DNA of 64,000 bases, taken from Terriglobia bacterium (GTDB lineage Bacteria; Acidobacteriota; Terriglobia; Acidiferrales; UBA7541). The notes under the pieces are model-generated. The model was given only the letters and a program-made list of their open reading frames with translations. It searched no databases and was not told the origin of the DNA. The stretch lies in contig JBGQHF010000002.1 of the NCBI GenBank assembly GCA_041497835.1, positions 16,500 through 80,499 of the forward strand. Reading direction: 5' to 3'. Below, piece after piece: positions 1 through 64,000 of this stretch (position 1 is its first letter; the number at the start of each line of letters is the position of its first letter). Made by a program: the position numbers and the translations under genes.

Positions 1-514
1 ACGGCGTCAAGTTGCGGGAAATAATGTCGGGAGAAGGCGGCCCCGATATCTTACCGAAATTCCGTCCCCCGCCCAGGTACGTCTTGGGATTGACCTTCTT
101 CGGCTGGCCAAAGAATGGGTTTGCACCTGGAACGAATTGGGCCTGGGGGCCGGTATCGTGGCAATCGTTGCAGCCCCCAAAGTTCACCAGGTAGCTTCCT
201 AGTCCCACCAGAGCGCAATTCTTATCGTCCAGGTTCAGGGGAACCGGCGCAATGGCAAAGCCGCGTCGAACCCTGGGATCCGATTCCTCCCCTTCGTCCT
301 CTCCGTTTCGTCGTCCCCGTCTCTCTGCGCAGGGATTCTCTCGATCTTCTCGATTCAGATGTACCGTGCCTGAAATTGCAGACGAGTGGAGCATGCCTGC
401 AACCGAATCGGCCGGGTGTTTCGTTTTCTCTGCTTGACCCCTCGGGGTAGTGAACAGCAAGAAGGCGAGGGAGAACCCAACAATCAAAAGGGCGATCATG
501 TGGTTTCGCTTCAT
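1..514 (-). CDS. Exported c-type cytochrome, 3'-partial (runs off the left edge; absent from the ORF track)
   Basis: Manual translation from ATG 514: MKRNHMIALLIVGFSLAFLLFTTPRGQA (signal-peptide-like) ... GFAIAPVPLNL ... VGLGSYLVNFGGCNDCH (CxxCH heme motif) ... YLGGGRNFG ... PDIISRNLTP; no stop before base 1. Confidence 0.75.
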   Translation of the reverse strand, partial: MKRNHMIALLIVGFSLAFLLFTTPRGQAEKTKHPADSVAGMLHSSAISGTVHLNREDRENPCAERRGRRNGEDEGEESDPRVRRGFAIAPVPLNLDDKNCALVGLGSYLVNFGGCNDCHDTGPQAQFVPGANPFFGQPKKVNPKTYLGGGRNFGKISGPPSPDIISRNLTP

Positions 515-820
515 TGTCTAATCACCTCAACTTTCTTTGTTCCATCATCTTCATAGCGGTCACCAACGACGTGATTGATTTCTTTCGGTGGAACCTTTGC
601 CTCACTTGGGATTGAGCATTTGCTCCGGAAATAGAGCGGACTACTTGGTGAGGCAGTGGGAGCAGATTCTGTTCTCCCTACCTTCAGTCAGTCAAGTACC
701 AGAATGAGTCCAGTACCGGGGGATACCGTGCCCTCGGACAATAGTTCTGAACTTGTGGACTCCTAAGAAACTGATTTGCTATGTCATTGAAAATACTAGA
801 TTGTCGGGACAGTTTCTTCT

Positions 821-970
821 GTCCCTGTCCGAGCGGAGCTCAGTCAGTTGCTAACCGGACATGTGGCCCTCCCGGACACCTTGGCGATTGTTCCCGAGTG
901 ACGGCGCACTCGGAGACAATCTACGTGGCCGCATAACGCACTGATCGGAAACTAACCCACTACCAGGGAT
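821..970. ncRNA. Candidate rod-like structured RNA (6S-like)
   Basis: Nested pairings 821-827/964-970, 828-832/945-949, 844-848/940-944, 861-868/927-934 and a 15-bp terminal stem 886-900/907-921; no convincing CDS here. Confidence 0.4.
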
Positions 971-979
971 TGGCTTGTC

Positions 980-1008
980 TTGACGCGGGCATCCCCGACC
1001 TGTAAACT
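980..1008 (+). promoter_or_regulatory. Sigma70-type promoter for the iron-uptake operon
   Basis: TTGACG (980-985), 17 nt, TAAACT (1003-1008), about 40 nt upstream of the FTR1 start; an imperfect inverted repeat GTTGCAACTGATTGTCAAC (1019-1037) follows and may be an operator. Confidence 0.55.
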
Positions 1009-1046
1009 CATTCCTGTAGTTGCAACTGATTGTCAACTGGAGACCC

Positions 1047-2327
1047 TTGCTTTCTGCCTTCCTCATCGCCCTCCGCGAAGGTGTCGAAGCCGCTCTCGTC
1101 GTGGGCATCGTTCTCGTGTACCTCTCCCGCACCGGGCGCTCTCACCTTTCCCGGTACGTCTGGTCCGGCGTCGGCGCCGCCGGGGCGCTCAGCCTCGCCG
1201 TCGCCATTGCCCTGGAGCGCTGGCAGGTCAGCCAGGATGGCTTCGAAGGGCTGCTCCTTCTGATCGCCGCGGTCTTCGTCGTGACGATGATTGTATGGAT
1301 GAACCGCGTTGCGCGCCACCTGCGGAGCAACATCGAATCGCGCGTCGAAACCTATGCGGAGCGCGCCGGACGCGCCGCCGGATGGGGCCTGCTTCTGTTT
1401 GTTTTTCTCATGGTGCTGCGCGAAGGCGCCGAGCTGGCGCTGATCCTCCGCGCCGTGGAGCTCTCCACGGAAGGGATGCAGACCTGGATCGGCACGCTCG
1501 CCGGGATTGCCGCCGCCGTGGCGGTGGGCCTGTTCTTCTTCAAGGGCACCCTGCAAGTGCCGTTACCGCGATTTTTCGCGGCGACGAGCTTGATCCTGAT
1601 GATTGTGGCGTTTCAGCTTGCCCTCACCGGTCTGCACGAGCTGAGCGAGGCGCGCTGGCTTCCCTCGAGCAAAGGCGAAATGGCGCTGATCGGCCCCATC
1701 GTCCGGAACGACTTGTTCTTTTTCGTATTCATCCTGGGAGCCGCGGCCCTGCTGGTTCTCCGCGAGTGGACGTCCCTGGCGCCTGCCGCGCGTTTGCAGC
1801 AGCCCACGCCGCCCGCGCCCCCTGCAAACGATGCGGAACGCCGCCGTTCCGAGTGGGACCGGCGCCGCCAGCGCCGCTGGATGATGGCCGCCGCGTCGGC
1901 GTGCCTTGCCGTGGTGATGGCTCTGACGGCGGACTTCATCTATGCGAAAGCGCACGCCGCTCCGCCGGAGGCTCAACTCATTGAGGCTCGCAATGGAGAG
2001 GTCCGCATTCCACTGGCGAGCGTGCAGGATTCGAATCTGCACCTCTTCACCGTGCGTGTGGACGGCCAAGCGCTGCGCTTCCTCGTGATTCGCAAGCCCA
2101 ATGGCTGGGGCACGGCGCTCGACGCCTGCCGCATCTGCGGAGCCAAGGGCTACCACCAGGATGGCCAGAACGTGATCTGCCGCCACTGTGCTTCCGCGAT
2201 CTATGTGCCGTCCATCGGCGACCAGGGCGGCTGCAATCCCGTAGGCGTGCCTTCGCGGGTGGAGGGCCCCGAGCTTGTTCTGAATGTGTCGTCGATGACC
2301 CAGGCGGCGAGAGAGGTTCCGCAATAG
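1047..2327 (+). CDS. FTR1-family iron permease fused to a C-terminal DUF2318-like Cys-rich domain
   Basis: Two REGxE motifs (LREGVE, LREGAE), multiple TM helices, C-terminal DACRIC..CRHC..GGCNP; TTG start at 1047 after GGAG. Confidence 0.88.
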   Translation: MLSAFLIALREGVEAALVVGIVLVYLSRTGRSHLSRYVWSGVGAAGALSLAVAIALERWQVSQDGFEGLLLLIAAVFVVTMIVWMNRVARHLRSNIESRVETYAERAGRAAGWGLLLFVFLMVLREGAELALILRAVELSTEGMQTWIGTLAGIAAAVAVGLFFFKGTLQVPLPRFFAATSLILMIVAFQLALTGLHELSEARWLPSSKGEMALIGPIVRNDLFFFVFILGAAALLVLREWTSLAPAARLQQPTPPAPPANDAERRRSEWDRRRQRRWMMAAASACLAVVMALTADFIYAKAHAAPPEAQLIEARNGEVRIPLASVQDSNLHLFTVRVDGQALRFLVIRKPNGWGTALDACRICGAKGYHQDGQNVICRHCASAIYVPSIGDQGGCNPVGVPSRVEGPELVLNVSSMTQAAREVPQ

Positions 2328-2355
2328 GCCTCGCAGCCGGCTGCGCGCCACACCT

Positions 2356-3657
2356 ATGTTTCTTCGCCTCGTTGCCGATTCCTTCTCGCGCCGCCTGAGC
2401 CGGCAGCTTCTGACGGCCGCCGCGCTCGCCCTGGGCATGGCCGTGGCCACCGCGGCCTTGAGCGTTTCACTCGATGTGGGCGACCGGCTGGCGCGCGAAT
2501 TCCGCAGCCTGGGCGCGAACCTGCTGGTCACGCCACAGGCCGATTCTTTGCCGCTCGAAATCGGCGGAGTGGACTACCGGCCGGTCAACGCGGGCGCGTA
2601 CCTGCCGGAAGCGGACCTCGGGAAGCTCAAGACGATTTTCTGGCGGCACAATATCCTCGGTTTTGCGCCCGTGCTGGAAGTTCCGGCGGTGATTCTGACG
2701 CCGCCCGTCGGCATGGACGACGCGCCGTGGGTTATCACGCCCATGACCGTAATCGGAACGTGGTCCCAGCACGCGGTTTCCGTTCCGGATGGCGTCACCG
2801 TTCACACCGGGGTTGAAAAAACAAATCCCTGGTGGCGGGTCGAGGGCCGCTGGTTCAGCGAAGCGGGGGGCGAGTGCGTCGTCGGCCGGTTCTTCGCGCG
2901 CCGCACGGGAGTGCGAATCGGCGGCACCATTCTGGTGAAGAACAGCCCTCAGAATATTCCGTTGCAGGTGACCGGAGTCCTGGATACCAGCGGTCCGGAA
3001 GACGACGCGATCGTCGTGCCCATTGGGCTGGCACAGAAGCTCTCCGACAAACCCGGACAGTATCGCCGGCTCTATGTCAGCGCCTTGACGAAGCCGGAAG
3101 ATGAGTTTGGGAGGCGTGATCCGAAGTCCATGACATCCGCGGAATTCGACCGCTGGTTCTGCACCCCGTATATCTCCGCGATTGCTCTGCAGATTCAGCA
3201 GGCTCTGCCCGGCACGGACGCGCGCGTGATCCGTCGCGTGGCCGAAGGCGAGGGCCGCATCCTGACGCGTCTGCGAAATTTGCTTTGGCTCGTGGCGGGG
3301 GCGGCGTTGCTGGCCGCGGCTCTGGCCGTGGGCGCGACGTCCGCGGCCACGATTATCGAGCGCCGCACGGAGATCGGCCTCATGAAGGCACTGGGCGCGG
3401 GGACGGACATGGTGAAGAGCCTCTTTGCGGCGGAGCAGATTCTCCTCTCCCTGGTAGGCGGTGCGGCCGGCTATGCGCTCGGCATCATTCTAGCGCGGCT
3501 CCTCGGACAGATTGTTTTCGGCGCGGCGCCGCAGCCTTCGCCGCTGGTCTTTGCCGTTGTGATGGGGCTTGCCGTTGCCGTCACGCTTCTCGGCAGCGCG
3601 GTTTCCCTGCGGCGGGCTGCACGTCTGGAGCCCGCTCCAATTCTGCGAGGCGAATGA
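2356..3657 (+). CDS. FtsX/MacB-family ABC permease
   Basis: N-terminal TM, EFRSLGANLLV, ERRTEIGLMKALGA, three C-terminal TMs. Confidence 0.88.
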   Translation: MFLRLVADSFSRRLSRQLLTAAALALGMAVATAALSVSLDVGDRLAREFRSLGANLLVTPQADSLPLEIGGVDYRPVNAGAYLPEADLGKLKTIFWRHNILGFAPVLEVPAVILTPPVGMDDAPWVITPMTVIGTWSQHAVSVPDGVTVHTGVEKTNPWWRVEGRWFSEAGGECVVGRFFARRTGVRIGGTILVKNSPQNIPLQVTGVLDTSGPEDDAIVVPIGLAQKLSDKPGQYRRLYVSALTKPEDEFGRRDPKSMTSAEFDRWFCTPYISAIALQIQQALPGTDARVIRRVAEGEGRILTRLRNLLWLVAGAALLAAALAVGATSAATIIERRTEIGLMKALGAGTDMVKSLFAAEQILLSLVGGAAGYALGIILARLLGQIVFGAAPQPSPLVFAVVMGLAVAVTLLGSAVSLRRAARLEPAPILRGE

Positions 3658-4802
3658 TGTTCTGGCGGATTCTACGGCGGCTGCTGCGATCCAACCCCGC
3701 GCGCATGGCCACGGTGCTTCTTGCATTGGGCGCGGGTGCCGCGGTCACCGCCGCGCTGCTGAATCTGAAGGTGGACGCCGAGCGCCGCTTGACGACGGAG
3801 TTCCGCTCCTTCGGCGCAAATGTCGTCGTTTCGCCGCGCGCCGGCACAGCAGACAACGTGGAAACGATCGACGAGGGCCTCCTGAATCGCGTACCACTGG
3901 AGTTCGAAAGTGCGCCGGTTTCCGCTGTCCCGTTCCTCTATTTTGTAGCCGGCGTCTCGAAGTCCGGCGAAGCCCGGCCGCAGACCGTCACCGCCGTTGT
4001 CGCCGGCACGAATCTGTCTGGCCTCAGCCTCGTCGGTCCGGGGTGGAGGTTCGATCCCGTCGTTCCGCTGAAATCCGAGGGAGCGGCTTGCCTTGTGGGA
4101 GCGCGGGTTGCGGCGCAGTTTGACGCGCATCCAGGAGAAATACTGACCCTTCGCAGTGCCGGGAAGGGAGAAAAATGCAGAATCGGCGCGAGTGTCTCTG
4201 CCGGCGGCACGGAAGATAACCAGGTCTTTGTCGAGTTGCCAATGGCGCAGCGGCTGGCCACGCAGCCGGGACGAATCAGCTTGATTCAGGTAAGTGTGGC
4301 GGGCACTCCGCTGCGAATTGAAGCGTTCATCGCGCGGCTTTCGGGGGCGCTGCCGGAGGCAAACGTGCGCGGCGTGCGCCAGTTCAGTGACGCGGAAGCA
4401 CACCTATACGGCCGAATTCGCGGTCTGCTGACCGCGACCGTCGCGCTGATTCTCGTGCTCACCGGACTTTGCGTGATGGCGGCAATGACCAACGCCGCCA
4501 TGGAACGCAAGCACGACGTGGGACTCATGAAGGCCATCGGCGGGCCGGTGGCGCGCGTCTTGCGGCTTTTCCTGGCCGAAGCGGCGATTCTTGGTGTTGT
4601 GGGTGGAATCCTCGGCGCTGCGGCGGGAATTGCGCTTTCGATTTGGCTGGGCAAAGCGGTGTTTGGCGTGGCGGCGCAGCCGCGCCTGATTGTGTATCCT
4701 GTTACGGTCGTCCTCACGGTGCTGGTCGCCATTGCCGGAGCGTTTCCGCTGCGGCGTCTCGCGGGTGTGAAGCCGGCCGTCATTTTCCGGGGAGAGGCAT
4801 GA
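3654..4802 (+). CDS. FtsX/MacB-family ABC permease
   Basis: ATGA overlap with the previous gene; EFRSFGANVVV, ERKHDVGLMKAIG. Confidence 0.88.
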   Translation: MMFWRILRRLLRSNPARMATVLLALGAGAAVTAALLNLKVDAERRLTTEFRSFGANVVVSPRAGTADNVETIDEGLLNRVPLEFESAPVSAVPFLYFVAGVSKSGEARPQTVTAVVAGTNLSGLSLVGPGWRFDPVVPLKSEGAACLVGARVAAQFDAHPGEILTLRSAGKGEKCRIGASVSAGGTEDNQVFVELPMAQRLATQPGRISLIQVSVAGTPLRIEAFIARLSGALPEANVRGVRQFSDAEAHLYGRIRGLLTATVALILVLTGLCVMAAMTNAAMERKHDVGLMKAIGGPVARVLRLFLAEAAILGVVGGILGAAAGIALSIWLGKAVFGVAAQPRLIVYPVTVVLTVLVAIAGAFPLRRLAGVKPAVIFRGEA

Positions 4803-5881
4803 GCGCGCAGGTCATCGTCGAATCGCTCGTCAAGCAGTACGGCGGTCTGCGCGCGCTCGACGGACTCAGCCTGTCCGTGGACGCCGGCGAATGGATCGCC
4901 CTCATGGGCCCTTCCGGTTCGGGCAAGACGTCGCTCATCAATATCCTCGGCGGCTTGGACACGCCGACATCGGGCCGCGTGCTCGTGGACGGCGTGGAAG
5001 TCTCCCGGTTGAGCGAGTCCGAGCTGGTGCGCTACCGCGCGGAGAAGATCGGCTTCGTCTTCCAGCAATTTCATCTCGTGCCGTACCTCACGGCGGTCGA
5101 AAACGTGATGCTCGCGCAGTATTTTCACAGCGTGACCGACGAACCGCAGGCCGCGGAAGCGCTGCGCCGCGTCGGACTGGGCGACCGCCTGACGCATCTT
5201 CCTTCGCAGCTCTCCGGCGGCGAACAACAGCGCGTAGCCATCGCGCGGGCGCTCATCAACCAGCCAAAACTGATTCTCGCCGATGAACCGACCGGCAACT
5301 TGGATGAGGCCAACGAGAAAATCGTGATGGAGATTTTCCGCGGGCTGCACCGGGCGGGGCACACCATCCTGATGGTGACGCACGACACGGGCCTGGCGCG
5401 CGAAGCCGATCGCCGCGTCGAGCTTTCCCACGGGCGCCTCGATCAGGTCGCGGCCATTTCGACCGAGGATCAGGTCCGCTTCGATCATCTGCTCGAACAG
5501 ATCTGGGTGTGCGGGGAAGAGGGCACCGCCGCAAAGGTCGAACGCATTCGCACGCCCGGCTCCGCGGATCCCCTCCGTACCCTCGGGCGTCTCGTGGACC
5601 TTGAGCTCGTCGCCGTCCGCGATTCCGAAGTGCAGCTCACGGAGCAGGGAAGCCGCCGCGCCCGCGACGTCATCCGCAGGCACCGCCTGGCCGAACGCCT
5701 CTTCAAGGATACGTTCGCGATCGACGATTCCGAAGCGCACACGCAGGCCTGCAAGTTCGAACACATCATCAGCCCGGAGCTTGATCACCGCATCTGCAGC
5801 TTTCTCGGCCACCCGAAAACCTGTCCGCACGGCAATCCCATTCCTCCGGGCGATTGCTGCCCCGAGTCTTCTTCCCGCTAG
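4799..5881 (+). CDS. ABC ATPase (LolD/MacB type) fused to a DtxR/MntR-like metal-binding/dimerisation domain
   Basis: Walker A GPSGSGKT, LSGGEQQR, ILADEPTGNLD; C-terminal RRHRLAERLF, ACKFEHIIS, LGHPKTCPHGNPIP. Confidence 0.88.
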   Translation: MSAQVIVESLVKQYGGLRALDGLSLSVDAGEWIALMGPSGSGKTSLINILGGLDTPTSGRVLVDGVEVSRLSESELVRYRAEKIGFVFQQFHLVPYLTAVENVMLAQYFHSVTDEPQAAEALRRVGLGDRLTHLPSQLSGGEQQRVAIARALINQPKLILADEPTGNLDEANEKIVMEIFRGLHRAGHTILMVTHDTGLAREADRRVELSHGRLDQVAAISTEDQVRFDHLLEQIWVCGEEGTAAKVERIRTPGSADPLRTLGRLVDLELVAVRDSEVQLTEQGSRRARDVIRRHRLAERLFKDTFAIDDSEAHTQACKFEHIISPELDHRICSFLGHPKTCPHGNPIPPGDCCPESSSR

Positions 5882-5896
5882 GAGCCGGCAACCCTC

Positions 5897-6283
5897 ATGC
5901 CCACGCCCGTTGATTCCCGGAAAAAACCTTCGAGCATTAAGATTCACGTCTCGACCGGAGCGGGTGTGGACATCGCCTGGGCGGACGGCCACGCCAGCCA
6001 CTACGACTTCGCCTATCTGCGCGAACAGTGCCCCTGCGCCATGTGCAATGACGAACGGTATAAGAAGGCCTCGATGGGGGGCAGCGTCCTCGCGCCCTCG
6101 GCGCTCCTGCCCATGTACAAACCGAAGCCGAGGGCGCAGTCGGCCACGCCGATGGGAAACTACGCCATCCAAATCAGTTTCACCGACGGCCATTCCACCG
6201 GCATCTTCAGCTACGACTACTTCCGCATGATCTGTCCTTGCGGGGAGTGCGCAAAAGCCTTCCGCGAGTCCGAGGCCGGTTGA
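5897..6283 (+). CDS. DUF971 (GBBH-like N-terminal) domain protein
   Basis: IAWADGHASHYDFAYLREQCPCAMC ... GNYAIQISFTDGHSTGIFSYDY. Confidence 0.85.
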   Translation: MPTPVDSRKKPSSIKIHVSTGAGVDIAWADGHASHYDFAYLREQCPCAMCNDERYKKASMGGSVLAPSALLPMYKPKPRAQSATPMGNYAIQISFTDGHSTGIFSYDYFRMICPCGECAKAFRESEAG

Positions 6284-6365
6284 ACAATTCAGACGTCCGC
6301 GTGGCTAGACTTCCACCCCAAAATCGTGCGAGCATCCTTACCCGCCAAGGAACCTTGACCCAGAA

Positions 6366-8642
6366 ATGAGCTCCAATACCATCGGACCCGCGGCTCCCGG
6401 CGGCCGCGGCAGCGCGATCCCACGCGTCATTGTCGCGACAACGGCCCTCCTTACCTTCATCTCGTTCTGGCGCGCCGCGGCCATCGTCCTCAATGACCTC
6501 GCCTCCTCGGCCTACTACGCCGGCGGCGAAGCAGAAGGCTTCGTCGGAAAGTCTGCGCCGTGGTTCATTCTGGCGGTCATGCTCTTTTCCTACGCCGTCC
6601 GCGCCGTGTACGTCGAAAGCTGCAGCATGTTCGTTCGTGGCGGTGTGTACCGCGCCGTCAAGCAGGCGCTGGGCGGCACGCTGGCCAAATTCTCCGTCTC
6701 GGCGTTGATGTTCGACTACATCCTCACAGGGCCAATCAGCGGCGTGACCGCCGGCAAGTATGTTGCCGGCCTCGTAAACGAGCTCTTTGCCTACTTTCAT
6801 GTGCAGGCCTATCTTCAACCAAGCGTAACGGCTGCCGTGTTCGCGGTGGCTGTGACCCTCTATTTCTGGTGGCAAAACATCAAGGGAATTCCCGAATCAA
6901 GCGAAAAAGCGCTGTACATCATGAAGCTCGTCACCGTCATGGTGGTACTGCTCATAGGCTGGTGTTTCTATACAGTTTGGGTCCGCGGCGCCCACCTGCC
7001 GCCGTTCCCGACCGCGAAGACCATTGTTCTCGGGGAGAACGCCTTGGGCTGGCTCCATGGCGTGGAGTTGGGGAAACTGTTTGGACTCGTGGCTATTTTT
7101 GTGGGGCTGGGCCATTCCGTGCTGGCGATGAGCGGGGAGGAGTCCCTCGCTCAGGTCTATCGGGAAATCGAACACCCCAAGCTGCCCAATCTGAAAAAAG
7201 CCGGGCTCGTCATCTTCGTTTATAGCCTCTTGTTTACCTCGTTGGTTTCCTTCTTTGCCGTGATGATCATCCCAGACGACGTGCGTCAGGGCTTTCTGCA
7301 AAATCTGATCGGCGGTCTGGCGATGAACCTCCATGGGCCATTCATCGCGCGGCTGGTCTTTCACGGTTTTGTGGTGGTGGTTGGTACGCTGATCCTGGCC
7401 GGCGCCGTCAATACGGCGATTATCGGCTCGAACGGCGTGTTGAACCGGGTTTCCGAGGATGGCGTTCTGGCTGCTTGGTTCCGGCAGCCGCACCGGCGCT
7501 TTGGGACTTCCTCTCGCATTATCAACATTGTCGTCACGCTTCAGATCATCACAATTCTCATCAGCCGCGGCGACGTCACCTTCCTCGCGAATCTCTATGC
7601 CTTTGGCGTGATCTGGAGTTTCGCGATGAACAGCCTCTCCGTGCTCGTGCTTCGCTACAAACACCCGGGAGAGCGCGAATACCAGGTTCCGTTCAATTTG
7701 CGCATTCGCGGTGTGGAGATTCCCATCGGCCTGGGGCTGATTGCATTGATTTTGTTCATCATCGCCATCGTGAATCTCTTTACGAAACCTGCGGCCACGG
7801 TTTCAGGCGTTGTTTTCTCACTTCTGCTTTTTCTGGTGTTCACGCTTTCGGAGCGCTCTGCGCGCAGGGGGAAAGCCGGCGAGTCTCGCGAGGAAAGCAT
7901 GGACCAGTTCAACCTCGGCCAGGAAAGCGAACTGACTCCCGCTGCCGTCGGTGCGCGCCCGGGCAACATCATCGTACCCGTCAGCAATTACCACTCGCTT
8001 TATCATCTGGGAAGCGTCCTCGACCGGTTCAAGCCAGAGCGCCGTGACGTCGTGGTTCTGCACGTGCGCGTACTGCGCCGCGCCGCTTCCGGCGGGCACG
8101 AACTCGATCCGGAGCAGCTATTTGGAAGTGTCGAGCAGCACCTCTTCTCGCAAGCGCTCTCCATGGCCGAAAAGCGCGGGAAAAGCATCCGTCTCGCGGT
8201 GGTCGGCGCGAACGATCTGTGGGACGGCATCCTGCGCGCCGCGCAGAGCCTCCAGTCCGCCACGATTACCATCGGCACCTCCGCCAAGTGGACCACCGAG
8301 GAACAGGCGCGGCAGATCGGTGATGCTTGGGAAAAGCTGGGCGACCCCAAGCCCCAATTCAATCTGGAAATTCACACTCCCACCGGGGACAAGATTTTCA
8401 AGGTCCTGGGACCTCATGCGCCGAACCTGACGACCAACGAGGTCAATCAGCTCCACCAGCTCTGGCTACGCTTCAGCGAGGTCCTGGCGCCCGAAGAGCT
8501 CCACCACCACGACGTCGTCCATTTCGCGCTGGAGGAAGTGCGGAAGGAGATCGCAGAGGGGAAGGAAGACGAAGTCGTCAAGCGCCTGCGCGACCACATC
8601 GAAGAAAACAAGCGCAAGCGCCCGCCCCGGCCCAGTTCGTAG
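6366..8642 (+). CDS. APC-family permease with a cytoplasmic USP-like C-terminal domain
   Basis: About 12 TM helices, LNDLASSAYY, DYILTGPIS, followed by a soluble domain (IIVPVSN..VVVLHVRV). Confidence 0.8.
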   Translation: MSSNTIGPAAPGGRGSAIPRVIVATTALLTFISFWRAAAIVLNDLASSAYYAGGEAEGFVGKSAPWFILAVMLFSYAVRAVYVESCSMFVRGGVYRAVKQALGGTLAKFSVSALMFDYILTGPISGVTAGKYVAGLVNELFAYFHVQAYLQPSVTAAVFAVAVTLYFWWQNIKGIPESSEKALYIMKLVTVMVVLLIGWCFYTVWVRGAHLPPFPTAKTIVLGENALGWLHGVELGKLFGLVAIFVGLGHSVLAMSGEESLAQVYREIEHPKLPNLKKAGLVIFVYSLLFTSLVSFFAVMIIPDDVRQGFLQNLIGGLAMNLHGPFIARLVFHGFVVVVGTLILAGAVNTAIIGSNGVLNRVSEDGVLAAWFRQPHRRFGTSSRIINIVVTLQIITILISRGDVTFLANLYAFGVIWSFAMNSLSVLVLRYKHPGEREYQVPFNLRIRGVEIPIGLGLIALILFIIAIVNLFTKPAATVSGVVFSLLLFLVFTLSERSARRGKAGESREESMDQFNLGQESELTPAAVGARPGNIIVPVSNYHSLYHLGSVLDRFKPERRDVVVLHVRVLRRAASGGHELDPEQLFGSVEQHLFSQALSMAEKRGKSIRLAVVGANDLWDGILRAAQSLQSATITIGTSAKWTTEEQARQIGDAWEKLGDPKPQFNLEIHTPTGDKIFKVLGPHAPNLTTNEVNQLHQLWLRFSEVLAPEELHHHDVVHFALEEVRKEIAEGKEDEVVKRLRDHIEENKRKRPPRPSS

Positions 8643-8693
8643 AGGTGGCGCGTTTCTCCCCGCCTCTCTCGTTCGATTCACGCAGAGCCGGGA

Positions 8694-9131
8694 TCAGGTT
8701 GCGAGCTGCGCCGTGCAATGCCCGCAGCGCTTCGCCTTGATCGGGATTGTCATCATGCACTGCGGGCAATCTTTCGTTGCCGGCTCCGCCGGCGGAGCGG
8801 GTTTCGCGGTCCACTGGTTCACCTGCCGCACCAGCAGGAACACGGCGAACGCGATGATCAGAAAGTTGATGACCGTGTTGAAGAACAGGCCGTAGTTGAG
8901 CGTCGCCGCGCCGGCGGCCTTGGCCGCGGCCACGGTGTCGAACTGCTTGTCCGTAAGATTGACCAAAAGGTTTGAAAAATCCGCGTGTCCCAGCAGGCGG
9001 CCCATGGGCGGCATCAGCACATCCTCGACGAACGACGTGATAATCTTCCCGAACGCGGCGCCGATGATGATGCCGACGGCCATGTCCAGCACGTTCCCCT
9101 TCATCGCAAATGCCTTGAATTCCTTCAGCAT
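8694..9131 (-). CDS. mscL: Large-conductance mechanosensitive channel with a C-terminal zinc-ribbon tail
   Basis: MLKEFKAFAMKGNVLDMAVGIIIGAAFGKII, NYGLFFNTVINFLIIAF; tail CPQC..CGHC. Confidence 0.95.
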   Translation of the reverse strand: MLKEFKAFAMKGNVLDMAVGIIIGAAFGKIITSFVEDVLMPPMGRLLGHADFSNLLVNLTDKQFDTVAAAKAAGAATLNYGLFFNTVINFLIIAFAVFLLVRQVNQWTAKPAPPAEPATKDCPQCMMTIPIKAKRCGHCTAQLAT

Positions 9132-9190
9132 GGCGCACCTCCTCTTTCGCTGTCAAAAACGATTGTGTACCTGACCGCGCGACGCTCGAT

Positions 9191-9550
9191 CTAGCGTGCG
9201 CGAAAGACCAGCGCCGCGGAGACCACGCCCCGCAGTATCAACAACAGGCCCGCGGTTGTGAGAAGCGGGCCGACCCACGCGAACGGCGCCCGCGCAATGG
9301 CCGCCATCAGCGCGCCGGTCAGTACAAGTGAGAGCCCGCGCGTCCAGCTCTCCCAGCGCGCCCGCCACTCCCCGGGCTTTGCGAGCGCCCGCAGCCCCCA
9401 CAAGATGAGCGCGGCGCTCACCGCCGCCCAGGAAAGCGCGCGCCGGTCGAAAAAAATCCTTCCGCTCACGCCGATCCAGGCCAGCAGCCCGCCGAGCAGC
9501 AGAAAAATCATCTCGTTGATCAGGCGGAAGAGGCGGTCCGGCGTCAACAT
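9191..9550 (-). CDS. Hypothetical membrane protein
   Basis: Four hydrophobic segments; co-oriented between the cyclophilin gene and mscL. Confidence 0.7.
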   Translation of the reverse strand: MLTPDRLFRLINEMIFLLLGGLLAWIGVSGRIFFDRRALSWAAVSAALILWGLRALAKPGEWRARWESWTRGLSLVLTGALMAAIARAPFAWVGPLLTTAGLLLILRGVVSAALVFRAR

Positions 9551-9563
9551 CGTCGTTCGCGGA

Positions 9564-10091
9564 TCAGGAGACTCGCTCGATCCGCACTTTCTGCAGAATT
9601 ACGGGGGTCTTCGGCCGGTCGCCCGCATCGCGGGGCGTGTTGGAAATCTTGTCGGCGACGTCCTGTCCTTCCACGACCTCGCCGAAGATGGTGTGCTTAT
9701 TGTCCAGCCACTCCGTCGGCGCCACGGTGAGGAAGAACTGGCTGCCGTTCGTGTTCGGCCCGGAATTAGCCATCGAGAGCTTACCCGTTTTGGAATGCCG
9801 CAGCGACGGATGAAACTCATCCTGGAAAGTGTAGCCCGGACCGCCGCGGCCGTCCCCGCGCGGGCAGCCGCCCTGAATCATGAACTTGGGGATCACGCGG
9901 TGAAACACCAGCCCGTCGTAAAAATTCCGTTTTGCCTTCTGCCCGGTCTTCTCATCGGTAAATTCCTTCGTGCCCTCGGCCAGCCCGATGAAATTCTCCA
10001 CTGTCTTCGGCGTTTCCTTCTCCAGGAGGCGGCACACAATCGTGCCCAGTGAAGTTTCGAATACCGCGTAAGTCCCTGCCGGTCGCGACAT
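9564..10091 (-). CDS. Cyclophilin-type peptidyl-prolyl isomerase
   Basis: FHRVIPKFMIQGG, MANSGPNTNGSQFF, WLDNKHTIFG. Confidence 0.95.
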   Translation of the reverse strand: MSRPAGTYAVFETSLGTIVCRLLEKETPKTVENFIGLAEGTKEFTDEKTGQKAKRNFYDGLVFHRVIPKFMIQGGCPRGDGRGGPGYTFQDEFHPSLRHSKTGKLSMANSGPNTNGSQFFLTVAPTEWLDNKHTIFGEVVEGQDVADKISNTPRDAGDRPKTPVILQKVRIERVS

Positions 10092-10252
10092 GCTGCCTCC
10101 TTGGCTGCGCCTGCATCCTACACGAGCCGCCGCTCTTAGCGCTACGTGGGAGCGGCGCTCACGGGCGCTGTCCGCGTTTTGCCGCTAGCTCCCAAAGAGC
10201 TCTGCTACTAGATTCTCCCGCGCGATTTCAAGCTAGGCGTCCTCCTCCCGCC

Positions 10253-10996
10253 TCAGAGCGTGACAGAGAGGCCCATCTCCGAATCCTGTGCCACCGTCAC
10301 ATTTGCGTTCCAATCCTTATGGGCCGCTGCCTTCACGCTGAGGGCATGTGCCCCGCGCTTCAAATAAAGAGTCGCGGGAGTCGTTCCCCGGAGGGAGCTA
10401 TCGACATACACTTCCGCGCCTGCCGGCGTGGAGCTGACTTCAACCTTTCCCTCCTCCCATGCAAAATACGCCTCGATGAGCACCACCAGAAATAGCGTGA
10501 TGATCGTCATCCAGACACACAGGACGGCGGCGGTGTCCATGAAAGTCCAATCCGCTGGCGTTGCGGAAACCGGGAGCTGCAGGAGGTTGTGGTGAATCTC
10601 GGAAACCCAGGTTGTAATCCCGTGCGCCAGGCTCCGAATGCCCGTGCGCACTGCCGCTTCTTTGGATCCGATCTCGGTGAAGCTCAACCCGCCCAGAAAC
10701 GCCGCCAACCCGGCCTGAATCTTCTTTTTCAGCATCTTCATGACCGGATACGCCAGCAGAATTCCGTAGATGATTCCTAAAACGCTCAAACACGTGTAGG
10801 CGTGCTTCGAGTAGAAGCCCAGCGCCGGCAGTCCCGCGGTTATACTGATGATGATAAGCGTGGCTACGATGGCTTTCTTCTTTGCTGACCACGGCACGTA
10901 CGCGGAAACTTTCACCGGGTGAGCGACCCCGACAAACTCCAGCGACGGCGACTGGATCCACCTGAAAAGCGACTCAAGCAATCGTAACGGTGACAT
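10253..10996 (-). CDS. Membrane protein with a C-terminal PEGA domain
   Basis: Several TM segments, then VSSTPAGAEVYVDSSLRGTTP (PEGA signature). Confidence 0.7.
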   Translation of the reverse strand: MSPLRLLESLFRWIQSPSLEFVGVAHPVKVSAYVPWSAKKKAIVATLIIISITAGLPALGFYSKHAYTCLSVLGIIYGILLAYPVMKMLKKKIQAGLAAFLGGLSFTEIGSKEAAVRTGIRSLAHGITTWVSEIHHNLLQLPVSATPADWTFMDTAAVLCVWMTIITLFLVVLIEAYFAWEEGKVEVSSTPAGAEVYVDSSLRGTTPATLYLKRGAHALSVKAAAHKDWNANVTVAQDSEMGLSVTL

Positions 10997-11201
10997 GGCT
11001 CTTCCCTCTCTTGCGCGCTCTGCGAATCTTAACTAGGCCCGGCTGTTCCGCGATTTACCGCAATGGTGATCCGATTCGCGCCATTGAGTGACTCCAACCC
11101 TCTCTCTGCCTGAAGAGGGAGAGTAGGCAGATTGTAGTCTGGGCTTGCACAAATTGAGAAGTTGTCTGTGTTCGTCCACTGACCTGCCTCGCTTCGTTCG
11201 T

Positions 11202-11265
11202 GTAGCGCCGGTCTTCAGACCGGCATCTTTCTTTCTTGCCCGTGTAGCGCCGGCCTTCAGGCCGG
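11202..11265 (+). repeat. Two tandem GTAG-type REP-like palindromes
   Basis: GTAGCGCCGGTCTTCAGACCGGC (11202-11224) and GTAGCGCCGGCCTTCAGGCCGG (11244-11265). Confidence 0.7.
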
Positions 11266-11322
11266 TATCCGCAACGCCCTCGCCTGCGCCGAAGCCGCGA
11301 GCGGTGAAGAGCCGGGAAGTCA

Positions 11323-11808
11323 TCAGTTTGGCTTGGAGCTCTTGCCGGGCTCGTCCGTATCGGAAGGGGATAGGTCGGAGCCGGTGTCAGGCTCCTCGTT
11401 TGGTGCTTCCGTTGCTGCCTCGAATGGGCCGAGTGCGGCATCCGGGCCGAGGTCAATGAAGCGTGTGGCGTTCGGGGCGCGGTCCTTGTCGATGGCGGGA
11501 AGGGTTCGGAGGAGCAGGCTGCTGATGTAGGCGAGGACGGCGGCGCGGCGAGGCGAGATGCGGTTCTGGGCGAGCAGGGAATAGAGATCGCCGAGAGAAT
11601 AATTGATGCCGCCAGCGGTCTGAAAGCCTTTGGACCCGCGGAGGAGGTGCCGGGCGTAATCGCGGGCTTGCAGCTCTGCCTGTGCCGCAGCATGACGAGC
11701 GCACTGGCCGGAGCGGCCGGTTGCCAGGGAGAGGCACTGGCGTCCGGTGGAGGTGAAGTGGTTGCAGCGGTGCGCGGTGGAGAATGCAGCGTTCGTTTTG
11801 GTTTTCAT
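11323..11808 (-). CDS. Hypothetical protein with an N-terminal Cys3His motif (DUF5763-like)
   Basis: ATG at 11808: MKTKTN..RCNHFTSTGRQCLSLATGRSGQCARH; helical middle; acidic low-complexity tail. Confidence 0.55.
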   Translation of the reverse strand: MKTKTNAAFSTAHRCNHFTSTGRQCLSLATGRSGQCARHAAAQAELQARDYARHLLRGSKGFQTAGGINYSLGDLYSLLAQNRISPRRAAVLAYISSLLLRTLPAIDKDRAPNATRFIDLGPDAALGPFEAATEAPNEEPDTGSDLSPSDTDEPGKSSKPN

Positions 11809-12428
11809 TTTTTGTCCTTGTTGGGAGTGCGATGGTGGGTGGGATACCCCCACCCCGGTTGTTTTCGCGAAAGAGGCGGCAAGTGATTGGAAAGACGGGA
11901 GTTGAGCTTTTGCAGGCGCGCAAAGAGGCGGCAAATCAAAGAGGGGAAAGGAGATAAGGGAGGTTGAGGGGGTGCGGGAAGGGAAGGAAGGGCCGCTGGG
12001 GCGGGGCTGAAGGGGCTGGAGCCGCGAGTTCACAACGGATGATAGCATGGATGTAGAATATGTTCAAGTCCATTCTTGAGTACTTGTATTTAGCGATGGG
12101 GCACAGAATTCGAGCGGGTTCGGGGTAAGGGCAAGAAAAGAAGAAAGTAGAGTTTACCGGGAGCGGGCGTGACGCAGTCCCTTACACATGGGAAAGCCCA
12201 AAGCCGATCTCCCGCTAAGTTCACGTCTTGGATAGGAAATTCAAAAGCGCCACGTTTTAACTTCGTCAAAACATGGGGCAGGCGCAAGCAAGGAGGAGAA
12301 GTGGTCCAGCCGGGCCGTAAAGGCGTCGTATGATATTAGGCGTGGAATAGGGGGTGAAGAACAATGGGGCATCCAGACCTTTGTCAATCATGAGCCCTGT
12401 GCCCCCCGGGCTTCGGAGGAAACAACCG

Positions 12429-13298
12429 ATGGGCGACTCGGATTCGATAATCAATCTTGGCGAACTGTCGAAGCCCGCAACTGTACTTGTCGAAAAAATT
12501 GCCGACGCGATTGGTGGCATCGCCAAACCCTGGCAAATAAAGCGAGTCGCCCATGCTGAAGCAGAAGGCGACAAGATTCGCGCAGTTGCGGAAATTGAGA
12601 TAACAGCGCTCACGCGACGGGCCGCTCGCCGATTTCTGATGGAGGAAGCCAAGAAGCAGCAGAACATGGAATCCATCATAAGCAAGGCCCTGCCGGAAGT
12701 CGGGGAGCAGGCTAAGGCCGAAGAGGTCGAGGAAGATTGGATCGCAAGTTTTTTCGACAAGTGTCGGTTAATCTCCGATGAACAGATGCAGCGTTTGTGG
12801 GCCAAGATTCTTGCCGGAGAAGCCAACTCGCCGGGTCGGTTCTCTAAGCGGACGGTTGCTATGCTCGCGAGCCTAGATAAATCCGATGCGGCAATGTTCT
12901 CTAAACTGTGCCGGTTCAAATGTCTGGTCACTCAGCTAGTCCCGATCATTTTTGATTACACCCACCCAATCTATTCAGAGTGTGGAATAAATTTTGAGCT
13001 TCTTTGCGATCTCGAAAGTATCGGCTTGATCCATCTCGACACAACTCGTACGCATGTAGTTGACGACCTGGCCCAGAAAATAGCCGTAGATTACTTCGGC
13101 CAGAAGATTTCTGTGGAGTTTGCCAAAGCAGAAAACAATGAGCTAGCAGTTGGGAGCGTCCTCTTCACGCAAGCAGGTTCACAACTTGCCACAATCTGTG
13201 AGGCGCAGCCACGGGACGGCTTTATCGAATTTTTGAAAGAAGCATGGAGAAATTGCGGAACTCCCACATCGGTCCATTTCGGCCCCCCGCAGTTCTGA
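12429..13298 (+). CDS. DUF2806-like protein
   Basis: KPWQIKRVAHAEAE, EEAKKQQNMESII, VEEDWIASFFDKCRLISDEQMQRLWAKILAGE; lower GC than the host genes. Confidence 0.75.
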   Translation: MGDSDSIINLGELSKPATVLVEKIADAIGGIAKPWQIKRVAHAEAEGDKIRAVAEIEITALTRRAARRFLMEEAKKQQNMESIISKALPEVGEQAKAEEVEEDWIASFFDKCRLISDEQMQRLWAKILAGEANSPGRFSKRTVAMLASLDKSDAAMFSKLCRFKCLVTQLVPIIFDYTHPIYSECGINFELLCDLESIGLIHLDTTRTHVVDDLAQKIAVDYFGQKISVEFAKAENNELAVGSVLFTQAGSQLATICEAQPRDGFIEFLKEAWRNCGTPTSVHFGPPQF

Positions 13299-13608
13299 GC
13301 AACTCTGCAACTTTCCATATAGAGGAGTAGCTATCGCAGAGTTAGGGGCAGGTAGCGCAGCATTTCGGTGGATTTCTGGCTTGTGCAAAACAGCGCGATG
13401 GCATCACTTTTCGAAAGTCACGCCTGGGTGATACAGAGGCAGAGTTCTGGGTGGCCTACGTCTTGCTGAAAGCCGCCCAGGATCTTCTTGGCCACTCAAG
13501 TCTTGGCCAACCGCCCGGTGACCTTAGAATGGTCCAATTGTCCGCGCAAAGCACGCCATATAAGTAGTTTAGGGTACAAAACAGGGGTGGGCCTCTCGGA
13601 GGTTCAAC

Positions 13609-14256
13609 TCACGAACTTGTTGCGGCTCTGGCATGACTGACCGTCGGTTCTTCGACAAAATCCCCAAACTCTAGCTGTTGACCGTTCCCCTTGCTGTGAG
13701 CGTGGCCTATCGTGATGCCCTTTAGGTTCTCGATGTTCACGACGGCCCCGTAAGGCATGAACACCTTTGAGAAACGGTCGAACTCTCTCCCCCAATAAAC
13801 CATAGCGCATGACATGGGAGCGCCTTTACCCGTGTCCTTCCCGTTTTCGAGGAAGCGAAGACGCGTGTCGTACAAAAAGCAAACCGCCGTTGCTCTGCCA
13901 TAGATGTATTTCTTCCAGTGGCCTGTGTTCGTGGCCACGGGAACTAGAGCGATGACTTCCGCGTCGTGCACTCTGTGAGCTTCTTCGCATTTCCTCAACC
14001 AATCCTTGATGGTTTTCGCGTGTTGGCGGTCGATTCCATATGGTGGATTGACGTAGACGGTGCGAAAATTCCACGATTCTCGAAGGCCGTCCTTCTTCGG
14101 TAGCGCGTACTCGACGCGAGCATGGACTATGGAATAGCTGTTTGAGCAAGGGTCGAGGTCGATGGTTCCGCCGAAACAGTCTCTCACGGCATCGACGTAC
14201 TTCTTTGGAGTGCCCCAGTCCTTGTTATCGGCGATGATTTTTCGTCCCGCAGTCAT
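13609..14256 (-). CDS. Small DNA N6-adenine methyltransferase (phage Dam-like family)
   Basis: DWGTP, IDLDPCS, VYVNPPYG, IALVP, VCFL..RLRF; ATGA overlap with the upstream gene. Confidence 0.8.
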   Translation of the reverse strand: MTAGRKIIADNKDWGTPKKYVDAVRDCFGGTIDLDPCSNSYSIVHARVEYALPKKDGLRESWNFRTVYVNPPYGIDRQHAKTIKDWLRKCEEAHRVHDAEVIALVPVATNTGHWKKYIYGRATAVCFLYDTRLRFLENGKDTGKGAPMSCAMVYWGREFDRFSKVFMPYGAVVNIENLKGITIGHAHSKGNGQQLEFGDFVEEPTVSHARAATSS

Positions 14257-15395
14257 AGCGAATGTACCCTTCTCCAATTCTTTTCGCGCAATTGCGAGAG
14301 CGCTGTCTCTAGCGCCTTTATTGTACCCCTCGGGGGTCCGATGATATTAAACCACTTCTCGATACGCGCCGCGTTGTCCTTGAAATATTTTTGTAGGACC
14401 TGGTCGGCTCGATAATCTATCTGAACCTTGGTGAACTGGTTCTTCGTTTTCTCACCCGTATAGCTGGCAAGGAATGCGTTCCGTGCAGGCTTAAGCACCG
14501 GAGCAGGCTCAAGCAGCAACTCTGTGATGAATTCTGATAGTCCTGGGTCCGTGAGAAAGAGGAGCCAGTCGTACGATTGAGCGAGCACCTTAAGTTCCTT
14601 GTTGTGGTTCTCCGACGTAAACCAATTCCCGTGATTGCTGACCACGCCGACAGTAAGGATGAAATCGTGCAGGAGTTCGGCATCGTTCGAAGCGATTATT
14701 TCAGCCAACAATTCTGCGTAGGGCTTGGAGTAAATCGTCTGGTCTGCCTTGTATACGAGTCCCCGTAGTTCGCCAGATGCGGTGCGGAGTTTGTGCATCG
14801 AAGAGAGGGACTTTGCGACGTAAGCGCCCTGCTTTGCCTTCTCAATCGTCTGGGGGCCTTTCTTCATGCCTTCCTCTACGCCGACCCTCTTGCACTCGAA
14901 GATCGCATACGGCCTGCGGTATTGTTCGACAATCTGTATCTTCTCCCTGTTGCCCTGAATCGAGTCCAGGGTCGCCACAAGGTGCGAACTCTTGCCGTTA
15001 GCAACCAGGCATGAATTTCTTAGAACGCCCCCGCTAGTAAGCAAGACCCTGTCGGACTTCGTGAAGCCTGCCAACGAAAAGGTTTTCTCGTTGATGTTCT
15101 CCAGAATGCGAGTGGCATTTATTGGCAACTTGTGCGGAAAAACGAGCCGTTGTTGCCGAAGGATGGGATGCAGAGAATATTCAACGTTGTGCGTGATGTC
15201 TGGATTTCCGTACTCAGCTAAGGCGCGCTCAATCGCCATCGAATGTTCGAAGCCCCAGGACTTCAGCATATAGAAGGTAATGATTTCGACGAGAGTGCCG
15301 AGTGCGCGGCCCGCTGCCTTTTTGGAGTCTTTAGCGTAGTGAAAAACTTTTTCTACTAAGACCTTTTGTAGTTGGTCGACTGATGCGTATGCCAT
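14253..15395 (-). CDS. Putative type II restriction endonuclease
   Basis: 380 aa, lower GC, E-x-K motif (FECKRVG), translationally coupled to the methyltransferase. Confidence 0.6.
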   Translation of the reverse strand: MAYASVDQLQKVLVEKVFHYAKDSKKAAGRALGTLVEIITFYMLKSWGFEHSMAIERALAEYGNPDITHNVEYSLHPILRQQRLVFPHKLPINATRILENINEKTFSLAGFTKSDRVLLTSGGVLRNSCLVANGKSSHLVATLDSIQGNREKIQIVEQYRRPYAIFECKRVGVEEGMKKGPQTIEKAKQGAYVAKSLSSMHKLRTASGELRGLVYKADQTIYSKPYAELLAEIIASNDAELLHDFILTVGVVSNHGNWFTSENHNKELKVLAQSYDWLLFLTDPGLSEFITELLLEPAPVLKPARNAFLASYTGEKTKNQFTKVQIDYRADQVLQKYFKDNAARIEKWFNIIGPPRGTIKALETALSQLREKNWRRVHSL

Positions 15396-15501
15396 TTTCG
15401 GCAAAAAGTGTAACACGCCACACAGTGCTCGCCCTACCGGTTGCGGGTGTGGCGGGGGCCACAGCATTGCACAGCGCGCACGGACGGGGCGCCCGGTGGT
15501 A

Positions 15502-15590
15502 CGAAGAGAGATTCCTCACATCCGCGGGCCGACCATTTCACAGGAGTGAAATGGGAAGAAAAAAGCCGACCCGCTACGTTCGGAATGACG
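15502..15590 (-). repeat. REP/MITE-like element CGTCATTCCG...GAGGAATCTCTCTTCG (copy 1)
   Basis: The reverse complement shares both end motifs with 56594-56666; internal 9-bp stem 15533-15541/15546-15554. Confidence 0.7.
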
Positions 15591-15740
15591 AGGTGGGGTG
15601 GTGGCGCCGCGGTGATTCCATCGGACGGTAAGGCAGAGCGATCCAGCCGGGATGCCTTCCGGCCAAGCCGGAATCTTCGATCGGCTGCGCTCACCGCGAG
15701 CCGGTCTTCCCGGTGAAAAGCACCGGGACGCACAAGACGC

Positions 15741-15758
15741 GAAAGACCGGCCACTACA
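15741..15758 (-). repeat. GTAG-type REP half-site
   Basis: Reverse complement TGTAGTGGCCGGTCTTTC resembles the 11202 repeat. Confidence 0.4.
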
Positions 15759-15800
15759 GCACCGTCAAGGAGTTTTTCAGCAGCCAGCACGGGCCTTCGC

Positions 15801-16322
15801 CTACCAGCCCTTCGCTTGCCGCAACTGGGTGATGTGCGCGGTGTGGTGTTTCCCGTGCCAGGTGTAGAGAAACAGCAGCCAATCAACCGTGCGGACGCCA
15901 TGCTCGGGGTGCCGGAAAGTCTTTGCGTAATCGCCGTCCGAAAGCGTGCGCAGCAGGCGCACCCAGCGGTCGTGCAGCGAATCCATCATGGCCAGCGAAA
16001 CCTCCACCGGCGCCGACTTGGCGTCCGGGAGTTCCGCCCAGCTCCCCTCCTCGTACGGTTTGATCGTGGGTTCGTTTTCGGTCAGCGCCAGGCGCAGCCG
16101 CACGTAGGCATTGAGGTGGCTGTCGGCCACGTGATGCACCACCTGACGAGCGGTCCACCCGCCCTCGCGGTACGCGGTATCCAGTTGCGCATCATTCAAC
16201 CCCTTCACCGCGGCGCGCATCTTCGCCGGAGCGGCGGCGATCTCTTCAATCGCCTGTTTGCGCGCCGCCGGCGTCACTTCCTTCGGCTGTTCGTATTTTC
16301 CAATCGGGTAGCGCGGATCCAT
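15801..16322 (-). CDS. bstA: YfiT/BstA-family thiol S-transferase (DinB superfamily)
   Basis: MDPRYPIGKY, LDTAYREGGWTARQVVHHVADSHLNAY, WHGKHHTAHI. Confidence 0.9.
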   Translation of the reverse strand: MDPRYPIGKYEQPKEVTPAARKQAIEEIAAAPAKMRAAVKGLNDAQLDTAYREGGWTARQVVHHVADSHLNAYVRLRLALTENEPTIKPYEEGSWAELPDAKSAPVEVSLAMMDSLHDRWVRLLRTLSDGDYAKTFRHPEHGVRTVDWLLFLYTWHGKHHTAHITQLRQAKGW

Positions 16323-16540
16323 TGGTTGCTTCTCCTGGTGTCGTCCTCTTGCTTTGGGGCAACGGCAAGCTCTTCGCCACGATACTGCGGGGGAAGGCTC
16401 GCGGTCAATTTGCACGGCGAAAAATGCGCTTCCAATTTGGCTCGCCGCATTCCGTTCCCTCCCGCGGAGGATGCTACAATGTCCGATTTCCACTGTATCC
16501 CGCCGGGCGGTCAGGGCATCGAATCACGGGGAGCAAAGGC

Positions 16541-17464
16541 ATGCACGACGTCATCATCATCGGCAGCGGCTGCGCGGGGTTGACCGCCGCCATCTACGCC
16601 GGGCGGGCCAACCTGAAGCCGCTCGTCATTGACGGCCACGAGCCCGGCGGGCAGCTCATGCTCACGACGATGGTCGAGAATTTCCCCGGCTTCCCCGACG
16701 GCATCCTCGGGCCCGACCTCACGGACAACATGCGCAAACAGGCGCAGAAGTTCGGCGCGGAGTTCAAGGCTGGAGCGGTGACCGCGGTGGATGTGAGCAA
16801 GCGTCCGTTCAAGATCACGGCAGGGAAGGATACCTACGAAGCCGGGGCGCTGATCATCGCCGCCGGGGCTTCGGCGCGGCTTCTCGGGATCGAATCCGAG
16901 CGCCACCTGATGGGTCACGGCGTTTCCACCTGCGCGACCTGCGACGGCTACTTTTTCCGCGGGAAACCCATCGCCGTGGTCGGCGGCGGCGATTCGGCGA
17001 TGGAGGAATCCAACTTCCTGACTCGATACGCCAGCAAAGTGTATCTCCTCCACCGGCGCAAGGAGTTTCGCGCGTCCAAGATCATGCTCGACCGCGTCCG
17101 GGCAAACGAGAAAATCGAGATCGTCACGCCGGTAATCCCCGTGGAGATTCTTTCCCCCGCCAAGGGCGCAGTGGAAGGCGTGCGCGTGAAAAATACGGAG
17201 ACGGGCGCGGTGTCCGAGATTGCCGTGGAAGGCGTTTTCATTACCATCGGGCACGACCCGAACACGGCGGTTTACCGCGGGCAGCTCGAGATGGACGCCA
17301 ACGGCTATCTGGTCTCGCGCAACGGCAGCAAAACGAATGTTCCGGGCGTGTTTGTCGCCGGCGACGTGCAGGACCACCGCTACCGTCAGGCCGTCACCGC
17401 CGCTGGCTCCGGCTGCATGGCGGCGATGGACGCGGAAAAGTTCCTCGAAGGGCACAGCCACTAG
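16541..17464 (+). CDS. trxB: Thioredoxin-disulfide reductase
   Basis: GSGCAGLTAA, GGQLMLTTMVENFPGF, CATCDG, GGGDSAMEE, FVAGDVQD. Confidence 0.96.
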   Translation: MHDVIIIGSGCAGLTAAIYAGRANLKPLVIDGHEPGGQLMLTTMVENFPGFPDGILGPDLTDNMRKQAQKFGAEFKAGAVTAVDVSKRPFKITAGKDTYEAGALIIAAGASARLLGIESERHLMGHGVSTCATCDGYFFRGKPIAVVGGGDSAMEESNFLTRYASKVYLLHRRKEFRASKIMLDRVRANEKIEIVTPVIPVEILSPAKGAVEGVRVKNTETGAVSEIAVEGVFITIGHDPNTAVYRGQLEMDANGYLVSRNGSKTNVPGVFVAGDVQDHRYRQAVTAAGSGCMAAMDAEKFLEGHSH

Positions 17465-17499
17465 TTTGGCCCCCCGGTGACGGGCATAATCAACCCTGC

Positions 17500-18411
17500 A
17501 TGCTTCGGTCGCTTCTGCTCAAGCTCTCCGAGAACAAAACCGTGGCCCGCTGGGTCACGTCCAATGCCACGACCCGCCGCATGGCGCGGCGTTTTGTCGC
17601 CGGCGAAACACTGGAAGAAGCCATCGGCGCGGCCCGCGCATGCAACCACGCGGGCATGCTCGCGAGCCTCGATTACCTTGGCGAAAATGTTGCGAGTGTC
17701 GCCGATGCCCAGCGCGCCCGCGACGCCTACCTCGAGATCTTCGACCGCATCGCCCAGGAGAAGCTGAACGCAAACGTCTCCTGCAAGCTGACGCAGCTCG
17801 GCCTCGATCTGAACGGGGATTTCTGCGAAGGGCTGGTCTCCACCATCGTGGAGCACGCCGCGAAATGCGACAGTTTCCTCCGTGTTGACATGGAGGGCTC
17901 AGCCTACACACAGCGCACGATCGAGCTCGTCAAACATGTGCGCTCGCGGAATCCTTCTGTCGGCACCGTTATCCAGACGTATCTCTTCCGCAGCGAGACC
18001 GACGTCAAGGACCTGCTCGCCTATGGCTGCCGCATCCGCCTCTGTAAAGGCGCCTATCAGGAGCCGCCGGAGATTGCCTTTCCCGCGAAGCGGGATGTGG
18101 ACGCGAACTATGTCCGCCTGATGCAGCTTCTCTTGTCCAGCGGTTTCCATCACGGTATCGCCACGCACGATCCCCGCATGATCGGGGAGACCATCCGCTT
18201 TGCGGCGGCGCGGAATATTTCCAAAGAGGATTTCGAGTTTCAGATGCTCTATGGGGTGCGGACAGACCTGCAGAGGATGCTGGTCCGCGACGGCTACCGC
18301 CTGCGCATCTACATCCCCTACGGCCGCGACTGGTTTCCCTACTTCATGCGCCGCCTGGCGGAGCGCCCCGCGAACGCGGCCTTTTTCTTGAAGAATCTTT
18401 TCCGAAGCTAG
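17500..18411 (+). CDS. Monofunctional proline dehydrogenase
   Basis: RRFVAGET, DYLGE, RVDME, RLCKGAY, ATHD, FQMLYG, YFMRRLAERPAN. Confidence 0.93.
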   Translation: MLRSLLLKLSENKTVARWVTSNATTRRMARRFVAGETLEEAIGAARACNHAGMLASLDYLGENVASVADAQRARDAYLEIFDRIAQEKLNANVSCKLTQLGLDLNGDFCEGLVSTIVEHAAKCDSFLRVDMEGSAYTQRTIELVKHVRSRNPSVGTVIQTYLFRSETDVKDLLAYGCRIRLCKGAYQEPPEIAFPAKRDVDANYVRLMQLLLSSGFHHGIATHDPRMIGETIRFAAARNISKEDFEFQMLYGVRTDLQRMLVRDGYRLRIYIPYGRDWFPYFMRRLAERPANAAFFLKNLFRS

Positions 18412-19058
18412 CGCTTCCGGCAGACGGTGACGCCGTCACGCAAGGGAAGCAGCACCGGAAAGAGCTGCCGCGATGAATAGACCATGCGGTTAAACTTCTG
18501 CACCCCGCGCGTGTCGGCATCCGAGCCGCGGCGCGTCACCCGGCCGGACCACAGCGTATTGTCCGTGATGAACAAGCCGCCGCGGCGCAGCTTCGGCAGG
18601 GCTGCGCGCAGCGCCGCGGGATATTGATGCTTGTCCACGTCGTTGAAGATCAAGTCGAACGTGCCGGGCGTTTTCCGGAGAAGGGCGAGCGCATCGCCCG
18701 TCAGGATGCGGATGCGGTTTGCCACTCCGGCCCGGCGGAAATATCCCGCGGCCCGGCGCGCGTTCTCGGGATTTCCGTCGGTGTAGAAAACCTCCGCTTT
18801 CGGGCCCGCGGCGCGCGCCAGCCACACCGTGGAATAGCCGATCGCAGAACCCATCTCGAAGATGCGCCTGGCCCGAGACGCTTCCGCCAGCAAGGCCAAC
18901 AGCCGCGCCACGGCCGGGCCGATAATCGGCACATTGTGCTTTCTGGCGTACGCTTCCATCTCGCGCACGACGGCGTCGCGCGCCGGCAGCAGGGAGTAGA
19001 GGTATTCGTCCACATCGGCGCGGACAAATGCACTGGCGAGATTCTTGTCTTTACGCAA
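18408..19058 (-). CDS. Class I SAM-dependent O-methyltransferase
   Basis: PIIGP, FEMGSAIGYS, FDLIFNDVDK, ITDNTLWSG; start uncertain. Confidence 0.88.
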   Translation of the reverse strand: MRKDKNLASAFVRADVDEYLYSLLPARDAVVREMEAYARKHNVPIIGPAVARLLALLAEASRARRIFEMGSAIGYSTVWLARAAGPKAEVFYTDGNPENARRAAGYFRRAGVANRIRILTGDALALLRKTPGTFDLIFNDVDKHQYPAALRAALPKLRRGGLFITDNTLWSGRVTRRGSDADTRGVQKFNRMVYSSRQLFPVLLPLRDGVTVCRKR

Positions 19059-19767
19059 GGGCTTCTCCTGGCTTCAGAGCATGGATTTCGAGCCCCGCGA
19101 TGCCGCGGGCTTCGCGGCGAAAAGCGTCGGCGGTGCCCGTGAGAAAGGGAAATGTCGAGTAGTGCATCGGAACGACATGCTTCACGCCAAGCAACCGGAC
19201 CGCGTGCGCGGCTTCGCGCGGGCCCATCGTGTACAGATCGCCGATCGGAATACAGGCGACGTCGGGCTTGTAGAGTTCCCCGATGAGTTTCATGTCGCCG
19301 AAGAGCGCGGTGTCGCCCGCATGATAGACGGAGAAGCCGCCGGGCATGCGAATCACAAAGCCGGCGGGCTCTCCGCCGTAGATGCGCGTGCCGTTGTCGT
19401 TGATGGAATTGGAGTGGAACGCGTGAGTCATGGTGACTTCGAAGTCGCCGATTTTCTGCGTGCCGCCCTTGCCCATCGGCCGCGTGAGTTCCTCGAACCC
19501 TTTGGACTCGATCCAGAGACACGTCTCAAAGATGGCGACGATCTGCGGCTTGTGCTGTTTGGCCAAGGCTAGCAGGTCGCCGAGGTGATCGCTGTGGCCG
19601 TGCGTGACGAAGATGGCATCGAGCCGGGCAATGTTTTTGAGCGCATCCGGGCAAACCGGATTCGTCATCAACCAGGAGTCAATCAGCGCCACTTGTCCAG
19701 ACGGCGTCGCAATCGAAAACGTGCTGTGGCCGAAATAGGTGAGGCGATTGCCATTTGTATTGAGCAT
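19051..19767 (-). CDS. Metallo-beta-lactamase-fold hydrolase (UPF0173-like)
   Basis: YFGHS, THGHSDH, AFHSNS, YHAGDT, PMHY. Confidence 0.9.
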   Translation of the reverse strand: MLNTNGNRLTYFGHSTFSIATPSGQVALIDSWLMTNPVCPDALKNIARLDAIFVTHGHSDHLGDLLALAKQHKPQIVAIFETCLWIESKGFEELTRPMGKGGTQKIGDFEVTMTHAFHSNSINDNGTRIYGGEPAGFVIRMPGGFSVYHAGDTALFGDMKLIGELYKPDVACIPIGDLYTMGPREAAHAVRLLGVKHVVPMHYSTFPFLTGTADAFRREARGIAGLEIHALKPGEALA

Positions 19768-19777
19768 AGGACCTTCC

Positions 19778-20341
19778 CTAGTGGCTCGGTTTGTCGTTCG
19801 GTCCACCGTTGGAACCCGAAGCAAGCAGCGTTCGAATCGCCGCTTCAAAGGTCTCACGATCCCCGGCACCGAAGTAGTGGCCGATCTGTCTTCCATCCGC
19901 AGCGTAAAAGAAAGAGGCGGGAAGGGATCCATTCCAGGCGGCGTTGACGGCCCGCACGAATTCGTCGTTCTTTCCCGCGCGCTTGCGGTAGTTCGGAAAG
20001 ACCGGCTGATGGCGCGCCAGGAACCGCCGCACCAGGATCATTTCGCCGTCGTCATCGAGGCTGACGCCGACAACGTGCAGACCTTTCGGTGCGTATTGTT
20101 TTGCGAGCTGGTTGAGGAGCGGGTATTCGTCGCGGCAGGGTTCGCACCAGGTAGCCCAGAAATTCACGAGAAGCGCCTTGCCGCGATACTTCTCGAGGAG
20201 TTGCTTGTACCCCTGCTCGTCGATCAGCTCCGGGTCGCGGGGAGCCTTTGCCTGCGGTGCCGCCAGCGCAGCCGCGGCAGCCAACAAAAGAACCACGCCA
20301 AGCCAAGTCCGGTTTCTCACAGTGATCTCCGTCCCTGGCAT
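19778..20341 (-). CDS. TlpA-family thiol-disulfide oxidoreductase
   Basis: Signal peptide; LLVNFWATWCEPC; LPAS. Confidence 0.88.
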   Translation of the reverse strand: MPGTEITVRNRTWLGVVLLLAAAAALAAPQAKAPRDPELIDEQGYKQLLEKYRGKALLVNFWATWCEPCRDEYPLLNQLAKQYAPKGLHVVGVSLDDDGEMILVRRFLARHQPVFPNYRKRAGKNDEFVRAVNAAWNGSLPASFFYAADGRQIGHYFGAGDRETFEAAIRTLLASGSNGGPNDKPSH

Positions 20342-20361
20342 TCTATCCACTCGCGTCACAG

Positions 20362-20377
20362 TTGAGAATCTGATTCC
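20362..20377 (+). repeat. attL core
   Basis: TTGAGAATCTGATTCC, identical to 24847-24862 (18/19 match if extended by 3 nt). Confidence 0.88.
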
Positions 20378-20438
20378 TCCGTCTAAAACCCCGCCCAAAC
20401 AAAGGCCCGAAGCAACACGGTGTCCAACAGGTGTCCAG

Positions 20439-20759
20439 ATGCTCAAAAGATACGGTAAGTGGATGGCCGACTGGCGGGACCAACACGGCAAGCGCCACAG
20501 GAAAGCCTGCCGCTCGAAGACCGCCGCCGCGCAACTCGGTGCGAAGATGCGCCGATGCGAAGCAGCAAAAAAAGACCAGCCCTCGGGGACATCGGCCAAA
20601 TCCTCACGACGTGGGCGCAAGGCTGGCCGCCGAACACCGCGAACCGCCAAGTCGCGCTCGAACTCACCGCGGAAATCGGCCACCTACAACCGCGCCAACT
20701 CAGCAGCTTCATCGCAGAAGCCTTCTTCGCAAAATGGCGAACACGCTACTCGCCCATGA
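20439..20759 (+). CDS. Integrase arm-domain-like ORF (zero frame); possible N-terminus of a frameshifted integrase
   Basis: MLKRYGKWMADWRDQHGKRHRKACRSKTAAAQ resembles arm-type DNA-binding domains; the A7 run at 20567-20573 joins it to the catalytic frame by a -1 shift. Confidence 0.65.
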   Translation: MLKRYGKWMADWRDQHGKRHRKACRSKTAAAQLGAKMRRCEAAKKDQPSGTSAKSSRRGRKAGRRTPRTAKSRSNSPRKSATYNRANSAASSQKPSSQNGEHATRP

Positions 20760-21403
20760 CGCTCTACACACGCCGAGCCATCTACCAACGACTTCTCGGT
20801 GTCCTCACGCAGTACGGCGCACCGCCCATCAAACTCAGCAAGGTCAGAAAACCAGAACCACGCGGCGTCACCGCAACGCAGGAAGAAATCCAGAAACTTC
20901 TAGGCGCAGCGACGCCGGCACTCCGACTCTTCATCATCCTCTGTTGGCAGCTCGCCCTCCGAAGAAGCGAAGCCCTGGCCGTCACACCGCTGTCCTACGA
21001 CGACAAAACCCATACAGTCTGCATCCGGACCAAAGGCGGAAAGATGCGACGCATCCCGCTCACCAGCGACGCGGAAGAAATGATCCGCGTCGCCAGCAAA
21101 TCCGCAGCAGACCCCTCCGAAAGCTGCGTCTCCATCCTCAACGGAAGGCCGATGAAGCGCATGGACAAACGCTGGTGGCAGCTAACGAAGAAATGCAACC
21201 TCACTCACATCCACCCCCACGACCTCCGCAGAACCACCGCGACGAATCTCTACCGCACGACCCACGACATCCGGGCCGTGCAGCAGTACCTCGGACACAC
21301 ACAACTGGTGTCCACAACCCACTACCTCGCGCCACTCTCCGAGGAGCAGCTGCGCGGGATGCACCAACTCCTCAACTTCCACGGAAAGGGAGCGCCCAAC
21401 TGA
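20555..21403 (+). CDS. Tyrosine recombinase/integrase, core-binding and catalytic portion
   Basis: LALRRSE (R), RTKGGK (K), HPHDLRR (HxxR), LGH...STTHY (H, Y); all catalytic residues present. Confidence 0.92.
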   Translation: MRSSKKRPALGDIGQILTTWAQGWPPNTANRQVALELTAEIGHLQPRQLSSFIAEAFFAKWRTRYSPMTLYTRRAIYQRLLGVLTQYGAPPIKLSKVRKPEPRGVTATQEEIQKLLGAATPALRLFIILCWQLALRRSEALAVTPLSYDDKTHTVCIRTKGGKMRRIPLTSDAEEMIRVASKSAADPSESCVSILNGRPMKRMDKRWWQLTKKCNLTHIHPHDLRRTTATNLYRTTHDIRAVQQYLGHTQLVSTTHYLAPLSEEQLRGMHQLLNFHGKGAPN

Positions 21404-21585
21404 TGGACACCAACAAACACATGACGGACCCGGAAGCCTTCATCGCACTCGGCGACCTACTGCTAGACAACTTCGACCCACAGGACACCATGCACGGCAT
21501 CCTCAGCGACAAAAGGGTGGACGCCATCCTGACCGCGCAGCGTGCCCTCGTGGAACGCATCGCGCGCAACACCCCCATAGGCTAG
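21403..21585 (+). CDS. Element hypothetical protein (60 aa)
   Basis: TGATG overlap with the integrase stop; MDTNKHMTDPEAFIALGDLLLDNFD. Confidence 0.65.
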   Translation: MDTNKHMTDPEAFIALGDLLLDNFDPQDTMHGILSDKRVDAILTAQRALVERIARNTPIG

Positions 21586-21593
21586 AGGACACC

Positions 21594-21782
21594 ATGACGA
21601 ACGTCGCAGACCAAAGATGGATAGTCCGCATCACCTGCGGACCATGGGCCATCCGCGAACTCGTCAACGCCCCGGACCAGCGCATCGCCGCAAACCGCGC
21701 TCTGCAACTCTTCAACCACAAATTCGACCCGGACACCGCGATGACCATCACGGTGTCCCTCCAGCAGGAGCCGCACACATGA
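21594..21782 (+). CDS. Element hypothetical protein (62 aa)
   Basis: RBS-like AGAGGACACC directly before the ATG. Confidence 0.7.
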   Translation: MTNVADQRWIVRITCGPWAIRELVNAPDQRIAANRALQLFNHKFDPDTAMTITVSLQQEPHT

Positions 21783-21937
21783 TTGCCGTCTACTACGTCA
21801 AGCTCCGCAAACCAACACCACCAGCGCGGCCGCACGACAACTGCGCCTGCCGCCACGTCCGGCTACACCACGGGCCGAAACGCGGCCCCTGCACCATCAC
21901 GAACTGCCCCTGTCCGCACTTCAAGAGGACACCATGA
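21779..21937 (+). CDS. Element Cys/His-rich micro-protein (52 aa), putative zinc finger
   Basis: ATGA overlap; CACRHVRLHHGPKRGPCTITNCPCPHF. Confidence 0.65.
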   Translation: MIAVYYVKLRKPTPPARPHDNCACRHVRLHHGPKRGPCTITNCPCPHFKRTP

Positions 21938-22152
21938 GCCGCCGCACCTACCGCTGCGTAATCGAGTGGAACCACCGAAAGTGGGGTCCACAAATGCAGA
22001 AGAGCGTGGCGGAAGGTACCTCGATCCGCCGCGCCATCAACAACGCACTCCTGGCCTTCTTCTCGGACACCAGCCAGCGAGAGCATCGCCGCGACGCCCA
22101 CGCCCACATCGAAATCAAGGCGTGGCGCGTCAAGAAAGAAGCCGCGAAGTGA
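21934..22152 (+). CDS. Element hypothetical protein (72 aa)
   Basis: AGAGGACACC before the ATG; ATGA overlap. Confidence 0.7.
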   Translation: MSRRTYRCVIEWNHRKWGPQMQKSVAEGTSIRRAINNALLAFFSDTSQREHRRDAHAHIEIKAWRVKKEAAK

Positions 22153-22373
22153 CGCCACTCGACGCGCTAGAAATCGCAGCCACCGTCCTGATCGCACTCT
22201 GGTGCGGTCAGACCATCGTGCACATCACCCGAACCGCCATCCGAGAGGACACCGCGACGAAACTCCAGCAAGAGGCAGAGCACGGCGCAACCAAACGCCA
22301 CGTCCGCGACGCCCACGGTCAAGGACACCAAGAAGTCAAACCACCAACACCCAAAGAAAGGAGGACCCCTTGA
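22149..22373 (+). CDS. Element single-TM protein (74 aa)
   Basis: GTGA overlap; LEIAATVLIALWCGQTIVHI hydrophobic segment. Confidence 0.6.
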   Translation: MTPLDALEIAATVLIALWCGQTIVHITRTAIREDTATKLQQEAEHGATKRHVRDAHGQGHQEVKPPTPKERRTP

Positions 22374-22531
22374 ACGAATACACAGTGACCATCAGCGACG
22401 GAATCCTCTCCATCCCGCAAACCGTCACAGCCGAAACCCACAAGGCCGCCGCCCTCGAAGCCCTGACCCATCTCGACGAATCGAAGCTCGACCCAGCGGC
22501 CGACCTCATCATCAACGTCACCACTCCCTGA
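22370..22531 (+). CDS. Element hypothetical protein (53 aa)
   Basis: TTGA overlap, AGGAGG upstream; MNEYTVTISDGILSIPQTVTAE. Confidence 0.6.
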   Translation: MNEYTVTISDGILSIPQTVTAETHKAAALEALTHLDESKLDPAADLIINVTTP

Positions 22532-23598
22532 GCGACCGCAGCGGCGTGCAGGGCTGAGAAGCGCCAGCACGCCGCCGCTCGTCTCACGGAGCCGCAGCGG
22601 CATCGGCGTGCCATCGGCGCATCGCCACGGGCCGCAAGAGGAGCGAGCATGCGGCCCGCGCTCGCGCTGGAAGAAGCACGCCTCACGCCGCTGCTGGTCC
22701 TCGGCCCTCGACCAGCGGTGTCCATCGCCGGACAAATCTCAGAGTTGCGCAGCTGTAAAAAGTGGATGCCTGCGCGCGGCACGCGTTCGGCCGCAAATCG
22801 CTTCGCTGCGTCCTCCGCCGTCGGACAGCCGCGCGAGAATCCCGCGCGGTTCTCGACCTTCACTAGTGCGGTTGCGGCGTCGCAGCATGTCGGTCGCCGC
22901 GCAAAAACAAAAGCGCGCGTCGCCCGCCCTGCGCGCCGCCGCGTCTTCCGGCACGCTCCGCCCCACGCCGTACCGCTCTCCGCACGGCGTGGGGCCCGCG
23001 TCGCGGCGGTCCTCGGCATTCGGCGCGCCCGCATCATCGAAGAACGTTATGAAGGATGCGGGCAAACGCGCCGAAAGCCTGTGGGCCGCGCCCGCGCAGA
23101 ACCAGCGCGGTCGCCGGTTCGTGTCCGTGCCGGAACGGGCCGCGCGGCAGCACCCGCAAAAGAGGGCGGGTGTCATGGCCGCGCGGCCCCGCGCCCCGTG
23201 CATCTCCCCTCGTCCGCAGATCGCCGCTCGTCTGTGCGGGCCACCATAGCGGGCGCGGCCTTCTGCCGCGCCCTGGTGTCCCGCAGCTCGCGGCGTTTTT
23301 TGTTGCGGCGGCTGTCCCGCCGCCGTTCGCGTCTCTATCCGTCCTCGTGTTCGGTCAGGGTCTCCACGGGGCGCGGTCCGTTCCGGCCCGGCCAACGGAT
23401 TATTGAAGAGAAAGAAACACCATCGCCCCGCGCGCCGCAGATCGAGCGATGCGGCGCGCGATGTTGCAGCCTGGGCGACCGCGATCGCGGCTCCTGGCTG
23501 GCGGGGAGCCGCGTTCGCGCTACAATCCCCCACAGCAACAGCCAACCGCTCACTGATCGGAGAGCAACCGCCCGCCACACCACGGCGGGCGGCTCCCC
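22532..23598. other. About 1.06 kb hairpin-dense, probably non-coding region inside the element
   Basis: At least 13 perfect 6-11 bp stems, e.g. 22961-22971/22984-22994, 23138-23148/23178-23188, 23429-23439/23450-23460, 23568-23576/23584-23592. Confidence 0.7.
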
Positions 23599-23919
23599 AT
23601 GACGCCCGCAGAACGCCAGCGCCGCTATCGACAGAGGCACCAAGACGAAGAGAAAAACCGTCGAGCCTCACCCCACCACAAGGAAACTCTGGCGCGCTGC
23701 AAAGCCCGCCGCGACCCCAACCGCGATCGCGAGCACAAACAAGAGCTCTACTTCCGCTTCCACGGCCACCACCACTCCGGATGCAACGCTCTGCAACTCA
23801 AAACGCCGCGCCTGTCATGGCTGGACACCGCAGGCCGCATCCACCACGACGACCTCCGCTCGGCCGAAGAAGTGATCGCCGAGCACGAAGAGAAGGAAAA
23901 AAGGGAGTCCTCACAATGA
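23599..23919 (+). CDS. Element hypothetical protein (106 aa)
   Basis: Basic helical N-terminus MTPAERQRRYRQRH; element-type codon bias. Confidence 0.7.
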   Translation: MTPAERQRRYRQRHQDEEKNRRASPHHKETLARCKARRDPNRDREHKQELYFRFHGHHHSGCNALQLKTPRLSWLDTAGRIHHDDLRSAEEVIAEHEEKEKRESSQ

Positions 23920-24224
23920 GCAAGCTGACGCCAAAAGACGCACGCAATCTCCTCGACGTTTACTTCCAGAAGGACACCAACAGCGAGACAGTCGCCGAAG
24001 CAGACCGCGACGCAAAAATCTGGCTGCGAGCGCAGACCGCAATCGTGAAAGGACACCACGCCCGCGAGCTCGCCGAAATCCACTTCGCCGACCTGTCCGG
24101 CAAAGCCACACCTACACAGCTCGAGCTACGCAACCAACTGATGAAAACAATCTGGCTGCAGGCCGAGAGCGAACAACTCGCCAGTGAGGAGGCCGCCGCC
24201 CATGCCGAAACCCACGAAACTTGA
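23916..24224 (+). CDS. Element hypothetical protein (102 aa)
   Basis: ATGA overlap with GGAG upstream; MSKLTPKDARNLLDVYFQKD. Confidence 0.7.
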   Translation: MSKLTPKDARNLLDVYFQKDTNSETVAEADRDAKIWLRAQTAIVKGHHARELAEIHFADLSGKATPTQLELRNQLMKTIWLQAESEQLASEEAAAHAETHET

Positions 24225-24417
24225 GGAGCGCCTGCAGCTGCTCGACGCCGAGCGACTCGTGCTCACCGTAGAGCTCCGCTGCGAGCTCATGCGCCAGGCG
24301 AAGAAACTCCTGCCCGCCGCGATCGCGCAGGCGCGCGCGAAGAAGGGAAGCCCCGCGCTGCTCCGAATCATCACCCGCCTGGCCATGAGGCCCGCCAACA
24401 TCGAGAGAAGGCACTGA
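24202..24417 (+). CDS. Element hypothetical helical protein (71 aa)
   Basis: GAGGAGG upstream; MPKPTKLEERLQLLDAERL. Confidence 0.65.
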   Translation: MPKPTKLEERLQLLDAERLVLTVELRCELMRQAKKLLPAAIAQARAKKGSPALLRIITRLAMRPANIERRH

Positions 24418-24846
24418 GAGCGCCGAGCGCGAAGCGCGACCGCGCCCTCAGCTCAACCAAATCCGAAAAACCGTGGGACCTCACACCCACGACCCAAAAT
24501 CGAGCGCCGCCGCTGACGTCGTGGAAGTCAACTCACTTCACTTCCAAACAACACCGCGCCTCGGGCGGCCCGGCCAGATCGGCTAGCTGTCCGGGCCGCT
24601 GCTACTCGGCGCAGATCCCCAGCTCGACCCTAAACGACCGATAATCGCCCAAAGCGCCGACCGACAAACACGCTGTCACGCACAAACCACCACCCCACCA
24701 CCCTGCCGGTCCCCGACCCGCCCCGACGGACACCAAACCCGCCAAGTGTCCAACAAACCGCTGGACACCGCAGCGAAAAGAGCGTAGACCGATAGCACAG
24801 ATGGACACCGCAGCCTATCGGACCGCAAGAGGCAGGGGCAATAGAT

Positions 24847-24862
24847 TTGAGAATCTGATTCC
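24847..24862 (+). repeat. attR core
   Basis: TTGAGAATCTGATTCC, identical to 20362-20377. Confidence 0.88.
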
Positions 24863-24875
24863 CCCCGCGTAGAAT
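24847..24875 (+). promoter_or_regulatory. Sigma70-type promoter for ferredoxin, overlapping attR
   Basis: TTGAGA (24847-24852), 17 nt, TAGAAT (24870-24875). Confidence 0.55.
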
Positions 24876-24991
24876 CAGGAGAGTCGGCTTGTTCCACCCA
24901 GCGGAGACGTGCTATAAAAGCCGTTTCGCCGGCAGGACTTCCGTCTGGAGAAGCCGCCGATTTGACCGGACCACGCTAAAGGAGATTCCTG

Positions 24992-25258
24992 ATGGCTTAC
25001 GTGATTGCCGAACCGTGCATCGGCACAAAGGACACCGCGTGTGTGGACGTCTGCCCGGTGGATTGCATCCACCCGCGCAAGGACGAGCCGAATTTCGAGA
25101 GCGAGACGCAGCTCTACATCCATCCGACCGAGTGCATAGACTGCGGAGCGTGCGTGCCGGTCTGCCCCGTCACCGCGATCTTTGCTCTGGAAGACCTGCC
25201 GGAGAAGTGGCAGAACTTCACGCCGATCAACGCGGATTGGTTCGCAAAGAAGGTCTAA
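24992..25258 (+). CDS. 2[4Fe-4S]-type ferredoxin
   Basis: [17 protein letters not shown] and [12 protein letters not shown]. Confidence 0.95.
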
Positions 25259-25342
25259 GACATCCTCGATCCGGGCGCGGATTCGCGCTCGATTTTGGCG
25301 GCGTGCCCAGGCACGCCGCATTTTCTTTTTGGATGGATTGGC

Positions 25343-25801
25343 CTAGAGATCGAGCCGAGCCAAACTTTCGCCGCGCGCCATGCCGCCAAGCGTGCGCTTG
25401 CGCACGTCGTCAAAGGTCGTGGCGAAGAGGATTTTTTCGACCGCCTCCTGAACATCCTGCCACACCTGTTTCAGCCCGCAGCTCTCGGTTTCCGGGCAGA
25501 CATATCCCCGGGATTCCTCGTTCTCCGAACAACTGGATTGCGTGAAATCGCCGTCCACGACCCGGAGCACCTCGCCCACGGTGATTTTCTCCGGCGACCG
25601 CGCCAGGGTGTAGCCGCCGTGCACCCCGCGCCGGCTGTCCAGCACGCCGCCGCGCCTCAATTCCAGAAGGATGTGTTCGAGGTACTTGAGAGGAATGCGA
25701 TGCCGCCGCGCGATCTCCTGGATGGTGACGACTTCCGGATAAAGCAGCGCCAGGTGCAGGACGGCCTTGGTTGCGTATTCGCCTTTCGCTGTGACGCGCA
25801 T
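25343..25801 (-). CDS. Rrf2-family transcriptional regulator
   Basis: KGEYA, IPLKYLEHILLELRRGG, SRRGVHGGY; three C-terminal Cys. Confidence 0.92.
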   Translation of the reverse strand: MRVTAKGEYATKAVLHLALLYPEVVTIQEIARRHRIPLKYLEHILLELRRGGVLDSRRGVHGGYTLARSPEKITVGEVLRVVDGDFTQSSCSENEESRGYVCPETESCGLKQVWQDVQEAVEKILFATTFDDVRKRTLGGMARGESLARLDL

Positions 25802-25941
25802 GGAAGAACCGAATGAGGCTCCAGCCTTTCACACCACTCGCCGCGTGTCAATCTTCGGCGCCGCCTGGTGCTGTCCTAACTCGTGTGATGGGCAAGCCAA
25901 AGGCCGCGAATATCAATTGGCGCGGTAAAAATGGAATCTAT

Positions 25942-26139
25942 CTAGCGGACGCAGACAAGCCGCTGGGGTTTCCACACTAAAAAGGTGAGTGCTCCAATGA
26001 AGAGGGCTGCTTCAATCCAATCTTTGGCTGGATGGCCCTTAAATAAGAAAGCAGTGGCGATGAAGGCAGATGCCCAAACAAGCGACCCGATAACGAGCGA
26101 TGTTCCGTGCGTTTTAGATTTAGACATCATAAAAGGCAT
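25942..26139 (-). CDS. Small two-TM hypothetical protein
   Basis: Two hydrophobic segments; lower GC. Confidence 0.45.
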   Translation of the reverse strand: MPFMMSKSKTHGTSLVIGSLVWASAFIATAFLFKGHPAKDWIEAALFIGALTFLVWKPQRLVCVR

Positions 26140-26175
26140 TATACTCCTGCTTTGTCAGCACCACAAATTAGGACA

Positions 26176-26538
26176 TTACCCGCCGCCGCGCAGCGCGGGG
26201 AAGGCGGGAGGGGTATCCGCCGCTCCGGATTGCAGCGCGGCCAGCCAGGCGCGAATTTCTTCGCGCAGGGGATCAACCGCAATCCCGCCGAAGACGCCCG
26301 GGTAACGCTCCAGCCGCCGCAGCGCGGCCTGCAGCAGGGAAGCGGTCCCCGCGCGATTCCCGCGCTGGTAATGATGAAACGCCGCAGCCACCTGGATCAA
26401 TCCTTGCAGAAATGTTTTCTCCGGTTCCTTCGCCGCGAGCCAGATACTTTCCCAATGCTCATGCGCCGCGAAGAACTTCCCGCTGCGGTAGCAGCACAAA
26501 CCTTCGCGGAGGGCTCCCTGGCTCCAATCGAGTTGCAT
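26176..26538 (-). CDS. DUF309 domain protein
   Basis: FFAAHEHWESIW, FLQGLIQVAAAFHH. Confidence 0.88.
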   Translation of the reverse strand: MQLDWSQGALREGLCCYRSGKFFAAHEHWESIWLAAKEPEKTFLQGLIQVAAAFHHYQRGNRAGTASLLQAALRRLERYPGVFGGIAVDPLREEIRAWLAALQSGAADTPPAFPALRGGG

Positions 26539-26710
26539 TTGGCGGCACGCGGCGCGACAGAAATGGCACCTGCTCGCGCCCGGTGGAATCCTATCAGCAA
26601 GTCCGGCCGGGACGGGATCGGCCTGAACGGATTCGGCGCAGCCCGCAGATCGGCCGGGTAAGGGCTTGCGAGACAGGTTATGATTCACAGGTCAGCGGAA
26701 GCGAGTCTCC

Positions 26711-28843
26711 GTGCGGCCCAAATTCCATCTCGTCCTCCTGATCCATGCCCACCAGCCCATCGGCAATTTCGGCAATGTGCTGGAGCAGGCCTACGAACAC
26801 TCTTACCTGCCCTTCCTCGATTGTCTCGAAAAGCACCCGGCGGTGCGCCTCGGACTGCATTACTCCGGCCCACTCCTGGAATGGATTGAGGCGCACCATC
26901 CCGAATACTTCGACCGCCTTCGCGCACTCGCCTTGCGCGGGCAGATCGAGCTGATCGGCGGCGGCTTCTACGAGCCGATTCTCGTGTCCATACCGCCGGC
27001 GGACCAACTGGAGCAAGTAACGCGGATGGCGGCGTACCTGGAAAAGCATTTCGGGCGGCGCCCCGCAGGCGCCTGGCTGGCCGAGCGCGTGTGGGAGCCT
27101 CAACTCCCGTCCGTGCTTGCGGAGGCCGGCGCCAGCTACACGCTGGTGGACGACATCCACTTCCTCTCCGCGGGTTTCGAACCACAAGAACTTTTCGGCG
27201 ATTACGTTGCCGAGGACCGCGGTCTGACCGTGAGGGTTCTGCCGGGTCTGAAAACGCTGCGCTACCTCATTCCGTTCGGGGCGGTCGAAGAGGTGATCGC
27301 TTTTCTGCGCGAAGCCGCCGGCGCGCATTCCGGCGGAATGGCCGCGATGGGCGATGACTGCGAGAAATTCGGCGTGTGGCCGGGAACCTACGATCACTGT
27401 TTCCGAGACGGCTGGCTGGAAGATTTTTTCCAGGCTCTGGAGAAGAACGCGAATTGGCTCGCCGTATCCACTCCGGCTGAATACTTTGCTGATCATGCGC
27501 CGCTCGGCCGCGCCGACCTCCCGACGGCGTCGTACAGCGAGATGATGGAGTGGGTTTTGCCGACGGGCACGCGGCAGCGGCTCCACGCCATCCGGAACGA
27601 ATTTCAGGCGCGCCCAGATGTGCTGGCGTTTCTGCGCGGCGGCTCCTGGCGCGGTTTCTTCCGGAAATACGCGGAAGCCAACCTGCTGAACAAGAAAATG
27701 TTGCGCGTGTCGGCAAAGCTCGCGCAAGCCCCTCGCCGCCGCGCGGGCACGCGCGCCGCGGCAGAGATGGCGCAAGCGCGCACGCATCTGCTCCGCGCAC
27801 AGTGCAACGATGCCTACTGGCACGGCATTTTCGGCGGGATTTACGCGCCCCACCTGCGCACAGCTCTCTGGCGCGAGCTGATCCAGGCGGAAACCATCGC
27901 CGGCCGCCATTCACGAGGAGGGCTGCACCCGCGGGTTGAGGCGGCGGACTATGACGCCGATGGGGCGCAGGAGCTGATTTTTTCCTCGCCGGAATATCTC
28001 GGATTGCTGAAGCCCTCCGACGGAGGGACGCTGGCGGCGTTCGATTTCCGCGCTGCTTCGGCCACGCTCGTCAATTCCGTCATGCGCCGCCGCGAGGAGT
28101 ATCATGCGCGGCTCGCCAGCGCGTCCTCCGGCGCGTCCGGCGGCGTGGCCTCCATCCACGAGCAAACGCGGGTGAAAGAACCGGGTCTGGAGCGCTATCT
28201 GAAGTATGACCGCTGGCCGCGGCACGCCTTCCGCGTGATGATCTTCGACGCCTCCCGCCCGCAGTCCGACTACGCGGCCCTTCAGCTCGGAGAGAACGCA
28301 TCCTTCGCCGCGGGGGAATATGCCGTGCGAGAGTCCCAGGCGCACGGGGCGGAATTGTTTCGGGAAGATACGCTTACCGCAGCCGTGGAAGATGCCACGC
28401 TCGAGGCGCTCGAGGTAACAAAACGATTTTCCTTCGGGGCGGCGCCGCGCGGTTGCGAGGTCGCCTGCGAGATCGCGGTGAAATGCAAGCACTCTCCGGC
28501 GCGGCCGCTCGCCGTCGGGCTCGAATCCATCGTGAACCTTCTGGCTCCGAACGAGCCGGACCGCTTCTTTGAGACGCCGGAAGGCCGCCAGCCGCTTCGC
28601 TGGGGCGGCGCCGTTCCGGGGCCGATGCTGCGGATGGAAGATGGATGGCAGCGCGTCCGCGTGGCGCTCCATGCGCCCGAAGCGAAGGAATTCTGGGTCG
28701 CGCCGATCGAGACCGTGTCCGAATCCGAAGAAGGCTTTGAGCGGGTCTACCAGGGCTCGCAAATCCTCGCTGTCTGGTATCCCCTCCTCACCGCGCCAAA
28801 AACCTGGTCGGCGAGGCTGGTCTGGCGCATCGAATCGTTTTAA
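26711..28843 (+). CDS. GH57 alpha-amylase/4-alpha-glucanotransferase
   Basis: HAHQP, GGGFYEPIL, WLAERVWEP, GDDCEKFG, SYSEMMEW, QCNDAYWHGIFGG. Confidence 0.92.
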   Translation: MRPKFHLVLLIHAHQPIGNFGNVLEQAYEHSYLPFLDCLEKHPAVRLGLHYSGPLLEWIEAHHPEYFDRLRALALRGQIELIGGGFYEPILVSIPPADQLEQVTRMAAYLEKHFGRRPAGAWLAERVWEPQLPSVLAEAGASYTLVDDIHFLSAGFEPQELFGDYVAEDRGLTVRVLPGLKTLRYLIPFGAVEEVIAFLREAAGAHSGGMAAMGDDCEKFGVWPGTYDHCFRDGWLEDFFQALEKNANWLAVSTPAEYFADHAPLGRADLPTASYSEMMEWVLPTGTRQRLHAIRNEFQARPDVLAFLRGGSWRGFFRKYAEANLLNKKMLRVSAKLAQAPRRRAGTRAAAEMAQARTHLLRAQCNDAYWHGIFGGIYAPHLRTALWRELIQAETIAGRHSRGGLHPRVEAADYDADGAQELIFSSPEYLGLLKPSDGGTLAAFDFRAASATLVNSVMRRREEYHARLASASSGASGGVASIHEQTRVKEPGLERYLKYDRWPRHAFRVMIFDASRPQSDYAALQLGENASFAAGEYAVRESQAHGAELFREDTLTAAVEDATLEALEVTKRFSFGAAPRGCEVACEIAVKCKHSPARPLAVGLESIVNLLAPNEPDRFFETPEGRQPLRWGGAVPGPMLRMEDGWQRVRVALHAPEAKEFWVAPIETVSESEEGFERVYQGSQILAVWYPLLTAPKTWSARLVWRIESF

Positions 28844-28880
28844 GCCGCCACCCGGCGGTCTCGTTTCTCTGGAGGATTCA

Positions 28881-29450
28881 ATGGACGGGCAACGCCCTCT
28901 CTTTATCCCGGTGATTCTCGGCACGGTGCGCAAGGGACGCATGAGCGAGCACGCGGCGCGGCTGATGGTGCAGGAAGTGGCCAAGCGTCCCGGTGTGGTA
29001 ACGGAGCTCATCGACATCGCCAAGCTGACCTTGCGGCTGGATGACGCTGGAGAAGCTGTCAAGGACCCCGTATTTTCCGAAAAGATGAACCGCGCGGATG
29101 CGCTGGTGATCGTCTCACCGGAATACAATCACGGTTATTCGGGCCTGCTGAAGCACGTTCTCGACAGCTGCCTGAAGGAATACGTCCACAAGGCCGTCGG
29201 AATCGCCGGCGTTTCCGCGGGGCCGTTTGGCGGCGTTCGCTCGATTCAGAATCTGCTCCCGGTCCTGCGCGAGCTCGGCCTGGTGACAATATTCTGGGAT
29301 GTGAATTTTTCGAACGTGAGGGACGTCTTTGCGGAAGACGGCTCGCTGAAAGATGCGTCCTTTACCCGCCGAATCGACAAATTCCTCAAGGAACTGATGT
29401 GGATGGGAAAAACCCTGCGTTACGGCCGCGAGAGCATCGCGCTGGAGTAG
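28881..29450 (+). CDS. NADPH-dependent FMN reductase
   Basis: GTVRKGRMS, VSPEYNHGYSGLLK, GGVRS. Confidence 0.9.
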   Translation: MDGQRPLFIPVILGTVRKGRMSEHAARLMVQEVAKRPGVVTELIDIAKLTLRLDDAGEAVKDPVFSEKMNRADALVIVSPEYNHGYSGLLKHVLDSCLKEYVHKAVGIAGVSAGPFGGVRSIQNLLPVLRELGLVTIFWDVNFSNVRDVFAEDGSLKDASFTRRIDKFLKELMWMGKTLRYGRESIALE

Positions 29451-29463
29451 CCAAGGAGGGACA

Positions 29464-29655
29464 ATGCCGGTGAAGGGTTCAGGAAAAATGAAGTGCCCAG
29501 AGTGCGGCGTGGACATGAATCATCACGCCGAGAAGCTTGTCGAACCGACGAATGCGGGGGAAGCTGCCCAGGCCGATCCCAAGCTTGGCGGCCTCGTGGA
29601 AGAAATGCACACCTGCCCGGTGTGCGGTCTTGTCCACTCGCGTCGGCAGGGCTGA
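29464..29655 (+). CDS. Small CPxCG zinc-finger-like protein
   Basis: CPECG ... CPVCG; strong RBS AGGAGG. Confidence 0.7.
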   Translation: MPVKGSGKMKCPECGVDMNHHAEKLVEPTNAGEAAQADPKLGGLVEEMHTCPVCGLVHSRRQG

Positions 29656-29721
29656 ATCCGCCAGAAAGCATGCAAGAAGAGTTCTCGCCGCAATGGCGCT
29701 AGGGCGCGCCCCGACCAATCT

Positions 29722-30690
29722 CTATTCCGCGAAGAGCAGGTTCTGCGCGAACGGCCACTCCTCATCAATCCACTGCGCTTCGCACCGGAAGCCCGTGCGG
29801 GCGGCCATCTCGATCACTTCCGCTGGAAAATACTTGTGGGAGCTTTCTGTCCAGAGGGTCTCATTCTCCTGCAGCATGACGCGCAGCCCCGCCGCCGGAA
29901 TACGGACGGTCTGCCGGCAGGTTGAACGCAGGTGCATTTCGATGCGCCGCTCCGCCGCGTTCCAACGCGCTTCGTGGCGGAACGAGGCAAGATCGAAATC
30001 GGCGCCCAGTTCTCGGTTCATGCGCGCAAGGAGATTCAGGTTGAAAGCCGCCGTGACCCCCGCCGGATCCTCGTAGGCAAGAATCATTCTCGTGACAGGT
30101 TTTACCAGGTCCGTTCCCAGGAGCAGGGCATCGCCCGGAGAGAGGGTGGTGCGAACCCCGCGCAGAAATTCTTCGCCTGCGTCGCGATCGAAATTCCCGA
30201 TGGTACTGCCCAGGAAAAGCACGAGAAGATGTTCGCCGTCCCCTCGGCGTTGCGCCGCGGCTTGGAGGCCCTCCAGGTAGGGCCGCTCATACCCGAGGAT
30301 GCTGACCAAATCTATGTGCCCGAGCTCTTTTTCGCACGCGGCCAGGGCCGAAGGAGATATTTCAATCGGGAAGTAATGGGTTCGCTGGTGCCGCGATAGG
30401 GATTCGAGGATCCACCGCGTCTTCTTGCCGCTCCCGCTGCCGAGCTCCGCGACCAGCACGGGCAACGGCAGCCTGCCGACAATCTTATCCGCGTGCCGCT
30501 CCAGCAGCCGCGCATCCGCGCGCGTGAGGCCATATTCCGGCAGGACGCAGATCGTTTCGAAAAGCGCGGAACCCACTTCGTCGTATAGATATTTCGAGGG
30601 AAGCTCCCGCTCGAAGGGTTTGGTCAGGCTTTCGCGGACATCGGCCGCGAATTCCGACACGTGTCGCGCTGGAAGGGTCTGTAGCAGCAT
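29722..30690 (-). CDS. egtD: L-histidine N-alpha-methyltransferase
   Basis: LPSKYLYDEVGSALFETICVLPEYG, ELGSGSG, FLGSTIGNF, WTESSHKY. Confidence 0.93.
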   Translation of the reverse strand: MLLQTLPARHVSEFAADVRESLTKPFERELPSKYLYDEVGSALFETICVLPEYGLTRADARLLERHADKIVGRLPLPVLVAELGSGSGKKTRWILESLSRHQRTHYFPIEISPSALAACEKELGHIDLVSILGYERPYLEGLQAAAQRRGDGEHLLVLFLGSTIGNFDRDAGEEFLRGVRTTLSPGDALLLGTDLVKPVTRMILAYEDPAGVTAAFNLNLLARMNRELGADFDLASFRHEARWNAAERRIEMHLRSTCRQTVRIPAAGLRVMLQENETLWTESSHKYFPAEVIEMAARTGFRCEAQWIDEEWPFAQNLLFAE

Positions 30691-30714
30691 CGTGTGGCTC
30701 CCAAGGGCCAGGAT

Positions 30715-32043
30715 TCAATCTTCGACGCAGCGAAACGTCGCGTACACATACGGGTAGTGGCCCTGGAACCAGTTCCGGAACGACCGACGCAGCATGCAGG
30801 CCGCCGTTCGCGGTGAGCCGCCCTTCATGACGTAGTGCTTGCCGTCAAAGAAATTTGCGGAATATCCCGGATAAAACGGGGCTGGAGCGAAGCCGGGAAA
30901 CGGACCGAACACGGTGCGCGTCCATTCCCAGCCGTTTCCGACCAGGTCCTGCACGCCGAACGCACTTGCCCCCGCCGGATGCGATCCCACCGGAGCAGGA
31001 TCCCACCGGTGAAAATCAAAATTACCGTGCCTCTCGCCGGGCGCTTCCTCGCCCCACGGATAGTTGCGCTCGAGTCCTTCCGGCGTGCCGTATGCCGCCC
31101 GGTGGAACTGCTCTTCCGTGGGAAGCTTCCGGTCCAGCCATTTCGCGTAGGCCGAAGCCTCGGCGTGACTCACATACGCGGGCCATTCGAGCGGGAGGCG
31201 AATTTCACCGAACATGGCCCGGTGCATCCACAGATTACCGTCGCGCTTCCAGAACGCCGGATGGCGCACCCCGGCCTTCTCTTTCCAGCTCCAGTCGTCG
31301 GCGCTCCAGAGAGCCCGGTTTTCGTACCCGCCGGCCTCGAGGAATTGCAAGAAATCGCCGTTGGAAACGTTGCAGGCGTCCATCGCAAATTCGGCAACGT
31401 CCACTTCGTGCTCGCCGAACTCGTTGTCCCAGCCGAATTCCTCTCCCGTCACTTTCTGGATGCCAAGAATCGCCCGGCCCGCCAGAATCTCAACCATCCG
31501 ACACTTGACGCGTCCCCGTACGGAGGCGGGCCCGACGTGGCCCGGAAATTTTCTTTCCACGGGTAGCTGGTGAAGTAAATAAGCAAGCGTTTCCGCGTGC
31601 ATCAGGCGGTGCTCGATCGCCGCTTCGAGCATGGCGGTGAGGTGGGGATGTCCCTCCGAGGGCCGTTGCAGCGCGCGGTCAATCGTGGCGTCGAGCTCTT
31701 CCCGTAGCCGCCGGTTGTAGTTCTCCACTTCCTCACGGGCCGGCCAGTCGCTGGGCTTATCGGAGGGAAGCCCTCCGTCCACGGGATCAATGCCGAAGGC
31801 GAAGAGCTTGTCGAACGCAGGGTGGACAGAGCGCAGCCCGAAGGCGCGATGCGCGAGGAGGTTCCAATCAAACGCTTCGACGTGGCCGAGGTAAAAAATA
31901 ATTCGGTGGCGCTCGTCAATCGCGCGATCATAGAGCGCTTCCGGCCGGACGATCTGAAACAGCTCGTCCGTGCGCGCACGCGCGTCTAGCAGGCGCGTCT
32001 GAAGATCGTGGCGGATACGAACCGCAGTGGCGAGGACTCCCAT
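30715..32043 (-). CDS. egtB: Ergothioneine sulfoxide synthase (DinB plus FGE-sulfatase domains)
   Basis: FYLGHVEAFD, EHRLMHAETL (HxxxHxE), GWDNE, GNGWEW, SFRNWFQ; adjacent to egtD. Confidence 0.9.
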   Translation of the reverse strand: MGVLATAVRIRHDLQTRLLDARARTDELFQIVRPEALYDRAIDERHRIIFYLGHVEAFDWNLLAHRAFGLRSVHPAFDKLFAFGIDPVDGGLPSDKPSDWPAREEVENYNRRLREELDATIDRALQRPSEGHPHLTAMLEAAIEHRLMHAETLAYLLHQLPVERKFPGHVGPASVRGRVKCRMVEILAGRAILGIQKVTGEEFGWDNEFGEHEVDVAEFAMDACNVSNGDFLQFLEAGGYENRALWSADDWSWKEKAGVRHPAFWKRDGNLWMHRAMFGEIRLPLEWPAYVSHAEASAYAKWLDRKLPTEEQFHRAAYGTPEGLERNYPWGEEAPGERHGNFDFHRWDPAPVGSHPAGASAFGVQDLVGNGWEWTRTVFGPFPGFAPAPFYPGYSANFFDGKHYVMKGGSPRTAACMLRRSFRNWFQGHYPYVYATFRCVED

Positions 32044-32184
32044 GGCGTTTTCCCCTCCGAGTTGGATGCCTGCCCTGCCTGAAGGATTCAGCCGAATCTT
32101 GCTACGCGAGAGGGAGGGAGACAGTAGAATGACCCCCCAGCCCGGTGCAAGTCAATCGAAAGGATGGCGAAATCGAGGGGAGCA

Positions 32185-32940
32185 ATGTCATCCGCCGATA
32201 AGGCAATCGTATTCAAAGATGTGACCTGGCAGGTGAACGGGCGCGCGATCGTGGCTGGTGTGTCGCTCGAGATTTCCACAGGCGAAACCATCGTTCTCCT
32301 GGGCCGCAGCGGAGCCGGAAAGACCACCCTGCTGCGCTTGATCAATCGCCTGCTGGTGCCTTCGGCCGGCGAAGTCCGCGTTCGCGAGCGCGCGACCACC
32401 GCTTGGGATCCCATCCGGCTCCGGCGCGAGATGGGGTACGTCATTCAAGAGGGCGGCCTCTTTCCCCATTACACGGTGGCCGAGAACATAGGGCTTGTGC
32501 CTGCCCTCGAGGGCTGGGATGGCCCGCGGGTGAAGAGCCGCGTAGAAGAGATGCTGCGGCTGGTCGGCCTGGACCCAGCGGAGTTTGCAGCGCGCCGGCC
32601 GCGCGAGCTCTCTGGCGGGCAGCGGCAACGCGTCGGCGTGGCGCGCGCGCTGGCGGCGGACCCGGCGATCCTTCTCATGGACGAACCGTTCGGCGCGCTC
32701 GACCCGGTGACGCGCGCCGAATTGCAGCGCGAATTCCGCGCCCTCGCGAGGCGGCTTGGGAAAACAATTGTCTTTGTGACGCATGACGTTCGGGAAGGGC
32801 TCCTGCTCGGAACGCGCATCGCCTTGATGGCGGCGGGGCGGCTTGTTGCAGTGGCTCCCGCGCAGGAATTCTTGAAAATCGCGCATCCCGAGGTGCAGGC
32901 TTTTGCCGCCGCCCTGAATGCTTCCTCCGGAGCTGCCTGA
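32185..32940 (+). CDS. QAC/osmoprotectant ABC transporter ATPase (OpuBA/EgtV-like)
   Basis: GRSGAGKT, LSGGQRQR, LMDEPFGALD. Confidence 0.9.
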   Translation: MSSADKAIVFKDVTWQVNGRAIVAGVSLEISTGETIVLLGRSGAGKTTLLRLINRLLVPSAGEVRVRERATTAWDPIRLRREMGYVIQEGGLFPHYTVAENIGLVPALEGWDGPRVKSRVEEMLRLVGLDPAEFAARRPRELSGGQRQRVGVARALAADPAILLMDEPFGALDPVTRAELQREFRALARRLGKTIVFVTHDVREGLLLGTRIALMAAGRLVAVAPAQEFLKIAHPEVQAFAAALNASSGAA

Positions 32941-32964
32941 GATGCTTTGCCTTGGAGGTGTCCG

Positions 32965-33597
32965 ATGACACCCTGGACATTTTTCGTCGAGCACCATGGC
33001 GAGATTATCTCCGCCACCCTGGAGCATCTCGCTATCGTCGCCATGGCGATGTTTTTTGCGATCCTGATCGGTCTCCCGCTCGGCATGGCGCTGGTGGAGC
33101 GCCGCGCGCTCCGAGGGGCCGCGTTGGGCGTCGCGAACATCCTGCAGACCGTCCCGAGCCTGGCCCTCTTCGGCTTTCTCATCCCGATTCCGTTTATCGG
33201 CGGGATTGGCCGGCGCACGGCGGTCGTCGCGCTGGTCCTGTATGCGCTGCTCCCGATTCTCCGAAACACCTACGTGGGTCTCGCGAGCGTGGATCCCGCG
33301 GTCCTCGAAGCTGCCGAAGCGATGGGCATGACGCGGCAGCAGATTCTCTGGAGGGTGCGCATGCCGCTGTCGCTCGGCGTGATTCTGGCGGGCATTCGCA
33401 CCGCCACGGTCATCACCATCGGCGTGGCGACCATCGCCGCGGCGATCGGCGCAGGCGGCCTGGGATCGTTTATTTTTCGCGGCGTGGCCATGGTGAGCAA
33501 TGCCGTCATTCTCGCGGGCGCGGTTCCTGCGGCGCTCCTTGCCGTCGCGGCGGATCTCGCGCTCGGCTGGGCGGAGCGGCGGTTGAAAGCGGCTTGA
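32965..33597 (+). CDS. QAC ABC transporter permease
   Basis: LQTVPSLALFG, EAAEAMGM, LAGIRTA. Confidence 0.9.
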   Translation: MTPWTFFVEHHGEIISATLEHLAIVAMAMFFAILIGLPLGMALVERRALRGAALGVANILQTVPSLALFGFLIPIPFIGGIGRRTAVVALVLYALLPILRNTYVGLASVDPAVLEAAEAMGMTRQQILWRVRMPLSLGVILAGIRTATVITIGVATIAAAIGAGGLGSFIFRGVAMVSNAVILAGAVPAALLAVAADLALGWAERRLKAA

Positions 33598-33598
33598 G

Positions 33599-34480
33599 AT
33601 GCGACGCACCGCGTACCTCGTCCCGGCCGCTCTCTTGCTCCTTTCCCCGGGCTGCCGTTCACGGCGCGCCGATCACATCGTTATCGGCTCGAAGTTTTTC
33701 ACCGAGCAGGTTGTTCTCGCCGAACTCCTCGCGCAGCATATCGAGGCACGCACCGGAATCCGCGTCGAGCGGAAAAGCAATCTCGGCAGCACGCAGATCT
33801 GCCATCAAGCGTTGCGCGCCGGCGATCTCGATTTGTACGTTGAATACACCGGCACAGCGCTCACGGCGGTGCTCGGAGAAAAACCCGGCGGCGATTCCGC
33901 GGCGGTCTATCAGCGCGTCAAACAGGCCTATGGGGAGCAGTTCCATTTCGAAGTGACCGAGCCGCTCGGCTTCGAAAATACCTTTGCGATGGTGATTCGC
34001 GGCGACGATGCCCGCCAGAACCATTTGCGCACCATCTCGGAGATTGTCCCGCGCGCGCATCGCTGGCGCGCCGGCGTGGGGTATGAATTTCTCGAGCGCC
34101 CGGACGGCTTTCGCGGCTGGGCCGAGCGGTATGGCCTCCAGTTCGCCAAGCCGCCGCGCGTCATGGACCTCGGGCTCCTGTACCGCGCCTTGAAGGAAAA
34201 ACAGGTGGACATCGTCGCCGGCAACTCCACCGACGGCCTCATCGCCGCGCTGGATCTTGTGGCTCTTGAAGACGACCGCCACTATTTTCCGCCCTACGAC
34301 GCAGTTCCCATCGTCCGTCAGGAGACGCTCGCCCGCTTTCCGCAGCTTCGTGCTGCTCTCGCGGACTTCGCCGGAAGAATCACCGCCGAGGACATGCGCC
34401 GCCTCAACTACGCCGTGGACGGCGAGCACCGCGACGTCGCCGCCCTCGTCCGCGAATACCGTCTCGCAAAAGGTCTGTAG
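33599..34480 (+). CDS. QAC ABC substrate-binding lipoprotein (OpuBC/EgtUC-like)
   Basis: Lipobox LSPGC, IGSKFFTEQ, YVEYTGT, FENTFA, FPPYD. Confidence 0.9.
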   Translation: MRRTAYLVPAALLLLSPGCRSRRADHIVIGSKFFTEQVVLAELLAQHIEARTGIRVERKSNLGSTQICHQALRAGDLDLYVEYTGTALTAVLGEKPGGDSAAVYQRVKQAYGEQFHFEVTEPLGFENTFAMVIRGDDARQNHLRTISEIVPRAHRWRAGVGYEFLERPDGFRGWAERYGLQFAKPPRVMDLGLLYRALKEKQVDIVAGNSTDGLIAALDLVALEDDRHYFPPYDAVPIVRQETLARFPQLRAALADFAGRITAEDMRRLNYAVDGEHRDVAALVREYRLAKGL

Positions 34481-34576
34481 CGGCCGGCGCGAGGTTGCTC
34501 TGCGCAAACATCGTCTGCTAGAGTCGCAAAGCGCATTGAGACAACTCTCAAGCGACATTACCGCAGGGAAAAGACC

Positions 34577-34750
34577 ATGCCCATCAGCCAGGACCTGCTC
34601 GACATTCTTGTTTGCCCGGAGTGCAAAACTCCGGTGAAACTCACGCCCGACGGCGCCGGTCTGAAGTGCGCCACCTGCCGGCGCGTCTATCCAATCAAGG
34701 ATGAAATCCCCGTCATGCTTCCCGAGGAAGCGACCATCGCCCCGGAATAG
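34577..34750 (+). CDS. Trm112-family protein (absent from the ORF track)
   Basis: LLDILVCPECK ... CATCRRVYPIKDEIPVML. Confidence 0.9.
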   Translation: MPISQDLLDILVCPECKTPVKLTPDGAGLKCATCRRVYPIKDEIPVMLPEEATIAPE

Positions 34751-34756
34751 CTGCAC

Positions 34757-35818
34757 ATGACCTCTCTCCTCGCCGATTCCGTTCCCCGTTTGAAGCGATT
34801 GCTGGGCCGTTTGCGGGGAAGGCGCGCCGGCGTTTTCGGCGACCTGATGCTCGATCGCTACCTGTGGGGCACGGCGACGCGCCTCTCGCCCGAGGCGGCC
34901 GTGCCGGTGGTGGATTTTGTCGAGCAGAGCGAGTGCCTCGGCGGTGCAGGAAATGTGGCGGCGAATCTTGCGGCGCTCGGCGCCCGCGTGGAACTGTTTG
35001 GCGCAACGGGAAAGGACGAGCCCGGCTCCGCCCTGAGCAAGTGCCTTCGTGACGCCGGGATCGGCGACCGCGGCGTGATCGCCGACCCCCAGCGCCTCAC
35101 CACGGTGAAGACCCGCATCATTGCCCGCCACCAGCAGGTTGTCCGCGTGGACCACGAGCGGCGCGAGCCTTTGCGGAAGGAAACCGAAGAAGCGCTCGTC
35201 CGGCGCCTCCTCGCGTCCTTGCGCCGGCTCGACTTGCTCGTCCTCTCCGATTACGACAAAGGGCTCATCACCGATGCGCTCGCCGACCGCGTCCTGGGGG
35301 CATGCCATCGGCTGAAGGTTCCCGTGTTCGTGAAGCCCAAGACGTCGCGGCTGTATGCCTATCGCGGCGCCCGAGCCATCGTCTGCAACTCGAAAGAAGC
35401 GGGCTTTTTCGTGACGCGCTCCCTCTCCGAAGAAAAATCCGTGGAAGAAGCCGGGCGCGCGCTGCTGGCCCATTTTGGCTGCGCCGCGGTCGTCATCACC
35501 CGCGGCGAAAAGGGAATGAGCGTGTTCGAAGAAAGCTCGCCGCGCCACGTTCACGTGCCGGCGACGAGTTTCGAAGTGAGTTACGCCCGCGTCGGCCGAC
35601 CCGGCGTGGAAAGCAGCGCCAGCGGGCGCCAGGTCTTTGACGTCACCGGCGCGGGAGACACTGTGCTTTCCGTGCTTTCTCTGGGGGTCGCGGCCGGCGC
35701 TTCACTTCCCGACGCCGCAGTGCTCGCGAATACCGCGGCCGGCGTCGTTGTCGGCAAACTTGGAACAGCCATTGTAAGTCCGAAAGAGCTGGCCGCAGCG
35801 CTCGACGATCTTCGCTAG
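34757..35818 (+). CDS. rfaE1: Heptose-7-phosphate kinase (PfkB family, RfaE domain I)
   Basis: GDLMLDRY, RLSPEAAVPVV, GGAGNVAAN, SDYDKG, DVTGAGDT. Confidence 0.9.
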   Translation: MTSLLADSVPRLKRLLGRLRGRRAGVFGDLMLDRYLWGTATRLSPEAAVPVVDFVEQSECLGGAGNVAANLAALGARVELFGATGKDEPGSALSKCLRDAGIGDRGVIADPQRLTTVKTRIIARHQQVVRVDHERREPLRKETEEALVRRLLASLRRLDLLVLSDYDKGLITDALADRVLGACHRLKVPVFVKPKTSRLYAYRGARAIVCNSKEAGFFVTRSLSEEKSVEEAGRALLAHFGCAAVVITRGEKGMSVFEESSPRHVHVPATSFEVSYARVGRPGVESSASGRQVFDVTGAGDTVLSVLSLGVAAGASLPDAAVLANTAAGVVVGKLGTAIVSPKELAAALDDLR

Positions 35819-35901
35819 CATAGAAATTGGTCAGCGCATCCCTGTTCGGTCAGATCAAGCAGGAATCCACGCACAGGCGGGAGCTTCCGCTACGGCCAAT
35901 C

Positions 35902-36363
35902 TCATGGCGGGAACGTAAAGGACTTATCCTTCGATTCCACCCAGACACTCACCGTGCGCGTGCGCCGGTGTTTCTCGATGTCATTCGCGGGGGGCAATGG
36001 AGCGAAGGGGCTGATATTCACGGACACGATCACGCCGCTCCCGCCGCGCGGCAAGCTGGCCTTTACGATCTCATAGCTCTTTACCGGGCCGTAGTAGCCG
36101 TTGGGCCCCCAGTCGGCCAGAAAATCCTGCATCGTATAACTGGGCGCCGGCTTCCAGATTTGATACGCGCGCACCATGTCCCCGGCCACCACGGCGTCGA
36201 AAAATTTCTCCGCCGCTTTCTTCTCCGGATAGAAACGGAAACTCCACCAGGCAAGCAGCGCGAGCACCACGACACCCGACAGGACCATCCATGCGAGCCG
36301 ACGCGATTTCGCCCGCGGATCCGGCGGAGTTTCAAGCATGAACATGGGCGGACCTCGCGGCAC
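35902..36363 (-). CDS. Hypothetical single-TM protein
   Basis: TM segment followed by an NTF2-like AEKFFDAVVAGD; abuts the ABC operon. Confidence 0.7.
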   Translation of the reverse strand: MPRGPPMFMLETPPDPRAKSRRLAWMVLSGVVVLALLAWWSFRFYPEKKAAEKFFDAVVAGDMVRAYQIWKPAPSYTMQDFLADWGPNGYYGPVKSYEIVKASLPRGGSGVIVSVNISPFAPLPPANDIEKHRRTRTVSVWVESKDKSFTFPP

Positions 36364-36368
36364 GCATT

Positions 36369-37499
36369 TCAGAGCTGCCGCTGGAAAAGCGCGATCGTGC
36401 CGCCGATCAGCAGCACGGAGAAGCCTAACAAGATGCCAACATCGAAGTAAATGCCTTCGAAACCCGTATTTTTCAGCAGCAGGTTTTTCAATGCGTGCAC
36501 CGCATAGGTGAAGGGATCAATGACGGAGATCCACCGCAGCCACACGGGGAATCCCTCGGGCGGGTAGATGGCTCCGGACGGAAAAAAAAGCAGCGTATTC
36601 AGAACGCCGAAGATCGCGCGCGGCACCAACGGGTCGCTCACCCGCACCATCACCAGAAACATGAAGCTCATCATCGCCAGCGAGGCCGCCGCGAGCACCA
36701 GCAGCAGATAGAAAAGCCGCACCGGCTCCCACAGCCGCTCAATCCCCGACAGCATCCCGCCAATCAGCGTGATCGTCAGCCCGGCCATCATGCCTTTGAT
36801 GGCTCCGGCGAAATTCAGTCCGAGCACCAATTCGGCTTTGCTGATCGGCGTGACGAGGTAGCCTTCGTGCAGCCCGCGCGCCTTGTCGTCAATGAAGACG
36901 ATGCCGCCGCCGATCATCGCCGCGATGAAAATGGCCATCGAAATCGAGCCGGCCAGCAGGTACTTGATGTATTCGATGTACGGATAAATCTCCACAATGC
37001 GCAGGTCAATCGCGCCCGGCAATCGCTCAGCAAGCCGCGGCGCGTTCAGCGAGGCGGTGATCTGCTGCACGCGCTCGAGCACCTGCGAGCTGACGAAATT
37101 GTCCGTATTGTCCTCGATGAAGCCGATTTGGGGGCGGTCGTGCTGCAGCACGCGCCGCGAGTAGCCGTACGGAATGTGGATCACCGCGCGGACGAGCCCC
37201 GCGCGCAGGTCCGTGTCGGCATCCGACAGCGAGGAGTATTCCGTGATGGCAAATGTCTTGGGCCCTGCTTCGATGGAGTTCAGCCGCTCGCGAAGCACCC
37301 GCGATTCGGCCGTGCGGTCCTCATCCACCAGCGCCACGTCGATGTTTTTGATCTTTCCGCCGAAGGCGTAGCCGAGCACGATGAGCTGCATCATCGGAAA
37401 CACCATGGAGCTGACCATCAGCGCCGGGCTGCGGAGGAATTTCCGCATGTCGCGCTCGATGATCGCCGCGATGCGTTCGAAATTGAGCCCCAGCTTCAT
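36369..37499 (-). CDS. ABC-2 type permease
   Basis: N-terminal TM, extracytoplasmic loop, five C-terminal TMs, SGAIYP, PFTY. Confidence 0.9.
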   Translation of the reverse strand: MKLGLNFERIAAIIERDMRKFLRSPALMVSSMVFPMMQLIVLGYAFGGKIKNIDVALVDEDRTAESRVLRERLNSIEAGPKTFAITEYSSLSDADTDLRAGLVRAVIHIPYGYSRRVLQHDRPQIGFIEDNTDNFVSSQVLERVQQITASLNAPRLAERLPGAIDLRIVEIYPYIEYIKYLLAGSISMAIFIAAMIGGGIVFIDDKARGLHEGYLVTPISKAELVLGLNFAGAIKGMMAGLTITLIGGMLSGIERLWEPVRLFYLLLVLAAASLAMMSFMFLVMVRVSDPLVPRAIFGVLNTLLFFPSGAIYPPEGFPVWLRWISVIDPFTYAVHALKNLLLKNTGFEGIYFDVGILLGFSVLLIGGTIALFQRQL

Positions 37500-37505
37500 T
37501 CGCGC

Positions 37506-38498
37506 TTATTTATAGAGGTGACTGATGTCCAGTTGCGATGCGCTGCGCACCACGTCGCGCAATTGCCGCCCCGTGTAGTGCAGGAAAACGTCGTCGAGCG
37601 TCGTGCCCTGCACGCTCACTCGCTTCACCGTAATGCCGCGCGCCTTGGCGCGCTCCATCAGCGCCGCAACCGTCTCCGGGCCGCTGTCGGACATGATATG
37701 CACGGCTCCATCGTGTTCGGATACGCTTCCCACCTTGGGGAGTTGCCGGAGCTGTTCCATCCATCCGGCCCAGTCCGCCTGCGCGTTGGTGAATTCCGCT
37801 TCGACCACGTCCGTGCCCGGGACGCTGTCCTTGAGCTGCGTGGGCGTGTCCAGAGCGGCCATTTTGCCGTGATCCACGATGGCGATGCGCTCGCACAACT
37901 TATCGGCTTCGTCCATGTAATGCGTCGTCAGCAGAATCGTCAGCCCGGAGCTCTCCTTGAGCCTCATGATCATCTCCCACACGCTCGTGCGGGAAACAGG
38001 GTCGAGGCCCGTCGTCGGTTCGTCGAGGAAAAGAATCCGCGGCGAATGCACCAGCCCGCGGGCGATCTCCAGACGCCGGCGCATTCCACCGGAGAAATTG
38101 CGCACGAGCTGGTTGGTGAACTCGCTGAGGTTCATCGCCGACAACAAATCCTTGCACAGCTTGCCGCGCTGTGCCGCAGGCACCCCGTAGAGCTTCGCGT
38201 GGATGAGTATGTTTTCGCGCGCCGTCAGCTCCGGGTCCGAGGTCAGCGCCTGCGGGATGACGCCAATGGCGTGGCGCACGCCGTCGGCATCCTTCACGAT
38301 GTCGTGCCCGGCGACCCGCGCGGATCCCGAGGTCGGCGGCGTGAGCGTCGTCAGCATGCGGATCAACGTCGTCTTGCCCGCGCCGTTCGGCCCCAGCAGG
38401 CCGAAAATCTCGCCCTCCGCCACGGCGAAGCTGACTTCATCCACCGCCGTGAAGTCGCCGAATCGCTTGGTCAGCTTTTCGACCTCAATTGCGTTCAT
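37506..38498 (-). CDS. ABC-2 ATPase (DrrA-like)
   Basis: GPNGAGKT, FSGGMRRR, FLDEPTTGLD. Confidence 0.93.
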   Translation of the reverse strand: MNAIEVEKLTKRFGDFTAVDEVSFAVAEGEIFGLLGPNGAGKTTLIRMLTTLTPPTSGSARVAGHDIVKDADGVRHAIGVIPQALTSDPELTARENILIHAKLYGVPAAQRGKLCKDLLSAMNLSEFTNQLVRNFSGGMRRRLEIARGLVHSPRILFLDEPTTGLDPVSRTSVWEMIMRLKESSGLTILLTTHYMDEADKLCERIAIVDHGKMAALDTPTQLKDSVPGTDVVEAEFTNAQADWAGWMEQLRQLPKVGSVSEHDGAVHIMSDSGPETVAALMERAKARGITVKRVSVQGTTLDDVFLHYTGRQLRDVVRSASQLDISHLYK

Positions 38499-38562
38499 CG
38501 CTATGCACTCAGCTTCGCGCTTTCTGTTTCACGGGAAATGCGAAATTCCTTGGTCCAATGAT

Positions 38563-39639
38563 TCAAGGGCGCGTCCACCAACTCTTGTCTTTCGCCGGCT
38601 GCGGCAAAAGCACGGTGGCGCTCATCCCGGCGAAAAGCCGCCGGCCGGGATTGGGCACCGCCACTTTAATCGCGAACGTCTTGATGTCGCGTTTCGTGCG
38701 GCTCACGTCTCGCTGCGTGGCAAATTCGCTCTCGACGCCCTTGAAAATCACACTGCCTTCGATGACATCCCCCGAGGGCAGCTTCACGCGCAGCTTTTGC
38801 CCGAACTGAATCGTATTCACGTAGCTCTCTTCCACACCGGTGCGCACCCACAGGTGGTCAATATCCACAATCGTGACAATCGGGGCGCCCGGCTGCACGA
38901 CTTCGCCCTGCCTGGCCACGCGCACGGACACAATGCCGTCGAGCGGCGCGTAGATCTTCGTGTAGCCCAGTCTCGTTTCCGCCTCGGCCTTCGACGCGCG
39001 CGCCTGCGCCAGTTGCGCCTGCATGGAGGCCAGCGCACTCTGCTGGACGGACAGTTGTTTCCGATTTGCCCGCGACAGTGCCAGCCCAGCCTCCTGTGCT
39101 TTCACCTGGTCTTCCAGCGACCGCACCGTGGCCCGCGAAGAGCGCAGTGCCGCGTCCGCATGATCTTTGTCCTGCGCCGTGGCCACGCCCGCTTCGAATA
39201 GGCTTTGGATGCGCTTCTGGTCCAGCTCGTTCTTGGTCAGATCCGCGTGGGCAGCTTCCAGTTGGGACTGGATGGACGTGAGAGTGGCGGCGGACTGGCC
39301 GATCTGCGCCGTTGTCTGCTCGTCGGTCAGCCCCCACGCGCTCTGAACCTGCCGTACCTGCGCAGCAAAGCTCCGGATCATGGCGTCGGCCGAATCGCGC
39401 TGCGCGGTGAGTTCCGCGGAATCCAGCTCAGCCACAAGCTGGCCGGCCTTCACCTCGCTGCCTTCTTCCACCAGGAGCCGCTCAATGCGGCCCGTGATCT
39501 TCGCGCTGACGATTACTTCGTTGCCGTCCAGGATGCCCTTTAGCGGGATGTCCGTGCCGTGCGGCGCCGTGTAGATGTAGATCAGCAGGGCCACGACGAA
39601 CACGATGCCGAGAAACACAAAGAATCGGGAGATCTTCAT
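38563..39639 (-). CDS. HlyD-family membrane fusion protein
   Basis: N-terminal TM, lipoyl half-motifs VEEG and IYAPLDG, coiled coil. Confidence 0.9.
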   Translation of the reverse strand: MKISRFFVFLGIVFVVALLIYIYTAPHGTDIPLKGILDGNEVIVSAKITGRIERLLVEEGSEVKAGQLVAELDSAELTAQRDSADAMIRSFAAQVRQVQSAWGLTDEQTTAQIGQSAATLTSIQSQLEAAHADLTKNELDQKRIQSLFEAGVATAQDKDHADAALRSSRATVRSLEDQVKAQEAGLALSRANRKQLSVQQSALASMQAQLAQARASKAEAETRLGYTKIYAPLDGIVSVRVARQGEVVQPGAPIVTIVDIDHLWVRTGVEESYVNTIQFGQKLRVKLPSGDVIEGSVIFKGVESEFATQRDVSRTKRDIKTFAIKVAVPNPGRRLFAGMSATVLLPQPAKDKSWWTRP

Positions 39640-39759
39640 CGGAGTCTCAATCGCGTGAGCACAAGGGCATTAGTGTACCGTGAGGCGCTTCGGAATGCGC
39701 GGCTTGGCCTCCACTCCTTTGTACTCAGACCGTGAAAGTTTTGGTACAGGGGTGAGGCG

Positions 39760-40893
39760 TCAGGCTTGGAGTGCGCCGCCCGCGCCTTCGGGGAGCTCAA
39801 TTGCGTATTTGGTACGGGTTTTTTCCCGGTGTTGCTCGAGAGCCAGGGTGATGAGCCGGTCAATCAGCTCCGTGAAGGGGATTCCGCTCGCTTCCCAGAG
39901 CTTGGGATACATACTGATTGAAGTGAAGCCCGGGATGGTGTTCACTTCGTTGAGATAGATCTTTCCGCTGCGCTTCTCGAGGAAAAAGTCCACTCGCGCC
40001 ATTCCCGAGAGCTCCAACGCGCGGAATGCGCGCACCGCCAGGTCCTGAAACTTTCGAACCTGGCCTGCTCTGAGCTTCGCCGGAATCAGGAGTTGCGTCC
40101 CCTCTTCCAGATACTTGGCCGCGTAGTCGTAAAACTCCCGGTGCGGCACGATCTCGCCGGGTACAGAAGCTTTCGGGTCGGAGTTCCCGAGCACGGAGAC
40201 TTCGATTTCTCGCGCGCTGACCGACCGCTCGACCAGGATTTTCATCGCGAACTCAGCCGCCAGATCGAGCGCCGGGCCGAGCTCCGCCCGGGAATGCGCC
40301 TTGCTCATACCCACCGAGGAGCCCAGCGTCGCCGGTTTGACGAATACCGGGTACCGGAATTTCTTCTCGATCGCGCGTTGAAGGCGCTTGCGGTCGCGCT
40401 CCCAGTCCGGGCGCGCCACAGTCAGCCAGGGGACGACGGGAATCCTTGCCGCTTGGCAGAGGCGCTTGGATACGTCCTTGTCCATCCCGATGGCCGAGCC
40501 GAGCACACCCGCACCCACAAATGGAAGCCCTGCCAGATCGAGTAAGCCCTGCACGGTGCCGTCCTCGCCAAACGTGCCGTGGAGTACCGGAAAGACCACA
40601 TCCATGCGCTGGCCGCCGCCGCTGCGGTCGAGCGGCACGAGCGCCGGGTCGGTGGGGTCCGCGGTCATCGTCACGCGCTGCCCCGTCCGCAGAATTTCCG
40701 GCAGCATCTTTTGCGCGCCTACCCCGGCAAGCCAGTGCCCCTCTTTGGTGATTCCGATGGGGACCGCTTCGTACTTGTCGGGGTCCAGCCCGCGGATCAC
40801 CGACGCCGCCGAGGCCAGCGAAACTTCGTGCTCGCCCGAACGCCCTCCAAAAAGCACGCCCACCCGCAGCCGTTTTTTTTCGTTTGTCGTCAT
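39760..40893 (-). CDS. ddl: D-alanine--D-alanine ligase
   Basis: FGGRSGEHEVS, LHGTFGEDG, GSSVG, NEVNTIPGFT. Confidence 0.96.
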   Translation of the reverse strand: MTTNEKKRLRVGVLFGGRSGEHEVSLASAASVIRGLDPDKYEAVPIGITKEGHWLAGVGAQKMLPEILRTGQRVTMTADPTDPALVPLDRSGGGQRMDVVFPVLHGTFGEDGTVQGLLDLAGLPFVGAGVLGSAIGMDKDVSKRLCQAARIPVVPWLTVARPDWERDRKRLQRAIEKKFRYPVFVKPATLGSSVGMSKAHSRAELGPALDLAAEFAMKILVERSVSAREIEVSVLGNSDPKASVPGEIVPHREFYDYAAKYLEEGTQLLIPAKLRAGQVRKFQDLAVRAFRALELSGMARVDFFLEKRSGKIYLNEVNTIPGFTSISMYPKLWEASGIPFTELIDRLITLALEQHREKTRTKYAIELPEGAGGALQA

Positions 40894-40900
40894 CTGGCCT

Positions 40901-41812
40901 CTACAGAATCTTCTTTCCCAGCCCCGAGCACACCAGCTCGACGCCCAGCAGCGCCGTCCGATTGTGCTCGTCAATCACCGGATTGATCTCCACGACCTCG
41001 AGCGACACCATCGATTCCGTGTCCGCGATCATCTCCATCGCCAGGTGCGACTCCCGGTAGGTCACGCCGCCGCGCACCGGCGTTCCCACGCCCGGCGCGT
41101 CCGAGGGGTCCACAAAGTCCATGTCCAGGCTCACGGCAATGCCGTCCGTGTCGTCGGTGGCAAACTTGATGGCGTCGCTCATCACTTCGCGCATGCCGCG
41201 CTCGTCAATGTCGCGCATGGTGAAGACGTGCACGCCGGACTTCTTTACCAGGCGCTTCTCCTGAGCGTCAAGATCGCGCACGCCCACCAGCACCACGTTC
41301 TGCGGCTCCACCTTCGGCTTGAACCCGAGCAGCTCCACCAGCTCCGGCGCGCCATAGCCCATCACGGAAGCCAGCGGCATCCCGTGAATGTTGCCCGAGG
41401 GCGAAGACTCCGGCGTATTCATGTCCCCGTGCGCGTCCAGCCAGATGTATCCGATATGTTTTTCGCTCACTCGGAAGTGCGCGGATACGCCGGAGAGTGC
41501 GCCCACGGCGATGGAATGGTCGCCGCCCAGCACCAACGGCAGCAAACCTTCCTCCAGCGACTTTTGCACCGTCTGCGCGAGTTCCTTGCACGTCTCCGCA
41601 ATTTCATTCAGGTATTTGGCGCGTTTTTCGCCGTAGTGCTGTTCCTCGGCCTGCTTCACCGGGATGTTGCCCATATCTTCTACCTGGTGGCCAAGCTGCT
41701 TGATGCGCGCCTGCAATCCCGCAACGCGCAGCGCGGAAGGCCCCATGTCCACGCCGCGGCGGCTCGCGCCGAGGTCCATGGGCACTCCAATGATGCGGAT
41801 CTTTTGTGGCAT
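40901..41812 (-). CDS. rocF: Arginase
   Basis: GGDHS, DAHGDMN, SGNIHGMP, SLDMD. Confidence 0.95.
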   Translation of the reverse strand: MPQKIRIIGVPMDLGASRRGVDMGPSALRVAGLQARIKQLGHQVEDMGNIPVKQAEEQHYGEKRAKYLNEIAETCKELAQTVQKSLEEGLLPLVLGGDHSIAVGALSGVSAHFRVSEKHIGYIWLDAHGDMNTPESSPSGNIHGMPLASVMGYGAPELVELLGFKPKVEPQNVVLVGVRDLDAQEKRLVKKSGVHVFTMRDIDERGMREVMSDAIKFATDDTDGIAVSLDMDFVDPSDAPGVGTPVRGGVTYRESHLAMEMIADTESMVSLEVVEINPVIDEHNRTALLGVELVCSGLGKKIL

Positions 41813-41833
41813 ACGAAGTCCCATAGAGCGTCT

Positions 41834-43135
41834 CTAAGGGTAAACCCGGTAAATCATGCGCGGGAAGGGAATCACTTCGCGGATGTGCTCCGTTCCGCAA
41901 ATCCACGCGACCGTGCGCTCCAGCCCCAGCCCGAAGCCTGCATGCGGCACGCTCCCGTAACGCCGCAGATCGAGATACCACTGGAACGCCTCTTCCGGCA
42001 GGTTGTGCTCCCGCAGCCGCTTGAGCAGCAGGTCATAATCGTGAATGCGCTGCCCGCCGCCGATGATCTCGCCGTAGCCCTCCGGCGCGAGCATATCGAA
42101 GCCCAGAGCCAGGTCCGGCCGCTGCGGGTCCGGCTGCATGTAGAACGCCTTGATCGCCGCGGGGTAGCGGTGCACGATCACCGGCCGGTCGTACTGGCTT
42201 GAAAGAACCGTCTCCTCGTCGCCGCCGAAGTCGTCGCCGTGTTTCGCCGGGTTGCCGCTCTTCTGCAACACTTCGATCGCTTCGTCGTAGCTCATCCGCG
42301 GGAAGGGCGGCTTCACGCTGGCGAGCTTTGCCGTATCCCTCTTCAGCATTTCGAGTTCGCGCGTGCGGTTCTTCAGGACCGACTGCACGACATGGCTCAC
42401 CAGCCCCTCGGCCAGCGCCATCATGTCGTTGATGTCCGCGTACGCGGCTTCCGGCTCCAGCATCCAGAATTCGGTCAGGTGCCGCCGCGTCTTGGATTTT
42501 TCCGCCCGGAATGTTGGCCCAAATGTATAGACCTTGCCCAGCGCCATCGCCGTGGCTTCGACGTAGAGCTGCCCCGACTGCGTCAGGTAGGCCTTCTGAT
42601 CGTCAACGTATTTCACTTCGAAAAGCGTTGTCGTGCCTTCGCAGGCCGCCGGCGTGAACACCGGCGCGTCCGTCAGCGTGTAGCCCTGGCCGTCCATGAA
42701 CGCGCGCGCCGAGCGAATGGCCTCCGCGCGGATGCGCAGGATGGCCACCTGCCGCGGCGTGCGAATCCAAAGGTGCCGGCGGTCCAGCAGAAAATCCACG
42801 CCGTGCTCTTTGAGCTGGATGGGGTAGGGATCGCTGTCCGCGACTCGCTGCACGATTTCGAGTTTCGTTACCCCGATTTCGTAGCCGCCCGGCGCGCGCT
42901 TTTCCGCGCGAATCTTTCCCGTCACGATGACGCTCGATTCCTGTGTCAGCCCGTGCAGCGCCTCGAACGCTTCCGGCTGCTCTTTCTGCGCGCACACGCC
43001 CTGGATGATCCCCGTGCCGTCCCGGAAGATCGGAAAGAGCAGCTTCCCCGACTGGCGCAGGTTGTAGAGCCACCCACGCAGGGTCACTTCCTGCCCGTCG
43101 TAGTTTCCCGCCTGTTCGATCGTGATTACGCTCAT
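41834..43135 (-). CDS. asnS: Asparagine--tRNA ligase
   Basis: [40 protein letters not shown]. Confidence 0.95.
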
Positions 43136-43154
43136 GCTCTCTTCCTGGGTCCGC

Positions 43155-44024
43155 TCACTGCTTCGCCTGCCAAGTTTTCTCGAATTGGTCCGCTGCGCGC
43201 CGCGCCGCTTCGAGTTGCGCCGCCAGCGGCTTCGCTTCCGGCCCCGTCTGCTCCTTCAATTCCAGCACCATCGGCAGCGGCTTCACCGGCGCCGATTGGA
43301 GAAGATTGGCCGCGGCCTTCCAGTCCAGCGACCCTTCAAAGGGCGGCAGATGCTCGTCCTTCTCGCCGTGGTTGTCGTGAACGTGCGCCGTGGCCACCAG
43401 GTCGCGCATTGGCCCAAAGCATTTTTCCAGGCGCTCCTCGGCCGGGCCGTCGGCGAGATGCGCGTGGCCCGTATCGAAGCAAAGCCGCAATCCCGTGAGC
43501 CGCGTTTCGTCCACGAATTGGCGCAGGTACGCTGGATCGCCCATCTCGCTCATCGTGTTTTCGATCGCAAGCGTCACGCCGACATGCTTCGCGTGGAGCA
43601 TCAGGTGTTCCAGCGAGCTGAACGCCGCATCGCGCTTGCGCGGATCGGCCGTCTCCCGCGGGCCGCCCAGGTGCATCACGAGAAGCGGAAACGGCAGAAT
43701 CTCCGCCACGTCGATCGCCCGCTTGTATTCGTCCATCGCCTCGATCCGCCGCACGCGCTCCACCTCGCATAGCGACAGCGGCAAACCACCCTCGCGCGCG
43801 GGCCCCAGGTCACGGCTCGTCGGCGCGTGCAGCGAAGTAAGCGTGAGTCTCCGGTCCGTAAGCACGCGCGCGATTTCGCTAATCTCCTGCGCCGTGTGGT
43901 AATCGAAGTGGCTCCTTGCGCAAAAGATTTCCACGCCCTGGAATCCCGCATCCGCCACCTGCCCAAGCATCTCCGGGGTGAGCCTCCGCGAGACGAATTG
44001 GTACGTCGAAAGGAGCCGTTGCAT
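43155..44024 (-). CDS. Sugar phosphate isomerase/epimerase (TIM barrel)
   Basis: [22 protein letters not shown]. Confidence 0.85.
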
Positions 44025-44029
44025 CGTCT

Positions 44030-45844
44030 TCAGTATCCCTGCGCGGAGCCATTGTCGCGCGGGTCGGCCGCGCCCAGCCGCTCGCCCGTCTGCGGATCGA
44101 TGCCGATGGCGTTCACAAGACCGATGTGCCCCTGCCGCCTGGTCTTGTGTCCCCGCGCCTGCAGCGCTTGCTCGATGCCTGCCGGAAAAGTCTTTTCCAG
44201 CAGGATTCGGTCCGGGAGCCACTGGTGGTGAAAGCGCGGCGCGTTGATCGCGGCCTGGGCTTCCATTCCCAGCCGCATCCAGTTCAGCACGCTCAGCAGC
44301 GTCACCGAGATGATCGTCGGCCCTCCCGGCGAGCCCGTCACGAAGCTGAGCTTGCCGTCGCGCAGCAGGATCGTCGGCGTCATCGAGCTCAGCGGCCGCT
44401 TGCCCGGCCCAATGGCATTCGCATCCGACTGTATCAGCCCGAAAAGCGCGTTCGGCACGCCCGGCTGCGTTGTGAAATCATCCATTTCGTCATTCAGCAG
44501 AAACCCCGCCGTCGAAGTCACGTGCGAACCGTAGCTGTCGTTCAGCGTGGTCGTCGAAGCCACGGCATTGCCCGCCGCATCCACTACGGAAAAGTGCGTC
44601 GTGTGCGGGCCTTCGCCGAGGCTGACGATGGTTTGCGGCTTCTCCGGCTGGTGCGCACCGCTCGCGGGGGCCGCTCCGCACGTATGGGGCTGCCCGGCGC
44701 GCACCACTTGGCTCGACGAAGCGCGCTGTGGATCAATCGTGGCCGCGACTTCTTTTGCGTAGCAGGGGTCGGTGAGCCCCGCCACCGGCACATTCGAAAA
44801 ATCAGGGTCCGCCAGATACGCCGCGCGGTCGGCAAAAATTCTTCGCATCACTTCCGCCACGCGGTGCACGCTGTCCGCGTCGTCCCAGCCCTGCAGCGGC
44901 ACGCCCTGCAGCATATTCAGCGCCTCGATCATCGCCACGCCGCCCGAGCTGGGCGGCGGGGAGGTGATCACGTCCCACTTGTGTCCATCCTGTTCGTACG
45001 AGGCGCGCAGTACTTCGCGAATCTTTGGCTTGTAGTTCGCGAGGTCTTCCATCGTGATCAGCCCGCCGAGCCGCGCCATGTCGTCCGCGATCATCCGCGC
45101 CGTCTCTCCGCGGTAAAACTCCGCGCCCCCATTTCGCGCAATTCGCTTCAGAGTTGCCGCCAGCTCCGGCTGCCGCAAAATCTCGCCCGCCCGGTACATC
45201 TGCCCATCGCGCAGGAAAATCCGCCGGCTCACCGAGAATCGCTGCAATTCTGTCCGCTCCCCTTCGAGCTGGCGCGCAAGTTTCTCGCTGACAGGAAAAC
45301 CCTCTTCCGCCAGGCGGATCGCCGGCCCCACCGCTTCGGCGAGCTTCATCGTTCCGTGCGTTCTGAGCGCGAGTTCCAGCCCCGCTACTGTGCCGGGCAC
45401 GGCCACGGACCGGTATCCGATCGTCGAGCCTTCGTTATCAAGCTTTCCGTCGGGGCGGATATACATGTCCCGCGATGCCCCACCGGGCGCCCTCTCGCGG
45501 TAGTCGAAAAAGCTCGTCCGTCCATCGGCGAGCCGCACCAGCATGAACCCGCCCCCGCCGATATTCCCCGCAGCCGGCTCGACTACCGCCAGCGCAAACG
45601 CCGTCGCCACGGCGGCGTCAACGGCATTACCCCCGCGCTTGAGGATTTCGACGCCAACGGCCGAGGCCAGCGGCTCGTCCGTCGCAACCATGCCTTTCGC
45701 TCCGCGTACGGCGCGCTCCGGCCAGCTCCGTTCGAGAGAGGCCAGCGTGTTGAGCTCCGCTGCCGCCTGTCCGTGCAGGAGGGGCGCCAGCGGCGTGGCG
45801 AGCAGGCAAAACAGGGCCGCCCACATCAAGATTCGTGGTTTCAT
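44030..45844 (-). CDS. ggt: Gamma-glutamyltransferase
   Basis: GGNAVDAA, GGGGF, HTTHFSVVD, LNDEMDDF, PLSSMTP, GSPGG. Confidence 0.95.
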   Translation of the reverse strand: MKPRILMWAALFCLLATPLAPLLHGQAAAELNTLASLERSWPERAVRGAKGMVATDEPLASAVGVEILKRGGNAVDAAVATAFALAVVEPAAGNIGGGGFMLVRLADGRTSFFDYRERAPGGASRDMYIRPDGKLDNEGSTIGYRSVAVPGTVAGLELALRTHGTMKLAEAVGPAIRLAEEGFPVSEKLARQLEGERTELQRFSVSRRIFLRDGQMYRAGEILRQPELAATLKRIARNGGAEFYRGETARMIADDMARLGGLITMEDLANYKPKIREVLRASYEQDGHKWDVITSPPPSSGGVAMIEALNMLQGVPLQGWDDADSVHRVAEVMRRIFADRAAYLADPDFSNVPVAGLTDPCYAKEVAATIDPQRASSSQVVRAGQPHTCGAAPASGAHQPEKPQTIVSLGEGPHTTHFSVVDAAGNAVASTTTLNDSYGSHVTSTAGFLLNDEMDDFTTQPGVPNALFGLIQSDANAIGPGKRPLSSMTPTILLRDGKLSFVTGSPGGPTIISVTLLSVLNWMRLGMEAQAAINAPRFHHQWLPDRILLEKTFPAGIEQALQARGHKTRRQGHIGLVNAIGIDPQTGERLGAADPRDNGSAQGY

Positions 45845-45932
45845 GGCAAACAGGGAACTGTAAGGGATTCAACTGGAAGCGTCAAGGCAACGCCGACTGG
45901 CTGTGTCCGGCCGGAGTAAACTCTTTCTTTTC

Positions 45933-46808
45933 TTAGTTTTCGCTGAGGAATTCAACCGAAGGTGGTCCCGGCAGCAATCCGGCCTTCGTGCCGCGCTCGA
46001 TCAGTACGCGCACCGCTTTGCGGCCTCGCTCCCCGTAGCCTAGAGTCCAGTTATTGACGTACATCCCGACGAACTTGTCGGCGACATCGGTTTCCATGTC
46101 GCGCGCAAACTGCATGGCGTAGTTCAGCGCCTCCTCACGGTGCTCCAGAGCGTATTTCACGCTCTGCCGGATCGTTCGCGCGATCTGCCGGCCCAGGGCA
46201 GGGCCCAGCGCGCGCCGCACGGCGTTCCCACCGAGCGGCAACGGCAGTCCGGTCTGCTCCTGCCACCAATGACCGAGGTCCACCACGCGGTGCAGGCCCA
46301 TCTGCGGAAACAGGAGCTGCCCTTCGTGAATGAGCAGGCCGGCCTCGACGACTTCATTTTTCACCGCATCGAGAATTTTGTCGAAGGGCAGCACCACGGC
46401 CTCGAAATGCGGCTCGTAGAGCTTGAGTGTCAGATATGCCGTGGTCTTCAGACCCGGCACGCCGATGCGCTTCCCGGCCAATTCGTCGCCCTTCATGGCC
46501 CGCGAAGAGACCACGATGGGGCCATACCCCTCGCCAAAGCTGGCTCCGCAGTCGAGCAGGGTGTACTTGTCGCGCAGCTCCGGGTACGCCGCGAAGCTCA
46601 CCGCCGTCACTTCGTAGGTCTCCGTCAGCGCGGCTTCGTTCAGCGTCTGGATGTCCGAAAGGACGTGAGTAAACTTCATTCCTGGCGTCGCGATCTTGTG
46701 CGTCGCCAGCGCGTAAAACATGAACGCGTCGTCGGAGTCCGGCGAATGCGCCAGCTTGATCTCGACGGTCTCCTTGGCCGCTTTTGTGGATGCCTGTTTG
46801 CCTGCCAT
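45933..46808 (-). CDS. mqnD: 1,4-dihydroxy-6-naphthoate synthase (futalosine pathway)
   Basis: AHSPDSDDAFMFYA, DIQTLN, GEGYGP, TTAYL, LIHEGQL, LPLGGN. Confidence 0.88.
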   Translation of the reverse strand: MAGKQASTKAAKETVEIKLAHSPDSDDAFMFYALATHKIATPGMKFTHVLSDIQTLNEAALTETYEVTAVSFAAYPELRDKYTLLDCGASFGEGYGPIVVSSRAMKGDELAGKRIGVPGLKTTAYLTLKLYEPHFEAVVLPFDKILDAVKNEVVEAGLLIHEGQLLFPQMGLHRVVDLGHWWQEQTGLPLPLGGNAVRRALGPALGRQIARTIRQSVKYALEHREEALNYAMQFARDMETDVADKFVGMYVNNWTLGYGERGRKAVRVLIERGTKAGLLPGPPSVEFLSEN

Positions 46809-47246
46809 TGGTCGAGTCGAACCTGCCTTCTTGCTGCCTTTGCCGGCCGGTCTCTTCAAGAGGATGCCTCCGCGCAGGAGAGCGCGTTCAGGAAACAGGA
46901 GGAAGAGAACGTTCGCGACGCAGGGACTGCGCCGCATGGCCGGGCCGTTCTTGGCGAGAAGAGCCTAGCACACCGCCCCCCGCCTGACAAATCTCCGCTG
47001 CGCCCTCCCAGTTTGCCGGAAACGTATTCTTGGGATGGGAGACAGGCGGTCTCCACCTAACGCCCGCAAATCTAAAAGTCTAGCCAGCACCCGCATGAAG
47101 ACATTTTGCCGCGTAATAGGGGCGGCCCGTTGTTAACACTTGTCTCCGTCTTCGCGTCTATCCTTGACGGATGGCATGCGATTCTCGACTGTCGAAACGC
47201 GGGAACCTTAGTTGACTTCCGTACCAGAAACACGGAATGTCGGGCC

Positions 47247-47828
47247 GTGACCGCGCTGCCCGTCACCGAATCCGCCGCCGATCTCTCGCTGGTGGATGCC
47301 GCGCGCGAAGGCGACCGCGCCGCGTTTGGCCGGCTGTATGATCGCTACGCGCGAATGGTCCACGGCATCCTGCTGGCGCGCGTCCCGCCAAATGAAGTGG
47401 ATGATCTTGTTCAAGACGTCTTTTTGCGGGCGCTTCCTCAACTCCATGCCCTCCGGGACATCGCCCGCTTCGGAGCATGGCTGGCCGCGATCGCACGCAA
47501 CCGCGCCAATGATTATCACCGGCGCTCCAGACCAACGGTTGAGTTCACGGAAGACTTTTCCGTAGATGAAGTCGCGGGCAGGGACACGAGCGGCGCTCAG
47601 GATGCGGAGGCTGCGGCGATCCTCGCGGTTATCCGGAGCCTGCCGGAGGCCTATCGGGAGCCGCTCATCCTACGCTTGGTCGAGGGCATGACCGGTCCCG
47701 AGATCGCCGCGCGCACGGGGCTTACTCACGGCTCGGTCCGCGTCAATCTGCACCGCGGCATGCAACAGCTCCGGGAAAAACTCGACCAGAGCTTGCCGCG
47801 CAGCAAGTCGAAACACGGCATGCTTTGA
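47247..47828 (+). CDS. ECF RNA polymerase sigma factor
   Basis: GDRAAFGRLY, DLVQDVF, WLAAIARN, SVRVNLHRG; start uncertain. Confidence 0.92.
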   Translation: MTALPVTESAADLSLVDAAREGDRAAFGRLYDRYARMVHGILLARVPPNEVDDLVQDVFLRALPQLHALRDIARFGAWLAAIARNRANDYHRRSRPTVEFTEDFSVDEVAGRDTSGAQDAEAAAILAVIRSLPEAYREPLILRLVEGMTGPEIAARTGLTHGSVRVNLHRGMQQLREKLDQSLPRSKSKHGML

Positions 47829-47895
47829 AGACGGCAAGACGGTTCGGTAGGAACGCGCAAGGCGCAAGAGGCGCACTGATGACGAGGAATGATTC

Positions 47896-48972
47896 ATGAA
47901 AGACGATTACCTGTGGGACGGTACCGGCAAGCCCGATGCGGAAATTCAGAGATTGGAAACCGCTCTGGGCAGATTTCGCCACGATCGCCCGGCCCCGGAA
48001 TTTCCTGAGATCGCGAGAAGCAGCCGCCGGCTGCCGCGGCCGCGAGTTCTGCCCATGTGGTTGGCACCCAGATGGCTGGCCATGGCTGCAACGGTCTTGT
48101 TACTTGTTGCAGGCGGGTACCTCGTGCGGCGGTTGAAGCCAACTCCTGCTTCACGGCCTGGATGGGATGTAGCGCGTCTGGCGGGCACGCCACACGTGGG
48201 AGCGGAGACAATCGGCGAAACCAGCGGCACTCGCAGGCTCGGCATCGGACAAATCCTGGAAACAGACAGCGGGTCGCGCGCCAGCATCAAGGTTGCCGAG
48301 ATCGGCCAGGTGGACGTGGAGCCGGACACACGTCTGCGGCTGCTCGGCACCAGCGCTCGCCAGAAACATCTGGCGCTGGACCGGGGGACGATTCATGCCT
48401 CGATTTGGGCGCCCCCGGGTGAATTCGTAGTGGATACGCCTTCCGCGGTAGCGGTGGACCTCGGATGCGCTTATACGCTGCACGTGGACGATTCGGGCGC
48501 AGGCCTGTTGCGCACCACTCTCGGCTGGGTTGGATTCAAGCTCGAGGGCCACGAATCCTTCATCCCTGCCGGAGCGGCTTGCGCGACTCGGCCGGGGATT
48601 GGACCGGGCACGCCCTACTTTGAGGATGCGCCGGAGCCGCTGCGAGCAGCCCTGTCCAAGCTTGATTTTGAGGCGGGCATGCCTGAGCAGCGCAGCGCAG
48701 GCCTCAATGTTGTTCTCACGCAATCGCGCAAGAGAGACGCGCTCACCCTCTGGCATCTGCTTGCCCGCGTGAGCGGCTCCGAGCGTGATCGCGTCTTCGG
48801 CCGCTTGGCAGCGCTCGTTCCGCCTCCGCCGGGGGTGACGCGCGAAGGAATCCTGGGTCTCGACCAGAGGATGCTCGATCTGTGGTGGAACGAGCTGGGC
48901 CTGGGTGACATCTCGGTGTGGCGCACCTGGGAGCGCTCCTGGTCGCAACGCGAAAACAGCGGGAAGGAATGA
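47896..48972 (+). CDS. FecR-domain anti-sigma factor
   Basis: Single TM then a beta-rich FecR-like region (LDRGTIHA, FVVDTPSAVAVDLG). Confidence 0.8.
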   Translation: MKDDYLWDGTGKPDAEIQRLETALGRFRHDRPAPEFPEIARSSRRLPRPRVLPMWLAPRWLAMAATVLLLVAGGYLVRRLKPTPASRPGWDVARLAGTPHVGAETIGETSGTRRLGIGQILETDSGSRASIKVAEIGQVDVEPDTRLRLLGTSARQKHLALDRGTIHASIWAPPGEFVVDTPSAVAVDLGCAYTLHVDDSGAGLLRTTLGWVGFKLEGHESFIPAGAACATRPGIGPGTPYFEDAPEPLRAALSKLDFEAGMPEQRSAGLNVVLTQSRKRDALTLWHLLARVSGSERDRVFGRLAALVPPPPGVTREGILGLDQRMLDLWWNELGLGDISVWRTWERSWSQRENSGKE

Positions 48973-49133
48973 ATGGGCGTTGAGAATGCATGGCTCCCCA
49001 AACGCGAAAGTCATGCGGCGCCCTGCTTTCCTCGTGCAACCCTCATTTTCCCTCGCGCTTGTTAACAGCGTCTCCTTCCGAGCGTCTTGCAGGGTGAACG
49101 GCGAAATCACTCGAAAGGAGATTCGACCAAGGC

Positions 49134-49832
49134 ATGAAACCTCATCGAATTCATTCACCGCGATTTGCGCTCGGCATTCTGGGGGCGATTCTCGTTCTGG
49201 CAAGCACCGCCCAGGCAGGTCCGCCTTTGATCTGCCATGTGATTGAGATTGGACAGGCAAAATCTTTGCCCTGGACCAGCCACGGCTGGGACCTGTCGGA
49301 AAATCAGAACTATGACCCTAAAAACCTCGTCCGGGACACGCTCGCGATCCTGGATGCGAACACGCCTGTCCTCGTGCGCATGGAAACGCTGCGCCGGGCG
49401 ACTCTCTACGCGCGGAAAGACCCGCGAGCAGCGAAAGAACTGCTTACCAGACTGCACGCTCGCGCGACCGGCGCAGAAACCGCCGGGCGCCCCGACGCTC
49501 TGGCCTGGTTTGACGCCGGATATCTCGCCGAAGCCTACAAACAGTGGATTGGAAAGGACGAGCATAATCCGGCGACAGGCCTCGACGGCTATGCCTGGGT
49601 GAAGAGGGCGATCAGTCTCCGCGGGGAAGATCCGGAGATGGAGTTCGCGGCCGCGCTGATTACTCTCGGAGGGCCGCAGAAAGATCATCGAGAGCACGCG
49701 CAAAAGGCGATGGCCGGGGCGAAAGGGGATCCGCTCCTGGCGCAGAACCTCGCGAGCCGCTTCATCGGAAATCAAGGGGAAACAATTTCCGAGATGCTCG
49801 CTAAAACCACAGAAGCGAAAAAGCTGCAGTAA
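49134..49832 (+). CDS. Exported hypothetical helical protein
   Basis: Signal peptide ending AQA-GPPLICH. Confidence 0.75.
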   Translation: MKPHRIHSPRFALGILGAILVLASTAQAGPPLICHVIEIGQAKSLPWTSHGWDLSENQNYDPKNLVRDTLAILDANTPVLVRMETLRRATLYARKDPRAAKELLTRLHARATGAETAGRPDALAWFDAGYLAEAYKQWIGKDEHNPATGLDGYAWVKRAISLRGEDPEMEFAAALITLGGPQKDHREHAQKAMAGAKGDPLLAQNLASRFIGNQGETISEMLAKTTEAKKLQ

Positions 49833-49845
49833 CTTAATCTCTGAC

Positions 49846-49890
49846 GAGGCCCGCCGCTCTTGCTGCAAACAGAGGCGGGCCTCTCTCTCT
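49846..49890 (+). terminator. Possible (bidirectional) terminator hairpin
   Basis: GAGGCCCGCC/GGCGGGCCTC 10-bp stem between convergent genes; weak U tract. Confidence 0.5.
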
Positions 49891-49978
49891 GCAATTAGGT
49901 GCAGATCGGAAGGAACCGGCGGAGCGACGCTCGGCACGACGTTACGATAGCCGTTCACATCAAATCCCGAAGCAGGTC

Positions 49979-51010
49979 TTACATTGCCGACACCATCCGC
50001 GCGATGGCATCGTCAAACGATGCCCGCCCTTCGAGATAAGGCTGCCAAAACCGCTCGAGCAACTGCTGGTAGCCCGACCAACCCCGTGCGTACAATCCCT
50101 CGCGTACCGCGTACGGTATGTATCCCGGTTTCGCCGCATCCGGGGACGGCGGAGCGGCCCTCATGGCGGACTTTACCGCTTCCCCAGTCGTATAGAAGAG
50201 CAGCGCGTGCCACAGGTCCCGCGGAATCGGTTTATTCCGCTGGCGGCACTCCCTGACGATGGCATCCTGCACCGGCCCGGCAAGCCCGTGCGACGACTCG
50301 TGGAAAAGAATCTCCAGCGCCGCTTCACCTTGGTTTCGTGAGTCCTTGCTCGAAATCGTCACTCGCAAAGGGTCGAGCGTCGTGTAGGCGCCCGCCCAAT
50401 TCGCAGAAACCGTCACTTCGACTCGAATCTTTTCTTTCGGCCACCGCGATTGATAAATCGCCGCGAGCCGCTCCGCCAGATCCAGCCCCTTTTGCCGGAC
50501 CAGCGGCGCCACGGCCGCCACCCAGCGCCGGTTGGCCCGGTCGTGCTCCCGCCACCAGTGCGCGCGATAGACGGGCGCCGCGCGGTTCAGCACCGGAGTG
50601 ATCTTCCCCGGCAGGCCCGCGTCGCACTCCTCGCGCGATGTTCCCGCCAGCTCCTGGCAATCTTCAAAATCGCCGATGTGATTTTTCAGCGCGATCAGGT
50701 CGGAGTTGAAAAGCAGGTCTTTGTCCGCGTAGTTCGTTGCGTAGAAGCTGACGGCTTCTTCCCATGCCTGCTGCTCTTTGTCGCTCAAGCCCGGTATCGG
50801 CCCGGGAGCGGTTTTCGAGGCCCCCGGAGCGCGCCGCTCCCTCGCCTGCTGGTAGAGGTAATGGTGCAGATTCACCCAGAAGCCGCTGTGGAGTTCAAAG
50901 ACGGGAACAGGCCCCATGGGCAACTCGCCCTGCGGCCCTGCGGTTGCGGCATCCGCGAGCACAAGGACGATTGCCGCTAACAGCAGGAGATGGAGGGCCG
51001 GGCGGCGCAT
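49979..51010 (-). CDS. Exported protein with an HExxH motif (putative zinc metallopeptidase)
   Basis: Signal peptide; LFHESSHG; downstream HALLFY. Confidence 0.7.
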   Translation of the reverse strand: MRRPALHLLLLAAIVLVLADAATAGPQGELPMGPVPVFELHSGFWVNLHHYLYQQARERRAPGASKTAPGPIPGLSDKEQQAWEEAVSFYATNYADKDLLFNSDLIALKNHIGDFEDCQELAGTSREECDAGLPGKITPVLNRAAPVYRAHWWREHDRANRRWVAAVAPLVRQKGLDLAERLAAIYQSRWPKEKIRVEVTVSANWAGAYTTLDPLRVTISSKDSRNQGEAALEILFHESSHGLAGPVQDAIVRECRQRNKPIPRDLWHALLFYTTGEAVKSAMRAAPPSPDAAKPGYIPYAVREGLYARGWSGYQQLLERFWQPYLEGRASFDDAIARMVSAM

Positions 51011-51124
51011 GGTGTAAACCCCGAGTCTAGCTTCTTCTCCATCTGGGGACAAATCGCGCCACGAATTCGCGCTGCGAAATGCCGGCGGGCGCAGCAGGCG
51101 CCGCAGCTCGGCTCGCTCAAATAG

Positions 51125-51301
51125 GACACGCGCTACGAGTCGTTCCTTGCTCCGGGCGACAAGCCCGCTGTTGAGATGAACAAGGAGAAAATGGAAAAGT
51201 TCGCGCCCGAGCTGAGGAAGTATTACTACGACCCGGCGCGCTTCAAGACCTACCTTGAACAGTTGGGGATACAGTACCCGACGCTGAAGCAGACTCCATA
51301 G
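51125..51301 (+). pseudogene. Orphan C-terminal fragment resembling M20/AbgB-type amidohydrolases
   Basis: DTRYESFLAPGDKPAVEMNKEKMEKFAPELRKYYYDPARFKTYLEQLGIQYPTL; in-frame TAG immediately upstream; assignment from recalled C-terminal motif. Confidence 0.45.
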
Positions 51302-51309
51302 CGGCAATT

Positions 51310-51624
51310 TCAGGCCAGGAGTGCGCTGGCCAGCCAGCGATCGAGAATTGCGCGTTGGGGCGCAGGCACATCCAGGAACGCGACCCCCATCCCCATCCCA
51401 GGAGCTTCGTAGACGACTCGCGCGCGGGTTTCAAAGACCTCTCCCTCATGCGACAGGCGCAACTGGATCAGTGTGCCGGCGGGAATGGGATTCAACGTAT
51501 CAATGTAGCAGCCGCCGTGACCGACATCGGAGGTTCGGGCACTGGCCTTCGCGCCGGAGCTTTCCACGGTTACGTCTGCTTCGAGGACTAACGCGCATCG
51601 GGCTGCGGCGCGGCGTTCGGGCAT
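51310..51624 (-). CDS. PilZ domain protein
   Basis: ERRAAAR (RxxxR), DVGHGG, GMGVAF. Confidence 0.85.
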   Translation of the reverse strand: MPERRAAARCALVLEADVTVESSGAKASARTSDVGHGGCYIDTLNPIPAGTLIQLRLSHEGEVFETRARVVYEAPGMGMGVAFLDVPAPQRAILDRWLASALLA

Positions 51625-51826
51625 TAGAGCATCGCCTCCAGGTTCTCCTACCCCCGAGAAACCCGTCAGCAGCGAGGCCGGTACCGCGAATCACCTCGCC
51701 GCGCGATGAATGCCCCGACTCCAGTCTCCATCGGCGCCGGGTTCGAAGCAAGCAGCAACTCGAATGTGCCGCCAATGGATTACCCCGCGGATCGTCCTGT
51801 CACAAGCCACGATGCTGAAGGGGATC

Positions 51827-52759
51827 TCATTCGATGCGCGCGTCGGCCCGGCTCGCCAGTCCGCCCTGCCGATCGGCTCCGTGCAGCCCGCCGCCGGCGT
51901 CTCGGAAGAAGGACCGGCGTCCGGTCGTCCCGTAGGCGAGAGGCGCCGCGGCCAACTCATATCTGGCGAGTGCTCCCACGGCATTGGCCCCTTCGATCAC
52001 ATACCGGAACGCGTACCCGTTCTTCATTCCTGCGGCGAGTTCGGCATCAATCAGGCCGGCTCCCTCCGCGCTTGCCTGGCCCTGTTCCGGCGGACCCAGC
52101 CGCCCCAGGCTTTCCGGCAGCCGCGCGTACGTGCGGCGGTACGTTTCCACCGCCCGCGCCAGCTTCTTGAGAGTTTCAATCGCCTCCCGCTCGTTTCCAT
52201 CGAGGTTTGCGCGTTCCCATTCCACCTCCAAGATAGGCAGATCCAGAAGCAGCAGACCCGCCGCGAGCAGTTTCCATCCGCCATTTTCCCGCACCATGCC
52301 GATCTGGATGCGTCGTGCCTCAGCCCTGGCCGCCCCAGTCGCGCGGATCTCCAGCGGCAGGAACGCGAGATTCTCCTGCGTGTCCGCGCCACCGATCTGC
52401 ATTTCGTTCGTCAGGGCGGGCGTTTCGCAGAGGACCGTGGGCCGGCCGGAAGGGTTCAGTTGCACAGTTGGTTTGCCCACCTCGTCCAGAAGTACAAAGC
52501 GTTTCATGAGCGCGATCTTCGAAGTAACGCTGAGCTGCGCATAGGATCGCGCGTTGCGCGCCGTGAAGTACCGGCCGAAGTCTTTTTCGTTTTGCGCGCA
52601 CGCGGCGGACAAGAGGTCCCGCAGCGCGGACGTCGGATCGCCCGCGGCCGTCTGCCCCGGAGTCATGGATTGCTGCCCGGCAGCCGGAAGGCGAGCCGGC
52701 CCAGCCGCGAAAAGGGCAGCCGCGGCCGTCAGCAACCGGATTCGATGCCGGCGGCTCAT
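51827..52759 (-). CDS. Exported protein with a C-terminal pilin-like domain
   Basis: Signal peptide; NEREAIETLKKL..ETYRRTY..SLGRLG..GLIDAELAAG..GYAFRY..GTTGRRSF. Confidence 0.7.
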   Translation of the reverse strand: MSRRHRIRLLTAAAALFAAGPARLPAAGQQSMTPGQTAAGDPTSALRDLLSAACAQNEKDFGRYFTARNARSYAQLSVTSKIALMKRFVLLDEVGKPTVQLNPSGRPTVLCETPALTNEMQIGGADTQENLAFLPLEIRATGAARAEARRIQIGMVRENGGWKLLAAGLLLLDLPILEVEWERANLDGNEREAIETLKKLARAVETYRRTYARLPESLGRLGPPEQGQASAEGAGLIDAELAAGMKNGYAFRYVIEGANAVGALARYELAAAPLAYGTTGRRSFFRDAGGGLHGADRQGGLASRADARIE

Positions 52760-52760
52760 G

Positions 52761-53111
52761 TCAGTCCCTTGCCGTGGACAGAATTGCCGCCAGGTTTTGC
52801 GTGAAGCTCGAGCGTGGCAGGACCTCATCGCAACCGGCCGTACGCGCGCGCTGCGCTAGGTCGAGCTGCACGTGCGAGAGGAATCCGATGATGCGCACGG
52901 AATTTCCCGCGGCACGCAGTCGCTCCACCGCTTCGACCGGCTGGCTGCGCCCGTTCAGGTCCACAATCACCAGCCGCGGCGAACTCTGTGCTTCCGCGAG
53001 CAGCGCGTCCGCGCTTTTCGCGACCTTTAGCTCCACGCCGAGTTGCTTGGCTGTTTCCGCGAGCTTCATCTGAAAAAATAGATCGTCCATCAGCGCCACA
53101 ACTTTGCCCAT
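52761..53111 (-). CDS. Single-domain response-regulator-like protein
   Basis: ALMDDLFF, VIVDLN, GFLSH; conserved Lys replaced (VLPRS). Confidence 0.75.
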   Translation of the reverse strand: MGKVVALMDDLFFQMKLAETAKQLGVELKVAKSADALLAEAQSSPRLVIVDLNGRSQPVEAVERLRAAGNSVRIIGFLSHVQLDLAQRARTAGCDEVLPRSSFTQNLAAILSTARD

Positions 53112-53198
53112 GCGTAGCGTCCTTTCCCGGCCGCCGTCCCCTTCTATTATGCTTCTCCCCGCTCTCCAGCGCGCGTAGAATACGGACACTCATCGGAG

Positions 53199-53735
53199 GT
53201 GACGATGCCCCCTTCCGAATCGATTTATTTGCACAACGCAATTTCACTACTCGAAAAGACGCCAAAACTCATCGAAACACTGCTCGCGGGCGCTTCCGAG
53301 GTCGCTGTCTCCTGGAAACCCGCCCCCGACCGCTGGTCCATCGCTGAGGTTCTTGCCCACCTTTCCGAAGTGGAAGCCGTCTTCGGTGGCCGGGTACAGC
53401 GCATCGTCGGGGAGGAGTGCCCGGCCCTCGAAAATTTCGATCCGCCCAAGGGATACCCGGACGCGAACAGTGCCCGCGGGCAGGCCGAGGAGCTTGTCGC
53501 GGGATTTGCCGACGCGCGCTCCGGAACGATTGCCTTTCTCGCCATGCTCCCGCCCACCGTGGGGGAGCGAACGGCCCTCCATCCGGAGGTCGGTTCCATC
53601 ACATTGTCGGAGTTCCTCAACCATTGGGCGGTGCATGACCTCGGCCACTTGCGCCAGATTGCCGAGCTCTACCGGGCGCGGGAGTTCCATCCGCACGCCG
53701 GTCCCTTCCGGAAATACTCGAATCTGAAGCCGTGA
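53199..53735 (+). CDS. DinB-family protein
   Basis: WSIAEVLAHL, HWAVHDLGHLRQI. Confidence 0.88.
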   Translation: MTMPPSESIYLHNAISLLEKTPKLIETLLAGASEVAVSWKPAPDRWSIAEVLAHLSEVEAVFGGRVQRIVGEECPALENFDPPKGYPDANSARGQAEELVAGFADARSGTIAFLAMLPPTVGERTALHPEVGSITLSEFLNHWAVHDLGHLRQIAELYRAREFHPHAGPFRKYSNLKP

Positions 53736-54031
53736 CCCCGCCGCAGCAACGCGCACATCCCGAAGACGAACGTCTCGCCCGCGCGTCTCCCCGCGAGGTC
53801 ACTCTCTATACGCGCCCAGGCTGTCATCTCTGCGACGAGGCCAAGGCCGCTATCGCACCGCTCCTTCGCGAATTCAGCGCTACTCTCCGCGAAGTCAACG
53901 TGGACGATGATGCGGTTCTCCGCGAGCGCTACGGGTGGGATGTTCCGGTACTATTCCTCGGCTCGCGCAAAGCCGCGAAACACCGCGTCGATCTCGAGCA
54001 GTTCCGCCGCCAGCTTCGCGAAGCGCAGTGA
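53732..54031 (+). CDS. Glutaredoxin-like (DUF836) protein
   Basis: YTRPGCHLCD, YGWDVPV. Confidence 0.88.
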   Translation: MTPPQQRAHPEDERLARASPREVTLYTRPGCHLCDEAKAAIAPLLREFSATLREVNVDDDAVLRERYGWDVPVLFLGSRKAAKHRVDLEQFRRQLREAQ

Positions 54032-54110
54032 ACGAGTGCAATTCGAAAAACGGAAAGAACCTCGGGAAGGGTGTGCCCGGTTGCTGTTTCCACGAACACA
54101 CGAGTGGGGG

Positions 54111-54554
54111 TCAGTGTCCGCCGTTTGGGCTGTGCGCCCCAACCGTCTCATCCGGCTCGTCGCCCGGCCGCCCTTTCACCCGGTCGTACACCGAGACAAG
54201 GCTCACTGAACCGAGAGCTTCGTTGTAGTAGGTCGGCACGCCCAGCGCCGTGCGCAACTCTTCATTGAACATGCGCAAATTCTGCAGGTGATGCGCCTGT
54301 GCCGGCAGTTTCAGACCGTCGTCGGCCAGCAGAAACTTCTGGTAGCCCGCGTCCCACAGCCGCGTAAACTGCCCGCGCAGCATGATTGCCGGCAGAATCG
54401 TAAGTCGGTAGCGCCCATCGGGGCTTTGCCGGAATTCCGCTCCACAGCTGTATTTCTCCACGCGCGCCACACCGCGCGTGCTCCCCACAGAAAACCCCTG
54501 CGACGCCAGCGCGTCTATCGCCGCTTTCTCGAAGCGCTCCTCTACATTCCACAT
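54111..54554 (-). CDS. Hypothetical protein
   Basis: Clean ORF, host-like codon usage; ARVEKYSCGAEF, LWDAGYQKF. Confidence 0.7.
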   Translation of the reverse strand: MWNVEERFEKAAIDALASQGFSVGSTRGVARVEKYSCGAEFRQSPDGRYRLTILPAIMLRGQFTRLWDAGYQKFLLADDGLKLPAQAHHLQNLRMFNEELRTALGVPTYYNEALGSVSLVSVYDRVKGRPGDEPDETVGAHSPNGGH

Positions 54555-54814
54555 GGCTTCTTCAGGGTACTTTCCCTGCGCACGCCTGTAAAGGCCTGCT
54601 CTCTCTGGTTGCGCATGGGGATGCCGCGCCACGGACATTCGCACCGGGCCATTGAGCCAAGCATGAGCTCAAATGCAGATACTCGACGAATTGTAGGGTC
54701 TTTTGGTCTAATAGATGTGGCGTTGACCCGGACGGAGTAACTTCCAAGCGCTATGCGCATCGAAATAGGATTAAAATGGTCCTATATCAAACGAGCGGCG
54801 TTCCGAGCTAGACC

Positions 54815-55786
54815 ATGGCTACAGTAGAGCGCAAACCTCTTCAACTCGACGGGCGACACCGGGAAACCAGCCCGGTCGGCCGATCCCTGCTCGATTACAT
54901 TGGCAATACGCCCCTGCTCCGTTTGGAGCGCATTGGCCTCGATTTTCCAAATGTTGAGTTTCTTGCCAAAGCGGAATGGTTCAATCCGGGCGGCTCAGTC
55001 AAGGACCGCCCCGCGCTGAGCATGATCCAGGCCGGACTGGCTTCCGGCGAACTGCGCCCTGGGAAAACAATCGTTGACGCCACCAGCGGGAACACCGGAA
55101 TCGCCTACGCCATGATCGGAGCGGCCCTGGGCTACCCGGTGAAGCTCTTCCTGCCAGGGACTGCCTCGCACGAACGCAAGCTCGTGCTTTTTGCCCATGG
55201 CGCTGAGCTCGTCATCACGCCCGGTGACGAAGGCACGGACGGCGCGATTCGCGGCGTCCGTGAACTCTATGCCGCCGACCCGGACAAATATTTCTACCCC
55301 GATCAGTACAGCAATCCCGCCAATTGGCAGGCGCACTACCGCACGACGGCAAACGAAATCTGGGAGCAGACCGCGGGCCGCATCACCCATTTTGTCGCCG
55401 GGCTCGGCACGAGCGGCACATTTGTCGGCGCAACGCGCCGGTTGAAAGAGCTGAATCCGGCGATTCGATTCGTCAGCCTGCAGCCCGACGGTCCCTTCCA
55501 CGGCCTGGAGGGCTGGAAACACATGGAAACGGCACTGCGCCCGTCTATTTACGACGACACGCTCGCCCATGAAAATCTCGCCGTCGGCACGGAAGATGCT
55601 TATCGTCTCGTAAAGCGCCTCGCGCGGGAAGAGGGACTGCTCGTCAGTCCCAGCGCGGCGGCGGCCCTTGCGGGTTGTTTCCAAGTGGCTGCGCGGATTC
55701 CACGCGACGAGCGCGCCGTGATGGTTTCGATCTTCGCCGACAACGCGTCCAAGTACCTCAGCGAACGATTCTGGCACGAGGCCTAG
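54815..55786 (+). CDS. cysM: PLP-dependent cysteine synthase (CysM type)
   Basis: IGNTPL, NPGGSVKDR, ATSGNTG, DQYSNPAN, GLGTSGT. Confidence 0.9.
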   Translation: MATVERKPLQLDGRHRETSPVGRSLLDYIGNTPLLRLERIGLDFPNVEFLAKAEWFNPGGSVKDRPALSMIQAGLASGELRPGKTIVDATSGNTGIAYAMIGAALGYPVKLFLPGTASHERKLVLFAHGAELVITPGDEGTDGAIRGVRELYAADPDKYFYPDQYSNPANWQAHYRTTANEIWEQTAGRITHFVAGLGTSGTFVGATRRLKELNPAIRFVSLQPDGPFHGLEGWKHMETALRPSIYDDTLAHENLAVGTEDAYRLVKRLAREEGLLVSPSAAAALAGCFQVAARIPRDERAVMVSIFADNASKYLSERFWHEA

Positions 55787-55787
55787 A

Positions 55788-56282
55788 TTGCGTATGAGCA
55801 CGACGCCACAGCTTTGGATCAGCAAAGATCTCGCGGAGAAGATTCGCCGCCACGGCGCCGAGACCTATCCACACGAATGCTGCGGCGCTTTGCTCGGCCT
55901 CGACCACGATTTTCCGGCCGGTATGGACGCTCAGGGCGGCGCTCGCGAGGCTCCCCGCGAAGTCCTCGCGCTCTTCCCGCTGCTCAACCGGCGCGACGAT
56001 TCCCCGCGCAACCGCTTTTCGGTTACCGCGGACGACGTGCGAGCCGCCGAGAATGCCGCCCGCGAGCGCAAACTCCAAGTCATCGGCTGGTACCACTCGC
56101 ACCCCGACCATCCTGCACTGCCCAGCGAGTATGACCGCGAGCACGCTTGGCCCTGGTACAGCTACATCATTGTGAGCGTCCACGGTGGCGCACCGCAGGA
56201 GATGACGTCCTGGCGCCTCGCCGATGATCGGACGGAGTTTTTGCCGGAAGAGATGGAGACACAACAGCATACTTCGGCGTGA
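55788..56282 (+). CDS. Mov34/MPN/JAB (M67) metallopeptidase
   Basis: YPHECCG, WYHSHPDHPALPSEYD. Confidence 0.93.
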   Translation: MRMSTTPQLWISKDLAEKIRRHGAETYPHECCGALLGLDHDFPAGMDAQGGAREAPREVLALFPLLNRRDDSPRNRFSVTADDVRAAENAARERKLQVIGWYHSHPDHPALPSEYDREHAWPWYSYIIVSVHGGAPQEMTSWRLADDRTEFLPEEMETQQHTSA

Positions 56283-56308
56283 GCCGCCAGTTCTGAGGAG
56301 ATGGAGAG

Positions 56309-56674
56309 ATGGCCGTCAAAGTGATCATTCCGACGCCGCTTCGCCCCTATGCGGCCAAACGCGATTCCGCGGAATTCGCTGCTGCCACGGTGGGCGAGGC
56401 CCTCGCCAAGCTCACCGCGGAATTTTCCGACCTGCGCAAGCATCTCTTCACGGAAGACGGCAAGCTGCGCAGCTTCGTCAATGTTTACGTGAACGATGAA
56501 GACATCCGCTATCTGGCGAAGGAGCATACGCAGACGAAGGACGGCGACACCATCAGCATTGTGCCTTCCATCGCCGGCGGGGCATTCTTTTCACGTCATT
56601 CCGGGGAGCGCAGCACGCTCTTTGTTTCGCGAATGGTTTTGCGGGGCGGCGAGGAATCTCTCTTCGCTTTGTGA
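56309..56674 (+). CDS. MoaD/ThiS/CysO-like sulfur carrier with a 30-aa extension after Gly-Gly
   Basis: IPTPLR, FVNVYVNDEDIR, IVPSIAGG followed by AFFSRH...LRGGEESLFAL. Confidence 0.9.
   Translation: MAVKVIIPTPLRPYAAKRDSAEFAAATVGEALAKLTAEFSDLRKHLFTEDGKLRSFVNVYVNDEDIRYLAKEHTQTKDGDTISIVPSIAGGAFFSRHSGERSTLFVSRMVLRGGEESLFAL
56594..56666 (+). repeat. REP/MITE-like element CGTCATTCCG...GAGGAATCTCTCTTCG (copy 2), inside the carrier ORF tail
   Basis: Both end motifs identical to the reverse complement of 15502-15590. Confidence 0.7.
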
Positions 56675-56716
56675 GATAGGGAATCTTCGAGAATCCTGGA
56701 GGAGCTGTAAACCGCA

Positions 56717-57901
56717 ATGGCCACCAAACTTCAGCCAGCAACAAGCGCAGCGCCCGCCGCGAGCCTGTCGAATGAAGAAATTCTGCGTTACAGCCGCCAC
56801 CTCATCATGCCCGAAGTCGGCATGGAGGGGCAGCTCAAGCTCAAACAGGCGAAGGTGCTGCTCATCGGCACGGGCGGGCTCGGCGCTCCGCTCGGGTTGT
56901 ATCTCGCGGCCGCCGGCGTCGGCCACCTCGGCCTGGTGGACTTCGATGTCGTGGACTTCACCAATCTCCAGCGCCAGGTAACCTTCGGCACCGCCGATGT
57001 CGGCCGCCCGAAGACCGAGGCCGCGCGCGAGCGCCTCGGCAACATGAATCCGAGCATCGAGATTCAGGCCTTCGATGCGAAGCTCACCAGCGAAAACGCC
57101 CTCGAGCTATTCAAAGACTTCGACATCATCGTGGACGGCACGGACAATTTTCCCACGCGCTATCTTGTCAACGACGCCTGCGTTCTTCTCGGCAAACAAA
57201 ATGTTTACGGCTCCATCTTCCGTTTCGAGGGACAGGTCACCGTTTTCGGCGCGCCGGGCGGGCCGTGCTACCGTTGCCTCTATCCCGAGCCGCCTCCGCC
57301 GGGCCTCGTGCCTTCCTGCGCCGAAGGCGGCGTTCTCGGCGTGCTCCCGGGAATCGTCGGATCGATTCAGGCCATGGAGACCATAAAGCTCATCCTCGCC
57401 CGAGGCGACAGTCTCATCGGCCGCCTCCTGCTCTTCGATGCCCTCGGCATGAAATTCCGCGAACTGAAGCTCCGCAAGAATCCGGAGTGCCCGATCTGCG
57501 GTGACAAGCGGACCATCCGCCAACTCATCGACTACGATGAATTCTGCGGCATCCGCGGCGAAGAACCCCAGGCACCGGGCGTTCAAATACCGGAAATCGC
57601 TCCGCGCGAGCTGAAGGCTCGCCTCGATCGTGGCGACGACCTCTTCATCTTGGACGTGCGCGAGCCCCACGAATACCAGATCTGCAATCTTAAGGGTCAC
57701 CTCCTTCCGCTCGGCGAACTGCCTCGCCGTGTCCATGAACTGGATTCTTCCCGCGACATCGTGGCACACTGCCGTAGCGGCAAGCGCTCCGCAGAGGCCG
57801 TAGATTTTCTGCGCAAGGCAGGCTTCCGCAAGATTTGGAATCTCAAAGGCGGCATTCTCGCCTGGTCGGACGAAGTGGACCCGTCGGTGCCCAAGTACTG
57901 A
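56717..57901 (+). CDS. moeB: ThiF/MoeB adenylyltransferase with a rhodanese domain
   Basis: RYSRHL, GTGGLG, NLQRQ, CYRC, PSCAEGG, CPIC, HCRSGKRS. Confidence 0.93.
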   Translation: MATKLQPATSAAPAASLSNEEILRYSRHLIMPEVGMEGQLKLKQAKVLLIGTGGLGAPLGLYLAAAGVGHLGLVDFDVVDFTNLQRQVTFGTADVGRPKTEAARERLGNMNPSIEIQAFDAKLTSENALELFKDFDIIVDGTDNFPTRYLVNDACVLLGKQNVYGSIFRFEGQVTVFGAPGGPCYRCLYPEPPPPGLVPSCAEGGVLGVLPGIVGSIQAMETIKLILARGDSLIGRLLLFDALGMKFRELKLRKNPECPICGDKRTIRQLIDYDEFCGIRGEEPQAPGVQIPEIAPRELKARLDRGDDLFILDVREPHEYQICNLKGHLLPLGELPRRVHELDSSRDIVAHCRSGKRSAEAVDFLRKAGFRKIWNLKGGILAWSDEVDPSVPKY

Positions 57902-57917
57902 AGCATGGAGGCTCAGA

Positions 57918-58151
57918 ATGGCAGCAACAAGAATTACGCCGGGGCACAATGGCCCACTGCGCGTCGAAGGTGATTTCGAACTCCTCGATCCAAACGGGAA
58001 TCGTTTCGGGCTCGCGGGCCGCACGACCCTGTCTCTCTGTCGCTGCGGTCATTCTGCCAATAAGCCCTTTTGCGACGGTTCCCACAAGACCGTGGGATTC
58101 ATCGATCAGGTTCAGGCGCGAGACTTACCTCCACCGAAACCAAAGACCTAG
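57918..58151 (+). CDS. CDGSH iron-sulfur domain protein
   Basis: LCRCGHSANKPFCDGSH. Confidence 0.93.
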   Translation: MAATRITPGHNGPLRVEGDFELLDPNGNRFGLAGRTTLSLCRCGHSANKPFCDGSHKTVGFIDQVQARDLPPPKPKT

Positions 58152-58496
58152 AAGTGAAGCCGGTCGAGGCATTCTCATTCCTGAGACTGTCTCAGACTGA
58201 TACAAGTGCACCAACTCGGACCATTTTGCGCTCTATTTTCTCTAACTAATTCATAACAAAAACGATAAAATCCACCACGCAGCGAGGAACCGTTTCTCGC
58301 GCGTCTCGCCGCTGCTTCACGCCCTGTTGAAATCCGACCTGCTTATTTTATCTTCTTATATTTCAGCGACTTACAGACAGAAACTTTCCGCCGAAAAAGG
58401 TCACTGACGTGCATCTTGACGAGATTGTCCGGTTTTCATCGGGAGTTGGAGGATTTCTTGGGTGATTGGTCCAAATTCGTTGGGTTTTACCGGGAG

Positions 58497-59768
58497 ATGC
58501 GTTCGCGCCTGCTAGTCATTACCGTTGGCGCGTCCCTCGCGCTTTTCTTCGGCGGAATACTTTTGCTGCGGCACTCTAACATTTCCGGCGAGCCGCAAAC
58601 CTACCTCTATCTGGAAATTTGCGGGACTCTCCTAAGCTTTTGTTACGCGGCAAACGCCCTTGTGCGTTTCCGCGGAACGCAGGACCGCACCGCGCTGATT
58701 TTGGCGTTCGGTTTTGTCATTTCCGGAATTCTCGAAACGATTGGTTATTTCGGGCTGGCGGATCAGTTGGAATCCGGTCCCATCTCGCTCGTGAGCGTTC
58801 CGATGAGCTGGATGGTCAGCCGAACGCTCTTGGCCATACTGATCCTCGCCGCCATCGTCGTCGAGCGGCGCATGCCAACCTCGCGGCAGCCCAGCCGGGA
58901 AATCGCGGCCGCGTTTCTCGTGGTTGCGGCAGCCGCCTATCTGACAAGCGCTGCATTCCTGGCTGCTCCGGCCGCGCCGCTGGCGCGGGCGGCGAGTTTC
59001 ATCTCCCGTCCGTGGGATCTGCTTCCCGGCGCGTTATTCCTCGCTGCCTCGGTTTTCTATCTGCGCCGACTGCGCGAATTCGCCACGCTTTACGACTACG
59101 CGCTTTTCGTCATGACCCTGCTGAATACGGCGAGCCATGCCGCCGCCTGCTTCTCACGACAGTTCTTCGATGGACCATTCTTCGTCGCCGAGGTCTGCAA
59201 GACGGCGGGATACGCTGTTCTGCTCGGCGGTGCCCTGCTCGATCAGGCTCGACTCTTCGATCAGGTGCGCGCCATGGCCGTCAGCGACTCGCTCACCGGC
59301 CTTGCCAATTACCGGCGGCTCATCTCGGCACTCGTCGGAGAATTGGAACGCTCCCGCCGGAGCGGGCTGCCCTTCAGCGTCGTGCTGCTGGACATGGACG
59401 GTCTCAAGACGGTCAACGACCAGTATGGCCATCTTGTCGGAAGCCGCGCCCTGTGCCGCCTGGCGACGGTTCTGAAGCTCCATTCGCGCTCCATTGACAC
59501 CGCCGCCCGCTACGGCGGCGACGAATTCGCACTCGTTCTGCCGGAGGCTGGCCGGGAGGTTGCCGCGCGCGTGGTGGAACGCGTTCGCGAACGGCTCGTC
59601 CAGGACGGTGAGCTACCCCGGCTGTCGGTCAGCGCGGGGGCGGCTATGTTTCCCGCGGACGGCGATACGCCGGAAAAGCTTCTCGGTGCGGCGGACCATG
59701 CGCTGTATCGCATGAAACACCGCCACACAAGTCCACAAACTTTCGTCCGCATCGCCGCGTGCTTGTGA
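58497..59768 (+). CDS. Membrane-bound diguanylate cyclase
   Basis: About 7-8 TMs, DSLTGLAN, LDMDGLKTVND, RYGGDEF. Confidence 0.9.
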   Translation: MRSRLLVITVGASLALFFGGILLLRHSNISGEPQTYLYLEICGTLLSFCYAANALVRFRGTQDRTALILAFGFVISGILETIGYFGLADQLESGPISLVSVPMSWMVSRTLLAILILAAIVVERRMPTSRQPSREIAAAFLVVAAAAYLTSAAFLAAPAAPLARAASFISRPWDLLPGALFLAASVFYLRRLREFATLYDYALFVMTLLNTASHAAACFSRQFFDGPFFVAEVCKTAGYAVLLGGALLDQARLFDQVRAMAVSDSLTGLANYRRLISALVGELERSRRSGLPFSVVLLDMDGLKTVNDQYGHLVGSRALCRLATVLKLHSRSIDTAARYGGDEFALVLPEAGREVAARVVERVRERLVQDGELPRLSVSAGAAMFPADGDTPEKLLGAADHALYRMKHRHTSPQTFVRIAACL

Positions 59769-59781
59769 GAGAGAGACACCA

Positions 59782-60093
59782 GTGCCCAAAGGCAATTCCT
59801 TTCATCGCGGCGAGCGCCGCATCCCGATGGAGGTTGCCGTTGTGCTCGACGGCCATGCGGAGATGCCTGGTCTGGAAAACACTTTTACGCAAAATGTCAG
59901 CGCCCATGGAGCGCGGGTGATCACCATCCGCCGATGGGCGCCAAATGAACGGCTGACCGTCCAGTCTCCAGCCGGCGATTTTCGCTCCGCGGCCCGGGTG
60001 GCCTACTGCCAGTCTTTGCGAGGCGACGGCTTCGCGATTGGCGTGGAGTTCCTCGATTCGCGAGGGCGATGGATTGTCCAATCCCAGAAATAG
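59782..60093 (+). CDS. PilZ domain protein
   Basis: RGERR, NVSAHG, IGVEF. Confidence 0.85.
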   Translation: MPKGNSFHRGERRIPMEVAVVLDGHAEMPGLENTFTQNVSAHGARVITIRRWAPNERLTVQSPAGDFRSAARVAYCQSLRGDGFAIGVEFLDSRGRWIVQSQK

Positions 60094-60241
60094 CTTGACT
60101 CCGAGTCGAGCGGAAAGGAGGGAACGCCTGGAGCAGAAGGCAGAAACTAGCGCATGTAGTCTTCGAGAGCGCCGTGCGGAAGGAGAAGGAGCCGCCCGGC
60201 GCTTTCGTTTTTCGTCCTCGTTCTATCTGTAGGGGCGGGCT

Positions 60242-61336
60242 TCACCTCCCCCGCTCGGTCGCGCCGAGTTCCTCATAGAGCGTTATCATCTTTTCCACCA
60301 TTCCATCGGCGGAAAAATTCTGCTGAACACGCTCGCGTCCAGCTTCTCCAATCCTTCGAGCAAACTCAGGGTCACGCAGAAACCGGGCCACCGCTCCCTG
60401 GATTTCGTGCACGTCCGCCGTCTCCACCAGCAACCCGCTCTTCTCATTCTCGACGATCTCTCCGAACGCGCAGCGGTCAAACGTGATCGATGGAACCGCG
60501 TGGGCCATGGCTGCCAGCAACGACGTTCCCAATCCCTCGAAGAGCGACGGAAAGAGAAAAACGTCGAGCGCCGCATATACGTTTTCGACGTCTTTCACAA
60601 AGCCGGGGAAGAGAACCGCATCCGCAACCCCGAGCTCATGCGCATGCGCTTCCAGCTTTGGCCGCAGCGGTCCGTCTCCGGCAAGGAGCAGGCGGCAATT
60701 CGGAAATTCCGGACGCAATCCAGCCAGCGCCTGAATCAGCCACTCCTGTCCTTTGTCCGGCAGGAAAACTCCGGCACACCCTAGAAGCGGCGTTTCGGGA
60801 GAAACTCCCCAGCGCGCCCGAGCCCGGCCCCGCTGTGCGGGCGATGGGACAGCGAGAATCTCGACGCCTTCGTAGATGACGGTGATCTTTTCTCTCGCGA
60901 TGCCGCAGTTCTCGACGATTCCCGCAACCCAATGCGAATTGGCGATAATTCGCCGCGCCGCGCGATAGCGTTTTTTCGCCAGCCATGACCGCGAAAGGGG
61001 ATACCCCACGCGCCGCGAAACGACCATGGCCGTCAAGTCGTGCGCACCCGCGAGCCATGCCGCTGTCAAGGCGTGCGGCTCGTTTGCATGAATGATTTCC
61101 GGAACGGCTTCCCGAAAGATTCTGCGAATCTCCCGGTACGCATGAAGCGTGGAGAACCTGGCGGGTACCCCGTGCACGGTCTCGCCGGCTGCTCTCGCTC
61201 GCTCCGCCAGCGCGGAGCTCTCTACGGCAATGAGTTCCGCGGCGTGGCCCTGCGCCCGGAGTCCCTTGAGCAGCAGAAGCGCTTGGTTTTGTCCGCCCCG
61301 CCATTCCGTTTCGAGATCCACGAGCAGAGGTCTCAC
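60242..61336 (-). CDS. GT4-family glycosyltransferase
   Basis: WRGGQNQ, DKGQ, PSLFEGLGTSLLAAM. Confidence 0.9.
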   Translation of the reverse strand: MRPLLVDLETEWRGGQNQALLLLKGLRAQGHAAELIAVESSALAERARAAGETVHGVPARFSTLHAYREIRRIFREAVPEIIHANEPHALTAAWLAGAHDLTAMVVSRRVGYPLSRSWLAKKRYRAARRIIANSHWVAGIVENCGIAREKITVIYEGVEILAVPSPAQRGRARARWGVSPETPLLGCAGVFLPDKGQEWLIQALAGLRPEFPNCRLLLAGDGPLRPKLEAHAHELGVADAVLFPGFVKDVENVYAALDVFLFPSLFEGLGTSLLAAMAHAVPSITFDRCAFGEIVENEKSGLLVETADVHEIQGAVARFLRDPEFARRIGEAGRERVQQNFSADGMVEKMITLYEELGATERGR

Positions 61337-62124
61337 GCTTTCGCCCTCGCGCCCTGCCGCTCCGCTTCAATCAGCTTTCCAAGCTTCGCGTATTTCAGCC
61401 GCACCGCTCGCGCCGCCATTTGCGCGATGATGGCCCCGCGATATCCGTCCAGAAACCCGCGTTGCAGAAAAAAGCTTCGGAACCAGCTCCAAGGCGTCGC
61501 AAACCACAGCGCCCCCCGCTGGCTCCGCCTTCCGGCCGCGTAGAGCTGCTCTGCCGCGAGCGTCGTGTAGTGCTCGACGTTCGCTTCATGTTCCGCGAAA
61601 GAGCGCACCGTGTAGTGCAGAAGGTCGCCTTCGAGCCGCCCCGCTCTTCCTTCCATCTTCGCCGCGTCCGTTACCCGCAGCGATTCGTGCACGATTCCCT
61701 CGAACCGCGCGGCATCCCGCCGGTAGAGCCGCCGCTGAAAATCCGGATACCATCCCGAGTGTTTGATCCACGCGCCGAGATACCATGTCAGGCGTGAAAC
61801 TTCGCACACCTGCGCGGTTGGCGGACTCGCTTTCCAATTCAGCACGGAGCTCTGGAGCGTCGTGCTCAGTTCCTCATCGGCGTCCAGGGAGAAAATCCAC
61901 TCGTTCGTTGCCTGGGCGGCGGCGAAATTTTTCTGGTCCGCGTAATTGGTCCAGGCGCGCGAGAATACGCGCGCGCCATGCTCCCGCGCGATGCCGGCGG
62001 TGCGGTCCGTGCTCCCGGAATCCACCACCACAATTTCATCCGCGACGCTCTTCAGCGATGCAAGAGCGCGCGGCAGGTTGTGCTCTTCGTTGAGCGTGAT
62101 CAGACAAGCGGTAATGCGGTTCAT
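61333..62124 (-). CDS. GT2-family glycosyltransferase (KdtX/WaaE-like)
   Basis: ITLNEE, VDSGSTD, QKNFA, SLDADE, VHE. Confidence 0.9.
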   Translation of the reverse strand: MNRITACLITLNEEHNLPRALASLKSVADEIVVVDSGSTDRTAGIAREHGARVFSRAWTNYADQKNFAAAQATNEWIFSLDADEELSTTLQSSVLNWKASPPTAQVCEVSRLTWYLGAWIKHSGWYPDFQRRLYRRDAARFEGIVHESLRVTDAAKMEGRAGRLEGDLLHYTVRSFAEHEANVEHYTTLAAEQLYAAGRRSQRGALWFATPWSWFRSFFLQRGFLDGYRGAIIAQMAARAVRLKYAKLGKLIEAERQGARAKA

Positions 62125-62201
62125 ACTGCGGCCGGTGGAAGTATCTCACAGATGGATTGGCCGGAGCCGGGGGTGGCACGGCTTTGAGAGGGAGTGCAGG
62201 A

Positions 62202-62735
62202 TTACTTGGGCACCAGCGCGAGGCGAATAACGCTCGAGCCGATCCGGATTTCGGCGCCGTCCAGGAGAAAGGCGGCCCGCACTCGTTCCTCTTCGAAAAA
62301 TGTTCCGTTCGTAGAATCCAGGTCTTTCAGGTTGATGGCTTTGTCCTTCACTTCTAGCATGCAGTGATGGCGCGATACTTCCGGGTCTTCCAGCGCAAGG
62401 TCAGCTCCCGTGCGGCCGAGTGTGACGCGGGGTCTTGTCAGCTCGAACACCGTACCCTTCGAAGGTCCTGCCAGAACCGTTAGGACCACTTTGCATTCCT
62501 TCGGCAGGCTGAGTCCTTCGTAGTCGTCCCGGATTCGCAAATTCGAGTTGCTGCTGTCCGCCCGGGCGAAGGACGGCAGCGGAGAAATCACCACGGTGCT
62601 GTCCACACGGTGGCGAATCTCAATCACGGTGGTCTTTCCGCACTTCGTGCAGCGAAATTGCACCTTGGGATGGCCGCCGGTATCAGCGTCCTTCAGCAGG
62701 TGTTTCATCCCGCAATGCATGCACGTGGCTTGCAT
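62202..62735 (-). CDS. Zinc-ribbon plus FHA domain protein
   Basis: CMHC..CTKC; LGR, VSRHH, LDSTNGT. Confidence 0.88.
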   Translation of the reverse strand: MQATCMHCGMKHLLKDADTGGHPKVQFRCTKCGKTTVIEIRHRVDSTVVISPLPSFARADSSNSNLRIRDDYEGLSLPKECKVVLTVLAGPSKGTVFELTRPRVTLGRTGADLALEDPEVSRHHCMLEVKDKAINLKDLDSTNGTFFEEERVRAAFLLDGAEIRIGSSVIRLALVPK

Positions 62736-62894
62736 GGAAAAAGGGTATCACCGGCGGGCGTCGCGCGGCCGAACCCGGCGCGGCGCCGTGCGGCAAAAGT
62801 AAAGCGCAACAGGGATGTTCCGCAGGGCTCCGCGCGGACCTGTGCGCAAATATGCTAGCATGGGGGTTCCGAGCCATCCGAAGGAGAAGACGTC

Positions 62895-63614
62895 TTGTCG
62901 CAGCACATTTCGCGCAAGGAGTTGAAGCAGGACAAGTTCCGGGAATCACTCGCGCACGGCGCCGAAGCGGTTTATTCGCACAAGGCTTTTTTTACCGTTC
63001 TCCTGGCCGCGCTTGCCCTGCTCGTCGTGGGCGCCGGCGCTTGGCGCATTTATTCGGAGCGCCGCAATGTGATTGCGTCGGCGGCCCTCGAGGGAGCGAT
63101 GAAGGTTTACAACGCCCGCATCCGCGCGGCCACCGAACCCGCCGAGCCCGGCGAGGTTACCTACCTCGACGATTTTGCAAAGTTGCAGGATGCCGCGGCA
63201 AAGTTCAGCGATGTGGCGGAAAAATTCTCCCGCACCAATCCCGGCCGCCTGGCCCGCTACTACGCAGCCTTGAGCCTCGAAGGCATGGGCCGCCACAATC
63301 AGGCTCTCGAAAATTTAAGGAAGGTGGATGACAGCAGCGATAAAGAGCTCGCCGCCCTGACGCAATACCAGGTCGGCCAGATCTACTCCCGCACCGGAAA
63401 AACGGACGATGCCGTGAAGATCTACCGCGCGCTCGCCGAAAAGCCCACCGTATTCGTGCCGCGCAGCCTCGTTCTTCTCGAGATGGCCGGCCAGCTCCGC
63501 GCCGCCGATCCCAAGGAGGCGGCAAAACTTTACGCGCAGATCAAAAAGGAATTTCCGGACACGGCCATTGCCGAAGAAGCCGATCGCGGCCTTGCGGCGC
63601 TGCCGAAATCCTGA
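62895..63614 (+). CDS. Membrane-anchored TPR protein (YfgM-like)
   Basis: [13 protein letters not shown] segment, TPR-like helices. Confidence 0.8.
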
Positions 63615-63675
63615 GGGTACACGGAAGGAAGTGAATTCCGGCCCCGAGACGATTGCAGCCTCTTCCGAGCGGTTC

Positions 63676-64000
63676 ATGAACCTCGCGCCCTACGCGATGC
63701 ACGCGGAAAATTCCCGCGGGCGGCGCCATCCCGAGCCGGCTCACCCTTACCGCAGCGACTATGCGCGCGATCGCGACCGTATCATTCACTCACGCGCCTT
63801 CCGCCGCCTGGAAGCCAAGACCCAGGTTTTCACCACGCGCTATTCCGATCACTTCCGCAACCGGCTCACGCACACACTGGAGGTGGCACAGATCGCCCGC
63901 ACGGTCGCCGGCGCGCTCGGTCTGAATACGGAGTTGGCGGAGGCGCTTGCGCTCGCACACGACGTGGGCCATCCGCCCTTCGGACATGCCGGCGAGCACA
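63676..64000 (+). CDS. dgt: dGTP triphosphohydrolase (HD family), 3'-partial
   Basis: [42 protein letters not shown]; alternative GTG start at 63631. Confidence 0.93.

Follow-up and report, generated by a model that had tools for sequence, protein, structure and literature searches.

A DtxR-like module fused to the ABC ATPase of an FTR1-type iron-uptake operon in Terriglobia: a conserved design through which cytoplasmic iron most likely throttles the transporter

The stretch of DNA analysed (64,000 nucleotides of a soil acidobacterium, called here the window) contains an iron-uptake operon read on the forward strand. The first gene (1047-2327, +) encodes an FTR1 iron permease and an FtrD-like/DUF2318 domain in one polypeptide, i.e., the equivalent of FetM::FetA (Pfam: FTR1, 2.7e-37; FtrD-like, 1e-23). 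Its product contains the motifs REGVE, REGAE and CxxC-x13-CxxC-x14-C. A mechanical open reading frame (1020-2327) would place the repeat described below inside the FTR1 coding sequence. This was rejected: the relatives start at MLSAFLIALREG, a position that corresponds to TTG 1047, and the start is thus most likely TTG 1047, not 1020. The next two genes encode a MacB_PCD + FtsX permease (FetB-like; 2356-3657, +; Pfam, and synteny in about 60 loci) and a second permease with the same domains (FetC-like; 3654-4802, +; Pfam), the stop of which overlaps the start of the ATPase gene. A DUF971/GBBH-like_N gene (5897-6283, +; Pfam, 1.7e-23), located 15 nt downstream of the ATPase gene, is probably the final gene of the transcription unit. 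This gene, with its Cys motifs, is syntenic in Acidoferrales-type loci, including ones without the DtxR module. No P19/FetP or thioredoxin (FetE/F) gene was found by Pfam between 1047 and 6283, and tblastn with a putative lipoprotein ORF in P19 position (Enterococcus cluster L061) as query found no P19/FetP homolog in the 64 kb window. By tblastn, the window contains no additional Fur or DtxR gene that could account for local regulation, and the Rfam and tRNA scans of the window gave no matches.

The operon is preceded by a sigma-70-like promoter (980-1008, +; TTGACG, 17 nt spacer, TAAACT; 9/12 matches); the promoter scan gave 2 sites in the region vs. 0.2 expected, and the layout TTGAC-N17-TAnnCT is kept in related loci. 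The comparative motif search located a predicted operator, AGTTGCAACTGATTGTCAACT (1018-1038, +; 7-1-7 core TGCAACT-G-ATTGTCA), 10 nt past the -10 and immediately 5' of a GGAG ribosome-binding site. Since FTR1 most likely starts at TTG 1047, the repeat belongs to the 5' leader. A single copy is present in the 64 kb window, and about 50 genome loci have it conserved 5' of FTR1; four of these have no DtxR module. In metagenomes, the motif class is found 2-111 nt upstream of five Fur-family (PF01475) genes and precedes a TonB-receptor-like gene; it also precedes fur in another locus (L082). The Terriglobales version matches GATAATGATAATCATTATC at 14/19 positions. By its motif, the site is assigned to the Fur-box class (7-1-7) and is predicted to bind a Fur-type repressor. 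The inverted repeat noticed at 1019-1037 in the preliminary description therefore exists, but the suggestion that the fused domain acts on it is not supported: the repeat survives in operons that have lost this domain, and its motif class occurs at fur and receptor genes.

The ATPase gene (4799-5881, +) encodes 360 aa in a frame uninterrupted up to the stop at 5879-5881, and its start codon, ATG 4799, shares letters with the TGA of the preceding permease gene (ggggagaggcATGAgc, ATGA overlap). The protein consists of an ABC ATPase (residues 1-215), a joint of about 6 residues, a two-domain DtxR/IdeR-like module and a Cys4His2 tail; the part C-terminal to the nucleotide-binding domain thus covers residues 216-360 (145 aa). 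The nucleotide-binding domain (4799-5443, +) is of the MacB/LolD/FtsE (type VII ABC) kind according to Pfam, Foldseek and NCBIfam. ABC_tran matches residues 20-165 (E 1e-36). Walker A (GPSGSGKT, 37-44), the signature (LSGGEQQR, 138-145), Walker B (LILADEPT, 158-165), the Q-loop (FQQF) and the H-loop (VTHD) are all present, and the catalytic motifs are invariant in 95 homologs. The fold is close to that of the nucleotide-binding domains of MacB, aq_297, LolD and FtsE (TM(target) 0.83-0.90). The best NCBIfam matches are LolD, MacB and FtsE, every one under its cut-off (LolD, 216 bits vs. 308; FtsE, 203 vs. 265). The ATPase is thus intact, as already described, and is to be classified by its sequence as of LolD/MacB/FtsE kind, yet it is none of those named proteins. 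The two MacB_PCD + FtsX genes directly 5' of it are the permease partners expected for a type VII ABC ATPase.

The domain-architecture census shows that the fusion is real and old. The same fused architecture was counted in over 230 protein clusters and in about 56 genomes at species level, most of them from Terriglobia (Acidoferrales, Terriglobales, Bryobacteraceae). PF00005+PF02742 is the architecture of every one of the 120 best homologs (76-99% identity) and of 119 others that are more distant. In the approximately 56 species genomes, the gene is always found in the setting FTR1::FtrD-like / FtsX / FtsX / ATPase~DtxR, so that the fusion, previously described from one sequence, is genuine, conserved and part of an iron-uptake operon. 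An operon of this kind appears to be the common FTR1-type iron uptake system of Terriglobia. The MAG labels Patescibacteria, Udaeobacter and Dormiibacterota on operon contigs were not counted as a wider distribution, since mis-binning is likely. Labels of Planctomycetes and Latescibacteria also occur in the census. The idea that two adjacent genes were joined by an assembly or annotation artefact, e.g., by a sequencing error, has a negligible probability: the frame is continuous, and the fused ORF is found in all of the more than 230 independent clusters at 90% identity (NCBI, ENA, JGI and Logan assemblies) as well as in the species genomes. The homologs are not two separate genes. Judged on the E-values and on hundreds of independent fused homologs, chance likeness is excluded too.

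The tether (residues 216-221; 5444-5461, +) is short, i.e., about 3-6 residues in the AF2 model, with residues 217-219 at pLDDT < 50. The full-length model leaves the inter-domain arrangement uncertain (pTM 0.59). Some Acidoferrum relatives have a His/Cys-rich insert of 21-25 aa at the tether position. A free DtxR-like protein made from an internal start was considered and rejected, as no in-frame ATG, GTG or TTG occurs after the nucleotide-binding domain until V237. The first alternative in-frame start after this domain is the GTG at V237 itself, which is within alpha1, and the family alignment contains no conserved Met that could be an internal start.

Foldseek with the full-length model gave ABC ATPases only, and the module was therefore modelled separately. 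This second model (pLDDT 89.5) has the two-domain IdeR/DtxR fold, with TM 0.74-0.79 over 130-138 columns against IdeR/DtxR two-domain structures (Foldseek), and in the alignment the module is collinear over its entire length with DtxR residues 15-136. The metal-binding and dimerisation domain, i.e., DtxR domain 2 (residues 291-336; 5669-5806, +), was delimited by PF02742, residue mapping and conservation. Fe_dep_repr_C (PF02742) matches residues 281-349 (E 6.6e-29, 100 bits vs. a cut-off of 27, profile 1-69/70). The DtxR ligand motifs and the tail reported earlier are located at 293-299 (RRHRLAE), 317-322 (ACKFEH) and 342-349 (CPHGNPIP). H295, E299, H314, C318, E321 and H322 align with the identical residues H79, E83, H98, C102, E105 and H106 of DtxR, and the position of DtxR M10 is occupied by H230; all seven DtxR metal-ligand positions thus hold residues able to bind metal. 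Together with the catalytic motifs, this domain is the most conserved part of the fusion protein: E299 and R293/294/296 are invariant, and C318, E321 and H322 are found in at least 96% of the family sequences. The position of H295 is His in 70-86% and Arg in about 12-27%, that of H314 is H, D or E, and the primary-site residues are altered in two divergent fusions (P0236 and P0270). The canonical metal sites are therefore not universally required.

The preceding region (residues 222-290; 5462-5668, +) is a divergent winged-helix domain, i.e., DtxR domain 1, as seen from AF2 secondary structure, Foldseek and entropy. Helix alpha1 bears D229, H230 and E233; alpha2 is degenerate, being reduced to a single turn in the AF2 model; alpha3 (DPLRTLGRLV) is followed by the beta-hairpin wing. 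PF01325 has no match in the fusion protein even at E<=10, and the stretch from EEG to the wing is 4 residues shorter than that of DtxR. The earlier wording «shortened or divergent» was thus essentially right, the fold being kept. This region is the least conserved and most indel-rich segment (2.0-2.5 bits of entropy vs. 0.5-1.0 bits in domain 2), and its indels differ from lineage to lineage. In the window's clade, the helix DP(V/L)RT(L)xR(M/L) resembles DtxR QTVARME (equivalents of T44, A46, R47 and M48); since alpha3 is still DtxR-like, DNA binding is possible in this clade. The net charge of the helix-turn-helix is about -3 in this clade vs. about -2 in DtxR (manual count), a value uninformative here as a test of DNA binding and informative only for the clearly acidic Terriglobales versions.

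These features bear on another explanation, in which the module is a true iron-dependent repressor acting on DNA, as in Chlamydia YtgC-YtgR, whether released by proteolysis at the tether or kept at the membrane. The winged helix does belong to a complete two-domain DtxR fold with conserved metal ligands, but its helix-turn-helix is the most variable part of the protein and escapes PF01325. The recognition helix of Acidoferrales keeps the DtxR-like T, A, R, M and E positions, but the base-contact positions S37, P39 and Q43 of DtxR/IdeR are all replaced, and the Terriglobales versions have an acidic alpha2/alpha3 and a conserved His/Cys-rich wing insert of 28 aa. The tether, modelled with low confidence, is probably exposed; on the other hand, neither the tether nor the start of the module contains an in-frame ATG, GTG or TTG from which a separate protein could be made. 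The published precedent concerns a permease and not an ATPase. The operon shows no conserved palindrome private to the module: its single conserved operator belongs to the Fur-box class and outlives the loss of the module. A repressor function is thus considered unlikely.

Within the module, absolute invariance is confined to the tail, C333-x4-H338-P-x2-C342-P-H344-G-x-P-I-P-x-G-x-C353-C354 (5795-5860, +; alignments and AF2). C333, H338, C342, H344, C353 and C354 are unchanged in 95/95 homologs, some 250 fused sequences and 120 stand-alone relatives, and even in P0236 and P0270. It is modelled with pLDDT 88-95, and it is absent from solved IdeR/DtxR. Could the tail be the working sensor (of Zn, of thiol redox or through an Fe-S cluster), the DtxR scaffold being mainly structural? 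Its invariance in the two fusions with altered primary sites would agree with this, as would the tail-like motif duplicated within the tether of some Acidoferrum proteins and the CxxxHxCC metal lock of ZnuC. One relative (L053) even retains the tail alone after the nucleotide-binding domain; it must be noticed, however, that it is known from a single metagenome-assembled contig. Moreover, C318, E321, H322 and E299 are likewise conserved in at least 96%, and a Cys4 site placed in a loop that is modelled with confidence is what one typically sees where zinc has a structural role. A sensing role of the tail by itself is therefore regarded as improbable.

Four sister operons nested in the fused clade have lost the module and kept both the operon and the operator. 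The module was lost at least three times with the remaining operon intact; it is thus dispensable, i.e., an accessory regulator and not a core part. These losses fit a modulatory role more easily than a further possibility, in which the module receives iron from FTR1 and hands it off (e.g., to the DUF971 protein or to Fe-S assembly), or is a constitutive dimerisation clamp, without any sensing of concentration. The highly conserved metal sites and the Cys/His tail fit iron binding in general, His/Cys-rich inserts have been gained repeatedly in different lineages, and the Campylobacter Fet system has been proposed to work as a redox relay. The DUF971 gene with its Cys motifs is syntenic downstream, but no physical link between DUF971 and the module was found. 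To our knowledge, the DtxR-type sites are of regulatory affinity in every characterised member of the family, which also argues against a simple hand-off or clamp. This possibility is judged quite unlikely.

The explanation that we prefer, with a probability of roughly 55%, is that the fused module senses Fe2+ and thereby controls the ATPase at the post-translational level, by analogy with MetN, ModC and the zinc-sensing domain of ZnuC. The ATPase, as the equivalent of FetD, would serve a MacB-type ABC machine working with the FTR1::FtrD-like iron permease, and would carry the DtxR-derived Fe2+ sensor on its C-terminus. Two copies of the ATPase below the FtsX heterodimer would bring together two sensor modules able to dimerise via DtxR domain 2. 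Rising cytoplasmic Fe2+ would fill the DtxR-type sites, i.e., a primary-type site (H230, C318, E321, H322) and an ancillary-type site (H295, E299, H314); the Cys4His2 tail may bind metal too. In the free repressors of the DtxR family, bound metal holds alpha1 against domain 2 and sets the distance between the two winged-helix domains. H230 is predicted to lie on alpha1, only some 8 residues after the nucleotide-binding domain ends. Since the winged-helix domains are attached to both nucleotide-binding domains, the same caliper movement would set or lock the separation of the latter. It would then gate the ATP-driven closure, leading to product feedback (trans-inhibition) on iron uptake, while transcription would be under the separate control of a Fur-type repressor at 1018-1038. 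A metal-dependent feedback on the transporter had been proposed in the preliminary description, and it appears to be the best fit to the comparative data.

The closest relatives of the module are stand-alone DtxR-like + FeoA proteins of Desulfobacterota and Nitrospirota (P0136, P0401 and others; 41-50% identity), whose genes are directly after feoB in 2 of the 3 contexts checked. A broader and tentative reading, judged less likely than not, is that the DtxR core with the Cys4His2 tail is a branch that does not read DNA, i.e., a portable iron sensor attached to transporters. It would sit on FeoA beside FeoB in Desulfobacterota and Nitrospirota, and on a FetD-type ATPase in Terriglobia, where the caliper would set the distance of the nucleotide-binding domains; the tail would be a metal lock working even alone, as in L053. 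If so, a transcription-factor fold would have been exapted as the allosteric gate of a mechanotransducing ABC machine.

The ATPase~DtxR design is thus conserved but undescribed, and most likely serves, as far as the comparison of sequences can tell, to place the transporter under the direct restraint of cytoplasmic iron. Among soil bacteria, Terriglobia belong to the most abundant. If the sensor reading is true, iron entry would be controlled at two levels, by Fur at the promoter and by Fe2+ directly at the ATPase, i.e., with the fast shut-off expected for a toxic nutrient, which is undocumented for FTR1/Fet systems. An iron-sensitive switch on the ATPase would give a handle on the role of the FetBCD ABC unit and would argue that its activity is rate-controlling for iron entry; ligand mutants of the fused sensor would be tools for probing FetMP-type systems. 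The core of a DNA-binding regulator would have been recruited as an allosteric domain, complementing YtgC-YtgR, whose fused domain remains a repressor. Counting PF02742 proteins as transcription factors in regulon predictions would then give too high a number for these genomes. The database annotation, «ATP-binding cassette domain-containing protein», conceals the sensor module. Literature searches found no published description or curated family for the fusion, and a 2023 review on post-translational control of transporters does not mention DtxR.

The comparison with known systems identifies the operon as a reduced relative of Campylobacter fetMP-fetABCDEF. The Ftr1-P19 systems of Campylobacter jejuni and E. 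coli (FetMP-FetABCDEF) share with it an FTR1 permease in which REXXE occurs twice, a DUF2318/FtrD-like domain bearing CxxC-x13-CxxC-x14-C (the Cys motif described for the DUF2318 protein of the Fet system, PMC6083913), two different FtsX-type permeases with one MacB/LolD-like ATPase, and control by a Fur box, the C. jejuni operon being Fur-regulated. On the contrary, FTR1 and the DUF2318 protein form here a single polypeptide, no P19/FetP homolog was found in the 64 kb window, the operon has no thioredoxin genes, and FetD (Cj1663) has no equivalent of the 145-aa DtxR-like module.

The module shares with DtxR/IdeR of C. diphtheriae, M. tuberculosis and S. erythraea 31-34% identity, the two-domain fold and six identical ligand positions. 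It differs in that it is not free, lacks the SH3-like third domain, has a degenerate alpha2 and replaced base-contact residues, is not matched by PF01325 and carries the extra invariant tail; moreover, there is no DtxR-type operator at the operon. The stand-alone DtxR-like + FeoA proteins have the same shortened helix-turn-helix, the identical Cys4His2 tail and no detectable PF01325, but exist as free proteins, end in a FeoA domain and have an acidic alpha3.

DtxR, IdeR and MntR had been presented as stand-alone repressors. This is incomplete for the family, since Chlamydia trachomatis YtgC-YtgR, a precedent that had been missed and a rival model for the present protein, is a fusion of an ABC permease with a DtxR-family domain that is cleaved, the released repressor binding the ytg promoter and repressing its own operon. 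Permease-repressor fusions of this sort have been reported in 11 phyla. What both cases have in common is a metal-uptake ABC system in which one subunit continues, by translational fusion, into a C-terminal DtxR-family domain. The partner of YtgR, however, is the membrane permease of a TroC-type importer, while it is here the cytoplasmic ATPase of a MacB-type machine, with a degenerate helix-turn-helix and a Fur-type operator at its own operon; in these respects the present protein departs from the YtgC-YtgR type.

A functional analogy is with the C2 domain of MetN and with ModC, in which domains C-terminal to the ABC ATPase halt transport on substrate accumulation, and with the zinc-sensing domain of ZnuC, the CxxxHxCC motif of which is a metal lock. 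The regulatory domain has the same position after the nucleotide-binding domain, and in those systems the paired domains bind substrate and lock the transporter; with ZnuC a Cys/His/CC motif is shared in addition. Three differences are to be kept in mind: the fold is here a recruited transcription-factor core; the ABC class is a type VII mechanotransducer and not a type I/II importer; and the metal probably enters through FTR1 and not through the ABC unit itself.

The ORF at 4799-5881 (+ strand) is an unbroken frame of 360 residues; its ATG shares bases with the TGA of the upstream gene and a GGAGAGG ribosome-binding site lies just 5'. The product, referred to here as ATPase~DtxR, matches two Pfam domains: ABC_tran at residues 20-165 (E 1e-36) and a full-length Fe_dep_repr_C (PF02742) at residues 281-349 (E 6.6e-29). 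It has the full set of ATPase motifs, which are invariant across homologs. The preliminary description was thus right to place an ABC ATPase and a DtxR-type metal domain in one ORF. In the AF2 model (pLDDT 84.5), the nucleotide-binding domain is nearest in fold to MacB, LolD, FtsE, YbbA and aq_297 (TM normalised to target 0.83-0.90). No NCBIfam equivalog matches ATPase~DtxR above its cut-off.

A domain-architecture census leads to the same picture. PF00005 and PF02742 occur together in all 120 top-ranking homologs (76-99% identity, 352-391 aa). With the most divergent fusion as query, 119 more are retrieved which, where named, are from Acidobacteria, Acidoferrales or Bryobacteraceae; single MAGs among them are labelled Planctomycetes and Latescibacteria. 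Using one-genome-per-species contigs, the fused ORF (355-425 aa) is found in ~56 loci of Acidoferrales/Acidiferrales, Terriglobales/Acidobacteriaceae and Bryobacteraceae, and the same operon surrounds it in all of them and in three further contexts. The fusion is genuine, extends across the lineage and goes with the FTR1/FtsX operon. It must be noticed that three loci (L006, L009 and L053) with an acidobacterial-type operon at 70-80% identity come from MAGs labelled Patescibacteria, Udaeobacter and Dormiibacterota; these labels are likely due to mis-binning.

The operon starts with an FTR1 permease (REGVE and REGAE motifs) fused to a FtrD-like/DUF2318 domain (CxxC-x13-CxxC-x14-C) at 1047-2327, followed by two MacB_PCD+FtsX permeases (2356-3657 and 3654-4802) and by ATPase~DtxR. 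A mechanical ORF call puts the FTR1 start at TTG 1020; relatives start at the position of MLSAFLIALREG, i.e., TTG 1047, which on sequence comparison is most likely the real start. Directly after the ATPase gene lies a DUF971 (GBBH-like_N) gene with CPCAMC and CPCGEC motifs (5897-6283), which is syntenic in Acidoferrales-type loci. Further 3', 6366-8642 encodes a 758-aa AA_permease_2 protein with ~260 C-terminal residues without assignment. Elsewhere in the window, the stretch 20000-25000 is strongly strand-skewed (AT skew +0.25 to +0.28, GC skew -0.13 to -0.18) and poor in convincing long ORFs. A tyrosine-recombinase-like ORF (…HPHDLRRTTATNLYR…LGH…) lies at 20459-21403, and the stretch may be a mobile-element remnant.

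The DtxR-like C-terminal part of the protein (residues 216-360, hereafter the module) aligns collinearly over residues 235-352 with DtxR 15-136, IdeR and Saccharopolyspora IdeR 7b24 (phmmer on PDB, E 1e-17 to 1e-20). Modelled alone by AF2 (pLDDT 89.5, pTM 0.83), it superposes on two-domain IdeR/DtxR structures with TM 0.74-0.79 over 130-138 columns. Both the winged helix (domain 1) and the metal-binding and dimerisation domain (domain 2) are therefore present, while the SH3-like domain 3 of DtxR/IdeR is absent. Alignment with a DtxR reference identical to the sequence of PDB entry 1bi0 maps the ligand positions M10, H79, E83, H98, C102, E105 and H106 to H230, H295, E299, H314, C318, E321 and H322 of ATPase~DtxR, respectively.

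The winged helix had been described as shortened or divergent, and so it is: PF01325 has no match in the module even at E<=10, the EEG-to-wing segment is 4 residues shorter than that of DtxR, and helix alpha2 is reduced to a single turn in the AF2 models of both the full-length protein and the module alone. It is the least conserved part of ATPase~DtxR, with a mean column entropy of 2.0-2.5 bits (0.5-1.0 bits for domain 2 and the Cys/His tail at the module end). Indels follow lineages: some Acidoferrum have 9 aa inserted in the turn, Bryobacteraceae a deletion. All Terriglobales have a conserved 28-aa His/Cys-rich insert in the wing (PHPPExHxHKPFVNPCH[DE]ALKP) and an acidic alpha2/alpha3 (EHGEIAEVERMEVHGALPVSxAxEKM). 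The equivalents of the base-contact residues S37, P39 and Q43 of IdeR/DtxR are replaced. Since the helix-turn-helix is variable, indel-rich, acidic in Terriglobales and devoid of these contact residues, it is unlikely that DNA binding is a function common to the whole family. In the clade of the window, alpha3 reads DPLRTLGRLV (DPVRTLARME in close relatives) and is DtxR-like, with the equivalents of DtxR T44, A46, R47 and M48 kept; there the module might still bind DNA. The most serious alternative to control of the ATPase is a YtgC-YtgR-like repressor, released or tethered, which would agree with the intact fold and with this alpha3 but not with the variability of the winged helix.

The promoter region bears on the same alternative. 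The inverted repeat AGTTGCAACTGATTGTCAACT (1018-1038) lies directly 5' of GGAG and 10 nt downstream of a promoter TTGACG-17-TAAACT; as FTR1 most likely starts at TTG 1047, the repeat is in the 5' leader and not in coding sequence. Nearly all loci keep a related element at the equivalent place: in Acidoferrales its sequence is AGTTGCAAATCATTTTCAACT, and in ~25 Terriglobales genomes it is an invariant TTGAAATTGAAATTCATTTTCAA, which agrees with the classical Fur box at 14/19 positions. When metagenome contigs are scanned for the exact pattern, most occurrences stand 5' of FTR1 operons. Others precede five Fur-family genes by 2-111 nt, and in Acidobacteria-like contigs the pattern separates a CarboxypepD_reg/outer-membrane barrel gene from a peptidase gene. 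In L082, from a MAG that bears the label Planctomycetes, the first gene of the FTR1-ATPase~DtxR operon is fur. This gene has TGAAACT-C-AGTTTCA in front of it; at 2140-2200, TAGAAT is followed by AGTGAAACTCAGTTTCAAT, of the same class as 1018-1038. The 1018-1038 element is a Fur-box-class operator. The proposal that the fused domain acts on the repeat (1019-1037) as its own operator was abandoned, because the element is kept in the four operons with an ATPase lacking the module (L053, L055-57) and occurs at Fur-family genes. This Fur-box-class operator, and the absence of any private one, count against a repressor of the YtgC-YtgR type.

In 21 Terriglobales loci (L017-L048, L058), a TGTGA-N6-TCACA palindrome starts precisely 36 nt before the -35 TTGAC, where activator sites of the class I CRP/FNR type are placed; the window's clade lacks it. 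The operon promoter is preceded, at a distance of ~170 nt, by a perfect 7-bp stem (GGGACAG-tttctt-CTGTCCC, 806-826), which no T-run follows.

In a neighbour-joining tree of nucleotide-binding domains, the four domain-less ATPases nest within the fused clade at three separate positions; they are therefore secondary losses of the module. Such losses also count against a repressor. The module could otherwise be an iron hand-off domain or a constitutive clamp, as the repeated gain of His/Cys loops would allow; however, repeated loss fits this less well.

The tail, only touched on in the preliminary description, is invariant in the family (C333-x4-H338-P-x2-C342-P-H344-G-x-P-I-P-x-G-x-C353-C354). 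Solved IdeR/DtxR have V/L, N, S and Y/F at its first four Cys/His positions and nothing at the CC pair. In one domain-less protein (L053:7938-8747), the nucleotide-binding domain is followed only by TTCNFLEQPKLCPHGKPFPSSGCC, i.e., the tail, the remainder of the module being deleted, a hint that the tail may function by itself or at least persist. Long-tether Acidoferrum proteins (L005, L008-L011, L046, L052) have an insert HGPxHPLxCPLxNTxDCC between nucleotide-binding domain and module that looks like a second copy of the tail. It and the Terriglobales wing inserts (L017-L049) look like independent, added metal-binding loops. It is possible that the tail is the primary sensor, which is compatible with control of the ATPase.

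Used alone as the query of an exhaustive HMMER search, the module has 4811 relatives. Among the best 150, the only ABC fusions are of the ATPase~DtxR family, the others being free DtxR-like proteins of ~215-250 aa; the closest of these (~215 aa, Desulfobacterota and Nitrospirota) combine Fe_dep_repr_C with FeoA. They have the short helix-turn-helix of the module and an identical tail, and their alpha3 consensus, P-E-x-L-L-E-E-L, makes an acidic «recognition» helix. In 2/3 contexts (L204:2688-5660, L205:2381-5648), the gene comes right after feoB, without a separate feoA; in L205, fur stands in front. These free relatives may be FeoB-attached iron sensors, not repressors, and the comparison suggests that all members of the branch with this tail may act on transporters and not on DNA.

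The mechanism proposed for control of the ATPase is as follows. Two ATPase copies below the FtsX heterodimer would bring two modules side by side. Proteins of the DtxR family dimerise through domain 2. When free DtxR, IdeR or MntR binds metal, alpha1 (M10; D8/E11 in MntR) is tied to domain 2, which holds the two winged-helix domains in a fixed position relative to each other. In the AF2 model, alpha1 of the module starts only ~3-6 residues past the last strand of the nucleotide-binding domain, so the metal state should reach the latter. Metal occupancy would then affect how far apart or how mobile the two nucleotide-binding domains are, and so gate ATP-dependent closure. The direction, presumably inhibition at high iron, follows homeostatic logic only.

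No paper or curated family describing the fusion was found. ATPase~DtxR matters because it is abundant in soil Acidobacteriota and bears on the control of Fet-type systems. The window operon is related to, and more compact than, the Campylobacter/E. coli fetMP-fetABCDEF (Ftr1-P19) cluster, with no P19-like gene detectable by similarity within the 64-kb window. FetM and FetA are separate genes in Campylobacter, whereas they form one polypeptide in the window and in all related Terriglobia loci; the Campylobacter fet cluster is likewise under Fur-box control. Control of an ABC ATPase by a regulatory domain has precedents in MetN (C2 domain) and ModC, and in the zinc-sensing domain of ZnuC, where Zn2+ binding by a CxxxHxCC motif locks the transporter. 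ATPase~DtxR joins two known kinds, i.e., regulatory domains on ABC ATPases and DtxR domains on ABC subunits.

Follow-up and report, generated by a model that had tools for sequence, protein, structure and literature searches.

The window, a stretch of 64,000 nucleotides from a Terriglobia bacterium, contains a compact insert bracketed by the exact 16-bp direct repeat TTGAGAATCTGATTCC, the copies of which lie on the plus strand at positions 20362–20377 and 24847–24862. When the repeat is extended, 18 of 19 bases match. The insert between the repeats (20362 to 24847) is 4,485 bp long, and the chance expectation for such a 16-bp pair in a 7.5-kb region is approximately 0.007 (2.8e7 position pairs x 4^-16). 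Both copies coincide with the edges of a compositional island and with the junction of a contig carrying the empty site. The left copy, assigned as the attL core, contains the palindrome GAATC-T-GATTC, and the right copy is assigned as the attR core. The element is inserted where the promoters of two divergent genes lie, one for a tlpA-like redoxin and the other for a ferredoxin, and each core copy supplies a -35-like hexamer for one of the two genes. On the minus strand, the attL core provides the -35 hexamer of a promoter-like site for the tlpA-like gene; in attR, TTGAGA at 24847–24852 serves as the -35 hexamer of a similar site, with TAGAAT at 24870–24875, ahead of the ferredoxin gene.

In the public metagenome run X6, a contig joins position 20378 to 24864 with exactly 4,485 bp absent, and the same junction is also present in run X5 as a loose end. 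Because the metagenome contig skips exactly the insert, filled and empty sites of the 4,485-bp element coexist in nature. An earlier note on this DNA had proposed an element bracketed by this repeat, and the discovery of both copies and of the matching empty site supports that proposal. In run X6, the sequencing depth is 4.1 for the empty-site contig, 6.9–8.2 for the element and 11.8–13.5 for the flank. The depth of the element exceeds that of the flank in none of eight runs, judged on assembled contigs, where rare circles are invisible; therefore, the window's own copy gives no sign of extrachromosomal copies.

All the ORFs of the element are on the plus strand. Downstream of the integrase gene, six coupled ORFs, the starts and stops of which overlap by 1–4 nt, comprise three variable accessory small genes (ORF A, 21403–21585, 60 aa; ORF B, 21594–21782, 62 aa; and the Cys/His-rich ORF C, 21779–21937, 52 aa), ORF D (21934–22152, 72 aa), which encodes the best-conserved cargo protein of the family, ORF E (22149–22373, 74 aa), with one hydrophobic segment, and ORF F (22370–22531, 53 aa). 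A second module (23599–24417) consists of ORF G (23599–23919, 106 aa), the largest cargo ORF, ORF H (23916–24224, 102 aa) and ORF I (24202–24417, 71 aa); G and I are conserved in several to many relatives. As ORF D is 54–77% identical across 52 protein clusters, it is under selection, and its predicted strand-strand-helix-helix-strand fold with many invariant Arg residues makes it a candidate nucleic-acid-binding protein. No cargo ORF matches Pfam, PHROGs, NCBIfam, PADLOC or PDB sequences, and the integrase is the sole product of the element with any database match. Rep, primase, terminase, capsid, Zot, relaxase and AlpA proteins are not recognizable with Pfam, PHROGs and NCBIfam profiles. Neither an HUH-type Rep, the mark of inoviruses, other ssDNA phages and rolling-circle plasmids, nor the Zot-like morphogenesis ATPase of inoviruses was found in any ORF. 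From the gene set of phage satellites of the PICI, P4-like, PLE and PICMI types (integrase, AlpA/Stl-type regulator, primase or replicase, packaging or capsid-redirecting genes), only the integrase is recognizable in searches with Pfam, PHROGs, NCBIfam and PADLOC. Similarly, a relaxase is absent in Pfam and NCBIfam searches. At least one of the orphan proteins might nevertheless be a replication or structural protein of an unrecognized kind.

The two cargo modules flank a non-coding, GC-rich hairpin block (22540–23590, approximately 1 kb, approximately 71% GC), which contains at least 11 perfect or near-perfect short inverted repeats and no recognizable oriT. Codon periodicity is lacking in the block, and its folding exceeds expectation (z-scores as low as -7.4). 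It is present in most members of the family and accounts for up to approximately 40% of an element. This arrangement of six coupled ORFs of 52–74 aa, a hairpin block and three further ORFs on one strand is as the earlier note had described it, and the profile searches agree with its reading that no replication, capsid or transfer gene is recognizable. Across the family, A and C are strongly enriched on the sense strand (T 11.7%), and this holds for coding as well as non-coding sequence, with the exception of the hairpin block, which is free of strand skew. Third codon positions and the non-coding right end both show the skew, and the att repeats mark its exact limits. Strand asymmetry this extreme, together with so large a hairpin block, points to an intermediate of an unusual kind in replication or transfer.

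The integrase matches Pfam PF00589 (E 9.5e-25), and the residues R175, K199, H261, R264, H287 and Y296 of its catalytic domain (numbering of the joined protein), the R-K-H-R-H-Y set of tyrosine recombinases, are invariant in 26 sequences. The predicted model has a pLDDT of >90, and its nearest solved folds are Tn1549 Int, XerA, XerH, IntI and lambda Int, with E-values down to 2e-10 for matches to Tn1549 Int, XerA and lambda Int. The earlier assignment as a tyrosine integrase thus stands, but not as one simple ORF, as the N-terminal 45 codons lie in a different frame. The 0-frame part (20439–20573, plus strand, ATG at 20439) is a putative arm-type (AP2-like) DNA-binding head of 45 codons, MLKRYGKWMADWRDQHGKRHRK...AAKK; the core-binding and catalytic domains follow in the -1 frame (20573–21403, plus strand). 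The N-terminal 45 aa are conserved across the family; their match to AP2/arm domains is weak (E 0.07–0.1), and the predicted fold of the head is of low confidence and uninformative. The frame changes at the slippery heptamer A_AAA_AAA, followed by G (20567–20573, plus strand). Unshifted reading runs to a stop at 20757–20759 and yields a 106-aa product.

This frame change might be a sequencing error or an inactivating mutation, or it might separate two genes, a small arm-binding protein and a Xer/Cre-like recombinase with an internal start codon. An ATG or GTG lies in the catalytic frame 5–8 codons before the A-run in six loci (the window, L007, L009, L011, L178 and L254) and is used by gene callers, which gives a 282-aa product. 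In addition, RNAalifold on 19 sequences found 0 conserved pairs that could form a stimulatory structure downstream of the slip site, and neither a downstream RNA structure nor an upstream SD-like element of the kind that accompanies recoding sites was detected. Against these explanations, the frame switches at one and the same site in all 21 loci (A_AAA_AAA in 20, A_AAA_AAG in one), the integrases of which are 33–73% identical, placing a heptamer of the X_XXY_YYZ form at the frame junction across diverged homologs. Lysine codons elsewhere in these genes are AAA and AAG in a ratio of 137:141 (49% AAA). The heptamer also stands at this site in six assemblies from six samples, which are identical in sequence. 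For 8 of the 17 loci considered, no start codon is present in the -1 frame between the last upstream stop and the slip site, yet the KK[SR]PxLG motif just past the slip site is conserved, whereas the 0-frame tail beyond it varies from 8 to 61 codons among the loci examined. Moreover, the joined protein aligns with the full-length PHROG_1 integrase profile end to end (residues 4–313). An unprogrammed frame change is therefore highly improbable. As RNAalifold gave no conserved pairs, transcriptional slippage stays an alternative to ribosomal frameshifting. Gene callers shorten these integrases to 229–297 aa, and the putative arm-binding domain is therefore systematically missed. No report of a tyrosine integrase with a conserved recoding site between the arm-binding domain and the enzyme was found in the literature.

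Arm-type sites are found at both ends of the element. On the left (20419–20437, plus strand), two direct copies of GGTGTCCA (20419–20426 and 20430–20437) abut the integrase ATG. On the right (24728–24814, plus strand), four repeats occur near the end: GGACACC (24728–24734), GTGTCCA (24746–24752) and TGGACACCGCAGC twice (24762–24774 and 24802–24814). Every relative contains such arm repeats; their positions are kept, and their sequence differs from element to element. The arm-type sites, the integrase frameshift and the strand asymmetry do not appear in the earlier note.

More than 20 related loci are present in Acidobacteriota from soil and sediment. Ten complete relatives (nine distinct elements, as L008 is a near-duplicate of L007) occupy different sites with their own 12–24-bp flanking repeats and range from 3,343 to 7,093 bp. 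They share a layout of Int, D, hairpin block, G and/or I, and right arm; L177 has a small hairpin block or none by the criterion used. In the smallest member, of 3,343 bp, Int and D are accompanied only by proteins of 63 and 98 aa. Three contigs (L179, L254 and L255) are permuted and without host DNA, in the order right arm, core, left arm, integrase; one of them is 5.1 kb long, and both its ends lie inside the hairpin block. L254 also carries a hydrophobic 28-aa ORF. These right-end/left-end joins represent an excised or tandem form and could be tandem copies rather than circles. The attP-type junctions were seen in these three relatives and not for the window's own element. Direct repeats and an empty site for the window element, together with attP-type junctions in relatives, are the features by which integrative elements are generally recognized, and the insert is a real and active element, belonging to a family of site-specific integrative elements of Acidobacteriota that are very small (3.3–7.1 kb). 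Family members have no matches in phage, plasmid and IMG/VR collections, and a literature search found no paper describing them; the family is apparently undescribed, as the earlier note had suspected. Neither of the two outcomes that the note had named as refuting its reading came about, as the relatives are not larger, an empty site exists and relatives show attP-type junctions. That note had also considered a streamlined remnant, which would be what deletion left of a larger element (prophage, satellite or integrative conjugative element) with integrase and att sites still intact; the tiny, unrecognizable cargo and an element depth near one copy per genome would fit it, but it is next to untenable given that the complete relatives are all of 3.3–7.1 kb with the same layout and none lies inside a larger element, that ORF D is under selection, that the skew extends precisely as far as the att repeats, and that an empty site and attP-type junctions exist.

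The best reading, and a reasonably probable one, is that the element is a self-integrating "hitcher" that has a putatively frameshift-controlled integrase and would depend on a helper. A helper-dependent satellite had also been suggested in the earlier note; neither a helper nor particles, packaging or a transfer event was observed. Judged from the sequence, integration and excision would be catalyzed by a lambda-type (heterobivalent) tyrosine integrase that recognizes the palindromic core and the arm sites, of which two lie by the integrase start codon and four close to the right end. Full-length integrase would be made only via a one-base backward slip at A_AAA_AAA, either by the ribosome or through one A added by RNA polymerase; without the slip, a short protein consisting of the arm-binding head alone would result. 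By analogy with OrfA and OrfAB of IS3/IS1, the short protein probably occupies the arm sites, where it would repress transcription from the integrase promoter, determine how fast or in which direction recombination runs, or both; the amount of full integrase would be held low by the slip rate. The split between head and enzyme would thus make a regulator and an enzyme from one gene in a fixed ratio. Because no replication, packaging or transfer gene is recognizable, transfer between cells may most likely proceed by hitching on a helper, which could be a phage or a conjugative element. The hairpin block may be the cis-acting hitching site (an origin, a packaging signal or an oriT), and the conserved small proteins D, G and I may be nucleic-acid-binding or regulatory factors. 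The A+C excess of the sense strand may reflect a life-cycle stage with a single-stranded antisense strand. Should the family prove helper-dependent, the lower size limit of integrative hitchers would fall to approximately 3.3 kb (the smallest characterized satellite, PICMI115, is 6.1 kb), and Acidobacteria, which are a dominant phylum in soil and have little-studied mobile elements, would harbor a satellite-like element.

Alternatively, the element could be an autonomous micro-replicon or micro-virus, namely a self-sufficient integrating plasmid or ssDNA virus-like agent, in which an orphan protein (e.g., G, H or I) is a new replication initiator acting on the hairpin block, with small proteins of hydrophobic or basic character serving to package or export one of the DNA strands. 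The attP-type contigs without host DNA, including the 5.1-kb contig ending in the hairpin block, the single-strand gene orientation in a genome of <7.1 kb, the hydrophobic ORF E and the hydrophobic 28-aa ORF of L254, and a skew in the direction expected for a strand long exposed as single-stranded DNA are consistent with autonomy. It is nevertheless unlikely, considering that Pfam, PHROGs and NCBIfam reveal no HUH Rep, primase, Zot-type ATPase or capsid, that the 3,343-bp member encodes just four proteins, that the window element has a depth at or below that of the flank, and that the family is absent from IMG/VR and from phage and plasmid collections. A more speculative and rather improbable proposal is that the family is a new integrating single-stranded-DNA agent (a satellite or minimal virus) of Acidobacteria, in which the antisense strand is packaged or transferred, the hairpin block is an origin or packaging signal, 60–110-aa orphans replace Rep and coat proteins, and integration is throttled by a programmed frameshift between the arm-binding head and the remainder of the integrase.

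The helper-dependent reading can be compared with several known systems. Phage-inducible chromosomal minimalist islands (PICMI; PICMI115, 6,110 bp) resemble the window element in being very small and integrative, in encoding a tyrosine integrase and in having few genes, and they depend entirely on a helper for their particles (PMC10803314). The PICMI core consists of Int, AlpA and primase, next to fis in Vibrionaceae, whereas the window element has neither AlpA nor primase, resides in Acidobacteriota and belongs to a family reaching down to 3.3 kb. To our knowledge, a frameshifted integrase, strand skew and a hairpin block are not PICMI traits. iOriTs, or integrative mobilizable elements without a relaxase, have only a cis-acting site and hitch on conjugative elements (bioRxiv 10.64898/2026.01.13.699239). 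The non-coding structured block of the window element could be such a site; however, no oriT is recognizable in it, and the described iOriTs are genomic islands of nosocomial species.

Regarding the integrase, a three-part protein (putative arm-binding head, core-binding and catalytic domains) and a predicted attP with arm sites on either side of a short core would resemble the systems of lambda Int and Tn916/Tn1549 Int. In contrast to these integrases, the head lies in another reading frame, two arm sites abut the integrase start codon, and no Xis/AlpA-type gene is recognizable. In IS3 and IS1 elements (IS911/IS1), OrfA and OrfAB are made by -1 frameshifting at A_AAA_AAG. The window element has the same type of heptamer between the upstream DNA-binding and catalytic modules, and one message is likewise predicted to give a short DNA-binding protein and a full-length enzyme; its enzyme, however, is a tyrosine recombinase instead of a DDE transposase, acting at att sites instead of inverted repeats. 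RS1, TLC and ssDNA replicons are a few kb in size; like the window element, they have all their genes on the same strand, encode tiny proteins, contain an intergenic block rich in hairpins and are biased in strand composition. The filamentous-phage satellites RS1 and TLC rely on the host XerCD, and their replication protein is of the HUH or RstA type, whereas the window element has its own integrase and no recognizable Rep. The antisense strand appears to be the damage-exposed strand in the window element, which is the opposite of known ssDNA phages.

Contigs from eight public sediment metagenomes were aligned to the element region. The 4,485-bp insert is real, it still moves at present, and the family of micro-elements to which it belongs is apparently undescribed. 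Its borders are an exact 16-bp direct repeat, TTGAGAATCTGATTCC, at 20362-20377 (attL) and 24847-24862 (attR), which contains the palindrome GAATC-T-GATTC and brackets an integrase and small one-strand ORFs, as the earlier note had described. The empty tlpA-ferredoxin site was found in metagenome run X6, in which one contig connects 20378 to 24864 and omits exactly 4,485 bp. The depths of this contig (4.1) and of the element (6.9-8.2) in the same run show that filled and empty sites together approximate the flank (11.8-13.5). In run X5, a contig ending at 20377-20380 runs on into CGCGTAGAAT, the sequence right of attR, and the flank depth is about twice the element depth. These junctions demonstrate that filled and empty sites coexist in the same populations. 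An exact-protein look-up of the ferredoxin, used as another route to an empty site, returned filled sites only. Six assemblies, each from a different sample, agree at 100% identity over window positions 20200-25100, within the reach of each contig.

The repeat copies are also the edges of a compositional island, with an (A+C-G-T) skew of 0.25-0.30 inside the element against 0.004 on average (sd 0.064) across the remaining window. Every plausible gene between them lies on the plus strand: the integrase (20439-21403), six translationally coupled ORFs of 52-74 aa each, i.e., A (21403-21585), B (21594-21782), C (21779-21937), D (21934-22152), E (22149-22373) and F (22370-22531), and, beyond a GC-rich hairpin block (22540-23590), ORFs G (23599-23919), H (23916-24224) and I (24202-24417). 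The left neighbour is a tlpA-like redoxin gene (minus strand) and the right one a ferredoxin gene (24992-25258); a tRNA was ruled out as the integration target, as the window has no tRNA genes. By consensus match only, a promoter-like TTGAGA-17-TAGAAT is present at 24847-24875 (plus strand) upstream of the ferredoxin gene, and a mirror site at 20368-20340 (minus strand) upstream of the redoxin gene. The att core thus doubles as the -35 hexamer of the promoter-like sites for both flanking host genes, and since each core copy supplies such a hexamer, one host promoter-like site stays intact per copy after insertion. In several runs, contig depth over 25036-25222 in the ferredoxin gene exceeds that of the surrounding sequence 3-8-fold, which likely reflects a conserved sequence common to many related organisms.

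Support is good for the integrase module and for its recoding site. PF00589 (E 9.5e-25) and the PHROG_1 integrase profile both match the catalytic part, and R175, K199, H261, R264, H287 and Y296 do not vary. From about residue 50 on, the structure is predicted with confidence by AlphaFold, and its closest solved folds are Tn1549 Int, XerA, XerH, an integron integrase and lambda Int. Two GGTGTCCA copies (20419-20437) form a putative left arm adjoining the integrase start codon, and the putative right arm (24728-24814) contains GGACACC, GTGTCCA and two TGGACACCGCAGC copies. All relatives carry repeats at the same places with a sequence particular to each, e.g., GGTCTCC, GGTGTCAC, GCTGTCCA and GGCGGCCG; judged from sequence, this combination of fixed place and element-specific sequence is what would be expected of arm-type sites matched to the N-terminal domain of each integrase. 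A profile of the N-terminal head weakly finds AP2 domains (E 0.07 among PDB sequences; 2 of 18 members hit Pfam AP2), which are considered to be related to the arm-binding domains of integrases.

The integrase starts at ATG 20439 with MLKRYGKWMADWRDQHGKRHRK..., a typical arm-type N-terminus, and after 45 codons its homology moves to the -1 frame (KKRPALGDIGQ...). The switch coincides with a run of seven A at 20567-20573, and the predicted junction peptide is ...EAAKKRPALGDIGQ.... The same switch occurs in all 21 family loci examined, the integrases of which are 33-73% identical; the head is 45 codons long (44 in one locus), the heptamer is A_AAA_AAA in 20 loci and A_AAA_AAG in one, and KK[SR]P.LG follows it in the -1 frame. 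Lysine codons elsewhere in these genes are AAA:AAG = 137:141, indicating that the all-A run is maintained at the nucleotide level. For 8 of 17 loci, no start codon occurs in the -1 frame from its last stop up to the slip site. As 0-frame reading goes on for 8-61 codons past the slip site in the loci examined, a length that is not conserved, the default product would be the putative arm-binding head with a variable tail (106 aa in the window). Because a -1 change is needed, in the window and likewise in L007, L009-L015, L173-L182 and L254-L256, gene callers cut these integrases to 229-297 aa. RNAalifold detected no conserved RNA structure downstream of the slip site; therefore, slippage of the polymerase on the A-run and slippage of the ribosome are equally possible. 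By analogy with IS3/IS1, the slip rate would limit the amount of integrase, and the short head product may regulate via promoter occupancy or competition at arm sites. A literature search returned no report of such a frameshift arrangement in a tyrosine integrase.

The skewed stretch, 20380-24846 except the block, stops exactly at the att repeats, and the skew likewise begins and ends at the flanking repeats in every relative. Outside the block, the plus strand contains A 26.8, C 37.0, G 24.5 and T 11.7%, and the remaining window A 18.5, C 31.7, G 30.0 and T 19.8%. As T occupies 1-6% of third codon positions in element genes versus 10-15% in host genes, and the non-coding right end of the element is likewise skewed, the bias is not an amino-acid effect. 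On the sense strand the bias runs from G to A and from T to C, the direction expected if C and A of the antisense strand are deaminated, and a comparable deamination bias is found on the vertebrate mitochondrial heavy strand. This direction suggests, rather than shows, that the antisense strand may spend time single-stranded. The block has no strand skew; a self-complementary sequence cannot bear one, which fits functional hairpins.

The block is approximately 71% GC, with 11 or more short inverted repeats that are perfect or nearly so, and its folding beats that of shuffled controls, with z of -2.3 to -7.4 between 22912 and 23361. Codon periodicity is absent from all of its long ORFs on both strands, and the 317-aa gene-caller ORF (22649-23602) was rejected with the others on account of flat base composition across codon positions. 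Rfam yielded nothing meaningful, either at the gathering threshold on the whole window or in E-value mode on 20000-25300, implying that the block belongs to no known RNA family. In relatives, the blocks vary in sequence and length, from none detected in L177 to approximately 1.4 kb of the 3.6-kb L176. The only stretch alignable between two blocks is window 22960-22995 versus L176 3149-3266, in which a 12-bp stem is kept through a paired A-to-G and T-to-C change. A conserved purine-rich motif (GAAAGAAA-type) in or beside the block was rejected as inconsistent across elements.

The mode of spread is not well supported. A helper-dependent hitcher with the block as a cis-acting site is favoured, with a probability somewhat above even. 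The main rival, which we consider rather improbable, is an autonomous replicon or a virus-like agent whose proteins escape recognition. ORFs A-I have no match in Pfam, PHROGs, NCBIfam, PADLOC or PDB sequences apart from one weak PHROG match of ORF C. In the assembled contigs of the eight metagenome runs, element depth never exceeds flank depth, giving no sign of extra copies of the window's own element. The suggestion that the element is a streamlined deletion remnant is rejected because small complete relatives with repeats of their own, as well as permuted attP-type contigs, exist. These relatives, each given with its repeat, are L256 (3,343 bp, the smallest; 19 bp), L176 (3,613 bp; 14 bp), L012 (3,799 bp; 18 bp), L177 (4,298 bp; 19 bp), L014 (4,415 bp; 24 bp), L013 (4,932 bp; 12 bp), L011 (4,956 bp; 16 bp), L007/L008 (5,150 bp; 22 bp, measured on L007) and L174 (7,093 bp, the largest; 21 bp). 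L007/L008 share the tlpA-ferredoxin site, and integration sites differ for most relatives. The permuted contigs without host DNA, L179 (2.7 kb), L254 (5.1 kb) and L255 (4.1 kb), read G-like and I-like genes, right arm, about 90 nt, left arm, integrase and D-like gene, an order that matches attP in an excised circle or in tandem copies; in L254, the GC-rich block contains both contig ends. Sources in which permuted relatives were assembled include Logan SRR21686411 and JGI 3300053491 (soil or sediment). The attP-type junctions looked for were found in relatives; none was seen for the window's own element in assembled contigs, which hide rare forms.

About 60 protein clusters are related to the integrase; they are called at 192-364 aa, and all of them stem from metagenomes or MAGs. 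Scans of genomes and metagenomes, together with exact-protein look-ups, yielded over 20 related loci, and those hosts that carry a name are Acidobacteria, Terriglobia or Candidatus Acidoferrum. As tblastx between elements was dominated by compositional matches, phmmer and blastp with composition correction were used instead. Phage and plasmid collections contain no family member and IMG/VR yielded only generic integrases at 35% identity or less, in agreement with the earlier proposal of an undescribed class. The element differs from PICI, P4, PLE, PICMI, relaxase-bearing IMEs, inoviruses and rolling-circle plasmids in the features that define membership of each. PICMI115, described as the smallest characterised satellite at 6,110 bp, has AlpA and a primase (PMC10803314).

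A defence system was ruled out for the cargo, PADLOC having found nothing. ORF D (72 aa), usually the gene directly after int, is the best-conserved protein of the family (52 clusters, 54-77% identity, above the integrase). Its model (pLDDT 92) comprises a beta-hairpin, two helices and one strand, with many invariant Arg; Foldseek returned only insignificant matches, to eL20/LX ribosomal proteins (E 0.09) and to small phage proteins that are themselves uncharacterised (E >0.01). Its profile found just 41 relatives among 1.84 billion representatives, all short and stand-alone, with no fusions. ORF G (106 aa) and ORF I (71 aa; motif GSPALLRLIxRLAMR) each recur in several to many relatives. ORF G has a basic N-terminus (RRARYY..DPAWK) and a C-terminal L.P.L.Y.D..G.LH.ED..SAEE.I; its homologue search returned the query alone, and its His cluster was ruled out as an HUH motif since it is unconserved in relatives. 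The remaining ORFs (A, B, C, E, F and H) vary within the family. The 52-aa, Cys/His-rich ORF C, which may be a small zinc-binding protein, weakly matches phrog_6114 (E 2.6e-4, unknown function). Beyond Int, D and the block, L256 has just two ORFs, one of 63 aa and one of 98 aa, the latter showing an I-like motif by eye. In L254, a strongly hydrophobic 28-aa ORF (MNTSIRFTLAEAAILFGIAFLFGILLAS, 1621-1705) without a window counterpart follows the I-like gene. L174 (6924-14037) has extra accessory genes, one of which encodes a GNAT-like protein of 146 aa that weakly matches the Mom family (E 0.002, below the curated cut-off). A small protein of L174, without a Pfam match, resembles Phd-type antitoxins by eye, and its further cargo includes a membrane-anchored protein of 208 aa and two Cys-rich proteins that resemble zinc ribbons.

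Follow-up and report, generated by a model that had tools for sequence, protein, structure and literature searches.

A dispersed heptamer as a candidate arm-type site of the tyrosine integrase in an integrative element of Terriglobia

Results

The element and its ends

The window, which is the whole 64-kb stretch of DNA that was analysed, carries a 4,485-bp integrative element in a chromosome of Terriglobia, an acidobacterial class (region 20362-24862), that is bounded by a 16-bp direct repeat and whose features are collected in table 1. The right-hand copy of the repeat shares bases with the −35 of a promoter-like site (TTGAGA-17-TAGAAT) that lies ahead of a ferredoxin gene. At the left end lies an integrase gene, int, and the second heptamer of the P′ arm ends 2 nt ahead of its ATG. 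OrfI is the final gene before the P arm, in which the copies are spaced by 17, 18 and 40 bp and the − copy is imperfect (GGACACT). Most copies of the heptamer GGACACC between the two ends are single sites within coding sequence, away from obvious promoters. The GGA of the copy at 21587 lengthens a Shine-Dalgarno-like GAGGA, and an inverted pair similar to that at 21731 and 21752, with 18-21 bp between its members, occurs once in five other relatives. Among the small genes, OrfD is better conserved between homologues than the integrase is, and in fold it is similar to eL20/LX, a ribosomal protein domain that binds nucleic acid (TM 0.7, E 0.1). Searches for an excised circle, an empty site or transcript data found none. 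No recognisable replication, packaging, transfer or translocase gene was found in the element, which therefore probably depends on a helper; the packaging tag proposed in the earlier note gains no support, because no packaging or transfer gene was found to go with it.

Table 1. Positions in the window of the element ends, genes and heptamer copies
Feature	Coordinates	Strand	Remarks
attL copy of the 16-bp core direct repeat TTGAGAATCTGATTCC	20362-20377	+	left element end; repeat family 19 nt, 95%
P′ arm	20419-20436	−	heptamers at 20419-20425 and 20430-20436 in tandem; starts 11 bp apart
int, 0-frame ORF	20439-20759	+	106 aa when the ribosome stays in frame
Slippery heptamer A_AAA_AAA	20567-20573	+	X_XXY_YYZ register of the 0 frame; proposed −1 frameshift site
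int, −1-frame part	20573-21403	+	core-binding and catalytic domains (PF00589)
Internal heptamer in int	20798-20804	−	position kept in L081
Internal heptamer in int	21307-21313	−	position kept in L081
Internal heptamer	21405-21411	+	over start codon of a 60-aa ORF (atGGACACC)
Internal heptamer	21483-21489	+	
Internal heptamer	21587-21593	+	adjoins ATG of ORF 21594-21782 (AGAGGACACCATG)
Inverted heptamer pair	21731-21758	+/−	21731 (+), 21752 (−); 21 bp apart
Internal heptamer	21927-21933	+	adjoins OrfD ATG (21934)
OrfD, 72 aa	21934-22152	+	fold ββ-αα-β
Internal heptamer in OrfD	22065-22071	+	
Internal heptamer	22247-22253	+	
Internal heptamer	22323-22329	+	
Internal heptamer	22717-22723	−	GC-rich central region
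Internal heptamer	23275-23281	−	GC-rich central region
Internal heptamer	23823-23829	+	12-mer TGGACACCGCAG, as in two P-arm copies
Internal heptamer	23972-23978	+	
Internal heptamer	24051-24057	+	
OrfI, 68 aa	24211-24417	+	conserved in most relatives
P arm	24728-24809	+/−	24728 (+), 24745-24751 (−), 24763 (+), 24803 (+)
attR copy of the core direct repeat	24847-24862	+	right element end

Excess of the heptamer

On both strands of the window GGACACC occurs 26 times, compared with 6.02 ± 2.53 expected, and the highest count in 100 dinucleotide shuffles was 12. The element holds 21 of these copies (20419-24809), namely all 20 that the earlier note had listed, each at the right position, and one that it had overlooked (20798, − strand); the five copies that it had seen outside (874, 10532, 17209, 25030 and 32957, in 59.5 kb) are the complete set. 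The longer recurring copies were also found where it had placed them, as a 12-mer family, TGGACACCGCAG, at 23822, 24762 and 24802, and as AGAGGACACC at 21584, 21924 and 22244. GGACACC is the top-ranking 7-mer of the element and has a sharp core (GGACAC 24, GACACC 22 and GGACACC 21 counts in the element), and the logo of 131 copies from seven elements is W-GGACACC-R, the flanks beyond those 9 bp carrying no information.

An order-3 Markov model predicts 2.4 copies in the element, where 21 are observed. When codons were shuffled with the protein sequences and the element's own codon usage held constant, 2.8 copies were expected in ORFs and 13 are seen (10 against 2.7 on the + strand and 3 against 0.13 on the − strand), a total reached in none of 3000 shuffles. 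In an empirical null of 750 windows of 4.6 kb, taken from ~150 unrelated integrase loci and from the remainder of the 64-kb window, the z score of the best 7-mer had a median of 3.8, a 99th percentile of 6.3 and a maximum of 6.7, compared with 11.0 for the element. The + strand is strongly A/C-rich (GC skew −0.17, AT skew +0.33), which creates a ~20-fold preference for GGACACC on that strand; because the composition favours this orientation, the + strand bias needs no special explanation, and relative to the codon shuffle it is the − copies that are more enriched. Inside ORFs the heptamer falls in three frames (Asp-Thr, Gly-His and Arg-Thr-Pro), which was confirmed from the ORF coordinates. 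Selection at the nucleic-acid level, as argued in the earlier note, is thus supported by an excess that outlasts a codon- and skew-aware null.

Integrase gene in two frames

In the 0-frame product of int an arm-binding-like domain at the N terminus (MLKRYGKWMADWRDQHGKRHRKA...) precedes a basic tail of Ser, Arg and Lys, and in the −1-frame part the family alignment shows no variation at R168, K192, H254, R257, H280 and Y289. The gene lies in two frames in every relative with a readable 5′ part, and a canonical in-register slippery heptamer is present at the frame junction in 22 of 24 relatives (A_AAA_AAA in 19, A_AAA_AAG in one and C_CCA_AAA in two), at codon 42-44 or, in L004 and L105, which have an N-terminal extension, at codon 52-53. 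The Lys codons of the slip site are AAA in nearly all relatives; AAG makes up 40% of the element's Lys codons. Downstream of the slip site, RNAalifold detected no conserved RNA structure that could stimulate shifting. The fused protein is collinear with the phrog_1 integrase profile (residues 4-313 against profile positions 120-448, 119 bits), and fusing both frames adds 12 bits to the match. Since the structure prediction of the 0-frame product reached a pLDDT of 58 with two sequences as input, the fold of the N-terminal domain rests on this profile alignment and on weak, sub-threshold matches of four of its members to AP2, the fold class of the Tn916 and λ arm-binding domains.

With int split at a proposed −1 frameshift site, the unshifted product would be a free arm-binding domain, and this domain appears to be made as a separate protein because the full-length integrase would depend on a conserved frameshift. 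In some relatives there is an in-frame ATG or GTG shortly upstream of the slip site, and therefore the catalytic part could start independently, giving two separate proteins and no fusion.

Related elements and covariation with the integrase

Approximately 20 related elements, found in genomes of Terriglobia and in metagenomes of soil and peat, with integrase identities of 33-70% among those compared, each have their own dispersed heptamer. Homologous elements thus carry either the motif itself or a variant that differs from it in one base. GGACACC is present in 13-26 copies (L081, L086, L087, L092, L003, L005) and GGAGACC (L085/L001, L101, L096, L094) or TGACACC (L090, L098, L084) in 12-25, where 1.5-3.5 are expected. 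Between relatives 38 of 61 aligned copies (62%) are fully conserved, compared with 23% of other 7-mers, which is consistent with purifying selection accompanied by turnover. The arms recur as well: the '− −' pair at 11 bp is found in all nine elements scored for spacing and can be seen ahead of the int ATG in most relatives; the '+ − +' arrangement of the P arm at 17/17-18 bp, often followed by '+' at 40 bp, is likewise present in most of them.

The central base of the internal copies is that of the same element's arms, with 131 GGACACC and 7 GGAGACC in C-type elements compared with 4 and 57 in G-type elements. This base and one residue in the N-terminal domain of the integrase vary together: the residue, X in HGKRH-X-KAF, is Arg in 16 of 16 elements with a central C in the arms, Met or Ala in eight of eight with GGAGAC arms, and Glu in the single element with GGTGACC arms. 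The rule, derived from L085, L002, L089 and L088, then forecast the arms of L093, L104, L094 and L177 correctly, and the G/Met state stands in at least three places of a neighbour-joining tree built from the catalytic part. OrfD and OrfI do not track the arm type, their sequences being alike in C-type and G-type elements. The proposal that the end clusters are integrase arm sites, here the P′ and P arms of attP, is supported by both the recurring layout and the covariation. L177 has six arm copies and zero internal copies; integration can therefore do without the dispersed copies, which are an accessory feature specific to certain lineages.

Discussion

We consider it moderately probable that the heptamer is an arm-type site of the integrase N-terminal domain and that the ~16 internal copies are additional putative binding sites for the same domain. 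The full site, W-GGACACC-R, would be recognised by this DNA-binding domain, and in the excised circle the 16-bp core would be flanked by two P′ copies at the int start and four P copies at the far end. Ribosomes that do not shift would produce the free arm-binding domain with its basic tail, and the shifting minority would produce the full-length integrase. The internal copies would then bind N-domain proteins, with selection keeping their match to each element's specificity. An element protein that marks the whole element had been envisaged in the earlier note; the outline of that idea is supported, in that the internal base equals the arm base, but its likely reader is the N-terminal domain, which the conserved −1 frameshift site would free, and not a small ORF product.

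The likeliest use of such sites would be occupancy-based control across the whole element. The tandem P′ sites overlap the ribosome-binding and promoter region of int, which points to autorepression, and the scattered sites could dampen transcription through the small genes. According to PMC2951348, arm-type sites over the int promoter are operators for IntS of KplE1. Alternatively, the scattered sites could be a sink that fixes a free-integrase threshold, and exclusion of related elements may be a further effect; whether silencing, titration or exclusion, the role is one that we infer. A monomer site of 7-9 bp would be weak unless binding is cooperative.

It is unlikely that the internal copies are read by something other than the N-terminal domain, whether a further protein of the element (OrfD, OrfI or another small ORF product) or a helper such as a phage or conjugative element. 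The copies would then tag the DNA for packaging, transfer or self-recognition, and the arms would simply use the same word. The probable helper dependence and the conservation and fold of OrfD agree with such a reader, and a precedent is found in Streptomyces, where plasmid-specific 8-mers (TRS) are recognised by the translocase TraB. However, the element lacks a translocase gene, no close relative is listed among viral contigs, and the internal central base switches together with the arms and the N-domain residue while OrfD and OrfI stay the same; a change of specificity between close relatives is also unexpected for a helper or host reader.

A role in RNA or translation, where GGA would belong to a Shine-Dalgarno-like sequence and the copies would be start-associated sequences (SAS) or translational operators, a function that has been suggested for the SAS repeats of Cluster K mycobacteriophages, is quite improbable. 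AGAGGACACC-ATG directly precedes ORF 21594 and OrfD, ATGGACACC runs across the start at 21403, two called genes of L180, which is the same element as L086, begin right after a heptamer (genes at 7819 and 8034, heptamers at 7812 and 8027), GGAG is contained in GGAGACC, and sense-strand copies are commoner. Starts nevertheless account for only 2-4 of the 21 copies, so that the translational operators suggested in the earlier note could concern a few copies at most; the sense bias is predicted by composition, and seven copies are antisense, these being relatively more enriched. Six copies are in the non-coding arms, which have a fixed recombination-type layout, GGA or GGAG is lost in the TGACACC and GGTGACC variants, and the covariation partner is a DNA-binding domain.

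There is very little likelihood of a host-directed signal, either Chi-like against RecBCD/AddAB or a host restriction-modification, methylation or uptake site. Words that are short, non-palindromic and over-represented are characteristic of Chi and of Type IIS, IIL or BREX sites, and GGAGACC contains the Type IIS word GGTCTC/GAGACC, but the flanks are at chance level (5 in 59.5 kb, with ~6 expected in the whole window), the word occurs in both orientations, and its variants differ among elements in related Terriglobia and follow an element-encoded residue. That the excess merely follows from composition, codon usage or recurrent peptide motifs is refuted by the codon-shuffle and 750-window nulls: the A/C-rich + strand does lift the expectation there, but the codon-shuffle and order-3 Markov nulls give only 2-3 copies, the maximum z of the 750 windows stays below that of the element, copies occupy three frames and both strands and are also present outside coding sequence, and relatives of the same composition have another central base.

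The reading of the heptamer as an arm-type site of the N-terminal domain can be compared with several known systems. As in λ Int, Tn916 Int, L5 Int and IntS of KplE1, a PF00589 catalytic domain is combined with a small domain at the N terminus, the crossover site has short repeats that differ from the core on either side of it, and the att junctions are direct repeats. The arm sites of those systems occur within attP only, at ~5-7 per element, whereas here about three quarters of the copies are far from attP, through the genes, and int needs a change of frame to join its arm-binding domain to the remaining domains, which is described for no tyrosine integrase in the literature found.

In OrfA/OrfAB of the IS1/IS3 families, A_AAA_AAA/G separates a DNA-binding ORF from a −1 catalytic ORF, and the unshifted small DNA-binding protein can regulate the fused enzyme. 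The −1 frameshifting of these transposases is covered by a general review (PMC5009743). The slippery heptamer between a DNA-binding-domain ORF and a −1 catalytic ORF is common to both; unlike the transposases, the enzyme here is a tyrosine recombinase and not of the DDE type, a search for a stimulatory structure downstream detected none, and the sites extend beyond the element ends into its interior.

The stoperator sequence of Cluster A mycobacteriophages diverges between relatives along with its repressor. It is an asymmetric word that occurs more than 20 times per genome and is read by the monomeric L5 gp71 repressor (PMC9283540; see also PMC6550527). The heptamer is similarly one asymmetric word found more than 20 times across a mobile genome, with an element-encoded candidate reader. 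Stoperators are 13-mers in short intergenic gaps with an orientation tied to transcription, whereas the site here has 7-9 bp, is mostly within genes and follows no rule of orientation beyond composition; the stoperator reader is an HTH plus 'stoperator-domain' repressor unrelated to integrase, whereas the candidate here is the integrase N-terminal domain.

SAS are repeated words directly upstream of several start codons, overlapping the ribosome-binding site. They belong to Cluster K mycobacteriophages (PMC3203893). The heptamer likewise stands directly before some starts and overlaps the ribosome-binding site, but only a minority of its copies are at starts, and the word also forms the recombination arms and is present on both strands.

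The dispersed heptamer exceeds every null

GGACACC occurs 26 times on the two strands of the 64-kb window, against 6.0 ± 2.5 (maximum 12) in dinucleotide shuffles, and 21 of these copies fall within 20419-24809, inside the 4.5-kb integrative element. The earlier note had described this word as dispersed through the element, and the observation is confirmed and strengthened: its 20 coordinates were all right on recount, although one copy (20798, − strand) had been overlooked, and the five copies that it had spotted elsewhere are the full set outside the element. The heptamer is the top-ranked 7-mer of the element and its edges are sharp (GGACAC 24, GACACC 22 and GGACACC 21 copies); a logo of 131 copies from seven elements adds W before and R after the word and nothing further.

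An order-3 Markov model expects 2.4 copies in the element. When synonymous codons were shuffled among the element's ten ORFs, with proteins and codon usage kept, 2.7 sense and 0.13 antisense copies were expected (about 2.8 together), whereas the ORFs carry 10 and 3, a total that no shuffle out of 3000 reached. The empirical null consisted of 750 windows of 4.6 kb, drawn from the surroundings of about 150 unrelated integrases and from the remainder of the window; the best 7-mer in these reached a z of at most 6.7, against 11.0 in the element. Because both the codon shuffle and the 750-window null fall short of the observed excess, a compositional artefact is excluded. The codon shuffle also shows that composition accounts for the bias of the copies towards the + strand, and a stoperator-like orientation rule drawn from that bias was dropped.

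Relatives carry words of their own

Close homologues of the integrase number 45 among 5.8 billion proteins. Scans with the homologue alignment located seven related loci in MAGs of Terriglobia, Candidatus Acidoferrum and Granulicella; about 30 more came from metagenomes of soil and peat, whereas IMG/VR contained no close relative. Together these loci make up a family of Terriglobia elements, 3.4-5.3 kb long and unannotated until now; the Terriglobia are an abundant soil group whose genetics is poorly charted.

The word or a variant of it recurs in these homologous elements, as nearly all reasonably complete relatives have a dispersed heptamer of their own (1.5-3.5 copies expected; z 6.9-9.4). 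It is GGACACC in the loci L081 (18 copies), L086 (16), L087 (22), L092 (26), L003 (16) and L005 (13), GGAGACC in L085/L001 (25), L101 (20), L096 (12) and L094 (17), and a mixture of TGACACC and GGACACC in L090, L098, L084 and L082. The central base is near-uniform in each element: those with C at this base of the arm word (C-type) hold 131 copies of GGACACC and 7 of GGAGACC, those with G (G-type) 4 and 57, respectively. The positions of internal copies are not conserved among distant members. Where pairs could be aligned, 38 of 61 copies show full conservation, compared with 23% of all other 7-mer windows, which indicates that the copies are under selection together with turnover.

The 3.36-kb member L177 (MAG contig JBAIHT010000005.1, 5848-9209; 19-bp direct repeat TTAAGGATACACGCGGTAA) has GGAGACC in its arms only (2 + 4 copies) and no internal copies, which shows that integration as such does not require the dispersed copies and that they were added in particular lineages. 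Sequence upstream of int that resembles that of L177 is also seen in three other loci (L089, L002 and L091).

Insertion site and attachment-site arms

The element is a 4,485-bp unit between 16-bp direct repeats (see the table), inserted between a − strand thioredoxin-like gene and a ferredoxin gene; the 64-kb window contains no tRNA gene. Each neighbour has promoter-like hexamers with which the repeat overlaps. The att core sits within this divergent promoter region, and integration therefore duplicates the −35 and leaves a promoter-like site for each neighbour. The coding content is a tyrosine integrase (PF00589) and about nine ORFs of 50-106 aa. Among the element proteins only the integrase matches a Pfam, PHROG or NCBIfam family; no ORF except int exceeds about 110 aa, no FtsK-like translocase domain was found, and Rfam gave nothing credible in the element or four relatives.

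Family-wide, the P′ side consists of two − copies at a distance of 11 bp (9 of 9 elements scored for spacing), the second of which ends 0-4 nt upstream of the int ATG in closer relatives. The P side is a '+ − +' group with spacings of 17 and 17-18 bp, often with another + copy at 40 bp. In the excised circle both groups would flank the core, about 40-45 bp on each side, which is the classical P and P′ arm layout. The conserved spacing in relatives and the direct-repeat junctions support the proposal of the earlier note that the end clusters are integrase arm sites.

At least ten sediment metagenomes contain the same sequence in integrated form. Neither an excised circle nor an empty site was found, the Logan contigs of four sediment metagenomes holding the integrated form only, without attB or attP junction. 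Across 19300-26000 of the window, assembler depth in runs X1-X4 was 19, 16, 16 and 14 for the element contig and 24, 22-26, 27 and 18 for the right flank; contig depth is a coarse measure, and the lower depth of the element hints that part of the population is without it. None of the metatranscriptome runs contains the element.

Features of the element and corresponding features in related loci (window coordinates unless a locus is named)
Feature	Position	Remarks
16-bp direct repeat TTGAGAATCTGATTCC	20362-20377 and 24847-24862	element boundaries
Promoter-like TTCTCA-17-TAGAAT	20340-20377	attL, toward thioredoxin-like gene
Promoter-like TTGAGA-17-TAGAAT (10 of 12)	24847-24875	attR, toward ferredoxin gene
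P′ arm copies	20419 and 20430	left end
Split int gene	20439-21403; slip site 20567-20573	likewise in related loci L001-L005, L081-L109, L177, L180
GC-rich central stretch (68-74%)	22540-23600; L087 2644-3434; L092 2812-3542; L177 7330-8745	
OrfG-like protein	23599-23919; L177 8745-9041; L086 region	
P arm copies	24728, 24745 (imperfect), 24763, 24803	right end

An integrase gene in two reading frames

In all relatives the N-domain ORF (20439-20759 in the window) and the catalytic ORF lie in different frames, the catalytic frame being −1. A canonical X_XXY_YYZ heptamer stands in register at the ORF overlap in 22 of 24 relatives (A_AAA_AAA in 19, A_AAA_AAG in one, C_CCA_AAA in two distant members), at codon 42-44 or, in the loci L004 and L105 with an N-terminal extension, at 52-53. 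Since 40% of Lys codons in the element are AAG, the near-uniform AAA at the slip site is not drift, and since independent assemblies from many samples agree, sequencing error is excluded as the cause of the split. The C_CCA_AAA version argues for ribosomal and against transcriptional slippage. RNAalifold found 0 conserved pairs over the 100 nt downstream of the slip site, and no SD-like sequence is visible by eye upstream of it.

The split and the conserved heptamer probably represent a programmed −1 frameshift, predicted to give a free arm-binding domain and a full integrase. Some members have an ATG or GTG slightly upstream in the −1 frame, and the catalytic part may therefore initiate independently. 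By frameshift or independent start alike, the predicted main product is the N-domain as a free protein of 51-121 aa, whose basic tail varies in length. We know of no tyrosine integrase that releases its arm-binding domain by programmed frameshifting. Database gene calls of these integrases are truncated, and most homologues begin at or beyond the slip site; the 0-frame product has a single match in the protein database because gene callers skip its ORF. Frameshifting in a tyrosine integrase is unreported in a full-text literature search, in a genome-wide survey of conserved frame transitions (PMC3711429) and in a large recoding review (PMC5009743).

The N-domain as candidate reader of the word

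The catalytic domain matches PF00589 (E 1e-24) and has the R-K-H-R-H-Y set, R168, K192, H254, R257, H280 and Y289 being invariant in an alignment of 27 sequences. In every relative, a different frame ahead of the annotated integrase ORF encodes M.KKYGK(W/F/Y)YADWRDEHGKRHRKAF.TK.AA..., a sequence pattern that phage integrases show in their small sheet-plus-helix arm-binding domains. Matches to AP2 are weak, both for single N-domain members (PF00847, 4 of 24, E ~0.03) and for the family profile against PDB (E 0.43). With the N-domain fused to the catalytic part, the match to the phrog_1 integrase profile covers residues 4-313 instead of 49-306, stays collinear and scores 12 bits more. An AlphaFold model of the 0-frame product, built from a two-sequence alignment, gave no usable fold.

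The residue X of HGKRH-X-KAF in this domain is Arg in 16 of 16 elements with C-type arms (GGACACC, TGACACC or GGACAGC), Met or Ala in 8 of 8 whose arms read GGAGAC, and Glu for the sole GGTGACC element, a perfect covariation with the central arm base across 25 elements. The rule was derived from four G-type elements and then tried on the loci L093, L104, L094 and L177, where it called the arms correctly. The G/Met state occurs at at least three places in a crude neighbour-joining tree of the catalytic part, which suggests that the association is not a single inherited event. The data show a site that is specific to each element and kept by selection, that makes up the attP arms and that covaries with the N-domain of the integrase. 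We infer that the N-domain binds it, both within the full-length integrase and as the free 0-frame product. The earlier note had proposed an element protein that coats or marks the element; this is supported in outline, with the integrase's own N-domain, which the conserved frameshift would release, as the likely protein. OrfD and OrfI, the other two family-conserved proteins, do not track the central base and were rejected as readers.

If the word were a packaging or transfer tag with a different reader, this would suit an element without mobility genes whose OrfD has a ribosomal-protein-like, nucleic-acid-binding predicted fold (eL20/LX), but the covariation of the N-domain residue with the arm base argues against it. 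A role in RNA or translation fits only the 2-4 copies that adjoin start codons. A Chi-like or restriction-related word does not fit, given the chance-level counts in host flanks and the switching of variants among elements.

Proposed mechanism and known systems

On this inference, the tandem P′ sites adjoining the int start would provide autorepression by the bound N-domain, as arm sites are reported to do for IntS of KplE1 (PMC2951348). The roughly 16 internal copies would likewise be occupied by the N-domain, and three uses are plausible: they may damp transcription through the small genes, form a decoy sink that sets a sharp threshold of free integrase, or exclude incoming relatives of the same type. 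The last of these would explain the one-base diversification. At the arms, the free domain could in addition work as a competitor or directionality factor, and would then resemble OrfA of IS1/IS3 elements, an unshifted product that can regulate the fused enzyme. The in-register slippery heptamer at the ORF overlap is shared with IS OrfA/OrfAB, whereas a stimulatory element was not detected here. With λ-type heterobivalent integrases the element shares the PF00589 residues, arm sites on both sides of the core and direct-repeat junctions; it differs from TraB/TRS (clt) and FtsK/KOPS in having no FtsK-like translocase gene.

The stoperators of Cluster A mycobacteriophages, which damp transcription (PMC9283540), are likewise one asymmetric site in dispersed copies (21 in 4.5 kb here, 13-26 in relatives). 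However, stoperators lie in short intergenic gaps with an orientation tied to transcription, whereas 13 of the 16 internal heptamer copies are inside ORFs, and the element has no match to a gp71-like repressor (HTH plus stoperator domain) in Pfam, PHROG or NCBIfam. The defining features of the stoperator type are absent from the element.

Arm-type sites are textbook components of attP, and to our knowledge they do not spread through whole elements. The combination of arm-type sites, dispersed operator words and OrfA/OrfAB recoding has not been described before. Tentatively, and with somewhat less than even confidence, we propose that in these minimal acidobacterial integrative elements a conserved −1 frameshift yields two integrase products, that the arm-type site has spread over the entire element as an operator or decoy network, and that one-base switches (C/G/T, with one residue) create separate 'immunity' groups among relatives. 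If this is true, recombination directionality, gene silencing and element exclusion are joined in one 45-residue domain. Confirmation would add a recoding case to a very large enzyme family whose members of this kind gene callers now split or truncate, and would show how, in nature, one residue of an AP2-like domain specifies one base, a code of service in integrase re-targeting. With a single domain and a single 9-bp word in 4.5 kb, the element would then also serve as a compact model of self-marking and of telling relatives apart.

Strand asymmetry, small proteins and the central region

On the int-sense strand, A strongly exceeds T and C strongly exceeds G, the non-coding right end included. 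In the window (20380-24846) and the related loci L085, L086, L090, L003, L005, L084, L094 and L177, AT skew is +0.17 to +0.39 and GC skew −0.07 to −0.20; the G+C content of the family is 2-10 points higher than that of host flanks. Replication mode, or transcription or mutation bias, may cause the asymmetry.

When the ORFs of all elements were clustered against one another, low-complexity, Arg/Pro/Ala-rich spurious ORFs drew everything into a single cluster. OrfD (21934-22152; 72 aa), which has no Pfam family, is 54-77% identical across 52 homologues and thus exceeds the integrase in conservation. Its AlphaFold model (pLDDT 91) has a ββ-αα-β fold, with the ribosomal protein eL20/LX domain as best structural match (TM 0.7, E 0.1). 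An Arg/Lys-rich protein of about 100 aa after the central region, OrfG, recurs in several relatives with the pattern RRY.QR ... L..P.L.YLD..GR ... SAEE.I..W..E..K, both judged by eye. A cargo ORF of L087 is presumably DUF4326-like, going by the family's sequence pattern.

The GC-rich central stretch of about 1 kb has no convincing ORF or Rfam match and is poorly conserved in the family, save 48 nt (23184-23230) common to L087 and L092. In L177 the region contains direct repeats of up to about 100 bp. Between L087 and L092 the central module is 97% identical over 732 bp, compared with 74-82% in the remainder of the elements, which suggests a recent exchange or a nested mobile module.
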